Part shown: in pieces, positions 1 to 64,000 of the stretch | How the letters are laid out: every line of letters starts with the position of its first letter | How positions within the stretch are numbered: position 1 is the first letter of the stretch | From: Mobula hypostoma | Taxonomy: Eukaryota | Reading direction: 5' to 3' | DNA: 64,000 nt | NCBI RefSeq assembly: GCF_963921235.1 | Contig: NC_086108.1 | Span: forward strand, 63,986,001 to 64,050,000 | Translations under genes and position numbers: made by a program | The notes under the pieces: generated by a model | What the model saw: the letters and a program-made list of their open reading frames with translations, nothing else | Databases searched by the model: none | Told to the model about the DNA's origin: nothing

Positions 1-244
1 TGACCAGGGTCCTATATAGCTGCAACTTTATCTCTTGGCTCCTAAGCTCAATTCCATGATTGGTGAAGGCCAATGCACCGTATGCTTTCTTAACCACAGA
101 GTCAACCTGCACAAAAATAAGTTCACAAAATGCCTTACAAGTTTAATTAAAATATAATTTACAAAATTTTTCAATAACTCTTTTAAAAATATTGGAAAAA
201 TTATTGTGACAAAAATCACATAATCATAATGTTTTTAAAAAAAC

Positions 245-701
245 TTAAACACAAGGGATTCTGCAGATGCTGGAAATCCAAAGTAACACATACAAAATGC
301 TGGAAGAACTCAGCAGGTCAGACTTGCATCTATGGTAAGGAATAAAGAGTTCAAGTTTTGGGCTGAGACCCTTCATCAGGACTAGAAAGGAAAGGAGAAG
401 AAACCAGAATAAAAAATGGGGAAGGGGAAGGAGCACAAGCTAGAAGATGATATGTGAAGCCAAGAGGATGGTGGAAGTGTGATGAAGTGAGAAGCTGGGA
501 GATGATAGGTGTAAAAGTTGATAGGAGAGGGGACTGTGGGAGAGAGGGAAAAAGGAGTGCATCAGGAGGAGGTGATAGGCAATTAAGGAGAAGAGCCAGA
601 ATGGGTAATGGAAGAAGAGGGAAGGGGAAGAGGGAGAGGGAAATTTACCAGCAGTTAGAGAAATAGATGTTCATGTCATCAGTTAGGAGGCTACCCAAAT
701 G
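245..701 (-). mobile_element. Penelope-like element (PLE) 3' end, interrupted at ~701 by a CR1
   Basis: Same terminal sequence (ctgcagatgctggaaatcc...tgctggaagaactcagcaggtc...cttcatcagg) as the PLE copy at 17066. 661-700 matches 15135-15170, which encodes the GIY-YIG C-terminus. The sequence resumes at 3194. Confidence 0.75.
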
Positions 702-702
702 T

Positions 703-3193
703 TATGACAATGTTACGGTAGTAATGGGAGGTTTTAACATGCAGGTTGATTGGAAAAATCAGGTTGGTAATGGATCTCAAGAGAATGAGTTTGTTGAATG
801 CCCAAGTGATTTAGAGTAGTTTGTCGTTGAGCCTACTAGGGGATCAGCTATACTGGATTGGGTGTTATGCAATGAACCGGAGGCAATTAGGGAGCTAAGG
901 ATAAAAGAACCCTTAGGAACCAGTGATCACAATATGATTGAGTTCAACTTTAAATTTGATAGAGAGAAAGTAAAATCTGATGTAGCAGTATTTCAGTGGA
1001 GTAAGGGAAATTACAGTGGTACGAGAGAGGATTTGGTCAAAGTAAATTGGAAGGATCTGCTGGCAGGGATGTCAACAGAGCAGCAATGGCGTGCGTTTCT
1101 GGGAAAAATGAGGAAGGTGCAAGACATGTGTATTCCAAAAATGAAGAAATACTCAAATGGTAAAATCATACAACCATGGCTGACAAGGGAAGTCAAAGCT
1201 ATTGTAAAAGCAAAAGAAAGGGCATACAACAAAGCAAAAATTAGTGGGAAGTCAGAGGATTGGGAAGATTTTAAAAACCTACAGAGAGCAACAAGAAAAT
1301 TATTAGAAGGGAAAAGATGAAATATGAAAGCAAGCTAGCAGTTAATATCAAAGTGGATAGTAAAAGATTTTTCAAGTATGTCAAAAATAAAAGAGAAATG
1401 AGAATGGATATAGGACTGCTAGAAAATGAGGCAGGAGAAATAATAACTGGGGACAAGGAGGTGACTGATGAACTAAATGAGTATTTAGCATCATTCTTCA
1501 CTGTGGAAGATACTAGCAGTATGCCTGATGTTGTAGTGTGCGAAGGAAGAGAAGTGGGTGCAGTTACCATTACAAGAGAGAAGGTGCTCAAAAAGCTAAA
1601 AGTCCTAAAGATACATAAGTCACCCGGACCAGATGAACTGCACCCTAGGGTTCTGAAAGAGATAGTGTTAGAGATTGTGGTGGCATTAGAAATGATCTTT
1701 CAAATATCATTGGACTCTTGGCATAGTGCCAGAGGACTGGAAAATTGCAAATGTCACTCCACTCTTTAAGAAAGGAGGAAGGCAGCAGAAGGGATATTAT
1801 AGACCAGTTAGCCTGACCTTAGTGGTTGGGAAGATTTAGAGTCAATTGTTAAGGATGAGGTGATGGAATACTTGGTGACACAGGACAAGATCGTACATAG
1901 TCAGCATGGTTTCCTTCAGGGAAAATCCTGCCTGACAAACCTGTTGGAATTCTTTGAGGAGATTACAAGTAGGATAGATAAAGGGGATACAGTTGATGTT
2001 GTATATTTGGACTTTCAGAAGGCCTTTGACAAGTTGCCACAATGAGGCTGTTTTCTAAGTTAAGAGCCCATGGTGTTACAGGAAAGCTACTAACATGGTT
2101 AGAGCATTGACTGATTGGTAGGAGGCAGCAAGTGGAATTAAAGGATCCTTTTCTGGTTGGCTGCCAGTGACTAATGGTGTTCTGCAGGGGTTGGGGTTGG
2201 GACCACTTCTTTTTATGCTGTGTATAAAATATTTAGATGATAGAATCTTTGTTGCCAAATTTGCAGATGATACGAAGATTGGTGGAGAGGCAGGTTGTGT
2301 TGCAGAAATGGATAGGATGCAGAAGGACTTGGACAGCTTAGGAGAATGGGCAAGAAAGTGGCAAATAAAATACAATGTTGGAAGATACATGGTCATGCAC
2401 TTTGGTGGTGGAAGTAATGTATAGACTATTTTCTAAATGGGCACAAAATCCAAAAATCTGAGATGCAAAGGGACTTGGGAATCCTTGTGCAGAACACCCT
2501 AAAGGTTAACTTGTAGGTTGAGCCAGTGGTGAGGAAGGCAAATGCCATGTTGGCATTCATTTTAAGAGATCTAGAATACAAGAGCAAGGATGTGATGCTG
2601 AGGCTTTATAAGGCACTGGTGAGGCCTCACCTCAAGTATAGTGAACAGTTTTGGGCCCCTCATCTTAGAAAAGATGTGCTGGCTTTGGAGAGGGTTCAGA
2701 GGAGATTCACAAGGATGATTCCAGGAATGAAAGGGTTATCATATGAGGAACATTTGATGGTTCTGGGTCTGTACTCACTGGAATTCAGAAAGATGAGTGG
2801 GGATCTCATTGAAACCTTTCGAATGTTGAAAGGCCTGGACAGAGTAGGTGTGGAAAGGATGTTTCCCATGGAGGGAGAGTCTAGGACAAGAGGGCACAGC
2901 CTTAGGATAGCGGGGCACCCTTTCAAAATGGAAATGTAGAGAAGTTTCCTTAGCCAAAGGATGGTGAATTTGTTGAATTTGTTGCCACATGCAGCTGTGT
3001 ACTGTGGAAGCCAGGCCATTGGGTGTATTTAAGGCAGAGATTGATAGGTTCTTGATTGGACATGACATCAAAGGTTACAGGGAGAAAGCTGGGAACTGGA
3101 GTTGAGGAGGGAAAAAAAAAGGATCAGTCATGATTGAATGGCGGAGCAGACTTGATGGACCAGCTGGCCTAATTCTGCTCCTATGCCTTATCT
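703..3193 (+). mobile_element. 5'-truncated CR1 LINE with decayed ORF2 (endonuclease C-terminal half + RT)
   Basis: ORFs 862-1320 (LGTSDHN), 1317-1769 (KSPGPDELHP), 1860-2045 (QHGF...YLDFQKAFD), 2167-2424 (KFADDTK) and 2526-2939 (LVRPHL...LERVQRRFTRMI). CR1-type 3' end aattctgctcctatg. Confidence 0.95.
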
Positions 3194-3570
3194 AATACGA
3201 GGTGTTCCTCTTCCAAACTTGGAGTGACCTCTTCAGGGCAATAAAGGAGGCCCTGGACCAACATATCGAAATGGGAATGGAGATCAGCATTAAAATGGTT
3301 GCTGGGAAATATTGCTTGTTGCAAATGTAGAGAAGTTCCTTGACAAAGTGATCTCCCAGTCTATGTCAGATCTCATCATTGTAGAGGAGGCTGCAATAAG
3401 AGCACCATATGCAGTAGATGACCCCAACAGAATTGCAGGTGAATTGTTGCCTCACCTGGAAGGACTGTTTAGGGCCCTGAATGGAGGTGAGGGAGAAGGT
3501 GAATGGGCAGGTGTAGCACTTCTGCTTGTAGGGTAAGTGCCAGGAAGGGGATTAGTAGGAAGGGGAATTT
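3194..3570 (-). mobile_element. Continuation of the PLE split by the CR1
   Basis: aatacgaggtgttcctcttccaa continues the PLE sequence broken at 701, by comparison with 15172-15195 and 17446-17750. Confidence 0.7.
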
Positions 3571-3879
3571 TAAAAAATGCAAATTGTAAAGGGTTCTTCA
3601 GATTGCACTGGGTCAATCTCTGATGAGCTTTTTAAAGATAAAATATATATTTATGATCTAATTTGTTCTGCTCTTTTCACAAATGTTCAGAAGAAATTAC
3701 TAGCCACATAGAACTATCATCAGTAATCCTAGCCTGTGGTTCCGAAGATTACAAAAAATCTACAAAGTTATTTCATCCATCAGAAGAACTCAGTAGCATT
3801 AAATCATTCAAGACATTTAACAGTAATATTTGCTCAGAGCCAAATCAAGGTAATAGGTTTAAAGAGTGAATAGCTTGAA

Positions 3880-4120
3880 GATTACAAACCGTGGCCACAT
3901 GGATTTCATCTAGGTGCTCTGGTTCCCTCCTATATCAAAAAAGGGTGGGTAAGTAGATTAATTTGCTTATGTAAATTGCCTTTAGAGTGTATGTGAGTTG
4001 CTGAAAAGGTGAGGAAGTAGATGAGATTGGAGGGTGAATGAAAAAAATGGAATTAAATTGAGGTTAATGTAAATGAGTGATTGATGGTACAGAATCAGTG
4101 GGCCAAAAGGTCTGTTACTT
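3880..4120 (+). mobile_element. Decayed V-SINE-like element
   Basis: ggtgctctggttccctcct resembles the V-domain seen in the copy at 16390, and the tail is gggccaaaaggtctgtt. Boundaries approximate. Confidence 0.45.
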
Positions 4121-7078
4121 GCTGCCTCTTTTTCTCTCTGTCTTTATGATTTATTATAATTGCATACATGAACTGTACATTTTTTAAAAAACGTTGTATG
4201 ATAATATCAGCATCCTTCTCCATATTGTACCCCCTGAGAAACCAATCCATTTTGAAATGAGTGCCATGAGTTATCACAGATGTCAGCCATCTTGGAAAAA
4301 TGATCATATGAACAGAAAACACTGGAAATATTCCTCAGGTCATTCTGCATCTGTGACAAGAGAAACAGAGTGAACATTGACATAACAATAGTGCACCTTC
4401 ACCTTGTAGTGTTAATTCTAATTCACTTCCCTTAGCCTAATCTACTTCCAACCTTTTATATTTCTATTTTAAATTTCCAACATCTGCAGGTTTATTTTAA
4501 ATTTTTATCACCTTGCAGCTGTGTTCACTCCTTATAAGTAACCATAGGAACAAATGTAACCAGGCTATTCATATGAAGGGTATTAAAACTGGAGTGAATG
4601 CTCTAGTCACTGGGTCCTAATACTTTTCTAAAGAAGTAAGTGTCATAGAGTCATAGAACATGGATGTAGGTACTTTGGTCAACAGAGTTCTTGCCAACTA
4701 TCAAGAACGAGTGGATAACAATAAGAATTCATTCCTACTCTACTCTGTTGAGGTGATGTGGATCATTTCTGAATCAGTCACACAACACATGCTATGGTTG
4801 GGTTTAGATTGTTCTATATAGTATAATGCAGTGAATTTATAATATTGAACAAATGCATTTTAATATTCTCACAGTGAATAAGCTACATTTTGTTTTTGAT
4901 GCTCAATTAAGAATGTGGAACTTAAATATATTTAACTTGTACTTATTTAGTTTTTTTATGTTCTCTCAACATTTCAAGAACATCTGAGCTAAGAAGTTAT
5001 TAATGAGATTGTGCTCGGTTATGTGGGTGTAATTCTATCTTCAAGCCAAAACATGTAGGGATTGAATAGGGCTGAAAACCAGGAGAACTGGTCTTTAAAT
5101 TCTAGGCTGATGTGACAAGTAGGCCATAATATGAAAAAAAGTGAGAATTTTCATTTTAGCAGGAAAGACAGAAAAGCAGGATATTTCAATTAGTGAAAAA
5201 AAAGGAAAATCTAGATATACAGACTGAAGCTATTTACCCCATCGAGTCTTAGTCTGTGTACAACCACAGAAAATAGGCATGCAAGTATAAATGGCAATAA
5301 GGAAAGAAAATGAATTGAGATAAAATTAAGGAAGTTCTGCTGAGACTGAGAATGAGATGTTAGTACCAGGGGAGTAATCATAGCCTTAGAAGCCAGCTAC
5401 TCCAAACTTAGGTGATTTCTTCACATATGGGTTAGTGGATTTTAAGAAAACCCCCAATATCCTCTGCTTCAGAAAGATGGGGATGTTGAGTTGTTGATTC
5501 TATTCAAGGCTGATATCAATGATTAGATTTAATGGGACTCTGAGGATTTGGAAATTAAGCTGCAAAGTAGACAGGAGCCATGGATTTAGCCATAATTGCA
5601 ATTGATGCTGGAGCAGAGCTGGAGGGAGACAACTCCTTCTCCCATTTCTTATGCTGGTCAGATACCTTACACTAAAACCCATTCCCTTCCACTGTTCATC
5701 CTATAGGTTATAGTAACTGTGTAGGACTGACAATTTTACTGTCTTGCATGGAGGTAGTTATAACATGGAAGTAGTGTTCACTTTGTAGCTTTTCGGAGTG
5801 TTAATCAATCTGCAAAATGCTCCATTACTTTGCACTATTCTCTAAGGGAAGAGTGTGAAGTTAGAAAATCAACAACTGTTGTAATATAGACAAATGTGAC
5901 AACTAATTTGTACAAACAGAAACACAATAAATAAACAGTTTTATTTAATGGCATTATTTGAGATATGTTGCCAAAGAAAGAGAAACTTCCTCTACTGCGG
6001 AGTACCTCTGTGAGATTCCCTGTGGCCACCTGAAACAGCCGACTCAATACATGTTTGAAAGATGGCACCATTCCTCAATCTTCCTCTTATGGCCAGATCT
6101 TCCTGGTGTCCTCATCCCATAATCCAGAGCTGCTATCCAGCCTCACTGTGCGTGACCTAATGTAAAGCAAAACTGAAAATGTTAAAATCTTGCCTTAAAA
6201 ATAAAAGCCATTTTATACAGATTAATAATTTTAAAAGATTAAAGTAAATTAATTTAAATAGTCTAACATCTTTCCATTTACCAACTAATTGAAGCTCGAG
6301 AAACCCCATTGAAATCACTAAAGTGATTCTTATGCACAACCCTAGATACAATTTACCTGTGTAATGCTAGAAACCTTGTCATTAGAGTTCACGTGCATTC
6401 TGCTGGCACATCTGGACCTTTTGTGTTTGACAATGCATGTGTGTGTTTCAGACTTTAATAGCTGTTTGAACAGTTCAGCAATAACATTGGCCTTATATTC
6501 AATTCACTGGATATATATTCGATGCTTATTTTCAAATGAGGGCCACATGAAAATAGTTCCCTATATGAGTAAAACTGAATCTACACAGGTCTGTTAGTCA
6601 CTCTTTGAGTTCTCTTTTGCTTCGCTCTTATCACTCTAAAGCAGTGCTTCTATCAACTCAGTAGGATATTTGATGGTAATCAATATACCAAGTGAGGGAG
6701 CAAAATATTCAAACCAAATCACTATATATAAATCAATTTAAAACATTCCTTTCTTGCTGGAGAATGTGGATCAACCTGGCACATAGACTCTCAAAACTGC
6801 AAGTTACAATAGGGCAAGCACCATTAACTCACCATTGACAGGTATCACAAGGAGTCTCATAAACTTTGGCACACTCATTGTCAGAAGTTTCCAGCCATAT
6901 CTCTGCATACACTTGGCATGCTTCTTCCTCACTAAGTTTAAAGACTTAACGTTCAGTAGCCTGTAAAGACCTTGAACTTTTTCAAGCATTAATATAGCCA
7001 TCCAGACTAATGCCTGAAAAAGTTCGAGGTCTTTTGGAGTAATTCTCTTGCAACAAATGAGGCACTACCTTAAAAAGG

Positions 7079-8797
7079 TTCGAACAAATTTGCAAGATTC
7101 GAACAGAAAAGGAGCGTCCCACTCCCTCCGGATGAACTGGACCTGGTGGCATCGAGATTCATCGTCACCGAGGAGGATGTTAGACGGGCCTTCCTGAAGA
7201 TAAATCCAAGGAAGGTGACGGGCCCAGATGGCGTCCCAGGACGGGTTCTCCAGGCCTGTGCAAGTGAGCTAGCTGGAGTGTTTGTTGACATCTTCAACCG
7301 CTCCTTGCTTCAGTCTAAGATCCCCTCGTGTTTTAAGAAGGCAACGATAATCCCAGTGCCGAAGGAGAGCAAGGTGGCATGCCTGAATGACTATCGACCT
7401 GTTGCTCTGACATCAATTGCTATGAAGTGCTTCGAGAGATTGGTTATGGCACACATCAACCACAGCCTACCAGTCAACCTCGACGCTTTGCAATTCGCCT
7501 ACCGGAGCAACAGGTCAACGGCAGATGCCGTCTCTCTGGCCCTACATTCCTCCTTAGAACATCTAGAGAATAAAGACGCATACGAAAGGCTCCATTTCAT
7601 TGACAACTCTGCCCTTAATACCATCATTCCAAATAAACTGATTCCTAAGCTCCGGAACCTAGGCCTTAGCACTCAGATCTGCAGCTGGATCTTCAACTTC
7701 CTCACAGACAGGACCCAGGCTGTAAAAATAGGGGACAAGCTCTCCTCTACAATCACTCTGAGCACCGGTGCCCCACAAGGTTGTGAACTCAGCCCCCTGC
7801 TGTACTCACTGTACACCCATGATTGTGTAGCCAAGTTTCCATCAAACTGAATATGTAAGTTTGCTGATGACACAACAATCGTAAGCCATATCTCAGGTAA
7901 TAATGAGTTTGAGTACAGAGAGGAAATTAAGAACCTGGTGGCATGGTGCAAAGACAATAACCTATCCCTCAACATCAGCAAGACAAAGGAATTGGTTGTT
8001 GACTTCAGAAGGAGTAGCGGACCGCACGACCCAATTTACATCGGTGATGTGCAAGTGGAACAGGTGAAAAGCTTTAAGTTCCTCGGGGTTAATATCACAA
8101 ATGACCTGACTTGGTCCAACCAAGCAGAATTCACTGCCAAGAAGGCCCACCAGCGCCTTTACTTCCTAAGAAAACTAAAGAAACTTGGCCTGTCCCCTAA
8201 ATCTCTCACTAATTTTTATAGATGCACCGTAGAAAGCATTCTTCTAGGGTGCATCACAACCTGGTATGGAAGTTGTCCTGTCCAAGACCGAAAGAAGCTG
8301 CAGAAGATTGTGAACACGGCACAGCACATCACACAAACCAATCTTCTGTCCTTGGACTCACTTTACACCGCACGCTGTCAGAGCAGTGCTGCCAGGATAA
8401 TCAAGGACACGACCCACCCAGCCAACACACTTTTCATCCCTCTTCCCTCCGGGAGAAGGCTCAGGAGCTTGAAGACTCATACGGCCAGATTTGGGAACAG
8501 CTTCTTTCCAACTGTGATAAGACTGCTGAACGGATCCTGACCCGGATCTGGGCCATACCCTCCAAATATCTGGACCTGCTTCTCGGTTTTTTTGCACTAC
8601 CTTACTTTCCATTTTTCTATTTTCTATTTATGATTTATAATTTAAATTTTTAATATTTACTAATTTTAACTAGTTTTAATATTTTTAATATTTAATATTT
8701 GTAATCCAGGGAGTGTGAAGCGCAGAATCAAATATCGCTGTGATGATTGTACATTCTAGTACCAATTGTTTGGCGACAATAAAGTATAAAGTATATA
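7079..8797 (+). mobile_element. 5'-truncated Rex1/Babar LINE (RT and C-terminus)
   Basis: ORFs 7146-7850 (GPDGVPG, LNDYRPVALTS, QFAYR, GAPQG) and 7938-8540 (HQRLYFLRKL, RFGNSFFPTVIRLLN), with KFADD at ~7857. (TAAAGTA)n tail. TSD AAAAAGG at 7072-7078 and 8798-8804. Confidence 0.95.
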
Positions 8798-10223
8798 AAA
8801 AAGGAAATATTTCTCTCTCCAGGGAATTTCTTCTGCTCCTTTTTCTGACACATTTCCAACTTATGAACTTTTGTGCATCAAAGAAGAAAGTTCTCTTTAC
8901 CGTGACAACTTTTCTCATCCAACTCTGTTTTGCTTATAATGTTCCTTAGCTCTGTACCTTGTTTTCTTTAGTTCTTCGTTTAGTCTCTCACACATTAGAC
9001 TGAGCAAGCCCTTCATCGATACTGCACTGATATCGAACCTCAGACACTAGAATTGAGCAGAGGACAGCATGAATTAATCATCTAGCTGATGCCTTCAATG
9101 TGTAGCTCTGTGATTCAAAGGACCAGGCATTATTAAAATTTATTTTCCCAGTGCATTTCAATCTGTTAGACTTTAGAGGGATTTTGTGCAAAATGCAAGA
9201 GGACTACAGTGTAAATCCAATACCAGTGCATGAACATGAATGCTACACATTCCATTAAATGCTTCAACATTTAACCAGTGTATGAGGTTCTCCATTGAAA
9301 ACAGGCAGATACTTGGGACAGTTGTATCAAGCTCCAAAAAAAGTGGCAGAAGTCAAGCGGAAGGGAACCAGTCAGTGACATACTATCACTTTTGTCAAGC
9401 TACTATCCGAGCTACTTTCAGAACAAAGGTTCTGAAATTTGATGCCGCTATTCCCTATTTTATCTCATTGTCTATTAACCTCACTCAGCTTTTGTTTTAT
9501 CCTGTAAACGTTATGTCACTTTTTTAAGCTGAGCATGCATCTCATTATTTTTCTTCTTTTTTTTTCAATTCTGAAGATCTACATGTCAGCTTGGCTCTTC
9601 AAAGAGTTTTCACAATAAACATGAGTCTGATCCAATGGCACTGTCAGATCCAGGGCATGCTTTACTTATGGATTAGCAGCTGTGATCTGACCTTTACAAA
9701 ATCACAATACACTTTCTCATTAAATCAGCTAACATGCAAGGTCCAGATGTCTTCAATTAAGATCAGTATTGCATTTCAACCAACAGTAAAATTCTTTAGT
9801 TGTATTTATGGTTGATTCCTTAGTGAGCAATAAAAATAAACTTCTAATATTTTCATTTCATTGGAATCGTTATGCAGAACCTTTATGTTCTACTTCTGGA
9901 CCTCAGTAGCAAGTAACAACAATTCAAAATGCCATATGAACATTATTTAAAGACAAGGCATTTAGATCCAAGCTGGTTGATAAATCTCATAAATACTTCA
10001 CTACCTAAGCTATCACCTGCTTTGACCATCATTGTTCTCAGTCTCTGCAACAAGCTCCATTCTCCTATCTAAAATACTATTGCTCCCACATTCAGAGTTG
10101 TTGGTTGAGCAAGACTATTTTCAATCACCAGGACTTGCTTGACAGACAGTTCCTGACTCAATAATGACTCCATCTCAAAATCCAGCAATTCTACCACCAT
10201 AACGTTGCCTCCTTGCTCCTTTG

Positions 10224-11031
10224 TGTAACATCCTGGTTAAGATTTTTACTGCTGTGCTGTAGGTGTTTCATTTTAGCAGTTCTGTAAGAGCAGTCTGTTC
10301 TGCATTTAGCATGTTTGGCTTTGAGCTAAAGATAAGGGGGTATGTTGTTCAACTTAGGAATGTTGTGTCAGCCAATCAAGATTGTGGAATTGTTAGAAGG
10401 TTCTAGAGAAAGCTAGGTGGAGAGTTTTTTGTGACAGACACTGTGTGGGTCGAGGTCTTTTTTGGTGGGAGCTGGGAGACGACAGGATTGCTGAGGATGC
10501 CATCCCTGTTGTACAGGGTGCTTTGTGCAGATGAATGGCTTCAAGGAGGAATGACCAATACACCCATGGGGGAGCCCATTTGTTCGAGATGGACTTTTAA
10601 GCGACATTCGAACGGTAGTATATGCTTTCACGCAGACTGTAGGTCCAGTGTGTGAGTTAAAGACAACTTCAGTATGAACTCCAACTTATGTGCACATTTG
10701 TACTGGGTTAACTGTAATGGGCCCTTTTATTTATTTTTTCTTTTCTCCTACCAATGGTTCGATAAAGCTGAAATTTGTAACTATACTTCCTTTATAATTA
10801 TATGTAGAGTACGATCTGTTATTTTTTGCCAATGGCTAATTGCATGGGGCAGTACTTACACAGTATTTGCGCAGTATTTACACAGTATTTGCAGAGATCA
10901 GGGTCCAGGTAGTCAAGACACTCCAACTTCTCAGTTTTGATTGGACCCAAATCATACTGACCCCAGACGTACGGAGTCTGAGAAAGTTAATGAGCCGCAT
11001 CTCTAGAGACGCCCAGTAAAAAGGGGTTTCA
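10224..11031. mobile_element. Solo-LTR-like element
   Basis: TG...CA termini with imperfect inverted ends (TGTAACATCC / GGGGTTTCA), ~808 bp, non-coding, with an internal CCAAT box. No clean TSD recovered. Confidence 0.55.
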
Positions 11032-12039
11032 CTGGCCTTAGGTCACCTGTAGCAAAAACCATGATTCAGGTATCAATATGGCTATCTAGACCTCAATACT
11101 GCAATACCTCCCTTCCTCCATATTCCAGAGATGGGACTTCAGTCAAACATCTGTCCTTATAATCATAACTTGCCCCATGCCATTCATTCATTTCCCTACA
11201 CAAAATGGTCTGCCTGCATTGTCAGCCATGATTACTCCCATCCTTGAGCAAAATCTTTCTGTGCCTTCTTCTCCAGTTTACACAATCCCTTCCTTCATCT
11301 CTCTGCGTGCCTCCACTTCTGTCCTCTAGTGCATCTGCTTCTGGCTCATTACATCTCCAATGAGTAAGGTCAGTTTCCATGGCAAAATTATCTCCATGTG
11401 TATCCAACTGGCACGGCTATAAGACTGGATAATGAGCTTGCAAATACTTCAGTTTAGACACTGATTTTTGCCAAATCCTGTCTAATTGTTTTCTTAGTGA
11501 TTTGAGTTACTTGTTTCAATTGCTCTTTCTAGTTAGGACAGATGTCTTTTACTGCCTGGTCAGACTAAGTAGTGACACTGTTTTTTTTAAAGAATGTCAC
11601 CAAACACAAGAAGAATTTCAAACTTTTCAAACTGGTATGATCTATAAATTAAAAAAATATGGATTTCAACTTTACAGTGCAGCTGGCTTCCTCACAGAGC
11701 CAGAAACTTGACTTCAGTTGCTGTATAAGTGGGTTTCCCCCAGGTTATCCAATTTCCTCCCACATCACAAACACATGCAGTTAAATGGCCACTGAAATTT
11801 GTCCGTCTTACATAGGAGAATGGTAGAATCTAGAAGTAATGATGAGATTATAGAGAGAATTAAGAAAATATTGAATTAATGAGGAATGGGTGGAAATATA
11901 TCATCAATGGGCTTGGTGGACTGAAGTCATCAAAGATCTCTTGATGACTTTATAACCTCTGACTTTTTAACCAGCTACTTTGTTCTTCACAAAAAAAGGT
12001 TCTCCTAAGTGGCTACCATTGCCACCCTGCGAAATAAGT

Positions 12040-13595
12040 GCTGGCTGTTTAACCTATCAATGCTTCTCTTAAGTTTATACTGCTCTATACAGTCACCTCT
12101 CATTCTCCTTCACTCCAAAGAAGAAAAAGCACCCTAGTTTGCTCAACATTTCCTCAAAAGACATATTCTCTAATCCAGGCAGCATCCTGGTAAATCTCCT
12201 CTGCACCCTTTCTAAAGCTTCCTACAATGAAACAACCAGAATGGAACACAATACTCCAATAATTTTGTAGAGCTGCAACATTGCCTAGTGGCTCTTAAAC
12301 TCAGTCACCCAGCTACTGGAGGCCAGTACAACATACCCTATCAACTTGTGCAGCAGTGATGAGGGGTCTATGAACTTGGTCCCCAAGATCCCTCTGTTCC
12401 TCCACACTGCTACGAATCCTGCCATTATATCAAGACGGCACAGATCTGTGGTCTCATTCAAGGTTGTGGCTTAGACTTAACTGTTTTTAAGGTTTGTAGG
12501 GATGGATTTGGGGATAGAGATGGAAGTTAGAGGACCAGGTTATGGTTTAGGCACGAGGATGTGGGAAGTTAGATGACAGGCTGCATTCCATGCTCTGCAT
12601 TTGAAGGCCAGTATTGTCAAGGTGCGACAAAGAACATCCACAGTCAGATGTTGGGCCAGCAGACAAATGGGGATGATTGCTGGAGCCACTGCCCAACCCT
12701 CCACCCTCTACCAAGGTCAGCAAGTCATCTGGGATCAGAGGCCCATACGGTCAGTGGGCAAGGGGGCCAGTGATCTCTTTGGTACATGAGTCAGTGAGAC
12801 CAGAGTTTGAGGTCTGAAGTTTGGGGTCCATATTCATTTCCATCGATGAGTTCTGGGGTTGATACCGAAGACCGAAGCCCGAACATCAAGGCCCAATGGC
12901 TGGAGTCCTGATGTCCCAATGTGAATTTGCAAGACCATTGGATGCTGGATGTTGGAGGCTGGAGGCATCCTGTCCTGGATTTGGAGGAATAAGTGAGTGA
13001 GTGTGAGTGAGTGTGAGTGTGAGTGTGTGTGTGTGTGTTGGAGAGTGGAACGGGGCTAGGTGTGCTGTTGTTTTGTTGCTTATTGTGTTCAGTGTTGTTC
13101 TGCTGAGTAATGAGGGCATGCTATGTTGGTGCCAAAATGTGGGAAGGTACTTGCATGCTGCCCCCAGCATATCCTTAGATTTTGTTGGTTCTTAACAACA
13201 CATTTTCCTGTATTTTTCAATGTACATATGATAAATAAATGAATGTGAATCTGAATTAACTTGTACTCCGCCTTGAAGTTCAACCTTCGAAAGTGTGTCA
13301 CTTCAGACTTTACTGGATTGAACTCCATCTGGCAATTCTCAGTTCAGCTCCGCATTCTGTGTGCATCCTGGTGTAACCTACAACGACCTTCTACACTATC
13401 CACAACATCTACAACCTTTAAGCCATCTGTAAACTTACTAACTCCTTTCCACTTCGTCATAAAGAGCAGAGGTCGTAGATCAGATTCCTGTGGAACACCA
13501 ACGTTCACTGTCATCCAGGCAGAATACGCTCCCTTAACTATCACCCTCTGTGGGCAAGTCAATTCCAAATCCATGAGGCCAAGTTTCCAAAGATA
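12040..13595 (-). mobile_element. Decayed CR1 fragment interrupted by an insertion at ~12430-13257
   Basis: ORF 13344-13613 (GVPQESDLRPLLF...SKFTDG) and ORF 13089-13328 (MEFNPVKSEVTHF). CR1 3' coding remnants at 12100-12430. Confidence 0.8.
12430..13257 (+). mobile_element. Non-autonomous retroposon containing a (GT/GA)n microsatellite
   Basis: Interrupts the CR1, begins caagacggc, and ends ataaataaatgaatgtgaatctgaat (poly(A) signal plus short-repeat tail). Confidence 0.55.
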
Positions 13596-15086
13596 GCTTG
13601 CAGTTGTATTCATATTAATGAAGTGATGGATGCCCCAGAAGGCAGTTTAATCATCTGGTTTCCAGTATAAATTTTAACTGGGCACTTGCTGACCATTTTT
13701 ACCCATTTCATGATAGAATTGTTTCTGCTTACATCAACCACTATCATGTTTTAATGGAATCAGTACATATATGAGCAGAAATTAAATCACTGCAGCCGAT
13801 ATTGTTGCTGGTTCATTATTAACAAAATCAACTTGTACTGTTGAGATTAATATGAATAGTTTCATCATTGCAAGATAACCTCACTGTATGTAAATGAAGA
13901 TCCGAAGCAGATCGTGCTAACAAGAAGTTTCTGGCAGAGTTGCCTTGTCAATGTAATTTATAGCAGTTAACACCGACTTCCTTTCAGAGCGACTGTATGC
14001 GAGAAAAGGGCTTTGCTGTCAGCTGGTCGAGGCATCTGCTTTTGTCATTAAGCTGTCAGCAAAAGGGAAGCCATATTTTCTTTTAACTGGGTGAGGCAAA
14101 CAAATGAATTGATGTGAGTGAGTGTAACCAGACGGTGAGATTAAAAGATGACCAGAAGGACAAAAATATAGAATAGAAGTAAATCTGAAACAAAATCAAA
14201 AATTCTCTTCTTAGGAGTCATTAATAAAATATGAAAAATCTATGGAACTTATTTACATTTTTAAAAATAATCATATTAGATTTGTTACATTTCAAAAAAT
14301 ACAGAGTATCTATGAGACTATGCTACTCAGCCAAGTAAGTGCTGATACTGCTTATTGTCATGTATTGTGATTTGTTATTATTATTTAGGAGGCCTGATGA
14401 TTATCTTCAAACTTATTGGAAACAGGTTCATTAAGAAACTACCACAGTTGGTTCAGACACTTCCACGCATGCATACATGTGAAGGGAAACAAATCTGGCA
14501 ACTTCACTATAGGTGCCATATTAATGCAGTTTAATTTACATTGCTGTGAAAGTTGTCTGCTGTAAGAGGCGCTCTGTTCCATTGTAAATATCTAATTGGA
14601 TAATTGTTAGTTTACATATTTAATGTTCTCTTCTCCATGTGATCCGCATCACTCTCTTTTAAGTTGTAGTTTTAGTACAGAAATTACTACAGTGATTTAA
14701 TTTTAAAGAAAATAGTCTCTCTTTGCTTTAAAGGAAAGTGACAGAGCAAATTGTTTAAATTAACCAGCATCATATTACCTATCAAACAACACATTTTATT
14801 TAGTGTTGAGACAAATATAAAGTTAATTTCAAAACTCAGGCATGGTTTTATTGAGGAGACAACATCGGAAGATTTATATTCTTACACCAATCCACAGTGT
14901 GAAGTTGGTTGTGGTGATTCCAGATACAAAATAAACCAGAATTATAAGGAACTCAGTAAAACATGTACCGGACCATGATGTCTTGGATTTGTGATGGTAT
15001 GGTCAATTAAATGATTAGTTATCACTGTTATTATTTTTGAAATTGGCAGGAACATTTTATGTGTGTACATAAATAAATAAATAACG

Positions 15087-15343
15087 GATGGGGTACGAGG
15101 GGGAGATGGGGCATTAGCGGAAGTTAGAGAAGTCAATGTTCATGCCATCAGGTTGGAGGTTACCCAGACGGAATATAAGGTGCTGTTCCTCCAACCTGAA
15201 TGTGGCTTCATCTTTACAGTAGAGGAGGCCGTGGATAGACATATCAGTACGGGAATGGGACGTGGAATTAAAATGTGTGGCCACTGGGAGATCCTGCTTT
15301 CTGTTGCTTGAAATTCCAGCAACTGCAGATTTCCTCGTGTTTG
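15087..15343 (-). mobile_element. PLE fragment: GIY-YIG endonuclease C-terminus, joined to a short inverted terminal piece
   Basis: ORF 15114-15425 ends DLPVATHFNSTSHS...RLEEQHLIFRLGNLQPDGMNIDF. 15301-15343 is the PLE terminal sequence in the opposite orientation. Confidence 0.85.
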
Positions 15344-15454
15344 TGTTACTTACATAATACCATTTTTCAGCTTTGAGCCCCCAACCCAATAGACAATATT
15401 TTGGCTCCTGCCAAAGCGTATGCAAAATGTGCTATTTTAATTGTTACATAGTGC

Positions 15455-16039
15455 TACTACTACTACTACTACGTCGACTCAGGCCTAGGGGGCCGGCGCC
15501 GGGCACGATGATGGACTCTCCAATTCTCCCTCTCCCTCATCAGTGTGTTCAGTTCATCTACATTAGCCACGCCGCTGTCTTCTAGGAGCATGTTGACTAC
15601 AGTCTTGGGAGGGTGCCCAGAGTTCATCCTCCCATGCTTGGGCTCCCATATGATGACTAGGCTGGCAGGTAGCTCGGGGTGGCGTAGACAGTGCCCCGCT
15701 AGTTGCAGTCTTCGCGCCTCGATTTTAGTGGAGAGCGTCGGTATGTTGTTATAGAGCTCAATGTTCGTCATGTGCTGTTGCCAACACACGTCAAGAGCCA
15801 TCCGGAACATTCCTGTATAACAACCATCTAGAGACTTTCACATCGTCTTGGTGAGTGTCCACGTCTCGCATCCGTACGTGAGAATGGACTCTATGTCTGC
15901 TATGAAAATCCTCTTTTTAAGCCCTCTGGTCAGGTTCAACTTCTCGATTTCCTTCATGTCGTTCATAGCCCTCCACGCCAGCGCCTTCCGTATCTTTATA
16001 TCCTTCTCCGAACTCATCATTCTTGACCAGAGGTACTTG
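15455..16039 (-). mobile_element. 5'-truncated RTE-clade LINE
   Basis: ORFs 15838-16020 (ESILTYGCETWTLT) and 15469-15810 (RRLQLAGHCLR). (GTA)n tail. 13-bp TSD with one mismatch: tgttacatagtgc at 15442-15454 and tgttacttagtgc at 16040-16052. Confidence 0.92.
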
Positions 16040-16150
16040 TGTTACTTAGTGCACTACATAATAATGTATGCTTTTCCCTTCCAAGCACGCGGTCTGTGAG
16101 AATTCTTGAATATGACTTGGTTGGTTAGTTTACTCAGGCGAAGTTCTTAC

Positions 16151-16299
16151 CACAATGATCATTAGATCTGTGTGGGAGCTTTCTTCAAGGTCAACAGCAA
16201 ACACAATTGCTTCACCACTGACTGCAAATTCTGGAGAAGCTTCTGCAAATATGTTTCCCTTATACTGTAGCAATCTGGGTGGTAGGTGACACTCATTCA
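16151..16299 (-). CDS. Candidate host exon (149 bp, phase 1 to 0), product unidentified
   Basis: Acceptor ttattttgtag| and donor GTG|gtaaga. The only open frame reads NECHLPPRLLQYKGNIFAEASPEFAVSGEAIVFAVDLEESSHTDLMIIV. Unique, non-repeat sequence. Confidence 0.35.
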
Positions 16300-16389
16300 C
16301 TACAAAATAAATTGCAGTAGTAAAATTTGCTGTTATTCAGCAAAACCGCAGTGAATATTACAGTTCATATTCTAAACACTTGATTACAG

Positions 16390-16694
16390 TGAGTGGCATG
16401 ATGGCCCAGCAGTTAGCGTAACAGTTTACTGCGGCAGCTATTGGGGTCTGAATCACATTACTGTCTATAAGCAATTTGTATCTTCTTCCCATGACACGTG
16501 AGTGTCCTCTGGGTGCTCTGCTTTCCTCCCACATTCCAAAGACTTGTGGGTTAGGGTTAGCATGTAGGTTGTGGACATGCTGTGATGGCGTTAGAAGCAT
16601 GGGCTGAGCTGCTTGCACTGTGTTGGTCTTTGACGTAAACAGTTTATTTCACTGTATGTTTCAATGTGCGTGTCACAAATAAAACTAATCTTTA
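16390..16694 (+). mobile_element. tRNA-derived V-SINE (HE1-like)
   Basis: Decayed tRNA-like head, V-domain gggtgctctgctttcctcccacattccaaagac, and 3' tail acaaataaaactaatcttt. Confidence 0.75.
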
Positions 16695-16874
16695 TCCTAT
16701 ACATAGGAGCAATATAATTGAAGTGTAAGAAAATGGGCTCCCCAGGTTATGGATGACCTGAACTTTAGGAAATCTGACTTGATGCAAAAGTCCCCATAAA
16801 CGTCGTGAGAAATAAGAAGCTACTATCCAGGAATTACATGATAAGCTTCTAAGGCAGACTGTATGATCACTCAC

Positions 16875-16928
16875 AATCTTCCAACTTCTCAGCTCCCTCT
16901 TTATTTTGCAAATTATTTACAGTACCTC
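16875..16928 (-). CDS. Candidate host exon (54 bp, phase 1 to 1), phase-compatible with 16151-16299
   Basis: Acceptor gtgttatttaaag| and donor ATT|gtgagt. Frame GTVNNLQNKEGAEKLED. Confidence 0.3.
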
Positions 16929-17065
16929 CTTTAAATAACACAAATATGATTTGTTTGCTCAAGATATAATTTATCATTTAAAAATGAAATGCTTTGTTTG
17001 CTGAACAAAGAACATTAAAATGTATTTAGTATTCAGTAATAAATGTGTGTAGTGTGTGTTCCGTT

Positions 17066-18860
17066 ACAACACACAAAATGCTGGAGGAACTCAGCAGGTC
17101 AGGTAGCATATTTGGAAATATATAAACAGCCAACATTTTGGACCGAGATCCTTCATCAGGACTGCCAAAATTAGGTGGAGGAGGGGAAGGAGAACAAGCC
17201 AGAAGGTGATAGGTGAAGCCAGGTGGGGGGAGGGGGGAGGGGTGGGGTGAAGTAAGAAGCTGGGAGGTGATTGCTGGAAAAAGTAAAGGGCTGGAAAGAA
17301 GGAATCTGATAGGAGAGGTGGGTGGACCATTGGGAAAAGGGAAGATGAAGGGCACCATGGTAGTCAGGTGAGGAGAAGAGGTAAGAGCCCAGAGGGGGGA
17401 AATGAAGAAGAGGGAAGTGGGAGATTTTGGAGGCTACGTATCTGGAATATGAAGTGTTGCTCCCCCCAACCTGAGAGTGATTGTATTGTGGCAGAAAAGA
17501 AGACATGGACCAACATGTCAGAACGAGAATGAGGATAGAAATTAAAGTGTCGGCCACCAGGAAATCCAGTTTTTTGTGGATGGAGTGGAGAAAGTCAATA
17601 AAACTGTTTGCCATTCGACATCAGGTCTCACCTTTGTAGAGGAGGTTCCATTGGGATATAGCAGACAACCCCAACAGATTCGCAGGTGAAGTGTTACATC
17701 ACCTGGGAAGGACTGTTTAGGGCACTGAATGGAGATGAGGGAGGAGGTGAAGTTCAAAAATCAAAGTACATTTATTATCAAAGCATGTATACATTTTACA
17801 ACCTAGAGATTCGTCTTCTTATAGAGCCACAAAACAAAGAAACCAAAAAGAACCCATTAAAAAAATACCGTCAAACACCCGATGTGCATTTAGAACGAAA
17901 GTGAGTCCCTAGACAGAAAGCCTGGAGCAGCCGGAGCAGGCCCGGAGCCTCAGACTTAGTTCAGCACAGAGCCAAGAAAATGTTATTCAGCAGCAAGCAG
18001 GACTGACCCAACCCTTCTCTCTTGTCCCGACACCCTGCCTTTTCAATCCCACTAGCCTGGGATTTAAACTGCTCAAACATCGGCTTGTTCCTCGCACCAG
18101 GATCTAGACCCTGTCACATGGATATGCTCTGGGCCTGGTCCCCTGCCACATTTTGACCTGCACCCGACCTTTACAAATTGGTCGAGGTGGTTGGGCCTCG
18201 AACCTGCCTCTCCTCCACCCAGACTTTGCCTCGAATATGCCTCAATTTCACCCTGACTTCGCCTTGCACCCATACACTTTGACCCTCGACTCAGCCTTGC
18301 CTTCTCTCGCCTCTCCAACGATGGCAGTGACCATTTACTATAAACTTGACAAGAAAAAGTGCGATTATAAAGTACTTAGTTGCTTCACCAGCACCATCTT
18401 AAACCAGCAGGTGTAGCATTTCTGCTAATTGCAGGAGTAAATGCCAGGAGGAAGATTAGTGAGGAGAGATGAATGGACAAGAAAATCACAGAGGGAGTGA
18501 ATCCTGTGGAAAGCAGAGAGTAAGGTGGGGGAGGTAAAGATATGTCTGGTAGTAGAGTCCCATTGAAGATGGTGGAAGTTGTAGAAATGACATATTGGAT
18601 GCAGAGGATAATGGGATATTTAGATGAGAACATAAGGAACTTTGTTCCTGTTAAGGCAGCGGGAAGGTGAGTCGAGCATGGATGTCTGGGAAATGGAGGG
18701 GACGTTGGTGAGGGCAACATCAATGGTGGAGGAAGGGAAACCCCATTGTTTGAAGAAGGAGGACAGATCTGATGTCATAGAAAAGAAAGCCTCATCCTGG
18801 AAACAGATAGGGTGAAGGAACTGAGAAAAGTGAATCATGTTTTTACAGGAGACGGTGAGA
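17066..18860 (-). mobile_element. Decayed Penelope-like element (RT thumb, GIY-YIG region and 3' terminus), interrupted at ~17750-18407
   Basis: ORF 18620-18838 (DEAFFSMTSDLSSFFKQWGFP), GIY-YIG-region remnants at 17450-17750, and the terminal repeat with a hammerhead-like motif at 17133-17163. Confidence 0.8.
17750..18407 (-). mobile_element. Non-autonomous retroposon, family A (5' CTGGTTTAAGATGGTGCTGGTGAA)
   Basis: Identical 24-mer at the 5' ends (18384-18407 and 28998-29021) and homologous 3' regions. Tail aataaatgtactttgatttttgaac. Splits the PLE. Confidence 0.75.
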
Positions 18861-20446
18861 AGATTTTAGCTTAATTATGGACAGGGCTAGAGTAGAAACT
18901 ATTTAATGAAATCAATTGGATGTGTATTCAAAGTGAATCAATTATGGATAGGTATGGAAATAGGTGTCGAGCTCCGGCCATCTCTGTATGTTATGAATAG
19001 AGCCAAGATTGCCTTCAACATTTCTCTCTTGATTGGGTGACCACCGCAAAATTGGACAATAAAACCCCCATTTACAGCCAGTATGAAGATTTTACTGCTG
19101 AGATATGCCAGGTTTTCGACCATCGGTGAAGTGGAAGAGCGGAAGTAGATCAGATACTTCACCTGCGTCAAGGCTCATGCTCTGTGCTGGATTACACCAT
19201 GGAATTCAGGACCCTCATGGAGCAGTGAGGCTGGAATGCAGAAACAATGCTGGCCTATTACCATCGTGGCCTCTTGGAGCACTAGAAAGGTGAGTTGTCT
19301 ACCTAGGACACGCCCGCCGACCTCGAAAACTTCAACATTCTGGCTCTCTGAATTGATAAGCGTCTTACTGAATGATCAGCCAGACCCCAGTTCCTAGAAC
19401 ATTTCAGGCAGCAGGATCCTCATTGTCAATGCCTCCAGAAACTATGCAGTTAGGGAGAACTCCCTTAACGTCCACCCCCACCCACCCCGAGAGCTTGAAC
19501 GCTGGTGGAGAAACAACTAGTGACCTTACTGAGGAGCACTGATCACCCATGTATTAAAAGCCCCCTACGTCAGTGAAAATAGTACCACTAGGTAGAGACA
19601 ATTGGCCTTCTAAGTGGTAAGTTTCTCCATGGCCCCTCATTCCAACACCGTAGCCCAAGTCAATCTCTTTGACCTCCTCCATACCCAACAACTCTACACA
19701 TGTAGGAGGCTCTGGTGCAGCAGGCAGCTTTCTAGACCGGACTCTCTGTGTGCAGCCTGGACTCCCTACCAAGCCTGTCTCTCAGCCCTCCTGCTTCATG
19801 GCCATTGATAAATTACCTTGAGGTCCGGGATGGAACAAACACACACATGAGCATCCGAGAGAACCGCAGGTCCATCCAATTCCTCCTGATCGACTCACCC
19901 AACACTTATCAAAACAGGAAAATGCTATCTTCATCTTTTCCAAGGACTCCCTAGAATGTCTTGTCATGTCCATTCAGTCTCCTCAAAACCCAACTTGACT
20001 GCAAATTAAAAAATGCCAGTTCCACACCCACAGTCATTTCCTTTCTGGGTTATGTCCTGTTTTCTCAAGGCATAACCATGGACCCAGAGAAAGTGTGCAT
20101 TGTTATTGAATGGCCTCAACACCCTCCCTCAAACAGCCACAGCACTTCTTTGGCTTCTTCAATTTCTACTGCCGTTTATTCAGACCCTGCAACCAAATCT
20201 CTGCTCCTCTCATCTCCCCCACCAAGTCACCAGCCTTATGGATAACCTGGTCTGCTCCCACAGACTACGCTTTCAAGGAGCTCAAGAGATGTCTCACCAC
20301 TGCTCCCATATTCTGCCATCCAAGCCCCTCTAGATCTTTTGTGGTAGAAGTGGACACAGCTGATGTGGTTGTGGGGCCATCCTCGCCCAGCAAAGACCAG
20401 ATGGGAATACACACCCTTGTGCCACCTTCTCATGCAAGTTTAAGTC

Positions 20447-20607
20447 GCGTGGCCAAGTGGTTAAGGCGTTGGACTAGTGATTTGAAGGTCACGAGTTAGA
20501 ACCTCAGCTGAGGCAGCATGTTGTGTCCTTGATCAAGGCACTTAATACTCATTGCTCCTGCATGTTTAAAGCCCAGCGGCGTTGGTTGGTGCAGTATAAA
20601 TATATCA
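20447..20607 (+). mobile_element. tRNA-derived CORE-SINE head
   Basis: gcgtggccaagtggttaaggcg (A box) followed by tgtgtccttgatcaaggcactta (CORE-like). Homologous to the SINE at 23590-23901. Confidence 0.75.
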
Positions 20608-21286
20608 GGAGGAGAAGATGGCGGCGCGACGCAGCTCGCAGCGGCCACTCCGGTGGTGATGTCTGTTATTTGTCAAGTAGGGTGCCGTGCACAATCCTGA
20701 TTTGATGGAGACGGATGTGAGAGCATTGAGGAACATCTGGTGAAACTTCTGAAATGCCCGCTTCGCTGCTGCTGCTACTGTGTGGTTCAGAATCTCCGGA
20801 GGGGAAGGCCCCGAGTCCTCGGCTTTGCTTGTTGCTTGGCGGCCGGGGTGGGGTCGAAGCGCTCGGCAGAGGATGGTGCTCGGAGAGGCTGTGTCAGAGG
20901 GGCTGGTCGGAGGCTCGAAGTTTTCGGACGGACTCAGAGTCCGCTGCAGTCGGGTGCTTCTAATAGTGCTGCATCAGCAAGTTTGTGACGCTTGGAGGTG
21001 CATGGCAGGGAGAGTTCCTCCCTTCTGCCGCCTGCGTGAGATGATGAGTCTATCAGGACTTTGAGACATTTTTTACCGTGCCCATGGTCTGCTCTTTATC
21101 AAATTATGGTATTGCTTTGCACTGTTGTAACTATATGTCATAATTATGTGGTTTTGTCAGTTTTAGTCTTGGTCTGTCCTGTGTTTTCTTGTGATATCAT
21201 TCTGGAGGAACGTTGTATCAGTTTTTAATGCATGCATTTCTAAATGACGATAAACGAGAACTGAATGTCCTCATAATCTAATCTAA
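20608..21286 (+). mobile_element. CpG-rich non-autonomous retroposon starting GGAGAAGATGGCGGCG, with an (AATCT)n tail
   Basis: High CpG content relative to the flanks, non-coding, 3' end gataaac...taatctaatctaa. Confidence 0.7.
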
Positions 21287-23589
21287 GCTATATAAGTCTA
21301 ATGCAATGCTGTTATGGTATAGGAGACAGGGAGCTACTGTACTTCCCATTAAATGGGCATTGAAAGAATGGAGACATTGGCTGATAGGAAGCACCATACC
21401 CTTCCGGATCTGGACCAACCAACAGAACCTCATATTCATACAACAGACCTGACAGCTCAACCAATGTCAGGCTTGGTGGGCCCTTTTCGAGCAATTCAAC
21501 TTCACCCTCGCCTACCGACCTGGCTCCAAGAACATTAAGGTGGACACTTTGTCACAATAGTTCACCCCAGCTGAAACTGAGATGGACCCTCAGCCCATCA
21601 GTCTATCCTCTCAGATCCTCACCCTGATCATCTGCAACCTTGAGAACCAGATCCGCCAGATCTTACAGCATGAGATTGCCCCAGCCGACACACCAGACAA
21701 CTACATGGACATCCCACTAGTCATGTGCTCTGAAGCACTCCAGTGGCCCCACTCCTTGCTCCTCTCTGGCCATTCAGACACACGACAGACCCTGAATTTT
21801 CTGAAACACCAGTTCTGGTGGCCCACCTTGATCACAAGCGTCCATCAGTTCGGCACTGCCTGCAGTCCAATTCCTCCAACGAAAAGCACTCTGGGCTCCC
21901 GTAGGCCTGCCGGTCCCTCGACGGTCATGGACCAACATCGCCATGGATTTCATTATGGCTTTGCCACCTTTCAATGGGGCCACAGTGATCAGAATAGCAG
22001 TAGTCTGGTTCTCGAAGGCCACCCACTTCATTGCTCTCTCGTGAGCCGCTGTGATGGCGGACCTGGTTCTCCAACATGATGTTCACCTCCATTGTTTCCG
22101 TCAGGACATCGTGTCAGACTGGGGTCCACAATTCGTCTCCTGCTTCTGGCAAGCATTCTGTTCGCTCCTCTGCACTTTAGTGAGTTTGTCCTCTGGCTAT
22201 CATCTGCAGATCACTGGACAGTCAGAAAGAGCCAATCAGCAAATGAAGAAGTTTCTGCGATACCTCACCACCTGTTGCCCTTCCAGATGGAAGAGGTATC
22301 TGCTTTGGGGCAAACGGTCTCACAATCTACACACTTCCTCTGCCACGGGTATGTCACCTTTGAGTTGCTTCATGGCTACCAACCCCTGTTTTCCCCACAG
22401 AGGAGATAATGGTGGAGGTCCCATCTGCCAGGGCCTAGTTCACCCATGCCAGAATACTTGAAAGAGGTCACAGTGGGCCATCCTAGCTACCAACCGTGCC
22501 TACTGCCACCAGACTAACCACGGTTGGTGCCCAGCCTGGGGACAGTGTCTGGCAGTCCATTTGAGATGTGCCCTCGTGCATCAACACCTGCAAGTTTATC
22601 GCCCCAGTTCATTGGTTCCTTTCAGATTATCCATCACATCAACCCAGTCACTTACCACCTCCAGCTGCCACCATCCGTCAGAATCACATCTACCTTCCAT
22701 GTGTCCTGCCCCAAGCCCATTGTCAAGACAAAATATCTGACAAGATTAAGCTGAACTACTTCTTGCTTTTTCTCTCTCAGAAGTGCTTACCACATGCTCA
22801 AACAGTTAATTCGTTAATGGGTCACTTTTACAAAGTTTGACTGCTTTTATATGAGGGGACTACATCTTATTTGAAAATTTGTCTACTCTGGTAGCTTCAG
22901 ATGCTGAAGACATTTTCATATTAATTAGACAGCTTCTGCTTCTGTTAAAATAAACTACCCAAACAAATTGTCCGTTTTAATTAAGATGTCACTGATTAAT
23001 ATTAAGAAGGCAACAAAGCACAGAATATTTGACTAGAGTCTGTCAGATAGCACAGGCTTAAGTATTAATTATTCACTCCTCTGAAGCCATGTTGAAAATG
23101 TTTTTTTAACTGATGTCAATGTAGATTAATGCAAAAGTCATCAAATGTGGCTGATGGCAATTAGCATATTTATCCTGTATAATAAAACAAGTCCAATCTA
23201 TGCGGTTTGAAGCTCCTGATCAAAAATGCCAGTTATATAACCACAGATAACCACATAACCATTCTATTTTAAAAGTTTATAATATCAAATCCCTGCCCAT
23301 GGTTAATGAACTAGGAGAATATCCTGCAATGCAGGCCTCACTTTTTGTTTGGAAGGAATTCATTCAGTTCCATTCCAGACTGACACTCTGGTGTCCTGCA
23401 GACTTAGCATTTATCAAAGCAATATTAGAAAAAAATTCTATGCCCTGGGGATAAAAAAGATCCGAAGATAGTATTTTGAAAGGAGCAGAAGTGTTTTATT
23501 GCTTCCCTGGCTAAATAAAAACTAAGGAAAGGGTAACAAAAGTGAGAGGGAAGTTGGATGATTGAAAAGTTTTAAAAATCCGACATAAT

Positions 23590-23901
23590 AATAAAGGCAT
23601 CCGTTAGTCTCGCGAGACCATGGATCTGCACCTGGAAAGTCTTCACTCTCCAGGGCGCAGGCCTGGGCAAGGTTGTATGGAAGACCAGCAGTTGCCCACG
23701 TTGCAAGCCTCCCCTCTCCACATCACCGATGTTGTCCAAGGGATGGGCAAGGGCCGATACAGCTTGGCACCAGTGTCATCGCAGAGCACTGTGTGGTTAG
23801 CTGCCTTGCTCAAGGACACAACATGCTACCTAGACTGGGGCTTGAGCTCACGACCTTCAGGTCACTAGTCGAATGCCTTAACCACTTGGCCACGTGCCCA
23901 C
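23590..23901 (-). mobile_element. Full-length tRNA-derived CORE-SINE
   Basis: The minus strand reads gtggccaagtggttaaggc (A box), a decayed B box, CORE-like tgtgtccttgagcaaggc, and a (TTA)n tail. Confidence 0.8.
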
Positions 23902-23904
23902 AAG

Positions 23905-25842
23905 AGCCAACAAAAGGCAAATAAAAAAGCTATAAGAAGGGAAAAGATGAAATATGAGGTAAGACTAGCCATTAATATAAAGCAGGATACTAAAAGATTT
24001 TTTCAGTTATATAGAGAGTAAAAGGGAGGTGAAGGTTAATATTGGACACTGGAAAATGATGCTGGTGAAGTAGTAATGGGGGACAAAGAAATAGCAGATG
24101 AACTTAATGTGTACTTTGCATCAGCCTTCACTGTGGAAGACACTAGCAGTGTGCCAGAGGTCTGTGAGTGTCAGGGAGCAGGAGTGAGTGCCATTGCTAT
24201 TACAAAGGAAAAAGTACTAGGCAAACTCAAAGGTCTTAAGGTGGCTAAGTCACCTGGACCAGATGGACTACATCGGAGAGTCTTGAAAGAGGTTGTTGAA
24301 GAGATAACGGATACATTGGTCATGATCTTTCAAGAAACACTTGATTCTGGCACGGTCCCAGAGGACTAGAAAATCACAAATGTCACTACACTCTTTAAGA
24401 AAGGAGGAAGGCAAAAGAAAGGAAATTATAGCCCAATCACCCTAACCTCAGTGACCAAGAAAGTGTTGAAGTCTATTATTAAGGATGAGGTTTCAGGGTA
24501 CTTGGAGACTAATGATAAAATAAGTCAAAGTCAGCATGGTTTCTGTAAAGGGAAATCCAACCTGAGAAATCTGTTAGAGTTATTTGAGGAAATAACAAGC
24601 AGGGTGAACAAAGGAGAGGCAATGGATGTCATTTACTTGGATTTTCAGAAGGCATTTGATAAGGTGCAGCACATGAGGCTGCTTAACAAGATAAAATCCT
24701 ATGGCGTTACAGGAAAGATATTGGCATGGATAGAGGAATGGCTGACAGCCAGGAGGCAGTGAGTGGGGAATAAAGGGTGACCTTTCTGGTTGGCTGCCAT
24801 TGACTAATGTTCCTCAAGGGTCAGTATTGGGACAGCTACTTTTCACATTGTTTGTCAATGATTTGGATAATGGAATTGATGACTTTGTGGCAAAGTTTGT
24901 GGATGATACAAAGATAGATGGAGGGATAGGTAGTGCTGAGGAAGCAATGCAATTGCAGCAGGGCTTAGACAAATTGGAAGAATGGGCAAAAGGTGGCGGA
25001 TGGAATACAGTGTTAGGAAATGTATGATAATACATTTTGGTAAAAGGAACAATAGTGCAGACTATTATCTAAATGGGGAGAAAGTTCAAACATCAGAGGT
25101 GCAGAGGGACTTAGGAGTCTTTGTGCAAGACTCCCAGAAGGTTAATTTATAGGTTAAGTCTGTGGTAAAGAGAACAAGCGCAATGTTGGCATTTATTTCA
25201 AGGGGAATAGAATATAAAAGCAAGGAGATAATGTGGAGCCTTTATAAGATACTAGTCAGGCTGCAATTGCAGTATTGTGAACAGTTTTGGGTCCCATATC
25301 TCATAAAGGATGAGTTTTCATTAGAGAGTCCAGAGGAGGTTCACGAGGATGATTTTGGGAATGAAGGAGTTAATATATGAGGAGCATTTGGCAGCTTTGG
25401 GCCTGTGCTCACTGGAATTTAGAAGAAGGCTTGGAGGGGGAGGGTGGATCTCATTGAAACTTACCGAATGTTGAAAGGACTAGATAGGGTGGATGTGGAG
25501 AGGATGTTTCCTATGGTGGGGATATCCAGAACTAGAGAGCACAGCCTCAAAACTGAGGGGTGACCCTTTAGAACAGAGGTAAGGAGGAATTTTTTTTTTG
25601 CCAGTGAGTAGAGAGTAGTAAATCTGTGGAATGGTCTGCCACAGAGTGCAATGGGGGCCAAGTCAGTGTGTATATTTAAGGCAGAAGTTGATCATTTCCT
25701 GATCGGTCAGGGCATCAAGGAATATGGTGAGGTGTATAGGGTTGAGTGGGATCTGGGATCAGCCATGATGGAATAGCAGAGCAGACTCAATGGGCTGAAT
25801 GGCCTAATCCTGCTCCGATGTCTTATGGTCTTATGTTCTTAT
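23905..25842 (+). mobile_element. 5'-truncated CR1 LINE
   Basis: ORFs 24076-24369 (KSPGPDGLH), 24451-24762 (YLDFQKAFDKV), 24800-25027 (VPQGSVLG...KFVDDTK) and 25162-25380. (TCTTATG)n-type tail. Homologous to 703-3193. Confidence 0.95.
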
Positions 25843-25960
25843 CACCATCATCCTAACAACATCACTTACATTGATTACCTGGTTACTTATCTGTTTGCAG
25901 TTTGTAGAATTTTACGATGTGGCAATTGATTTGTAATTTGTACATTACATTGTGCTAATA

Positions 25961-26770
25961 CAGGTGTCCCCCGCTTTTCGAATGTTCGCTTTAAGAAACC
26001 TCACTGTTAAGAAAGACCTACATTAGTTCCCTGTTTTCGCTAACAGAAGGTGTTTTCACTGTTACGAAAAAAGCAACAAGCGATAAAAAAAGGCAGCGCA
26101 CGCCCCGAGCAGCCGCTCTCCCCCCGAATTTGGAACGGCATTCTCGCCGGCATTGCTTAAACACGTGCCTGTGAACAGCCGTTTGCAAGATGAGTTCTAA
26201 GGTATCGGAAAAGCCTGAAAGAGCTCGTAAGGGTGTTACACTTAGCGTAAAACTAGACATAATTAAGTGTTTCGATCGTAGTGAACGAAGTAAGGACAAA
26301 GTGAGTTTGGCTTGTGGAAGTTGACGAAGATGATGTTGAAGAGGTTTTGGCATCCCATGACCAAGAACTGATAGATGAAGAGCTGATGCAATTGGAAGAG
26401 GAAATGATAACAATCAAAACCAAATGCAGTAGCGAAACTGAAGTCATCCAGGAACTCAACGTGAGGCAACTACATGAGATTTTCGCTGCAATAATAAAGT
26501 ACGACTTTAATTTTGAAAGGGTAGCTCGGTTTAGGGCATATTTGCAGGATGGTTTGAGTGCTTACAAAGAACTGTATAATTTTTTTTCTTAATTTTATTT
26601 TTATTTGGATAAGGAGTTCACAATTATCATGTACTTTTCTCACACATATAACCTTTTCCATTTTTTTTATATGTATAAAACTACAATTATTTATACATTC
26701 TTAAGTACGCATTGAGCAGTCAAGCAAGCCTTCCACATCAGCCACAGCAGACGACGAATCTCGACCTTCT
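25961..26770 (+). mobile_element. Internally deleted Tigger/pogo-type DNA transposon; right end lost
   Basis: TA|CAGGTGTCCCCCGCTTT left terminus. The N-terminal HTH start MSSKVSEKPERARKGVTLSVKLDIIK (~26190) sits directly next to the acidic C-terminus EVDEDDVEEVLASHDQELIDEELMQLEEE. A T-rich insert lies at ~26579-26715. Confidence 0.8.
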
Positions 26771-26779
26771 CCTAGGTCA

Positions 26780-27961
26780 CAGTTATCTTACAGACTGCAT
26801 CAAGTTTTCCTTCAGGATTTTGCTGCATTCATTTTATCCTCTACCTTCTCAAGCCTTCCAGGGCCTGCTGTAGTGAAGCATCCTCACAGAATGATGTAGC
26901 CACCACCATGCTTCATCGTAGGGACGGTGTGTTTTTGATGATGTGTGGTGTTTGGCTTATGCCAAACATAGTGTTTAGTCTACCAACACACATCAAAGTT
27001 GCTGGTGAACTCAGCAGGCCAGGCAGCATCTCTAGGAAGAGGTACAGTCGACGTTCCTCGTGTTATAGTGTTTAGTCTGATGGTAAAAAAGCTCAATTTT
27101 GGTTTCATCAGACCATAGAACCTTCTTCCAGCCAACTTCAGAGAATCCCACATGCCTTCTGGAAAATTCTAGCTGAAATTTCATGTGAGTTTTTTCAACA
27201 GTGGCTTTCTCTTTGCCACTCTCCCATAAAGCTGCAACTGGTGAAACACCCAAACAAGAGTTGTTGTATGTGTAGTCTCTCCCATCTCAGCTTCTGAAGC
27301 TTGCAGCTCCTCTAAAGTTGTCATTGGTGTCTTGGTGGCCTCCCTCACTAGTCCTCTTCTTGCACGGTTACTCAGTTTTTGAGGACGGCCTATGGCCTGC
27401 GGCCTAAGATTTACAGCTCTGCCATGTTCTTGCCATTTCTTGATGATCAACTTAAATGTACTCCAAGGGATATTCAATGACTTGGAAACTTTTTTGCATC
27501 CATCTCCCACCTTGAGCTTTTCAATAACCTTTTTGTGGTGTTGCTTGGAGTGTTCTTTTGTCTTCATGATGTAGGTTTTGCCAGGATACTGACTCACCAG
27601 CAGTAGGAGCTTCCATATATATGTGTGTTTTTACTATAATCCATTGAAACACCTTGACTGCATACAAAAACAAACCTCCATTTAACTAATTATGTGACTT
27701 CTAAAACCATTTAGTTGCAACAGTAATGATTTGGTGTCATATTAAAGGGGGGGGTGAAAATTTATGCAATCAATTATTTTCTGTTGTATATTTGTCATTA
27801 ATTTGGATGATTTTGTTGAGATCTGTTTTCACTTTGACACAAAAGTGTCTTTTCCTGTTGATCAGTGTCAAAAAAGCCAAATTAAATCAACTGTGATTCA
27901 GTGTTGTAAAATAATATGACATAAAAACTTCCAATTGGGTGAATACTTTTTATAGGCTGTG
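26780..27961 (-). mobile_element. Tc1-family DNA transposon, 3'-truncated and decayed
   Basis: ORF 27181-27597 (paired-like HTH, GRPQKL) and ORF 27032-27253 (WKKVLWSDETKIELF). TIR-like cctataaaaagtattcaccc at ~27938-27960. Confidence 0.92.
26982..27064. mobile_element. 83-bp PLE-terminus-derived insertion inside the Tc1
   Basis: Exact 14-bp TSD atagtgtttagtct at 26968-26981 and 27065-27078. The insert matches PLE termini at 17066 and 55810. Confidence 0.85.
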
Positions 27962-27971
27962 TATGTACGCT

Positions 27972-29940
27972 AGATAGCGAGATACTTTATTGATCCCACA
28001 GGAAATTACAGTGACACAGTAGCATGATAAGTGCACAGATATACTAATTCACAAATATTAGAAGAGAAGTAAGGAAGAATAAAAAGTAAATTACCTCAAG
28101 CAGTCTAACAGGGTGTGGTCATCACTTCCCCGGCTATAGGTTGAGTCATTATGGAGCCTAATGGCCGAGGGTAAGAATAACCTCATACAGCACTCTTTGG
28201 AGCAGCGTAGTTGTCTTAGTCTATTACTTAAGTGCTCCTCTGTTCAGCTAAGGTGGCATGCAGAAGGTAAGAAACAAAATACAACCTCAAGATCTGTCTC
28301 CTGACAGGCAGCCACAAAGCAATGAAACCCAATAGAACCAATTTAAAAAAGGATAACTGTCAAACACCTAATGTGCAGAAAAAAAACATATCATGTAACT
28401 AATAAAAATAAACAAAAGGCGTTCAGAACTGAAGTTCATGAAGGTGAGTTCACAGCCACGAAGCCAATCGTCACTGCAGCTGATCCAATACACTGCTCAT
28501 TGCAGGCCATAGCTTCTGAGCAACACAGAGACAAGTAAACCTCACGGAACAGTGAGTTGAACACTGGCCTGTCCCTCACCTCCGAACCGAACATACTGAC
28601 CTTTTCAATCTGACCTGGAGCTTAAAGTGGCCAAGCTTCAGGTTGTTCCTCGCTCATGGACCCGGGCTGCTCCCCGCTGTCTCGTCTCTGCTTGCCACGC
28701 CTTGGTTCTGCCGCATTGAATTGTCTCTAAGTCTGCAACAGCAATGGCCAAACATTGTCTCACTCCCTGCTCTCAGACCTGGGCCCTGCGGCCTCAATTT
28801 GGCCTGTATCCACCACACCACAGCCATCTTCAAGACTTTAGTTCTCACCACAAAAATGCCAGGTTATACAGGCGGTTCAAAAACTCAACTCTGAAGGGTA
28901 GTTACAGACTATTGATTGCAGTAAACATATCCAAGAAAAAGTGCAATAAATACAGTAATCTATAATTTTGTTTGCTATGAGATAGTCATTGCTGTGTTTC
29001 ACCAGCACCATCTTAAACCAGAATCTACTGCTTCTCAGATAGGAGTTGATATGTTTCATCACCAAACTCTCAAAGCACTTCATCACAGTGGATGTAAGTG
29101 CTACTGGACGGTTGTCATTGAGGCTGGTCACCATGTTCTTCTTGGGCACTGGTATACATTTGTAAATGAAGCCTACTTGAATCAGGTGGGTACCTCAGAT
29201 GACCGAAGTGAGATGTTAAAGATATCAGTGAACCCTCCAGCCAGAGGTCTTCAGTACTTGGCCAGGTACCCCATACTTTCCATGGGTTCACCTGCCTGAA
29301 GGATGCTCTCACATCTGCCTGAGACTGAAATCACATGGTCATCAGAGCTGTGGAATTTGTGAAGGTTCCTCCATGTCAAAGCGAACATAAAAGGCATTGA
29401 CCTCATCTGGGAGTGAAGCCTTGTTATCACCTATGTTGCTTGGTTTCCCTTTGTAAGGGGTAATTGCATTCGAACCCTGCTACAGCTGTCGATTATCCCT
29501 CAGTGATTCAAGTTTGGTCCAGAATTGCCATTTTGCATGTGAGATGGCTTTCTGGGGATAGTTCCTGGACCTCTTATATCTTACTTGGTCACCAGACCTG
29601 AATGCCACTGCTTTTGTCCTCAGTAGATTGCAGATCTCATGATTCATCAAGGGCTTCTGGCAGGGGAAGACTCTGAATAACTTTGTGAGGACACATTGGT
29701 CTATGACTGTTTTTCTAAAATCTGTGACCACCGTGGTGTATTTGTTCAGTTCTTCTAATGAGTTCTTGACCATGGCCCAGTCCACAGATTCGAAGCAATC
29801 CCAAACTTCACCCCTCTGCCTCTCACAACCACCTCTTTGTCAGCCTTACCTCTGGAGCCTTGCTCTTTAACCTTTGCCTGTATGCAGGTAGAAGGAAGAC
29901 AGCCAAGTGATCATTTCTAAGTGGAGATTTCCTCTCCAGA
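27972..29940 (-). mobile_element. Rex1/Babar LINE fragments (3' end plus middle region) separated by an insertion and a deletion
   Basis: 3' end ...NRLRQLRCSK...FLPSAIRL at ~28150-28270. ORF 28877-29149 ([18 protein letters not shown]) and ORF 29480-29785. Confidence 0.85.
28277..29023 (-). mobile_element. Non-autonomous retroposon, family A (second copy)
   Basis: Shares the 5' 24-mer and 3' region (acaacctcaagat...gccacaaa...gtcaaacacc) with 17750-18407. Confidence 0.75.
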
Positions 29941-30360
29941 AATGTACTAATTTATTGACTTGTGTCTATGGTTTATTAGTTTACTAGCTAATGCTGTCTA
30001 CTGCTCTGTCAATTTATTGATTCACTGCTAGTTGGTTCACTGTTAGATCTACACTTAACTACAGTAAGTGTTTTAAAGAGTTCTTTAATTGCTGTAATTA
30101 GAAGTCATGGATATAGCTTTGGTTGATGGTTATTAACTAATTGATTCATGATTGCTTCATTAATTTATTAATTTGTTAGTATATTTGTCATTTTATGAAA
30201 AATATACTATTTACATTACCCTCAAATTCATTGTTCAGTTGTCTTTTGTTATTCCACTGCTTTATTAATTTGCACAAAATCTGGTACCTGCTGCTCCATA
30301 AATTTATTATGATAGTCATGCATAGTGTCATTAAACTATTAACAATTTCATTCTGTCCAT

Positions 30361-31200
30361 CAGACCATAAGACCATAAAACAAAGGAGCAAAATTAGGCC
30401 ATTCAGCCCATCGAGTCCTCTCCACCATTCCATCATGGCTGATCCCGGATCCTGCTCAACCCCATACACCAGCCTTCTCACCATATCCTTTGATGCCCTG
30501 ACTGATCAGGAAACGATCAACTTCAGAAAATTGTCCTTATATGTTACCTAAACTGTGGCTGTTACTGATAACCTTTCATTATTGTGAATAATGTTTTTTT
30601 TTGTATCAGAAGAGAACTAACAACACCCCAGGTTCTAATTTTTTCATTATGGCTGATCTGATATCGGTCTTAACATTATTTTTCTGCCTGTTCCTCATAA
30701 CTTTTGATTCCCCATACAGTCCAAAAACCTGTTCATCTCAGCCTTGAATATATTCAATGACTCAAACTCTAAATCTTTCATACGCAAAGAAGTAGAAAGA
30801 TTCACAGCCCTTTGAGAAAAGAAATCAATCCTCATTTACATTTTAAAAGGCAACATTTTTTAAATATGCCCTTGGTTCTAGATTCCCCATAAAGGCTATT
30901 AAAACCTATTCTCTTAAACTCTCCTCAGAACCTTAAATGTTTCAATAAAATCTCCTCATTTTCTCCAATGGGTACAGACCCAACCTACTCAGCGTTTCTT
31001 CTTTGGATAATCCCTACATTCAACAATGCAAGGAATAGTCCCAAGGAAATTTCCCTGATCTGTTTCAAATGCAAGACAACTTCAACAGCTTATACTCCAT
31101 TTGCCTTTTTTTTCCCCACTGACTTGAATTATCTATATCCTTTTGCGGGCTCCTTGTGAGCCTCTTCACAATTTGCATTCACACCTATCATCAGAAAATT
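30361..31200 (-). mobile_element. CR1 3' ends and decayed CR1 fragments
   Basis: agaccataagaccataa tail with ggccattcagccc...ccattccatcatggctgatcc is the reverse complement of the CR1 3' UTR at 25760-25842. Further decayed homology extends to ~31200. Confidence 0.7.
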
Positions 31201-31984
31201 TGGATACATTACATGTCTTCAGTTAAGTTATTAAACTTATCGTAAATACAGGCCACCCTGGGACACAACTACGTACCAGCAAGCTTTTATATCATTAAAT
31301 TTGAAATCCGGAGTACACATAAATGTTTGCTCCTACAAGTGGGAGAACTATTTCCCTCTTTTTCCTCATTTTTAGTAATTGTAGCCTTATGTTGTTACAC
31401 GATGCTATTCATTGCAATATCATTGATGCATGACTACCATATTGAGCATTTTTTGTGTACTTTCCAATAATGAACAAAATCGCCTTACAGACATCTGCAA
31501 AATTTGAACCTATTCATTATCTGGATTGTAGTTTGGATTCTCACTCATTCCAGGTTGCCATCTACAATGACCCCTTGATGTCTAGTTTTCTTTCTGTTAA
31601 TTAGCTAGCTCTCCGCCCATGCTAATACATTGCCCCCAGGTTGCCATGAGTCTTACTTGCAGTAGTGATATATAATGTGGCATTACATCTACTATTTCCT
31701 CTTTATCCGCTGTTTATTGGATCCTCAAAAATATCAGTACTTTCATCAAACACTAATTTTCCATTTCATACAGCCATGTCGACTCTGTTTAGTTATATTA
31801 TGATAATCCTGCTACTGCATACCTATTCTCAGGAAATTATCTTAGAGATCAGCAGGGCCAGATGTCTCAAGTGGGATTTTTAAAGAATATTTCTCCTCAG
31901 TGTTTACTGAAGAGAAAGTCATGATTGCTCAGTAGATAAGGGAAACAAGTGGAGATATTTTGGAGGACATTCATATTTTTAGGT

Positions 31985-33395
31985 TGGAGATACTTGCAGG
32001 GTTACAGCTCATTAAGATAGATAAATCCCCAGGGCCTGACTGAATGTATTCTCAGGCTTTATGGTAGGCTAGAGGGGAAATTGAGGAGGCCTCTGTAGGG
32101 ATATCGTTGGTCACTGGTGAAATTCCTAAAACTGGAAGGTGGCTAATGTTGTTGCATTGTTTAAGAAAAGTAGCAAGGACAAGCTGGGGAACTATAGTCT
32201 GGTCAACTGATGTCACTTGTGGGAAAGTAACTAGAAGTTCTTCTGAGGGACATGATCTACCATCATTTGGATAGACAGCATCTGATTGGTAGGAAACAGC
32301 ATGGTTTTGTTAATTCAAAATCATGTTTGAGAAACCTGCTAGAGTGTTTTTTGAAGAGATAACCAAAAAGGTAGACGAGTGAGGTCAGTGGAAGTTGTTG
32401 ATTTGGACTTTAGCAAGGCCCTTGACAAGGTCCCACATGGTAAACTGGTCTGGAAGGTTGGGTCCCATAGAATCCAAGTAGAATAGATTGGTGGATTCAA
32501 AATTGGCTTGGAGATAGGAAGCAGAGAGTTATGATTGAAGGTTTTTTTTTTAGAATGGAGGCTGATGAGTAGTGATGTGCCACAAGTTCAATGTTGGGAC
32601 TCTTGTTATTTGTTATTTATTCAAATAATCTGAGTGTGAATTCACAAGGCTTGATCGGTAAGTTTGTGTACGACATAAAATTAGGAGGTGGTGACGATAG
32701 TGAAGAAGGTAAGGTGGGAGCTTATATGGGAGGCAGGGTTTGAAGGTTGGCACAACATTGTGGGCCGAAGGGCCTGTACAATGCTGTACTATTCTATGTT
32801 CTATGTTCTATGTAATTGTAGATTACGGGGAGACCTTGATCGGTTAGGAAAGTGGGCCAAGGTGTAGCAAATATGTTTCAATACAGCTGATGCATTTTGG
32901 AAAGGCAAAACAGTGTAGGGCTTATATTATGGTTGATAAGGCACTAGGGAGTACAAGGGAACAAAGGGAGTTCATTAAAAGGTGCATCACAGGTGGTGAA
33001 AAAGGTATTTAGCATGCTGCACTTTATCAATCAGGGCATTGAGCATTGGAGATGAGACATTATGTTGCAGTTGTATGTCATTGCTGAGGAAGCATGGAGT
33101 ATTGATACAGTTTTGGTCACCCTTTTTGAGGGAAGATATGATTAAAATTGAAAGAATGCAGGGAAGATTTACTAGGACATCATTATGACTACAGGATCTG
33201 AGTTATAGGGAAGGGTGGCCAGGTGAGGTCTTTAATCCTTGGAATTCAGGAGAATGAAAAGCAACTTTATAGAAATGTTTAAAATTATGAAAGGGATAGA
33301 TAAGATGGATGATAGTCTATTTCCCCAGAGTAGGGAAGACCAAAATTGGGAAGCATAGATATAAGGTGAGAGAGGAAAAAAATTAAAAAGGACCA
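31985..33395 (+). mobile_element. Decayed CR1 RT region with a nested CR1 3' tail (~32711-32812); ends abruptly at the ERV LTR
   Basis: Motifs KSPGPD (~32023), QHGF (~32297) and DFSKALDKVPH (~32406). Nested (TTCTATG)n tail. Confidence 0.85.
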
Positions 33396-33397
33396 GG

Positions 33398-33584
33398 AAA
33401 GATCCAGCAACTATCAACAAACATTCTACAGATATTAACAGAGCTACAGGTTTTATTTTGTACAGATACTTCACAGACATTGCTGACTAACAGACCCTAC
33501 ATGCTACATGATTAGAAACAGCTCTGTTGTTATTTTGATCTTCCAGACATTCATCCAACATTTTACAAAATATAATATAACACA
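33398..33584 (-). repeat. ERV 3' LTR remnant (start of U3 only; the rest is deleted)
   Basis: ~185-bp direct repeat of 40378-40560 (about 80% identical by hand alignment), preceded on the minus strand by PPT-like AAGGGGTG at 33588-33595. Confidence 0.85.
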
Positions 33585-34125
33585 TTACACCCCTTGAATG
33601 TCTGGCAGGTTAAAGAGTCAAAGAACTCTTCCTCCTGCTTAAAATAAAGAATACATAATAATATCCCTTGGAGGATTAAAACTAATATTATCATGATCAT
33701 TGAAACCCGAGAAATTAAACAGATCTAAGAATTAACATTCATATTAGTTATGTAATGTATGTAGTTAGTATATGTACTCATCCTTAAGTGGGGGGGATGT
33801 CATTAACAATATCTTGTTGATAATTCAAACAGAATAAGATTTACAAACACTACATTGTGATCAGGGATGTAAAAGTCAAATTACAATCAATTTGGCACTT
33901 ATTTCACAGGAAAAAAAGTCATATGACACCAGTCACTTTCAGTTTACAACATTCCCTCACATTTATAGGTCCCCAATAGCAGATATCACATAATGTACGT
34001 TTTTTTTCCCAAAACAATAATGTAATTTTCACAAATCACAAGGTTATCAGTAGCTTGTAGGTCTCAACAGAAGTCTGACATCCAACAAAACAGAAGACAA
34101 ACATTAAAACAGAACAAAGCAACAT
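33563..34125 (-). pseudogene. Decayed small type I membrane protein gene in the env position of the ERV
   Basis: Acceptor tctctccacttttgtttttaaag| at 34138/34137. ATG at 34125 gives MLLCSVLMFVFCFVGC (signal-peptide-like). Frameshifted Cys-rich pieces follow. The C-terminal frame reads VSMIMIILVLILQGILLCILYF-KQEEEFFDSL... with a stop at 33563. Confidence 0.55.
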
Positions 34126-34176
34126 TCTGGCAGGAACCTTTAAAAACAAAAGTGGAGAGATAGTTAAAAAATGTTT

Positions 34177-35030
34177 TCATTTCCCCTTAATCAGTTTACC
34201 CTCATCCATACACACAGGATGGATCTATCCTCGTATCATCACCCAGTATGTACAGTATTTCCTTGTCCCTCGGCAATAATCTTGCCCTCCACTGGAGGGG
34301 AAGATGGCTATGTCACAAATACTTACCCGCCTTGTAAAACTGGCTTGGCTCTTTATCAGCACATTCAGTTATGCCATTGGGAACAAAAGGAATAGATTAT
34401 ACTTTCATCAACAAAAAGCGAGTGCCTCCTTTCAAGGGACGGTTATTCAAACTATACAAAGCACAGGGAAGGACAGGTAACCGACCAGATAAGGTATTTG
34501 CAAGAGTAAGTCAATGATTTCGATATTTTAATATGCCATTCATTCATTCAATCAGGCCACTGGGGACATGAAAGACCAACTATACACCATTAGACACTCC
34601 ACCCTTGTAGCATGGATCCTGACAAGTGCGAACCATTATCAGATTGAATTTGAAGGGGATCGCTGTACGCAGAAGCAAGATATTCTAATCCCGAAGGGTA
34701 CCATCCTGATTAGCTTTAACAGTAGGGATTGCCATCAGAAGTCCAGAATAAGTGCTCACCATAGTGAGGAGGTACTGGAATGGTTTCTGCAAAGGAAGGG
34801 GACTGTCAGAATCTATTTGTCAAATGTGAGCAGGGGCACGTCCACAGCATATGGCAGCCAAGTTTTGCTTCACGAGCTGGAGGTCCTTAATTTCTAAACA
34901 TAGGCCACAATTCCCTACTGCTTTACAAGCTATATTGGTGGGAAGAAATAATCCCCATTGCTTAGACCACTCCACGGTATCCTGTATCCCCAAATGACCA
35001 GAAGAACTCATGGACACTCCGAGCAAGTGG
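34177..35030 (-). pseudogene. pol: ERV integrase and Pol C-terminus
   Basis: HHCC remnant SGHLG...CGLC (ORF 34820-35026), QID...LLTMVSTYSG, IQSDNGSH, GLIE*MNGILK, and ERV-L-like tail EGKIIAEGQGN...KLIKGK*. Confidence 0.9.
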
Positions 35031-35191
35031 TAATAATGGTATCTGAAGCTCAGGGCTAGATGTCACTGAGTCAACACAAGCGAGTTTGTCCTCAATGTTG
35101 TTAATGTTGTCATCTGCGGATCAACTTTCAAATGAGCGTCGACATGGTAAACTGTACTGTGATGATTAGTTGCAAACATCCTTCCATAGCT

Positions 35192-36525
35192 TCACTCCCC
35201 ATAAGGGACGGCCCTTAACAGTAAAAGACTGCTCGTTCCACTGGGACAACCAGAAAACAGCCCAAGAATTGCTGTATGTACTATATGGGTTTCTTTGGCT
35301 TCATGCATAATGACAGTATGAACTGCTATAAGCTCCGTATATTGACTCAACCCATCAGAGCCTTCCTTCTTTAGAACTTGTTGGGTGAGAGGATTAAATG
35401 CAGCAGCCTTCGAACAATGACAGCCATTCTTCCATATCCCAGAGCCACCAGTGAACCAGGCCTGGGGCTGAGCAGGAGTCAGAAGATCAAAGGGACTGCC
35501 CCACACAGAAGGTGAGGCTTCGACTGGAGTAGCTTCGGGGTTGGGGTCTCAGCAACCAGTTCATGTATTTAATTAATTCCCTTTGATGCTGGTTCAGAAA
35601 TATACCAGTTCCATTTGACAAATGAACACTATTGTTCATGCCCTATCTTATGAGTGGGTGTGTCAGAGAGTGCCCATCCCAAAATGAGAAGGTCAGGGCA
35701 GAGAGAGATGAGAACATCACCCGTCTGTGTTTCAGTTTCCACCAAAGCCCAGTAGCAGGCAATGAGTTGTTTCTCAAACTCAGTGTATCTGGTGGCAGCA
35801 TTAGGAAGCTTTCGGGACCAGAAACCCAGTGGCAAGTTCTATACTCCATGCTTCTTTCTCAGGCTCCAGGCTGTCTCATCATCTCTAACACAAGCTTGCA
35901 GTTCAAAGGGGTTCCCTCTTGACGAGGAGAGAGGGGTAAGGCCATGGGAACGGTCTCCTTTACAGCCTCAAAAGCTAATTGTTGCTTAGGGCTAAATTCC
36001 TTTTAGTCACAGTGTACCTGCACAAGGGTCTGATGAGCATAGTCAAATGGGTTATGTGGCACCGCCAGTATCCCAAAAGGCAAACAAAGCATTGGGCTTT
36101 TTGTTTTGTCGTAGGGGGAGCGATGTCTAGGATCTTATTTCTGAATTTATCAGGAATCATCCTATCACCGTTAGTCCATTGTATTCCCAGAAAATGAACA
36201 GTTGTAGCTGGGCCCTGTACTTTATTGGGGTTAATTCCCCATCTCCTCGATCACATGTGATCAAAGTATTAAGGTCTTCAGAAGCCGCCTCTTCAGAGGA
36301 CCCCTACAATAGCACTTCATCTCTGTAGTGAGCTATGTTAATGGTAGAGCACAGGACATAATCATGCAAACTCTGTGCCACAACACTATAGTGAATAGTA
36401 TGACTATGGACATATTCTTGTGGAAATTGTGTAAAGGTGTACTGAAGGACATTCTATGTAAAAGCAAACTGATCTAGGGATCAGGAAAAGGGATGAAGAT
36501 GAAGGTATTAGCCAATCAATCACAT
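35192..36525 (-). pseudogene. pol: ERV RT core, tether and RNase H
   Basis: QFAFT..QYTFTQFPQEYVHS, HYRDE (decayed YxDD), INPNKVQGPA, and ORFs 35975-36160, 35629-35835 and 35192-35506. Confidence 0.9.
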
Positions 36526-36526
36526 A

Positions 36527-37280
36527 GGCTGTTTTCTAAAGGGGGAGAAAATTCAAAAATCCAAGGTGCAAAGGGACTTGGGAGTCCTCATACAGGATTC
36601 CCTAAAGGTTAATTTACAGGTTGAGTCAGTAGTGAGGAAGGCAAATGCAGTGTTAGCATTAATTTCGAGAGGACTAGAATATGAAAACAAGGATGCAATG
36701 CTGAGGCTTTATAAGGCACTGGTGAGGCCTCACTTGGAGTATTGTGAGCAGTTTTGAGCTCTGTTTTTAAGAAAGGATGTGCTAACATTGAAGAGGGTTC
36801 AGAGGAGGTTCACAAGAATGATGCCAGGAATAAAAAGCTTATTGTATGAGGAGTGATTGGGCCTTTATGCATCGAGGAGAAGAATGAGGGGGGTCTCATT
36901 GAAAATTATTGAATGTTGAAAGCCTTCGATAAAGTGGATGTGGAGAGGATGTTTCCTATGGTAGAGGAGTCGAGAACCTGAGAGCACAGCCTCAGAATAG
37001 AGTGATGTCCTTTAAGAACAAAGATGAGGAGGAATTTCTTTAGCCAGAGGGTGTTGAATCTGTGGAAATCATTTCCACAGGCAGCTGTGGAGGCCATGTT
37101 ATTGGGTGCATTTAAGGCGGAGGTTGATAGGTTCTTGATTTATCCGGGCGTGAAAGGTTATGGGAAGAAGGTAGAAGAATGGGGTTGAGAAGGAAATGGA
37201 TCAGGCATGATGAAATGGCGGAGCAGACTCGATGGGCTGAATGGCTTAATTCTTCTCCTATGTCTTATGGTCTTATGTTC
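36527..37280 (+). mobile_element. CR1 3' fragment inserted into ERV RT
   Basis: ORF 36566-36757 (QRDLGV...LVRPHLEYC) and tail tcttatggtcttatg. Confidence 0.92.
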
Positions 37281-37367
37281 TCAGTTCTACTAAACCCTCA
37301 ATCAGGGTCACAACATTTGAACAGCTGTGGCCTGCACAGAGGAAAACCAACTTAACTGACGATAATC

Positions 37368-38197
37368 GGATAGATAGATAGATAGATAGATAGATATACT
37401 TTATTAATCCCGAGGGAAATTTGGTTTCGTTACAACCGCACCAACGAAGAATAGAGCGTAAATATAGCAATACAAAAAAACCCAGCAATCAAACACCAAA
37501 ATGCAAACTATGCCAAATGGAAAATAAGTCCAGGACCAGTCTATTGGCTCAGGGTGTCTGACCCTCCACGGGAGGAGCTGCACGTTCGATGGCCACAGGC
37601 AGGAACGACGTCCCGTGCTGCCAAGTGTTGTATCACGGTGGAATGTGGCCGAAGTCCAACAGTAAAAAGTTCAATATCCAGTCTGCAAACACGTTCCTCG
37701 ATCATAATATACCCCGGATTGCACCATCCTTTGTTAGCCAGAACAGTAAGCACCCAACTCCTTTACGCTTACCGCTCTCAGTGCACTTCCGTTCAGCCGG
37801 AACGGTATTACCCACCAAACTCCTCTTCTCCAAAAGTCTCTGTTGTCTCAACCCGGTCCTCTTTCCTCAGCTTTGTGATCCCCCTCTGTGTGTTTTCCTC
37901 TGGATTTCAGCAGGGGTGTCCGCCGCTCTGTTCGCTAAGCCGGCCGGTATTTGCTGGTCCGCAGAATTCACAATGCGACCTTGCTTCTGTCCCGCGTGTT
38001 GGGATGTAACCATTTCCAGCGCTAAAGAAGACCCAAATAAAACTCTCTCTACCAGCATGTCAGAGAGGGTGCAGCTTCGACATTTTACCGTGAGAAAAAA
38101 ATACAAAAAATAACATAAATTAAAAAGTAAGAAGAAGAAAGTAAGAATAGATCGGAACGGCTGTACCAGGCTGCATGCACGACCGACGCATGCACAC
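37368..38197 (-). mobile_element. Internally deleted Rex1/Babar-derived non-autonomous element retaining both ends
   Basis: TSD TAATC at 37363-37367 and 38198-38202, (TATC)n tail, and an endonuclease fragment (ORF 37541-37753 LANKGWC...DIELFTVGLRP) next to a C-terminal SFLPVAI motif. Confidence 0.8.
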
Positions 38198-38289
38198 TAA
38201 TCAATGGTTATACACCAAGAACCATCAGGTTTCTGGGATGCCAGTAATAAGGGTTGCCATAGCAACAGCAGCGGTCCCAGAACCCTGGC

Positions 38290-39803
38290 CATACCTAGGT
38301 GACAGGCTGAGTTAACCTGCCATGCAGGGTCCAATTCACCCACATCTGGATATAACCAGGGAATGTCCTTCTTTTGAAATTAACTTTACATTCCAGGGTA
38401 GACCAGTCCCTCTATCTGGGCTATTAAATGCAATCCACCTGGGTCACAATGTTCATGATATAACACACAAAGAACATCAAGAGACACACCATCATTTTCT
38501 TCAGCAGGGATAGAACCATTTCCTTTCTACTAAGCGGGAAGAGGAGCTCCTTGATATCGACTGCTAAGGCACAGTCATGGCTGCTTTGAAGCATTCCTAG
38601 TTCCATTAATTAGGCACTAAGAATTCCCTATTGCTGCCAGAATTTAGAAGAGCCTTAGCCTGCACCTGTTCCCAATCTACATCTGACCCTTCAAGTTGGG
38701 CCAATAGATTGCTAGTTTCTGCCACAGTCTGACACTCAGCTGGCCCTCACAGAGCCAGCAAGATGATTCTTCACCATGAAGGTCCCCATTCTATCAATCA
38801 GGCGCACATACCAAGGGAAAGGGGTCAGCATCAGGGCTATTAAAGGCATTCTTATTATTATAAATGTCAGATTGCATTGCCATATCATGGAGGCATGAAA
38901 TAACCTCCAGCGGGGTTTTCCAAGGATGAGGAGATGCATCTGAATCCAAAGGGGCAGGGTAGAGAGCACAGACAGCTTGTATGACCATTGTCCACAGGAA
39001 CCGTTCAGCTCTGTTATCCAGACCCTAACTGAATCAATTCATGCACATTAAAAAACTGACGGGAAGCTACAGAAACCTATAGGCAGGTGTGCCAGCTGGG
39101 CAAGGATTCCCCTGGCCGCTGATGGAGCCTTTGGGCTAAATCCTGTAACTCAGCGATGGTGTAGTTGTGGATAGTGGTCTCAGTTGTGGTAGGGTCAGTC
39201 ACTGGAGCTTGATTTTGTTCATCAGCATTCTGGAGGTCCTCTTTAACTTTTACATGTCTGAGGGGGTGCACTTCCATCCTCAACTGAATCATCATCATAT
39301 CAGGTGTCTCCAACCCAAGTACCTGAGTCCCAGTTCTGCAGGACCATAGATCGTACCTTTACAGGATCCACCACCATGTGCCTGTGCTGCATGCAGCACT
39401 TTTACACCATCATAGCCACTCTACATGCCACAGAAACCTGTTTCGTTTCAGAACGTTCAGCACGTTCTTGCACTGCACATTGTTGTTTCACTTAAAGTAG
39501 TGTCAACAAAACTCGAAAAGGCCAACTTGCACTGCATTTGGTTGTCTTCCACTGAGAGTTCAGCTGTTTCAGTACTCAACTGCTACAATAAGTCATAAAA
39601 ATCTACCTTACTTGAGGCAGAAAATCCCTCCTGGAGGGAAAAACTATATGCTTAAGGCATTGTGATACTACACATGGAAATTTAACATCAGACAATTCAG
39701 TAAGTACCTTCTCCCAACATCTGGGAGGACCCCATTTACTCAGAACATTAGCCAGTGATTCAAAACCCTCAGAGTTATCCATGCTTTCAGGGAGGTGAAT
39801 CAT
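38290..39803 (-). pseudogene. gag: ERV gag (class III-like), decayed
   Basis: ORFs 39603-39803 (LANVLSKWGPP..W), 39077-39313 (YTIAELQDLAQRLHQRPGESLPSW) and 38794-38988 (PWKTPLEVISCLHDMAM...PDADPF). No CCHC knuckle seen. Confidence 0.75.
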
Positions 39804-39835
39804 TCAATTGCTTGTCCACCACCACCTATTCCTGG

Positions 39836-39853
39836 ACCCTGTTTGCAGCGCCA
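39836..39853 (-). promoter_or_regulatory. Primer-binding site, tRNA-Ser-like
   Basis: TGGCGCTGCAAACAGGGT begins 3 nt after the LTR-terminal CA. It matches 15/18 to the complement of the vertebrate tRNA-Ser(UGA) 3' end (TGGCGCAGCGAGCAGGGT, recalled from memory). Confidence 0.7.
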
Positions 39854-39856
39854 AGG

Positions 39857-40560
39857 TGCTGGATTAATCTATTGACTGTTCAAAAGATGTGGTTATAAGC
39901 ACAATAAAGTAACTTAAGCTTAATTTAGTATCATAAAATAGAAAGCATGAATAAACCATACAAAATACTACAGAGCAGGCAATAAAGTTTTCTGCAAGGC
40001 CTAAAGATTTCAGGGCTCACGATTGTTAGTAACCACTTGATTGTTGTTGTTGGGGGAACTCCGAATTCAGACTAGCTCGTGAAACCGCCTCAGGTCCTAA
40101 ACACTAGCTATTTCCAGTCCTTGGTTGGAGTCTAATGAAGCTGGGAAAGGAACCCCCATTAATACAAGTTTTAAAAGCACAAAGGCACACGGAGACAGAC
40201 AAACTCTTCGATCTTTTGTGTCAACACAGCCTATTTTTTTCAAATACATTCTGTGGCTTACAGAAGGGCATTAATGTTTACATATAAGCGATAAGCCCAA
40301 ATCCCAAAATAATCCATCAAGGGAACTATCAAACTGCTTGACAGATATTTGCATTTTAATGATGGCTGAGACTAAGAAAGAATCCAGCTACTATCAGCAA
40401 ACATTCTACAGACGTTAATAGACCTACAGTGTTTATCTCGCACAGACACAACACAAACATTACCCACTAACAGACACACATGCTACAAGAACAGAAAGAG
40501 CTAAATTGTCATTCTGACCTTCCAGACATTCCTCCATTTTACAAACTGTGATATAAAACA
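39857..40560 (-). repeat. ERV 5' LTR (~704 bp)
   Basis: The minus strand starts TGTTTTATAT and ends AATCCAGCA, adjacent to the PBS. The first ~185 nt are homologous to 33398-33584. Confidence 0.8.
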
Positions 40561-40852
40561 GATTCACCCTTTAGAGGACCAGAATTTACATTAGTTACTC
40601 ATATGTCTTTATGACTTTGTATACATATAGAGCTCTTACTATGTGTGTGTGTGTTTTTTAAATATTTCTTGCTACCTGACTCTCACAATCTGTGTTTTTA
40701 ATATTATTTTTATTATTGTTTTCCTACAGTTACAGCTACAAACTCAGTGCAAGGGAAAACCAAATGAATGTGAAAATGCATTGTGGTTGAGTTCATATCT
40801 ATGCAGATGGTCAATTAAGATGGCCAACCCTTCCACATGTAATGGCTGACAA

Positions 40853-41282
40853 TGTCACAGTGCCAACTGTTAATTCCCCAGTTTCTCCTAATTCCCTTTG
40901 ATGATGACACACCTGGTTTTCATCAAGACCTGCAGCATAAGAACCCCGGCTTTGCACCCACTAGTTGCCAGATTGTTGGTTTTGCCAGTGTGGTAATTAA
41001 CGCTTCCCAGCCGCTTGGGATTGTGTGTCCTAAGTTTTGCTTCAGTACCAAGACTTATCTGTGAAACTCAGTCTCTCCTGGTCAAGATCAGTTTTCTAAG
41101 TTTCCGAGGTTTACCTCTGAAACCCAGTCTCTCCGTGTCAAGACAAATTCTGCCTGTCTCCTGCCTTCCTGCCTTCCTGCTCTCCCTCCTGTTTGCCGTT
41201 CAATGCTCACACTCGCGTCTACATCCTAACTAAATCTCTGTGCCTGTGTCCTGCACTTGGGTTCACCTCATTCGTTGTAACA
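40853..41282 (+). repeat. Gypsy 5' LTR
   Basis: tgtcacag...ttgtaaca; about 90% identical to 45656-46087 by hand count. Confidence 0.95.
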
Positions 41283-41299
41283 GAATCGACCTGGCCACC

Positions 41300-42340
41300 A
41301 TGGACCCAGCGGTCATGAATACCCTTCAGCAAGCCCTCGCCAGCCAGAGTTCCCTACTGGGACAACACGACCAACTCCTCCGGGAGGTCATGGAGAGCCT
41401 TCATTCCCTGTCTGCTCACATCACGCAGATCGGTGACCAGGTGGACCACGTATCCACTCAGTTTACTCAATCCATTCCTGGAACTCTGTCTAACCAGCCC
41501 AGATAGCCCGTAGTGGCAACCCCCTACATGTCAGCAACACCCCCGCCAAGAGAGCCTCACGTACCTGAACCGGAGCACTCACTACACTGGAGTTTTGGGG
41601 AAGTGCCGGACCTTCCTCCTTCAGTGCTCCCTAGAGTTCAAACAGCAGTCGTCCACGTACTCCACGGATAAGTCAAAGATTGCTCATATCATGGGGTTGT
41701 TGCGGGGAAGTGCATTAGCGTGGGCCACAGCTGTTTGGGATAACCAACCGGATATCAGCTCTTCTTTCGCCACCTTTATCGCAGAAATGAGAAAAATCTT
41801 TGATCACCCTGTCCGTGGTAAAGACACCACCAAGTGTCTACTCACTCTTGGTCAGGGCTCACGCAGTGCTGTCGAATATTCTGTGGAGTTCCGGATGTTA
41901 GCAGCCGACTCGGGGTGGAACGATGAGGCGCTCCAAGAGGTATTTCAGAATGGTCTCGGCGACATGGTGAAAGACGAGTTGGCGGCAAGAGATGACACCG
42001 ACAGCCTGGATTCCTTGATCTCCCTAGCCACCAGGCTGGACAATCGTCTCCAAGAACGCCATAGAGAACTGGTTGTCCACCACCTTTGGCCACTCCACGG
42101 CACTCATTACCACCTCCCGCCAGAACAAGCCTCTCTCCTCCTGCTGCTTCTAGAGTAGCTCCCAGCCTGGCCATTTCCACCGCCCTGGGAGAGGAACCCA
42201 TGCAGCTGGGATAGAACTGCCTTTCCCCCACAGAATGACTCCGGAGATTGAGAGCGGGTGAGTGTCTATACTGCAACCAGTCCGGCCACTTCCGTGCTAC
42301 CTGTCCCCTTCGGCCAAAAATCGGAAGACTCACCAGTAGA
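41300..42340 (+). pseudogene. gag: Gypsy gag
   Basis: MDPA start, ORF 41595-42158 (FLLQC...ALAWATAVW...GWNDEAL) and zinc knuckle CLYCNQSGHFRATC. Confidence 0.92.
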
Positions 42341-45300
42341 AAGGGGAACCCTGGTGAGTCAGACAACATTCCCTTCCGTTCCCCGAGCCCGGATGCAGCT
42401 TCCAGCTACTTTACATTACAATCAACAATCCCTGCCTCTGTTAGCACTAGTAGACTCCGGCGCTCAGGGAAACCTTTTGGATGAAGACTTAGCTTTCCAG
42501 GCCGGAGTTCCTCGTGAGCCATTGAGTGCCCCCCTGGGAGCCCGGGCACTGAACGGTAGACTACTGGCCCGAGTCACACACTACACACCACCCTTGTCTC
42601 TCCTTCTCTCCAGGAACCATCAGGAACAGGTATGATTCAATTTAATTTCCTCTCCTCAAGCTCCTATAATTCTTGGGTACCCCTGGTTAAGCCATCATAA
42701 CCCCCACATTGACTGGTCCATTGGGAGGATAGTCAGCTGGAGTTCGTTCTGTCAATCCACTTGTCTACCGTCAGCCCTTTCCCCAGTGGAAGTCACCATA
42801 ACCTTGTCTGCCTCCAAACCCCCCCCCCCCGACTTATCTAAGGTTCCAGTAGAGTATCACGATCTGGGAGAAGTGTTTAGCAAGCAACGGGCTCTTTCCT
42901 TGCCTCCACATCGCCCTTACAATTGCGCAATTGACCTTCTCCTCAGAGCCCCTCTACCCACCAGCCGGCTGTATAACCTGTCCTGACCAGAAAGAGAAGC
43001 AATGGAGGCTTACCTAAATGACTATCTCGTGGCTGGCATTATCCGACCCTCATCTTCCCCTGTAGGCGCAGGTTTCTTCTTTGTGGGGAAAAAAAATGGC
43101 TCACTGCACCCCTGCATTGACTATCGTGGCCTGAACAGCATCACCATAAAGAATAAGTATCCATTGTCCCTTATCAACTCTGCTTTCAAGCCCCTTCACG
43201 GAGCCACAATTTCCTCTAAGTTGGACCTGAGGAGTGCCTACCACCTGGTCAGGATAAGGGAGGGAGATGAATGGAAAACAGCTTTTAACACCACCTGCCC
43301 GATCATTTCGAATACCTGGTCATGCCATTCGGTCTCACCAATGCCCCCGCCATCTTCCAAGCCCTGGTAAATGATGTCCTTAGGGACTTTATTAACCGTT
43401 TCATTTTCGTTTATTTGGACGACATTCTAATCTTCTCCCATCATTTTCAGGAGCACACCCAATACGTCTGTCAGGTCCTTCAGAGGTTTTTGGAGAACAA
43501 GATATTCGTTAAGGCAGAGAAGTGCGAGTTCCATGCCCGTTCTGTCAGTTTCCTGGGGTACATCTTTGAGAGCAGGCAAGTTAGTGCGGATTCCGAAAAG
43601 ATCCAGGCAGCGGCGGAGTGGCCAAATCCCACGAAGCTCAAACAACTCCAGCGATTTTTGGGGTTCGCAAATTCTACCGTCACTTCATCGGGGATTACAG
43701 CTGGGAGGCAATGCCCCCTACTCAACTCACCTCTCCTGCGACCCCTTTTCACTGGACCCCCGAAGCGGACTCAGCCTTCTCAGAGCTGAAGAAGTGTTTC
43801 ACCTCCGCTCCCATCCTGGCTCAACCTGACCCTTCTCGCCAATTCATTGTGGAGGTTGACGCCTCCAACTCTGGGGTGGGAGCAGTCCTCTCTTAATGCT
43901 CTGTCCCAGACCAAAAGCTCCATCCCTGCGCCTTCTTCTCTCGTCATCTATCCCCCACCAAATGGAACTACGATGTTGGGAACCGGGAGTTACTGGCCAT
44001 CAAACTCACTTTGGAGGAGTGGAGGCACTGGCTGGAGGGAGCTGAATATCCATTTATCATCTGGACGGACCACAAGAATCTCACATACATCCAAACCGCC
44101 AAACGCCTAAATTCCCGCCAAGCCCGTTGGGCATTATTTTTTGGCCGTTTCAGATTCACACTCACCTATCGTCCTAGCTCCAAGAACGGGAAGCCCGATG
44201 CACTGCCTCGTCAATACGTCTCCAAGACCATCCTTCCACCATCCTGTGTGGTGGCTGCCCCCATCTGGGAGATCGAATCCATAATCAAAGAGGCCCAACG
44301 GACTCAACCTGACCCAGGCAATGGAACGTCCAATCGCCTCTTCATACCTGACTCTGTTTGGTGTCAGGTTCTCCAGTGGGGGCATACTTCTCGTTTCGTC
44401 TGCCATCCCAGAATTGATCAAACTCTGTCCCTTCTGAAGAGACATTTCTGATGGCCCTCCATGGATGCTGACACTCACTCTTTTATCTCTACCTGTTCGG
44501 TATATGCCCATGGAAAACCCTCCCATCGACCACCTGCTGGGTTGCCTTGTCCCCTACCTGTCCCTAGCCACCCTTGGTCTCACATTGCTCTGGATTTTGT
44601 TACTGGACTACCCCCTTCACATAGGAACACTGCTGTACTCACTGTGGTGGACCACTTCTCCAAAGCGGTGCACTTCGTAGCCCTTCTCAAACTCCCTACA
44701 GCCCGTGAAACAGCCAACCTCCTTGACTATCATGTCTTCCGCCTTCATGGAATTCCCCCTGACATCATTTCTGACCGGGGCCCCCAATTCATCTCTCAAG
44801 TCTGGAGATCCTTTTGTCAAGCCCTTGGAGCCTCAGTAACCCTATTTTCTGGCTTCCATCCGCACACTAACGGTCAAACGGAATGAGCAAACCAGGATTT
44901 GGAAGAAGCACTGCGCTGCATAACCACCAACAACCAGTCATCCTGGAGCACCTATCTCACTTGGGCGGAGTACACCCACAACTCCCTGGTCAGCACTGCC
45001 ACTGGAATGTCTCCCTTCGAGTTATCAACCCCCTCTGTTTCCTGCCCATGAAGATGACATTGTTGTGCCTTCAGTTCAGGCCCATCTCCGCCGGTGCCGC
45101 AAGGTCTGGAAGGATGCACGCGCAGCCCTGCTCTGCTCAGCTGACTGCAACCGGAGGATTGCCAATCGCCATCAAATTCCTGCACCCAGTTATCGACCTG
45201 GGCAGAAGGTTTGGCTCTCTTCTAAAGACATCCCCCTCAAGAATGAATCCAAGAAGCTCGCCCCTCGCTACCTCGGACCATTCAAAATTGACAGCATTAT

Positions 45301-45640
45301 CAACCCCTCGGTGGTCAGACTCAAGCTGCCTAGATTTATGCACATTCATCCCACATTCCACGTCTCCCAATTAAAACCTGTGTCTGTCAGCCCTTTGTGC
45401 CCTCCTGCTGAACCTCCTCCACCCACCCGGATCATTGACAACTGCCCAGCCTACACTGTCTGGTGAATACTGGATGTGTGCCGCTGAGGCAGGGGTCTCT
45501 AGTACCTGGTCGATTGAGAGGGATACGGCACTGAGGAGTGCACCTGGATTCCCCGCTCCTTCATCCTGGACCCTTCCCTCATCCGTGATTTCCACTGAGT
45601 CAATTCGGACAAGCCTGGTCATTGGCCTGGAGGCTCCCGT
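42340..45640 (+). pseudogene. pol: Gypsy pol (PR, RT, RNase H, IN, chromodomain)
   Basis: [37 protein letters not shown]...SDRGPQF...[14 protein letters not shown] and chromodomain YLVD*EGYG.EE..W. Several stops and frameshifts. Confidence 0.95.
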
Positions 45641-45655
45641 TGGGGGGGAGGGTAT

Positions 45656-46087
45656 TGTCATAGTCCCGACTGTTAATTCCCCATTTTCTCCTAATTCCCT
45701 ATGATGACGGCACACCTGGTTTGCATCAAGACCTGCAGCATAAGAACCCCAGCTTTGTACCCACTAGTTGCCAGACTATTGGCTTTGCCAGTGTGGTAAT
45801 TAACATTTCCCAGCTGCTTAGGATTGTGCGTCCTAAGTTTTGCTTCAGTACCAAGATTTATCTGTGAAACTCAGTCCCTCCTTGTCAAGATCAGTCTTCT
45901 AAGTTCTACTCCAGTTCCGACGTTTACCTCTGAAAGCCAGTCTCTCCATGTCAAGATAAATTCTGCCTGTCTCCTGCCTTCCTGCTCTCCCTCTTGTTTT
46001 TCGTTCAATGCTCATGCCTGCATCTGCATCCTAACTAAATCTCCGTGCCTGTGTCCTGCACTTGGGTTCACCTTGTTCGTTACAACA
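45656..46087 (+). repeat. Gypsy 3' LTR
   Basis: Follows the PPT; tgtcatag...ttacaaca, then TSD GACAA. Confidence 0.95.
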
Positions 46088-46694
46088 GACAAATAAACTC
46101 TGCTGGTGGCTTCTGATGAGATATGAGATATAGTCTGCACTAAGCCCTATTTAAGGTTGTAGCAAGATAGTTCAACTTTGAACACAGCAAAATTTTGGCA
46201 TGCACCAACATCAGCCTATATTGAATTCTCTATTGTGGAACTCAAGTTCTACTTCATCCTCTGGTGAGCTGGCATCAAATCTATCCTTTACCCCTGTTCT
46301 GTCTGTTGACCACTCATATCCATTGCTGCAATATGTATAAAATGTGCCTTGTGACATGTAGTCAACACCTGAACTGGTCTGAAACTGAGATGTAGTACCA
46401 AGTCTCTTCATCGTTACTGACTCCTTATTGTTCCTCCACTGTCTTGACTCAAGGGTATTCGGATGAAGAAATAAATCAAGGGAGGAAAGATAATGACTAA
46501 GATAGAATATAAGTCCAGAATTACTCTAATTGCAGCTCGTACATCAGAAAAAGAAGATAAGCCAAGCTGCAGTGGGATCTGAGCAGTGTATTAAATAAGA
46601 GATGTTGTCATCTTCGCTAGTTTTTGACTTGACTGTCTACAACTTCTGAAGTAATTGCCACTACTTCTGCCACGAGATACTGAAATGAGTTCAA

Positions 46695-47062
46695 ACATAG
46701 AAACATAGAAAACCTGCAGCAGAATACAGGCTTTTCGGCCCACAAAGCTGTGCTGAACATGTCCTTACCTTAGAAATTACCTAGGGTTACCCATAGCTTG
46801 CTATTTTTCTAAGCTCCATGAGTCCCTTAAAAGACCCTATCGTATCCGCCTCCACCACCGTCGCCGGCATCTCCTCTGAACCTACTTCCAAACACCTTAA
46901 AACTGTGCCCTCTCATGCTAGCCATCTCAGCCCTGGGAAAAAGACTCTGACTATCCACACGATCAATGCCTCTCATCAGGTAACCTCTCACCCTTCGTCG
47001 CTCCAAGGAGAAAAGGCCGAGTTCACTCAACATATTCTCACAAGGCATGCTCCCCAATCCAA
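46695..47062 (-). mobile_element. CR1 3' end with internal deletions
   Basis: (aacataga)n tail and ORF 46827-47057 (ELGLFSLERRR...RGHSFKV). Confidence 0.85.
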
Positions 47063-47449
47063 GTAACTGTTGTTCCTGTTGTCTTCAATTTTGTGCCTAT
47101 TACCCTGTGAGTAGTTGAAGTAAGAGTGCAACAGTATTCATTTAGGTGATGTGGATGACATGGTGTATAGTCTTGATAACTTGTGCAAGCTATACAATAT
47201 AGGCGTGATCTTATGTGCATTTGGAGACTGAGATGCAGACACTGCTTTTTTTGTTCAATATATGAGAGAATTGTCCTTGTACGAAACAACACCTGCATGG
47301 TGGGAGATTTCTGCCATCTTACCCTGCTGTATCACTCTACTTTCAAAAGGTGAAGTTTCCCGAAGAGACCTTGTGAAAATACTTCATCTCATATCTCATC
47401 AGGAGCCACCAGCTAAATTTAGTTGATGGAAGGTAATAGTATTGAAGAT

Positions 47450-48130
47450 CAAGAGCTCAGATATGGCACAAAACTTGTGGTCTACCCAACAGCATGATCC
47501 CTGCCCTCTTATATGTTTTAGTACCTGGACCACCAGCTGCAGGTAGCTCAAAGCAAAGGAAAATACCTGTGACAGTATCTCTGCAAAGTACTCTAAATAC
47601 ACTTGAAGGCTCAACAAACTGATGTTGATACGCCTGCATCCCCAGCATTGAGGCCCTAGTTTACCTAACTTTCAGTTCGCAAAGATCACATGCCAACACT
47701 AGATTCCTGAAACACATAATCAATTCCAAGCCAAACAAGGTAAGAGTTTATCAGAGAGAAAGAGGAAAGGAATCAAGAATATGCTCCAAGGAATGCAACA
47801 TTGCCACTGTCTGAGAATATCTGGCCCATCAGCAAAGTGCAAAAAGAACATCAGGACTAAACATAGAAACTTAGAAAACCTACAGCACAATATAGGCCCT
47901 TTGGCCCACAAAGCTGTGCCGAACATGTCCTTACCTCAGAAATTAAGGATTGACAGTGAAATCTTTAATTCTAAACATAAGGATTCCACAGAATCTCTGC
48001 TAAAACAATTGAAGGAGCAGACCAATTTACAGACTACCCACCATCCCAAGTTCCAGTCATAGGAACATCTATAGTTCCCACACTAGCCTTGTCAACCACA
48101 CAAAGCCCACAAAATAAGAGTGGAAGCAAG
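47450..48130 (+). mobile_element. Old RTE-like LINE 3' remnant, with a CR1 tail inserted at ~47860-47940
   Basis: 47468-47590 translates in broken frames to TKLVVY..A.IPALLY...TWT, resembling RTE C-termini. Confidence 0.45.
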
Positions 48131-48679
48131 TCATCCTCAATTCCTGAGCAGTGCCTGAAAATGAAAAGGTCATTGTGAGATTTGCCAGTGAGTAAGGGTG
48201 AACCATATGAATTTTAGATATTAGCCCTAATTAATGTTGTAATCCACAATTCATGCAACTTCTGGTATATTGACTTTGACGATGCCATCACTGATGTTAA
48301 CCACTGTGCAAAGGTGATGAGTTCCTGACAGAATTGGATCAAGATACTGTGGATGATCATGATGTGGGTTGACACCTGGCACTGAGCTCCAGAATCTGCA
48401 GCCTGTGTCTCAATTGCTTAATTCTGTATTTTTTTGTTGTATATTGTGCATGCAGATTGGCACTGGTGCTGCTTTCTGTACTTCTCACTAAATTGGGGTC
48501 AACCAGCAACCTACAAGCTGAAGGGTACAAAATGAAGGGTGACAACATAGATGGAATCTTATTTCAGCAAAAGCTGTGCTTTGGTCACTTTGTTCAAGGC
48601 ATCTGAACCAAGACAAAGTTAACTAGATCCATTAACTAGATGCATAGTCACTCCATGCCACAGGTCCAATATGAAACAC

Positions 48680-51160
48680 AGAATGATACAGCTCAGGAAG
48701 AGACCTTTTGATCCACAATGACAGATTAAACAAAATCACCTCAGACTGTACATGATCCATATTCTTCCATTCTATACTTATTTATGTGTCTACCAACCTC
48801 TTAAACACCACTATTGCTTCCACCTCTACTCCTGGCAGCCTGTTCTGAGCACCTAACACTGTCTGTGTAGCAAAAAAAAACTTGGCCTGTCCATCTCCTT
48901 TAAACTTTCCACCTCTCTCCATAAATTCATGCCCTCTAGAACTAAACACTGGGGAAAAGATTCTACCTACCCTCCCTTAATTTTATAAACTTCTGAATTG
49001 AACTGAATTGAATTGACTTTATTTCTTACATCCTTCACATACATGAGGAGTAAAAATCTTTACATTACCTCACCGTCTGAATGTGCAATGTGCTATTTAT
49101 TGTAATTTGTAATAAATAGTATGTACAGTAAGATATACAACAGAACAGTCAATAGAGCATAGAAATACAATTGTGTCAGTGTGAATTAATCAGTCTGGCG
49201 GCCTGGTGGAAGAAGCTATCCCGGAGCCTGTTGGTCCAGGCTTTAGTGCTTCGGTACCATTTCCTGGATGGTAGCAGCTGGAACAGTTTGCCTTTGGGGT
49301 GACTCAGGTCCCCAATCATCCTTCGGGCCCTTTTTATGCACCTGTTGCTGTAAATGTCCTGAATAGTGGGAAGTACGCATCCACGAATGCACTGGGCTGT
49401 CCGCATGACTCTCTGCAGAGTCCTGCAATTAAGTGACGTACAGTTCCCATATCAGGCAGTGATACAGCCAGTCAGGATGCTCTCAATTATGCCCCTGTAG
49501 AAAGCATTTGGGGACTCATGCCAAACTTCTTCAATTACCTGAGGTGAAAGAGACGCTGTTGTGTGTTTTTCACCACACAGCAGGTATGTACAGACCACAT
49601 GAGATTCCTCGGTGATGTATATACTGAGGAATTAAAGCTGTTCACCCTCTCAACTGCAGGTCCATTGATGTCAACAGATTGTAGAGCTGTGGCTATTGTG
49701 TCATCTGTTGATTGGTAGTGTCGGTAGATGAATTGTAGGGGGTCCAGTGTGGGCGGTAGCATGCTGCAGACGTAGTCCTTGACCAGTCACTCAAAGCATT
49801 TACTTATTATTGAGGTGAATGCAATAGGACACCAGTCGTTCAGACATGTCACCTTGATCTTTTTAGGTACAGGGACAATAGTAGATATTTAGAAGCAGGA
49901 GGGCACTCTACACTGGGAGAGGGAAAGATTAAAAATATCTGTAAACACACCTGCCAGTTGTGCCACGCACACTCTGAGTACCCGCCCTGAGATGCCGTCT
50001 GGTCCTGCGGCCTTGTGGCTGTCCACTCATTGGAAACACCTGCGTACTTCAGCCTCAGAGATGACCAAGGTGCAGATCACTTCAGTGGCTCTCCTCGGGG
50101 GCTCAGTGTTGGCAACATCAAACTAAGCGTAACAAAGATTTAGCTCATCTGGGAGAGAGGCAGTGATGTTGGCAGCACCACTGTGCTTAGCTTTGAAGTC
50201 TGTGATGGTGTGCAGACCTTGCCATAAGCTGCGTGTGTTGTTGGTGGAGACTTGTGTCTGGATCTTGTCCCTGTATTGTCGTTTCACTGCCTTGATGACT
50301 TTGCGTAGATCATAGCTGCATTTCTTGAGGTCCTGGTGGTTACCGGTGGCAAAAGCTCTGTCTCATGCAGTACGAGCAACGTGCACGGAACCGTTGATCC
50401 AGGGTTTCTGGTTTGGATAGACCCTGACCAATTTTTGGGGGACAACATCCTCAATGCATTTCTGGATTTTCTTTTCTGACCTTCTGCCACTCCAGAGAAA
50501 ACAATCCAATTGTATCCAGCTCCATCTTATTACTCATGCCCTCTAGTCCAGGCAATATCATGCTAAACTCTTCTGCATGTTTTCCAAAGCCTCCACATCC
50601 TTACTGCAAAGGGGGTGACCAGAATTGCACACAATACTTCAAAGAGCAGCCAAACCTCTTTTTAAAAGCTGCAACATGACTTCCTTATTTTTGTACTTAA
50701 TTTCCCTAACCAATGAAGGCAAGCATGACATAAACCTCCTTTACCATCATACCTATTTGTGTGCCACTTTCTGGCAGCAAGAGATTTAGACCCCAAGATC
50801 CCTCTGCACATCATTGCTGCTAAAGGTTCTGCCATTAACTGTATAATTTCCCCATACATTTGATCTCCCAAAGTGCAACACCGCACACTTGTTCAGATTT
50901 AACTCCATCCGCCATTTCCCCATCCATATCTGTAATTGATCTATACTCTGCAGTATCCTTTGACAGCACTTTACACTGTCCACAACTCCACCAATTCACC
51001 AATACAAGAGAGGTCCTAGAACTGATCCCTGCGAAATGTCATTGGTCATTGAGTTCCAGCCTCAATAACACCCTTCCTCCACCACCCCCTATTTTCTTCA
51101 GGCAAATCAATTCTGAATCCAGACTACAAAGTCACCAAAGATCCTTAGCATCTTAATCTT
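48680..51160 (-). mobile_element. Decayed CR1 split by a Rex1 insertion
   Basis: ORF 50786-50983 (WRMELNLNKCAVLHFG...QRDLGV). 3' UTR remnants at 48680-48990. Confidence 0.8.
48995..50478 (-). mobile_element. Rex1/Babar LINE with an internal RT deletion
   Basis: (CAATT)n tail, ORF 49176-49406 (RLRDSFFHQAARLIN), ORF 49535-49762 (LDPLQF.. fused directly to VERVNSF) and NQKPWIN at ~50410. Confidence 0.88.
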
Positions 51161-51194
51161 CTAGATCTTATAGCAAAACTGTGCCTCTACACTC

Positions 51195-51646
51195 TTGGAA
51201 AGGTTATATTTCATTAGGAGTTTGAAGAGATTTGATTTGTTAATGAAAACACTTGAAAATTTCTGTGGATGTACTGTGGAGAGCATTCTGACAAGCTGTC
51301 TGGTATGGAGGTGGGGGTCTAATGCACAGGACCAAAAGCAACTACAGAAAGTTGGAAAATTAGTCAGCTCCATCTTGGGCACTGGCCCTCCTTAGTACCC
51401 AAGACATCTTCAAGCAGTGGTGCTTCAGAAAGTGACATGCATTATTAAGGATCTCCATCACCCAGGACATGTCCCCTTCTCATTGTTACTGTCAGGAAGG
51501 AGCTACAGAAGCCTGAAGGCACACACTCCGTGGTTTAGGAACAGCTTCTTCCTCTGCCATTCAATTCCTAAATGGACATTGAACCCATGAACACTACCTT
51601 ATTTTTTAAATATATATTATTTCTGTTTTTAATCTATTCAAGATAC

Positions 51647-51680
<34 letters not shown>

Positions 51681-51806
51681 TGTAATTGATGATACTGTGA
51701 TGGATTTTTCTTTCAATTTTATCTGGTATTGCATTGAACTGCTGCTGCTGCTAAGTTAACAAATTTCATTACACATGCCTGTGATAATAAACCTGATTTT
51801 GATTCT
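51195..51806 (+). mobile_element. Rex1/Babar 3' end containing a (TA)n microsatellite (51648-51679)
   Basis: ORF 51195-51395 (RLYFIRSLKRF...TVESILT). Tail gataataaacctgattttgattc. Homologous to 63300-63910. Confidence 0.88.
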
Positions 51807-53619
51807 TGGCCATGTACAATGAAGAATCAGAGTACATTCTGTGCACTTACTGATTTTGGAGCTTTTTCCAACTGTTGTGCAACATGAAGTGTTCATTTAT
51901 CAGTTAACAGAGGGTGAGAGCCATGAGAATGTTTCTTGACTCTCTTTGATCTGATGTCATTAAATATCATGGGATTTGAATTTGAAGCTGAGGACTCCTA
52001 GTGATTTCCCTCCTGCTTGTATACTTCTGTGTCACAGCTACTAATGGGTCAAATCTGCCACCATGGGGAGGTCTGGTATGTTGTCAGAAAGGCAGGATTC
52101 TCTGAGAACAATTGTGATAGGATGTTGTATGACTAGTTCATGGAATATCTTTCTGACTTCATATACCAAAGTCCCCGGCTGTTTGTGACAACTCAGCTGG
52201 ACCGGGAGTGACTGCCATGTTCAAATTTGACAGGTGGATTAATTTAAAAGTCAACCAGTTGTGAGCCTGGAACCGTAGAAGCCAAGCCAGGTGAATATGT
52301 GTCCTCCCCGCCCCCCAACCCCACCCCATCCCTTTGAATGGCATTAACAAAGCAGAAATATTTTTGCTACGAGCCAATAGTTTTGTGATCAATAATGAGT
52401 TTTTGTTTTAAATTCCAAATTATTAATTTGAATTTACAATCCAAATCTGCCTTAGGAATTGAATTGTATCTAGAAATGTTATTCCACGTCTCAGGAATAC
52501 CAAACTAGACCTTTTGTGTGGCTGCATCTACTCCATTTACACTGGGAAGTTCCTATATGAGATGATAGCTCATTTTAGGAGCACAGACTGCCTTTAAATT
52601 TTATGGGTCAAGTTACAAAATTGAACCAGCTGCCTACCTATGAAGCAAATCTCAGTGCTGTCAATGCTAGCTGGACACAGAAATTATCCAGATGAACAGG
52701 CTGTACAAAGCTGGCAAGTGCCAAGAAGACGTTTTCTCATACTGTTCAATGCATGGTAGATTGGCGGAAAATCTCGTTACAACAGCTTGGCGAAAGGAGG
52801 TGACATGTGAAATCTTACACGGAAGAAGAAATTTCAGCGGTAAAATAGGCTCTGCTGCCCCTGTACAACAGTCACTTGGGATGTTATCTGAATCTTAGGA
52901 AATACAGTCCACACACTTCAGTCATGCCTCATAACACCCCATGCAATCTGTTCAGGTGCACTGAAATCCATGTAAAGACGTTCCTTGATATGCTAAATCA
53001 CTGCTCCTGGCATGTGGATTGGTCTGATGACTGCAAGATATATTGGCCTGAAAGGGGTGGTGGGGCTGGTATAATGGCACAACACTGCCATTGCAGGGGT
53101 TGTCAACATGTTACACATCAGTGATCAGTACATTCTAGTGTTAGAGTACACCAAGGAAGGACAGTAACATCAGCCAAGTGAATGCTAGAAAGAATCACCA
53201 CAGCAACTGATTGATGACTTCCTCCCCTGTGCTTCTGCGTCAGGGCATTTGCCATATGTTGACTTTAATGATGTGTATCCTATCTGCTTGTCCACTGTTA
53301 TATTGCATTGTACCAGTTGCTCATCAGTGTGCTGTCATCCCTTGGTATTCACAGAGCAGGCAGAGGCAGTATGACATTTTAATTAGTAGCAACATTTACT
53401 TAACACTAATGTGCATTAGTGTGCAGACGCCTGGGTGTGTTGTGATGTTCTTATATCTTTAGCAGAGAATATATTGTGATCATGATCTGCAAAGCAGTTT
53501 GTTTCTGTGCAACAGTTTGTTTATAAGGTACTGGAAATAGATGCAACTAAGAGAGCAGGAGCCAGATTTTTCTCAAACTAAGCACCTTCTGAATTAAGTC
53601 ATTGGACATAATGGCTTCA

Positions 53620-54452
53620 GGAGGAGGAAACCAGAAATCCACGAGACAGTTCTTAACTGAGGATGAGAGGTGGAGAGGGTCAGCAACTGGGTGTTATTAT
53701 TTCAGAAGACCAGTCCTGGGCACAGCATGTGAGTGCGATTACGATGAAAGCACGGTACTCCCTCTACTTCCTTCAGAGTTTGCGAAAATTTGGCATGACA
53801 GCTAAAACTTCTATAGATGTCTAGTGAAGAGTATATTGACTGACTTCATCGCAGCCTAGTATGGAAACACCAATGCCTTTGAATGGAAAATCCTACAAAA
53901 TGTATTGGATACAGCCCAGTTCATCACAGGAGAAGCCCTCTCCACCGTTAAGCACATTTACATGAAGCGTTGACGCAGGAAAGCAGCATCCATCATCAGG
54001 GACCCCCAACACCCAGAATATGTACTCCTCTCACTGCTGCCATCAGGAAGAAGGTACAGGAGCCTCAGGACACACACCACCAGGTTCAAGAACAGTGATT
54101 ACCCCTCAACCATCAGGCTTTTGAACCAAAGGGGATAACTTCACTCAACTTCACTTGCCCCAACATTGAAATGTTCCCACAACCTAAGGACTCACTTTCA
54201 AGGACTTTTCATCTCATGTTCTCAACATTTAATGCTCATTATTAATTATTATTATTATTATTATTACATTTTGTATTTTCACAGTTTGTTGTTTTTTGCA
54301 CAGTGGTTGAATGCCCAGGTTGGTGCAATCCTTCATTGATTCTGATATGGTTATTATTTTATTAAGGATTTAATTGCATATTCCCACAAGAAAATAAATC
54401 TCAGGGTTGTATTTGTGACAGATATATACTTTGATAATAAATTTACTTTGAA
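53620..54452 (+). mobile_element. Rex1/Babar 3' end, decayed
   Basis: ctgccatcaggaagaaggtacaggagcct (LPSGRRYRSL), (ATT)n at ~54237-54265, and tail gataataaatttactttgaac. Confidence 0.8.
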
Positions 54453-55749
54453 CAAAATGAAATATATACGAAAAACAACTCTCCAAATGATAGTTTTATT
54501 GCTTGGAGTTTCTGATCACATCTGACTGTGATCAAATGGGACAAACTTAAATGGGGACTGGTTCAGCATGGACCAGTTGGGCTGAAGGGACTACTCCTAT
54601 GATTCTGTGTCAGGGTATCATAATGGCTGAGAGTAAACCACAAAGGATAAGCAGAAGTGCATATTTGTGATTCCCTGTAGTCATTGCTTCAATTTTTTTT
54701 TAAAACACAGCTTGTAGGTAATAGCAGCACGATCAGATTCATTGTCCTTCCCAACTCATCCTTCTTCTGCCCTGATCTTGTGGCTCTTGCTATTGGAGAT
54801 AGGATGTTTGATGGGTGATAATGATACTGGCCATTTGTTGCAAGTGATTTGATCATTCCTTCTTGAGATTGTCTGATACTGATGTTGCACAGATGTTGCC
54901 TGTCACATGGAGGACATGCCTATACATTACTGCGATCCTGCGTTAAATTAACAGTCTGCTTAATTATTACAGAGTTGAGTGGTACTTTTTCTCTTACTCT
55001 GCTGACATGAGTTTGGTGCAGAATATCTGAGGGGGGTCACATACAACATTGATCATATGATAGCAATCAGGCAGTCTCACACTGGAACACATAGGTAGAT
55101 AGTGAAACAAGTCAGAGAGGCACAATTAGACCGTTAGTGATAAAGTACACATTGACCAGTATTTCGGAAAATCATTATTTACTTGTTAATTTTACCAATC
55201 AGAAAAGTGTACGCTTACAACAATATAAATTCCAAATGCTGTAAATAAACAAAGAAAGCAAGTTTCTGGAATTACTCCTCTGATCCAACAATTTCTTTAA
55301 AGTAAAAGAACAGAATAACCAGAGTTTAGAAATTCTTCCTACAGAGCAGCTTCTTTTTGCGTGCATGTTATATGGACTAAAGGATGATCACATTTACCTT
55401 TCTGTAATGATCACAAATTCAGTATACTGTTTACGGCTCCTCAAGACTAGCATTGACGGAAGCTACGTGCAAGTGTGTGTCACAACCATGGACTTGACAG
55501 TACACCAGATTCGGCAATTGTGCTCGTGAATATGCACATGTCAGCTAATTATTATTTCATTGTGATGGTATTTAACTCCTTTCTTTACATTGTAGTGCTT
55601 GTTGAGACTTGAGCAAAGCACAGCAACGTCTCCTTGCATTCAACCTTGCCTGAGAAAGATGATCGATGCTGAAGACTAACAGTATTCATTTTATATTTAG
55701 ATATTCCCTTTCAGCTGCAGGATTGACCTCTATTTTTTCTACCTGAGAG

Positions 55750-55886
55750 TTTTAGTTAATGGCCTGCCGAAGAGTCTCGGCCTGAAACGTCGGCTGCACT
55801 TTTTTCCATAGATGCTGCCTGGCCTGCTGAGTTCCTCCAGCATATTGTGTTTGTTACTCAGATTTCTGCAGATTTTCTCTTGTTTG
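55750..55886 (+). mobile_element. PLE terminal fragment inserted in the Gypsy LTR
   Basis: ctgccgaagagtctcggcctgaaacgtc...gatgctgcctggcctgctgagttcctccagca matches the other PLE termini. Confidence 0.8.
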
Positions 55887-57241
55887 TTATTTAATGGTCT
55901 GTTTGGCATAGTGTTTATTGTTTTCTTTTCCCTTAAAATACTGTTCACATTAAAGTCCATGAACTATCAACCAGCTTCAGAGTCTCTCTCTCCAGACTCG
56001 GGCCATATCTGAACATACTGACACACACAAGATGAACCTAGCAGAGAGCGAGCAGCTGACCTTGGCCCTGAGATTCATTGATCAGGTAGGAGACAGGCAC
56101 CTGAACCTGTTCTGGGTGAAGTTACTGAAACAATGAGGCAGATAATCTCATGCCATCAAGTCTCATTCAGAGGAACAAGTATTACCCCTCGGTGCAACTG
56201 TTCAGCAGCTCACTGCAGACAATCGGAGTCAGGCGTCTGCGATCTCCACTTTCACAGCCACCATCCACAAACTCACTGCAGACAGCCAGCGTCAGCCGAC
56301 AGCAATTAGCATTCTTGCCAACGCAATTCAGCAGCCTCTGGCCACCTCAGTCCCTCTCCCAGAATCTCGCAGGTCCTCTGATAACCTCTGCCACTACTGG
56401 TCCCGCTCCTGCACCCGATCCAGAACTCACTCCCACCTTCAGATCACCTCAGACTTGTGCTTCCGTACAAGAACTGAGTATTCCACTATCGGGTAGATTC
56501 TTTGGAGATCCCGATGGCTGCTGAAATTTCATTATCCAATGCGAGCTGACATTCCAAGCCCAGCCTGCTCGTTTTGGAGATGAAGCACAAAAACTGGCAT
56601 ACATGGTCAATTTCCTAGATGGACCTGCACTCAGCCTGTCCAACGCCTTACGGGAGCAAGGATACCCCGCAGCCCAGTCGTTCCGACATTTCATCGCGGG
56701 GTTTTTGACCTGCCAGCATGGGGTCAGGAGGCTGACCTCTGACACCCGGACCTGTGCCAAGGCCAAGGGATGGTGAGGGCCTACGCAATCGAATTCCACA
56801 TGCTTGCAGCAAAAACGAGATGTAATGAGAGATCTCTCATCCTGCCTTCCAGTGTGGACTGAATGCACAAGATCACAAGATCACGGTCTATGATGAGCAG
56901 GATAGCCTGGATGACCTGATTAATCTGGCTATTCGAGTTGACGACCGGGTAACAGAGTGGTGCAGGGAAAGAATGTCTCAAGCTGCCCTTTAATCACCAT
57001 CTTTCCTCACCCTCTCCCTCATCACCCAGGACCCAGTCCATGGAGGAGCCTATGCAAGTGAGGTGCATGGGCCTCTCTCAGGAGGAATGAGAGCAGCACA
57101 GGAGAACAGGTTGCTGCCACTATTGTGGTGATCGCGTATCCATAGTGTCCGGTAAAAGAGAGTACCCATCAGCAGGGTGGGGAGTCCTGATGGGTCGGTT
57201 CTCTCTGCCGTCAGCTTCCCCTTATTGTGTTATGTTCACAG

Positions 57242-59360
57242 CTTACTTGTTCTAAAAAGCCATCTCGCAGACATTCTAGAAATTCTCTCTCTTGAGATCC
57301 AGTGCCGACCTGATTTTCCCAATCCACTCGCATGTTAAAATCACCCCCAATTATCATAACACTGCCCTTCTGACAAGCCTTTTCTATTTCCAGTTGTAAT
57401 TTGTAGTCCACATCACTGCAGCTGTTTGGAGGCCTATAAATAACTGCTATCAGGGTCCTTTTACCCCTGCGATTTCTTAGCTCAACCCATAAAGATTCTG
57501 CGCCTTCTGATCCTATACCACCTCCTTCTAATGATTTAATATCATTTCTTACCAATAAAGCCATGCCTCCCCCTCTGCCTACCTTCCTATCCTTCTGATA
57601 CACCATGTATCCTTGGACACTCAGCTCCCAGAGATATGCATCCTTTAGCCACATCTCAGTGATGGCCACAATATCATACCTGCCAATCTGTAGCTGTACG
57701 ACAAGATCATCCACCTTATTCGTTATGCTGCGTGCATTTAAGTATAACACCTTAAGACCAGTATTTGGTACATTTTGCTTTGATTTCACTGTAACTTTAT
57801 TGCACTGCAACTCATCCCAATGGCTACAAATTTGCCCTATCACCTGCCTGTCTTTCCTGACATCTTTACTGCTCACTATCTTAGATTTATTTCTGTTTTC
57901 CCCTTCCTCCGCTCTATCATTCCAGTTCCCATCCCCCTGCCAAATTAGTTTAGACCCTTCCTAACAGCTCTATTAAACCCTCCTGCCAGGATATTGGTCC
58001 CCTTCAGGTTCAGGTGTAACGTCTCCATTTTGAACAGGTCATACTTCCCCCAGAAGAGATCCCAATTATCCAAGAATCTGAAGCCCTGCCCCCTGCACCA
58101 GTCTCTCAGCCACGCATTCATCTGCCTGATCCTACTATTCTTGCCCTTGCTAGCACGTGGCACAGGTAGCAGTCCCGAGATTACTACCCTGGAGGTCCTG
58201 CTTCTCAGCATCCTTCCTAACTCCCAGAAATCTCTCTTCAGGACCTCCTCCCTTGTCCTATCTATGTCATTGGTACCAACATGTACCAAGACAACTGGCT
58301 GCTCACCCTCCCCCTTCAGAATATTCTGGACCCGATCCGAGACATCCGTACCCTGGCACCTGGGAGGCAACACACCATGCGGGTATCTCTATCAGGCTCA
58401 CAGAATCTCCTGTCCTTTCCCCTGACTATGGAATCCCCTATGACTACCACATTCCTCTTCTCCCTCCTTCCCTTCTGCACAACAGAGCCAGGCTCAGTGC
58501 CAGAGACTCGGTCACAGTGGGCATCTCCTGTCAGGTCAACCCCCCAAAACAGCATCCAGAACAAGATATTTGTTGCTGAGGGGAATAGCCACAAGTGTGC
58601 TCTCCACTATCTGGGCATTTCCCTTCCCTCTTGACAGTGACCCAGTTTTCTGACTCCTGTAGCCTAGGGATGACTACCTCCCTGTAGCTCCTGTCTATCA
58701 CCTCTTCACTTCCCTGATAAGCAGTAGGTCATCAAGCTGCAGCTCCAGATCCCTAACACGGTCTCTGAGGAGCTGCATCTCGGTGCACCTGGCGCAGATG
58801 TGGCCATCAGGGAGGCTGGAAGTCTCCCAGGATTCCCGCATCTGACACCCTGAACAAAGCACTAACCTTGCAGGCATGCTATCTAATTCTACAGGAATAA
58901 AACAGGAAAAATAAGTCTACTCACCCACTTATCTCGCCAAACAGACAAACTTTTTAAACCATTAGCTGGTACTGTTAGCTGTGAGAGCCCTGCTGATCCT
59001 GTCTGTCCGGGCCGATTCGCGAAAGGGGGGGGAGGGAGAAGAAAAAAGAGTTGGTGCTTCGCTCTCGCCTCTTCCCATTTACCGCTGAATCCTGTTGAAG
59101 CCAAAGCCCTACACTCTGCTACCACTCACTCCGTTACCCGCTCTGACAGCTACCCGCTGTATGGAGTGATCTCCTTTTTAAACTCTCCGCGCTGTCCTGT
59201 TACGTCACGCACCTGCACAGTCTTGTCCTTCTTGCACTCCAAGAAGTTTTTTAAAAAACTGCCTTCTTTCAGAATTCAGCTCCCACGCCGCTCTGTAGTC
59301 CTAATCCAAAAGAAAGCCATTGGAAGCAACCTTCCTTTTTAAACTCTCCACGCTGTCCTC
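57242..59360 (-). mobile_element. 5' portion of a CR1 LINE: 5' UTR, ORF1 with SGNH/GDSL esterase domain, start of ORF2 endonuclease
   Basis: ORF 58316-58594 (VVVIGDSIVR), ORF 57945-58373 (VHVGTNDI...LHLN) and ORF 57211-57876 (YLNARSI, AITEMWL, GGDFN). Confidence 0.93.
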
Positions 59361-61689
59361 TGGATAGAGCAACCATATTTTCTAAAATTACTCTGGGCAA
59401 TGCTTATAATCTGCTTCATCTTAGAGAACGGGATGAGTGGAAGACTGCATTCAACACCTTTAATGGCCACTATGAGTACTTTGTGATATCTTTTGGTCTG
59501 GCCAACACCCCCACTGTTTTCCAGGCCTTAGTTAACGATGTTCACAGTGACATGTTGAACCAGTTTGTTTTTGTGTATTTAGACGACATCTTATCTATTC
59601 CCGCTCTCATCAGGAACATCGCTTCATCTGGAACTTCAGCTCTATTCCGGCTCCCATAAATGCACTCACCAGGAAGACCTCGGCAGTATTCCATTGGACA
59701 GATGATGCCAACCAAGCATTTTTGGAGTTAAAGTGACATTTCACCACTGCCCAGACCCTCACAGCCATTCATAGTCGATGTGGGTGCTTCCGATGTCGGA
59801 GGAATGGCGACACTCTCTGGAGGGGGCAGAGCATCTTTTCTTGGTTTGGACAGATGACAAGGACTTCCCTTACATTCAGGGCACAAAGAGACTCAATTCT
59901 TGCTAAGTCTGGTAGGCTCTTTTCTTCACTCAGTTTATTTTCATCCTCACCTGTCGTCCCTGACAGCACGAGTTCCAAGGCTGAGATTCTCTCCCAGCAG
60001 TTTGACGGATCTGAACACAATGCCAATCCAGAGCCCATCCTTCCTCGCTCGTGTTTTGCTGCTCCAGTGATCTGGGGAATAGAGGCAGAGGTGAGGGCTG
60101 CCCAAAAGTCAGATCCAGGCCCAGGTGAGAGACCTTCCAACCGGCTGTTTGTCCCTGTTGTTATGCACTCCAAAGTGTTGGAATGGGGTCACTCCTCCCA
60201 TTTGGCTGGACATCCAGGAATTCAACGGATCCAGGAGTTTATAAGGAGACAACTTTGGTGGTCATCTATGTCCCAGGATGTCCAGGACTTCGTATCTGTT
60301 TGTCCCACCTGCGCTTAGAACAAGATATCACACCAGCATCCTGTGGTCTGCTATATTCACTGCCAGTGCCCTACCGCCCCTGCTCCCACCACTCAGCAGA
60401 TTTCATCACTGGGCTGCCCCGTCTAATGGAAACACCACCATTTTGGTTGTTGTGGATTGATTCTCCAAGGCTGCCCACTTCATTACCCTCCCCAAGCTCC
60501 CATCGGCTTGTGAGTGCCACACTCATAGTTCAACATGTGTTCGGGCTCCCTGGCTTTCCTTAAGACATAGTGTCTGATCGTGGACCACAGTTCACTTCCC
60601 GCTTTTGGAAGGCTTTCTGGTCTCTTATAGGAGCCATGGCCAGCCTCTTCTCTGGTTTCCACCCCCAATCTAATGGCCAGACTGAGAGAGAGAACCAGGA
60701 GTTGGAGACAACCCTGCACTGCCTTGTCTTTTCCAACTCCATGTCCTGGAGCTCCCAATAGGTCTGGGCAGAGATCGCCCACAATTCCCTCCAGTCATCC
60801 TCCATGAGTATGTCCCTCTTTGAATGCCAGAAGGGATTCCAGCCACTGCTTTTCACTAACTAGGAGATAGATGTAGTAGTTCCAGCTGCTGAACCAGCGC
60901 TAGAAGTTCACCTGGAGATGAGCCAGGGCGTCTCTGCTACATACCCAGAAACAATATGCTCAGCAGGCTGATCGGCTCTGCCAATAGTTAAGGCCATTCA
61001 AACCACGAGAAGAGATCTGGTTGGCATCAACAGATCTTTCCCTGAAAGTTGAGAGCCACATATTGGCTCTGCATTATGTGGGACTATTAGTAGTGGAAAA
61101 GGCTCTCAACAAGGTCTCCTATAGATTGCGTCTACCAGCATCAATGAAGATCTACCCAGTGTTCCATATTTCCCAGCTCATGCCAGTTACTACCTCTCCT
61201 CTGGCCCCAGTGACTTACCTCCCCCTCCTCCCTGCTTGGTAGACGGGGCCCTGGTCTATAAAGTGCAGTACCTCCTGACATCTCACTGGGCACATGGTAA
61301 AGTCCATGTAGATTGGGAAGGGTATAGTCCTGAAGAACATTCTTGGATCCCGGTGAAGGACACCTTGGCCAAGTTGCTCAACTCCACAATCTTACCTCTT
61401 CCAGCCCCACATATACATCTGCCATTCCTATCCTCAAACCTAATCCTAAGGTCCAAGGGGGCACACACCCCCACTAACCCTAGGCACTCCCTGATTAACC
61501 CTGACCACACCCCCACAAACCCGATGATTTGTGTAAGGAGGGGAAAGATCCAATAAAGGTAAGTGTTAGACCTGGTTACTGAAGGCGTGGGCCAGATCAA
61601 AGTGGCAGGCTTGCATGACACTGAATCTCAAGTGATGAAATCAACAAGCACAAGAGGGCTGATTCACCCACTGCCCGAATAATCTCTCG

Positions 61690-63910
61690 TGAAAAATCAC
61701 TAAGCAATTACCAACAACAGATAACTTGTAATACCAGAGGAAACAACACACTGGACCATTGTTAACACCACTATCAAGAATGCATACCGTGCTATTCCAC
61801 GCCTTCACTTTGGGAAGTCTGATCACCTGACTGTACTTCTACTCCCTGAGTATAGGCAGAGACTGAAGACTGCAGCACCAGTAGTGAGGACCAAGAAAGT
61901 TTGGACAAGGGAAGCACAGGAGCGCCTACAGGACTGCTTTGAATCGGTGGACTGGACTGTACTCAAGGGATTCATCTTTGAATCTGGATGAGTATGCTGC
62001 AGTTGTTACTGACGTCATTAAAACCTGTGTGGATGAGTGTGTGCCTACAAAGACTTACTGTACATTCCCAAACCAAATGCCATGGATGAACCAGGAGGTA
62101 TGTCGTCTGCTGAAGACTAGGTCTGTGGCATTCAAGTCTGGCAACCCAGGCCTGCACCAGGAAACCAGGTATGATTTGCAGAGGGCTATTTCAAGGGCTA
62201 AGGGACAATTTTGAATGAGGTTGGAGGCAATATCAGATGCACAGCAACTCTGGCAGATACTGCAAGACTTTACTTCCTACAAAGCGAAACCCAATAGTAT
62301 GAATGACAACAATGCTTCACTACCAGATGAACTCAATGCCTTCTATGCTCGCTTTGAAAGAAAGAACACAACTACAGTTGTGAAGATCCCTGCTGCACCT
62401 GATGACCTTGTGATCTCTGCCTCAGAGGCCAATGTTAGGCTGACTTTAAAGAGAGTGAACCCTTGCAAGTGAAAGGCCCTGACGGAGTACCTGGTAAGGC
62501 TCTGAAAACCTGTGCCAACCAACAGGTGGGAGTATTGCCCGGTAGCACTCACATTGACAGCGATGAAATGCTTTGAGAGGTTGGTTATGACTAGACTGAA
62601 CTCCCGCCTCAGCAAGGACCTGGACCCATTGCGATTTGCCTATCGTCACAATAGGTCAATGGCAGATGCAATCTCTATGGCTCTTCACACGGCCTTAGAC
62701 CACCTAAACATAAACACCTACGCCAGGATGCTGTTTATCGACTACAGCTCAGCATTTAATACCATCATTCCCACGATCCTGATTGAAAAGTTGCAGAACC
62801 TAGGCTCCATTACTTCCCTCTGGAATTGGATCCTCGACTTCCTAACCGGAAGACCACAATCTGTGCGGATTGGTGACAACATATCCTCCTTGCAGATGAT
62901 CAACACTGGTGCACCTCAGGGGTGTTTGCTTATCCCACTGCTCTACTCTCTGTATACACATGACTGTGTGGCTAGGCATAGCTCATATACCATCTATAAA
63001 TTTGCTGACAATACAACCATTGTTGGTAGAATCCCAGGTGGTGACGAGAGGGCGTACAGGAGTGAGATATGCCAACTAGTGGAGTGATGCCTCAGCAACA
63101 ACCTGGCACTCAACGTCAGTAAGATGAAAGAGCTGACTGTGGACTTCAGGAAGGGTAAGACAAAGGAACACATACCAATCCTCATAGAGGGATCAGAAAT
63201 GGAGAGAGTGAGCAGCTTCAAGTTCCTGGGTGTCAAGATCTCTGAGGATCTAACCTGGTCCCAACACATTGATGTAGTCATAAAGAAGGCAAGACAGCGG
63301 CTATACCTTATTAGGAGTTTGAAGAGATTTGGCATGTCAACAAATACACTCAAAAACTTAGAGTTATACCGTGGAGAGCATTCTGACAGGCTGCATCATT
63401 GTCTGGTATGGAGGGGCTACTGCACAGGACTGAGAGAAGCTGCAGAATGTTGTAAATCTAGTCAGCTCCATCTTGGGCATTAGTCTACAAAGTACCCAGG
63501 ACATCTTTCGGGAGTGGTGTCTCAGAAAGGCAGTGCTCATTATTAAAGACCTCCAACACCCAGGGCATGCCCTTTTCTCACTGTTACCATCAGGTAGGAG
63601 ATACAGAAGCCTGAAGGCACACACTCAATGATTCAGGAACAGCTTCTTCCCCTCTGCCATCTGATTCCTGAATGGACTTTGAAGCTTTGGACACTACCTC
63701 ACTTTTTTTAATATACATTGTTTCCATTTTTGCACAGTTTTAATAATCTATTCAATATACGTAATTGATTTACTTGTTTATTTATTATTATGTTTTTTTT
63801 ATTTATTTTTTCTCTCTCTCTTTCTCTGTCAGATTATGTAGTTCATTGAACTGCTGCTGCTAAGTTAGCAGATTTCACATCACATGCCGGTGATAATAAG
63901 GCTGATTCTG
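61690..63910 (+). mobile_element. 5'-truncated Rex1/Babar LINE inserted near the Gypsy 3' end
   Basis: GKSDH endonuclease end, and ORFs 61939-62214, 62215-62472, 62512-63087 ([20 protein letters not shown]) and 63124-63483. Tail gataataaggctgattctg. Confidence 0.95.
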
Positions 63911-64000
63911 GGGCTTCCAGCAGGCAGAGGTCTGTGGTGCCTTAGAAGCTCCGCCTAGGGAGGGGGGAACCCCGCCACATCCATGGACTCGGCTGCACAA

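Follow-up and report, generated by a model that had tools for sequence, protein, structure and literature searches.

A split, coding-derived relic with signal-peptide-like, cysteine and transmembrane segments in the env position of an endogenous retrovirus family of Mobula hypostoma

Results

Between pol and the 3' LTR of an endogenous retrovirus (ERV) located in the window, i.e. the whole 64,000-nt stretch of DNA that was analysed, we found a coding-derived relic with a signal-peptide-like segment, cysteines and a transmembrane segment. It occupies the env position throughout the ERV family, has no detectable relatives and is split once. Further in the text this interval is referred to as the slot; all features described below lie on the minus strand. 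The original prediction placed a small spliced gene for a signal-peptide, Cys-rich, transmembrane protein here. Its sites and layout were recovered, and the layout, the short slot and the splice motifs proved to be family-wide, but a single ORF of ~190 codons was not seen in any of the 34 copies that cover the slot.

Structure of the element

The ERV with its LTRs occupies positions ~40560-33390 of the window. The start of the 5' LTR (39855..40560) was placed from nine two-LTR copies. The truncated 3' LTR (33390..33582) repeats the start of the 5' LTR, the identity between them in the window being 155/193 aligned bases. The primer binding site (39836..39853) is complementary to the 3' end of a tRNA-Ser (CGA/TGA) gene, with two mismatches to the tRNA-Ser(CGA/TGA) genes of the same genome. 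In two-LTR copies the LTR begins immediately after the polypurine tract (PPT; 33583..33596). Upstream of the 5' LTR, a short run of purines (40571-40561) aligns with the PPT preceding the 3' LTR; this may reflect a former tandem arrangement or be coincidental.

The gag-pro-pol region (34177..39800) is decayed. RT_RNaseH Pfam matches in the window pol are below the cut-off, and the RT piece of the element has 149 matching places in the genome. Foreign DNA is inserted into pol at ~38190-36480. This insertion consists of an opposite-strand piece, which we take to be LINE-like, and other DNA with a TATC repeat at its end; a part of the latter has 73% identity to locus L088.

Copies, length and age of the slot family

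The slot DNA yielded 42 matches besides itself with 72–82% identity (40 of 118 candidates scored). The natural 111-aa frame of copy L028, which opens at the ATG overlapping the pol stop, gave 103 genome matches among 150 scored, some of them being pieces of the same locus. The family alignment contained 55 copies, and the slot length was determined from the 34 copies that cover the slot fully. In all 34 the distance from pol to the 3' LTR is 525–600 nt (median 571), and longer pol-LTR gaps in other copies resemble private insertions. The short slot is thus a property of the family, and a deletion private to the window copy is ruled out. A longer standard SU/TM env, which the original prediction had considered for the sister copies, was not found among them: no covered slot exceeds 600 nt, and gamma-type Env gave no match.

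The tree of the 35 best-covered copies (of 55) is star-like, with the mean terminal branch of 0.15 substitutions per site, and the LTR pairs of family copies are mostly 70–86% identical. Hence the family is a single old burst followed by neutral decay. On the RT tree (75 of 101 loci) a single clade, with a stem support of only 0.745, unites the slot-bearing copies and is separate from the clades with gamma-type env. The best matches of the RT from the relative L031 are retroviral RTs (8e-31; Pr125Pol, 3e-25), with Ty3 weaker (9e-16). The RT and RNase H motifs of the family are presumably ERV-L-like. No fixed stop common to the 55 copies was found in the 3' part of the integrase (the last ~257 pol codons).

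Two related arrangements were observed in the course of this survey. L074 (G000:C40 64816800-64826799) is a permuted copy with the order LTR fragment, pol end, slot, LTR, primer site, gag, and it adjoins an env remnant from another ERV clade. A young, near-identical pol-related family is present on small contigs (L036-L038, L129, L130); downstream of its integrase a piece of the integrase is repeated, alongside short unexplained frames, and the gamma-type Env profile gave no match there.

Two reading frames in the slot

The slot contains two long reading frames. The 5' frame (33850..34125) encodes a predicted signal peptide, a cysteine-rich stretch and an N-glycosylation sequon. The 3' frame (33563..33880) encodes a sequon, one predicted transmembrane helix and a short tail ending just within U3. 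Shared non-CpG stops are absent from the former between 34189 and 33852 (~110 codons) and from the latter between 33883 and ~33589-33574 (~100 codons). The exceptions are TGA codons at places where other copies have CGA or CAA, as CpG decay would produce. In contrast, the off-frames of the slot contain one shared stop per ~8–10 codons. Kyte-Doolittle hydropathy reaches 1.5–2.4 at the N-terminus of the 5' frame and 2.7–3.4 in the 3' frame, and hydrophobic stretches are confined to the start of the former and a region near the end of the latter.

In dinucleotide shuffles of the slot, one run of at least 100 codons occurred in 48 of 5000 cases and two such runs in none of 5000. The longest run in 21 LTR copies, used as a non-coding control, was 64 codons at most. 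The modal length of the intervals between alignment anchors is divisible by three in 12 of 13 intervals, although two intervals are based on 5 copies each and one has only a weak mode. The slot is therefore derived from coding sequence, and both frames are far too long for chance.

Most individual pieces named in the original prediction are present: the ATG at 34125 gives MLLCSVLMFVFCFVGCQTS, the segments NLVICENY, TLCDICYWGPINVRECCK and NKCQIDCNLT are as described, and the last open frame (33724-33563) with its hydrophobic run crosses the PPT into U3, the 3' LTR starting near 33582. The exception is DWCH, which was taken as a segment of the gene but is off-frame, among shared stops and outside the open frame of the family.

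Break between the two halves

The two frames are separated by a break (33852..33912) which comprises a phase change, two shared stops and a 5-nt block. The thirteenth anchor interval is 26 nt long in 30 of 34 copies (40 of 45 in a larger set), and because of this spacing the two halves are in different frames. The phase break common to the family is located between ~33889 and 33852. Just upstream of the 26-nt interval is the 5-nt block, which 26 copies have and 20, including the window copy, lack. Where the block is present, the 5' frame ends at a shared stop; where it is absent, the halves share phase, but the shared stops at 33889 and 33883 intervene. The block does not sort the copies into subfamilies on the star tree (35 of 55 copies), where both states are interleaved.

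A single continuous ORF across the slot was found in 0 of 34 fully covered copies, and the longest stop-free run was 100 codons. Since no examined copy has a single ORF, the whole slot protein is one that we infer. Of the frameshifts between the segments noted in the original prediction, not all are due to decay: one, at ~33889-33852, is common to the family. Given that the integrase is open without a shared lesion and the slot is broken, the source elements carried an open integrase frame and a slot gene broken at one spot. A programmed −1 frameshift is an unlikely explanation of the break, as there is no shared slippery site and slippery heptamers occur only three times among 48 copies.

Pairwise dN/dS was 0.85 and 0.63 in the open frames, 0.52–0.68 in the off-frames and 0.74 in the integrase. 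Neither dN/dS nor codon-position tests gave a signal of selection among the copies, and the integrase control gave none either. The comparison of dN/dS among copies suggested by the original prediction is thus uninformative, because all copies are decayed and their differences arose after insertion.

Start codons and splice motifs

The pol stop codon TGA (34179-34177) shares bases with an ATG that is in frame with the slot gene (34177..34180). This ATG, at 34180, is retained in 29 of 35 alignment rows (as ATGA in 22) and lies 18 codons upstream of the ATG at 34125, which is retained in 24 of 35 rows. In the window copy a private extra base masks the former. The pol stop is followed, as described originally, by a branch point, a pyrimidine tract and an AG acceptor (34138..34168, the AG ending at 34138). 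An acceptor-like site at 34138 is present in 34 of 45 copies; AAG/G occurs in 20 of 32 copies and a YTRAY branch motif in 21 of 32, and the tract is 82% pyrimidines. As the ATG at 34180 is upstream of the acceptor, a spliced RNA would start at 34125. The env-bearing pol relatives L031 and L035 also have an acceptor and then an ATG directly past the pol stop.

The candidate major splice donor within the LTR (40015..40020), noted originally at 40020, was confirmed, with GTRAG in 16 of 26 and GT in 19 of 26 LTR copies. Most of 21 LTR copies have a poly(A)-like hexamer downstream of this motif. The retention rates of the splice motifs correspond to neutral decay and show that the source carried these candidate motifs. 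Within the slot (here ~640 nt) five donor-like and seven acceptor-like sites are shared. One internal pair consists of a donor-like site at 33960 (28 of 50 copies) and an acceptor-like site at 33813 (19 of 43), with an ATG near 33810 in 23 of 43 copies.

Comparison with Env and database searches

The gamma-type Env profile detected decayed envs in 14 of 60 pol-related loci. Applied to the slot halves, it gave hhalign values of 0.4% and 1.0%. Because a profile that is effective on decayed envs misses both halves, the 3' half cannot be recognised as the C-terminus of an Env. The halves also had no match at E<0.9 to the Env proteins of this genome. In the slot-family loci, gamma-type Env matches were found in two distinct places (70 loci); neither lies within a slot element, and both match env-bearing clades.

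In agreement with the original prediction, no furin site, fusion peptide or CX6CC is present in the natural frames: inspection by eye and hydropathy revealed neither a furin motif nor an internal hydrophobic peptide, and the slot has 525–600 nt versus the more than 400 aa of a gamma-type Env. Seen by eye, each half bears a faint resemblance to gamma-type TM: the 5' half contains a C-X10-CC, the 3' half an IPD...NxT stretch. The C-X10-CC stands alone, as the gamma-type combination of an immunosuppressive domain (ISD) with CX6CC/CXnCC and a heptad region was not found in the slot.

In L034, a member of an env-bearing clade, env stops right after the CWIC motif and is followed by the LTR, which is an ordinary env deletion. 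A different young ERV family (L092-L094, L096, L097, L099, L101-L103, L105) has open Env frames of up to ~560 aa; in L103 and at one further place integrase runs on into Env as a continuous frame, with 972 and 968 aa open.

Pfam gave nothing significant for the slot halves, and 28 natural pieces had no match to another viral fusion family (foamy Env, paramyxo/pneumo F of lokiretroviruses) at E≤1. The search of the genome with the PF00523 profile produced no match anywhere, controls included. Short decayed queries limit the power of these comparisons. Nothing significant was found for the slot pieces among PDB sequences and phages, nor did searches of the protein collections yield a homologue of the 5' or the 3' half. 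The 1.84 billion representatives were searched with the 5' half, and the sole match was a 4401-aa repeat protein whose score is the sum of at least 12 stretches, each of at most 4.3 bits; it was rejected as a repeat artefact. Matches of 18 and 15 residues in metagenome and viral contigs were taken as chance.

The AlphaFold model of the 5' half (pLDDT 54) is uninformative as to the fold and confident only in the two N-terminal helices, and the best Foldseek hit of this model has E 5.4. No host parent gene or known domain was identified; all those of the 103 genome matches that were opened are ERV copies. A spliced, divergent host parent could escape the genome search.

In the literature searched (Repbase, most subscription papers and supplements excluded), no earlier description of the family or of the slot was found. 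The accessible parts of PMC12287698, PMC6001957 and PMC8672886 contain nothing about an env slot of this kind.

Comparison with known systems

According to the accessible text of PMC8278194, XtERV-S from Xenopus tropicalis combines class III gag-pol with a gamma-type env. The slot family resembles it in the tRNA-Ser primer site, in the −1 frame overlap between the pol stop and the start of the slot, and in a signal peptide of ~19 residues. A donor is predicted within the LTR in both, so that the spliced RNA lacks the primer site; in the slot family this is indicated by motifs only. In XtERV-S the env is intact and encodes an SU/TM of 441 aa, in which CWIC, a furin-like site, ISD and CX6CC are all present (PMC8278194), whereas the slot has ~570 nt, none of these four features is detectable in it, and it is split in all copies examined.

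CrocERV31, an ERV that belongs to neither class I nor class II and is believed to have spread by retrotransposition, carries nectin3, a membrane-protein gene, in place of env; this is a recognisable host gene, ~76% identical and under purifying selection (PMC4299795). For the slot family, unlike CrocERV31, no parent, domain or selection signal was found.

In encoding a small, predicted single-pass membrane protein while lacking env, the element also resembles those with sORF2 (insect LTR retrotransposons) and brings to mind the reovirus FAST proteins; the hallmarks of sORF2 and FAST are N-myristoylation and a polybasic tail (PMC11952523). The slot hydropathy would fit the single helix of a FAST-type protein of 100–200 aa, but the whole protein is present in no examined copy. 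Unlike FAST and sORF2, neither slot start gives MG, and there is no polybasic patch past the membrane helix (1–3 K/R versus 0–4 D/E up to 15 residues past it in the 12 of 15 pieces scored). The slot also differs in having a predicted signal peptide, cysteines and sequons, and the backbone is retroviral rather than Ty3/Gypsy. By the features tested, the slot product is neither a gamma-type Env nor a FAST protein.

The degradation of env accompanied by spread within cells has been described, e.g. for ERVs such as IAP (PMC10536682). The slot family shares with IAP-type ERVs the many copies, the star-like burst, the defective env position and pol without a shared lesion, and differs from them in a slot remnant that is untraceable to any known Env. 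The slot family works like an env-replaced or env-degraded ERV.

Discussion

We tentatively favour, at slightly under an even chance, the reading that the slot holds the remains of one short gene for a protein of ~180 residues, predicted to be a single-pass glycoprotein of the cell surface, and that this gene took the place of env and was split before the family spread. This reading is backed by the acceptor-then-ATG layout shared with the env-bearing L031 and L035 and by the position of the slot family in its own RT clade. Against it, an out-of-phase junction is also expected from an internal deletion. By analogy with the XtERV-S env, a subgenomic mRNA would arise by splicing that joins the LTR donor with the acceptor past the pol stop, and the protein would be routed via the ER to the cell surface. 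It is likely not a virion fusogen, because the parts of a class I fusion protein are absent; that it was an adhesion or cell-to-cell helper is a guess, and on balance an improbable one. After the gene broke, the family likely multiplied in germ cells by retrotransposition, for which Gag-Pol would suffice, and every copy would afterwards have decayed neutrally.

The original prediction offered two alternatives, a novel or captured protein and an env of unknown type with an internal deletion. Its interpretation is partly supported overall, and both alternatives are candidate readings. The latter appears unlikely on the present evidence, while deserving serious weight: a long Env would have been internally deleted so that the signal peptide and SU start were joined out of frame to the TM end, and the env-defective element would then have amplified intracellularly. 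The slot sits exactly in the place of env with the env splice layout, the only shared break coincides with the expected place of a deletion junction, the same genome contains an env-deleted member of another clade (L034), and env degradation with intracellular spread has a precedent (PMC10536682). The C-X10-CC and IPD...NxT stretches may be counted in its favour as well, since CXnCC variants are described for fish Envs; in the portion of that source available to us they always occur together with an ISD (bioRxiv 2021.11.23.469661). However, neither an ISD nor a furin motif was seen by eye in the natural frames, neither half matches the gamma-type Env of the same genome, Pfam or PDB, and no longer parent exists among the 34 covered slots, longer gaps looking like private insertions.

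We consider it improbable that the split was designed, with a short protein, secreted or anchored by its signal peptide, made from the unspliced slot, and a membrane form made by way of an internal splice or of the ATG near 33810. All parts of the break (phase change, two shared stops, 5-nt block) lie between 33960 and 33813, and in our reading of the sequence these two sites are at codon boundaries of their frames. But both sites appear to fit the splice consensus weakly, such a pair easily arises by chance among the many shared donor- and acceptor-like sites, and the frames remain open far into the supposed intron on both sides. A programmed −1 shift is unlikely as well, slippery heptamers being rare. 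Still more doubtful is an extension of this idea, an orphan glycoprotein in two forms, one secreted and cysteine-rich and the other an internally spliced membrane protein, serving cell-to-cell passage without a fusion envelope; it would be a vertebrate parallel of the insect sORF2. Finally, non-coding T-rich DNA encoding hydrophobic peptides by chance, which the original prediction associated with the lack of a continuous ORF, is a very remote explanation. The continuous ORF is indeed absent, the slot is 39% T, no homologue was found and no copy is intact, and shuffles do produce single long runs, but the two halves are too long for chance: the double run never appeared in the shuffles, the LTR control stayed at or below 64 codons, and all but one of the anchor intervals keep a period of three. 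We regard this explanation as largely refuted.

Retroviruses that lose env are thought to become simply intracellular retrotransposons. To our knowledge, the few known replacements of env are recognisable host genes. The weight of the present case is limited: the copies examined are all dead, the source elements already carried a split gene, and the function proposed for it is a guess. If the favoured reading of a short surface glycoprotein gene is true, an orphan small surface protein in the env expression slot would be a new kind of passenger of a cartilaginous-fish ERV, and it might hint at envelope-free spread in vertebrates.

Follow-up and report, generated by a model that had tools for sequence, protein, structure and literature searches.

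On the minus strand of the window, by which we mean the whole 64-kb stretch of DNA analysed, a genuine but incomplete provirus occupies approximately positions 33393-40566. It is almost certainly the remnant of a class III retrovirus, and the explanation that we favour, with modest confidence, is an ERV-L-related (class III, ERV3, clade Huo) provirus from a sub-lineage of sharks and rays in which the dUTPase had been lost earlier. The original prediction of an old, class III (ERV-L-like) and dUTPase-less element was supported in these respects. The copy is dead as a virus and inert.

As predicted, gag, RT, connection (tether), RNase H, IN core and Pol tail were found on the minus strand in retroviral order (Table 1), and the order LTR-gag-RT-connection-RNase H-IN-LTR matches the class III/ERV3 plan. 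The layout had also been called complete, which was not borne out, as the protease is absent and the 3' LTR breaks off after ~195 bp. In the main block of pol, 747 codons could be aligned to the stingray protein P0148 with 47% identity, interrupted by 13 stops and 13 frameshifts. A Pfam search of the six whole frames gave only RNase H-like matches, which were weak (RT_RNaseH). The Rfam and tRNA scans returned 0 matches, no host genes were seen among the long ORFs of the window, and the viral-contig scan gave 0 relatives. In a run search, a second species label contained a fraction of 0.50-0.56 of the words sampled (4 runs from 1 study) and two further labels 0.05-0.10, values that by themselves are no evidence.

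Table 1. Features of the provirus and its insertions, listed from the 5' LTR to the 3' LTR (window coordinates).
Feature	Position	Strand	Basis or remark
5' LTR, part matching the 3' copy, starts TG	40372..40566	-	80% identity to 33393-33589
Probable rest of 5' LTR (inferred; no surviving 3' counterpart)	39854..40371	-	between matched repeat and PBS-like site
PBS-like sequence beginning TGG	39836..39853	-	directly before gag
gag, broken, ERV-L/Fv1-like, ends approximate	38330..39840	-	alignment to stingray P0148
First surviving RT piece, directly after gag; RT start missing	38198..38289	-	9/12 identical at 38235-38202
Insertion A, 830 bp, 4-bp tandem tail at its end; non-LTR-type, no family assigned	37368..38197	-	flanking 5-bp duplication
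Short RT piece between insertions	37282..37367	-	25 codons, 44% to P0148
Insertion B, LINE 3' fragment	36520..37281	+	72-79% to three other window sites
pol main block: RT, connection, RNase H, IN zinc-binding and core; broken	34435..36515	-	alignment to P0148 extending to 34194
Short IN linker, site of the ERV-L dUTPase, none here	34332..34434	-	length comparison, profile and Pfam searches
Pol tail, predicted integrase C-terminal SH3-like domain	34186..34331	-	tail profile; stingray homologue model
Possible env remnant, internally deleted (weak)	33600..34140	-	signal-peptide-like near 34137, membrane-anchor-like near 33697
Short purine run, polypurine-tract position	33590..33595	-	before 3' LTR
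3' LTR, truncated	33393..33589	-	ends after ~195 bp where LINE fragment adjoins

The gag region is 39% identical to stingray P0148 over 39794-39094 and 27% over 39166-38853, both above shuffles (scores of 168 and 84 vs shuffle maxima of 40 across 39794-38853), and its C-terminal part is weakly supported, with a by-eye reading in addition. Table 1 of PMC4299795 characterizes class III/ERV3 as being without a Gag zinc finger and without a GPY/F motif. Neither was seen in the translations of the window, but the gag end is decayed there, and stingray P0148 and P0150 contain no such Pfam families. None of the six reference proteases scored above its own shuffles anywhere in the element, and no D[TS]G occurs between gag and RT; a protease is present in the stingray relative, and we interpret its absence here as a deletion in this decayed copy. 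The membrane-anchor-like stretch in the env region has a hydropathy of 2.95, a value that 1% of 300 shuffles attain, and env homology was found neither among 344 proteins (best score 50 vs median 32) nor in Pfam; at most a possible remnant of env survives, as a candidate.

The direct repeats at 33393-33595 and 40372-40572 agree at 160 of the 199 columns of their alignment (80%; E~1e-40 against the window), which confirmed the ~80% identity predicted for the LTR remnants. The 5' LTR may be ~700 bp long because gag begins near 39840, just past the PBS-like site at 39853; the probable remainder of this LTR matched nowhere else in the window, and an ATTAAA lies at 40360, within the 5' LTR region. 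The PBS-like site is presumably of tRNA-Ser type. As the 3' LTR is cut at the LINE fragment, the 5-bp target-site duplication expected of class III/ERV3 is not readable. The LTR pair has diverged by K2P 0.23, and ~0.115 substitutions/site per LTR predicts ~11 new stops in 747 codons, at a nonsense rate that we assume to be 4%, vs 13 observed. The level of decay is self-consistent between LTR divergence and Pol stops, and the great age claimed for the provirus was upheld. The shark rate of 2.2e-10 assumed in PMC4422223 would give ~520 million years, a figure rejected because it exceeds the age of jawed vertebrates; a mammalian rate gives an uncalibrated ~52 million years.

Two nested insertions had been described. 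Both do lie inside RT, but not within each other, as ~85 bp of RT stands between them. Insertion A is flanked by a 5-bp duplication (37363-37367 and 38198-38202), contains a tandem array at 37369-37396 and had no Pfam match above the cut-off; insertion B is presumably CR1-like, judging by its motifs.

The best of 54 labelled references on Pol was stingray P0148 (score 1313, 48% over 680 codons), followed by 1163 for the next, 1002 for the mouse ERV-L cluster and 616 for the short-linker bird group. For RT plus connection, the top 4 of 346 proteins were all from Hemitrygon. A first homologue search with a window frame had yielded a single protein belonging to a distant class III group; as the seed of a HMMER search, this protein drew mainly members of the same group and long unrelated retroelement proteins; foamy chains were the best PDB matches, weakly (E 3e-4). 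In the maximum-likelihood (ML) tree, the window element grouped with three ray rows (90/68) inside a 25-row ERV-L-like clade (92/97). In a second ML tree under a mixture model, which did not resolve the 25-row clade, the ray group (95/91, starred) lay inside an 11-row group with mouse ERV-L (88/99), and the ray group, mouse ERV-L and two other carriers of dUTPase excluded the fish and amphibian carriers (99/98). Both trees were built without foamy, SnRV, HERV-L, HERV-S or Rh_ty_ERV3 rows, with outgroup labels (Gypsy, epsilon-like class I) assigned from Pfam domain sets; mole and galliform rows, possible stand-ins for HERV-S, formed their own 100/100 group apart from the window. The window row, whose frames were picked against killifish or mouse proteins and not stingray, had the longest end branch among ERV-L-like rows (0.94-1.09) and an odd letter make-up. 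Considering these results, the element probably belongs to the group holding the ray elements, and the assignment of its host to the rays would likewise follow from its closest relatives.

The absence of dUTPase was confirmed, since none of the three frames matched a profile built from nine carriers and Pfam gave 0 matches. The spacer, predicted at ~30 codons, is in fact longer: 155 nt (~52 codons) separate the end of the IN core from the tail strand, and ~49 codons separate the motifs SLNNRP and EGKIIAEGQGN. This compares with 51 in both stingray models with a full tail, 48-49 in five other short forms and 174-184 in nine dUTPase carriers. Three long-linker proteins are treated simply as such, the label "degenerate dUTPase" having been dropped after a weak match (Xenopus, E 0.03) or none. 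Over its full length the linker aligned with that of stingray, with 29 of 35 residues matched (45%), and Pfam finds no dUTPase in the stingray models. Because the best Pol match, the stingray Gag-Pol, has the same short spacer, the absence is a family trait and not decay of this copy; the linker state comes from one ray family, and the models of Narcine and of the second Hemitrygon family stop short of the linker.

The tail motif was the sole strong match of the tail profile in the six window frames (iE 4e-5). A model of the stingray homologue of the tail (pLDDT 94) is a five-strand barrel that superposes on the RSV integrase C-terminal domain (Z 7.3, rmsd 1.8, 49 aligned), and ESM features gave IN_DBD_C 0.92. 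Tudor and PWWP domains outscore integrase against this model (Z up to 10.2), the barrel being a common fold; Foldseek gave no match at E 0.001, and a sequence-profile search against PDB gave chance matches only. The Pol tail is a predicted integrase C-terminal domain, which would make the ERV-L dUTPase a ~125-residue module embedded in integrase, with the core on one side and the C-terminal domain on the other. As integrase would be whole once such an internal module was removed, clean loss would be mechanistically easy.

The closest known system is a family of predicted Gag-Pol proteins from Hemitrygon akajei (XP_072898008.1 and XP_072893362.1; a cluster of 13), which shares the ERV-L-type gag, the RT-connection-RNase H-IN order, the dUTPase-less short linker and the same tail. 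Unlike the heavily decayed window copy, it is long and has a protease. It is known from automatic gene models and not as a described virus, and the gag identity of ~30-39% indicates a different family. The mouse cluster P0009, which we take to be MuERV-L from its Mus members, has 41% Pol identity, and MuERV-L/HERV-L share with the window element the same tail and the short post-PBS leader, a GPY/F-type tail being absent from them and unseen in the window translations; they differ in having a dUTPase in the linker (179-residue spacer). They have no env, against a candidate remnant here, and their PBS is of Leu type, against a presumably Ser-type site here. In the strict mammalian sense of ERV-L a dUTPase follows the IN core, and the window element has none there. 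XtERV-S and anuran ERV-L-like elements, as far as described in the available parts of PMC8278194 and bioRxiv 2024.07.05.601823, are likewise non-mammalian class III gag-pol elements with a Ser-type PBS and env (here a Ser-type-like site and a candidate env remnant), but have a long linker with an intact or degenerate dUTPase. The killifish relative P0008, unlike the window element, also has a dUTPase. The duck and raptor proteins P0014 and P0015 have a short linker too (48 residues), but branch far from the window, separately in both trees.

The element had been proposed as an undescribed deep branch of class III. This was weakened, as the trees group it with RefSeq ray sequences among ERV-L-like elements; a deeper position was not rejected (AU p 0.07-0.48). 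It was further weakened by the fish elements of clade Huo and by known dUTPase-less class III lineages: whale-shark Rh_ty_ERV3 and killifish No_fu_ERV1 were placed next to HERV-L in that clade (Xu et al., 2018, PMC6001957), and dUTPase-less lineages are described in birds, crocodilians and ERV-S in the available text of PMC4299795 and PMC8278194. The clade Huo list, in the available part of PMC6001957, sets these two elements beside MuERV-L as well and names no ray element. A search of the openly accessible literature turned up no account of an ERV-L-like lineage in rays or of one lacking dUTPase in elasmobranchs; the supplements of surveys of 13 cartilaginous fish (PMC10435555, PMC12287698) may hold such elements.

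How the dUTPase came to be absent is less firmly settled than the class of the element. Identity as a Gypsy retrotransposon or epsilon-like (class I) retrovirus, the grouping named beforehand as speaking against the prediction, is exceedingly improbable: placement with the outgroups was not rejected (AU p 0.069), under a constraint that also permits a sister position to all class III, but class I references scored at most 182 and Gypsy rows at most 115 on Pol vs 1313, the class III side received 100/100 in both trees, and gag and tail are of ERV-L type. Deletion of the dUTPase from this copy after insertion would accord with its other large losses (protease, most of the env region, 3' LTR), but is very unlikely given a linker that matches that of stingray end to end, with a length within one codon. 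It is tentatively possible that the copy represents the published whale-shark Rh_ty_ERV3 lineage in a ray, a reading compatible with our preferred one that would leave only the copy new. Rh_ty_ERV3 sits beside HERV-L in S2 Fig of PMC6001957, and over its printed first 400 residues 21 of 41 positions are identical by eye at 38812-38690 (vs 10/41 for P0148, which has no match above shuffle there) and 13 of 25 at 39166-39092 (vs 11/25). However, this comparison is limited to gag and to reading by eye, and in both trees the white-shark model P0142 belongs to the dUTPase-bearing group of the killifish, so that sharks hold more than one lineage.

A further reading, possible but somewhat unlikely, is an early branch that never had a dUTPase, having split off before the module was captured and kept an ancestral short linker. 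Placing the rays outside all dUTPase or long-linker carriers (AU p 0.138 and 0.477), or the window outside the ERV-L-like clade (p 0.33), was not rejected, both trees have a short-branched, open backbone, and a linker of 51-52 is near the 48-49 of more distant short forms, as for an ancestral state. Against this, precise loss would yield an equal linker length, both ML trees put the ray group among or level with carriers, and the mixture-model tree joins it to mouse ERV-L and two other carriers to the exclusion of those of fish and amphibians. With carriers both beside and outside the ray group, one loss is simpler than two gains, and we lean towards loss rather than never gained. A reading in which the first lineage to split within the ERV-L group survives in sharks and rays, predating dUTPase capture and persisting for 100 million years or more, from the fossil copy here to the much less decayed stingray copies, is rather unlikely; if true, the ancestral ERV-L genome plan would be settled and the capture of dUTPase bracketed.

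Under the preferred reading of lineage loss, a virus would have become endogenous in an ancestor of rays, likely some tens of millions of years back, if not earlier. It would have replicated like other ERV3, by tRNA-primed reverse transcription with Gag plus Gag-Pol and an integrase-made insertion, and the ancestral virus perhaps carried an envelope. Its sub-lineage was likely dUTPase-less before the insertion, the module having been excised with integrase left whole, and neutral decay would have followed; the two insertions into RT are later than the provirus.

ERV-L-like ray sequences are already present in RefSeq, and dUTPase-less ERV3 have been described. Rays carry dUTPase-less ERV-L-like families, and dUTPase-bearing ones occur in mammals, amphibians and bony fish; the carriers that we identified in killifish and seahorse extend dUTPase to ray-finned fish. 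In the available part of PMC4299795, the gain of dUTPase is dated only to before the tetrapod radiation and its origin is called unclear. A modest question thereby becomes testable in shark and ray genomes, namely whether dUTPase was gained once and lost repeatedly, or was gained after the lineage split.

The element is a real, old provirus of class III/ERV3 whose way of working is that of an ERV-L-type retrovirus. It is incomplete, in contrast with the complete proviral layout of the original prediction, as the protease is absent and the 3′ LTR is cut. A frameshift-tolerant alignment against the nearest protein retrieved served to map gag and pol, and in the pol block the catalytic motifs of RT and RNase H were found to be changed. 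Across the whole element none of six reference proteases beat shuffles, and the stretch from gag to RT has no D[TS]G motif. The 600 bp past pol contain signal-peptide-like and membrane-anchor-like stretches, with hydropathy equalled by 1% of 300 shuffles; no homology match for env was obtained there, and these sequence features mark a possible env remnant. Insertion A, inside RT, is recent, given its CpG ratio of 0.87 (0.30 in pol) and clean 5-bp duplication, and has no second match within the window. The window's long ORFs are transposon-derived, and nothing points to a present-day function of the element.

Features of the Mobula hypostoma provirus (window positions)
Feature	Position	Strand	Details
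LTR pair (direct repeats)	33393-33595 and 40372-40572	minus-strand element	160/199 aligned columns identical
PBS-like site	from 39853	-	sequence
gag	39794-38853	-	alignment scores 168 and 84, against at most 40 in shuffles
Small RT pieces	38289-38198 and 37367-37282	-	830-bp insertion between them
Insertion A	37368-38197	-	830 bp, clean 5-bp duplication
LINE fragment, ~760 bp	next after RT piece 37367-37282		second RT interruption
pol block	36515-34194	-	747 codons, 47% identity, 13 stops, 13 frameshifts

The LTR remnants are about 80% identical, as predicted, with a K2P distance of 0.229 (bootstrap 0.162-0.309). At the mammalian rate this corresponds to ~52 million years, an uncalibrated estimate of age; the ~520 million years obtained with the shark rate assumed in the accessible part of PMC4422223 was rejected as impossible. 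LTR divergence predicts ~11 stops in pol, close to the 13 counted, which supports a single old integration. The PBS-like site suggests a 5′ LTR of ~700 bp, of which the 3′ LTR would keep only the first ~195 bp. A LINE fragment (31840-33393, +) adjoins the cut end and is itself broken off at the junction, and a single deletion probably took away both ends. Similar purine runs precede both LTR copies (40567-40572 and 33590-33595, -), either by chance or because the upstream copy once served a tandem neighbour as its 3′ LTR; in the latter case LTR dating would be less reliable. A Gypsy-type LTR retrotransposon (40853-45990, +) lies some 290 bp upstream of the 5′ LTR and is younger than the provirus, as its LTRs are 91% identical. 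About 55% of sampled 31-mers from 33600-36400 were present under a second species label (4 runs, 1 study); if the entire stretch is present there, it is probably the same locus at ~98% identity.

A set of 383 proteins was gathered by three homolog searches, a HMMER search and two look-ups of clusters. Among 54 labelled proteins, the Pol score was highest for a predicted Gag-Pol of the stingray Hemitrygon akajei (P0148, 1313). dUTPase carriers from fish and amphibians came next (1163-1057), then the mouse ERV-L cluster (1002), bird elements with a short linker (≤616), class I (≤182) and Gypsy (≤115). For the phylogeny proposed with the original prediction, Pol trees took 38, then 28 of these proteins, picked by length and spread, and contained no foamy, SnRV, HERV-L or HERV-S rows. 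The LG+G4 tree (39 rows, 784 columns) grouped the window with three ray rows (90/68) inside a 25-row ERV-L-like clade (92/97). The LG+C20 tree (29 rows, 787 columns) recovered the ray group (95/91) and joined it with mouse ERV-L and six others (88/99); the fish/amphibian carriers fell outside this group, and the base of class III had no firm branching order. AU tests did not reject a position of the rays outside every carrier (p 0.138 and 0.477), the window outside the ERV-L-like clade (p 0.33) or the window with outgroups (p 0.069), so placement near ERV-L is the best estimate and its depth is not fixed.

The 13 gene models in the Hemitrygon RefSeq cluster (P0128/P0148-P0159) belong to a single ERV-L-like family. 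Four are long Gag-Pol models (1,520-1,579 residues), another has 1,206 residues and the rest are gag-only, five of the latter named 'Friend virus susceptibility protein 1-like'. This points to a young family, or retained gag genes, in the stingray. In a Narcine bancroftii cluster of 14, the three models examined over their full length (P0137, P0165, P0168) are missing identical parts of RT and RNase H, which reflects either a non-autonomous derivative that was amplified or a common gene-model artefact. White-shark (Carcharodon) P0142 groups tightly with dUTPase-bearing killifish/seahorse elements (P0008, P0136), apart from the ray group; elasmobranchs thus hold at least two ERV-L-like lineages, perhaps with shark-teleost host switching. 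P0001-P0007, which include Peromyscus models (P0003 cluster) and contig sequences, stand apart as a class III group on a long branch; their Pol is unbroken and their IN linker short.

A dUTPase profile built from 9 carriers gave three strong matches and one weak among 20 test proteins, and none in the window's three minus frames from IN core to LTR. The predicted lack of dUTPase is thereby borne out, with a short spacer in agreement, although this spacer, measured from the end of the IN core to the tail strand, is 155 nt (~52 codons) rather than ~30 codons. Among 19 proteins, spacers were 51 residues in two stingray models, 48-49 in five other short forms, 149-164 in three long-linker forms and 174-184 in nine carriers. 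As the stingray models share both linker length and lack of dUTPase, its absence characterises the family. The stingray tail is predicted to fold as a five-strand barrel (pLDDT 94) resembling the C-terminal domain of RSV integrase (Z 7.3, rmsd 1.8, 49 aligned), with Tudor and PWWP domains scoring higher, and language-model features gave IN_DBD_C 0.92. On these models, the Pol tail is predicted to be the integrase C-terminal domain, and the ERV-L dUTPase would lie within integrase.

ERV3 replication biology, in part after PMC8278194, underlies the proposed mechanism: a retrovirus primed by a tRNA and equipped with gag, pro-pol and perhaps env would have integrated in the germ line and then decayed. 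Later events are readable in the sequence: the protease region was lost, RT received two retroposon insertions and the 3′ LTR was cut. The available text of PMC8278194 describes no identifiable dUTPase in ERV-S. ERV-L in the strict sense has a dUTPase; this element lacks it and is not ERV-L in that sense. Loss is somewhat the better-favoured explanation, since excising a linker-embedded dUTPase would keep integrase intact. PMC4299795, as far as accessible, reports both dUTPase-bearing and dUTPase-less ERV3 groups and considers losses possible. That the ray lineage never gained one is unlikely, and that it predates dUTPase capture is slightly more doubtful still. The accessible part of PMC1224870 suggests a single gain in ERV-L.

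Fish ERVs described so far are mostly epsilon, foamy or SnRV-like, as the original prediction held and the available part of PMC4977317 supports. Xu et al. 2018 (PMC6001957) report clade Huo, in which they include class III ERVs, from every major vertebrate lineage, and the tip order of its S2 Fig puts whale-shark Rh_ty_ERV3 and killifish No_fu_ERV1 directly ahead of HERVL, MuERV-L and HERV-S. Compared by eye, a gag stretch of the window agrees with the printed part of the Rh_ty_ERV3 protein at 21/41 positions, against 10/41 for stingray. Thirteen cartilaginous-fish genomes were screened in PMC10435555 and PMC12287698, according to their accessible text. The portions available of PMC8672886, PMC4531489 and bioRxiv 2024.07.05.601823 contribute nothing on rays, and the literature searched, supplements of PMC10435555 and PMC12287698 aside, did not describe any ray lineage lacking dUTPase. 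Of the suggested undescribed deep branch, class III membership stands; the trees favour a position near ERV-L, together with the ray models, although AU tests do not reject a deeper one, and Rh_ty_ERV3 is a possible relative by its gag. The element points to an under-described shark-and-ray sub-lineage.
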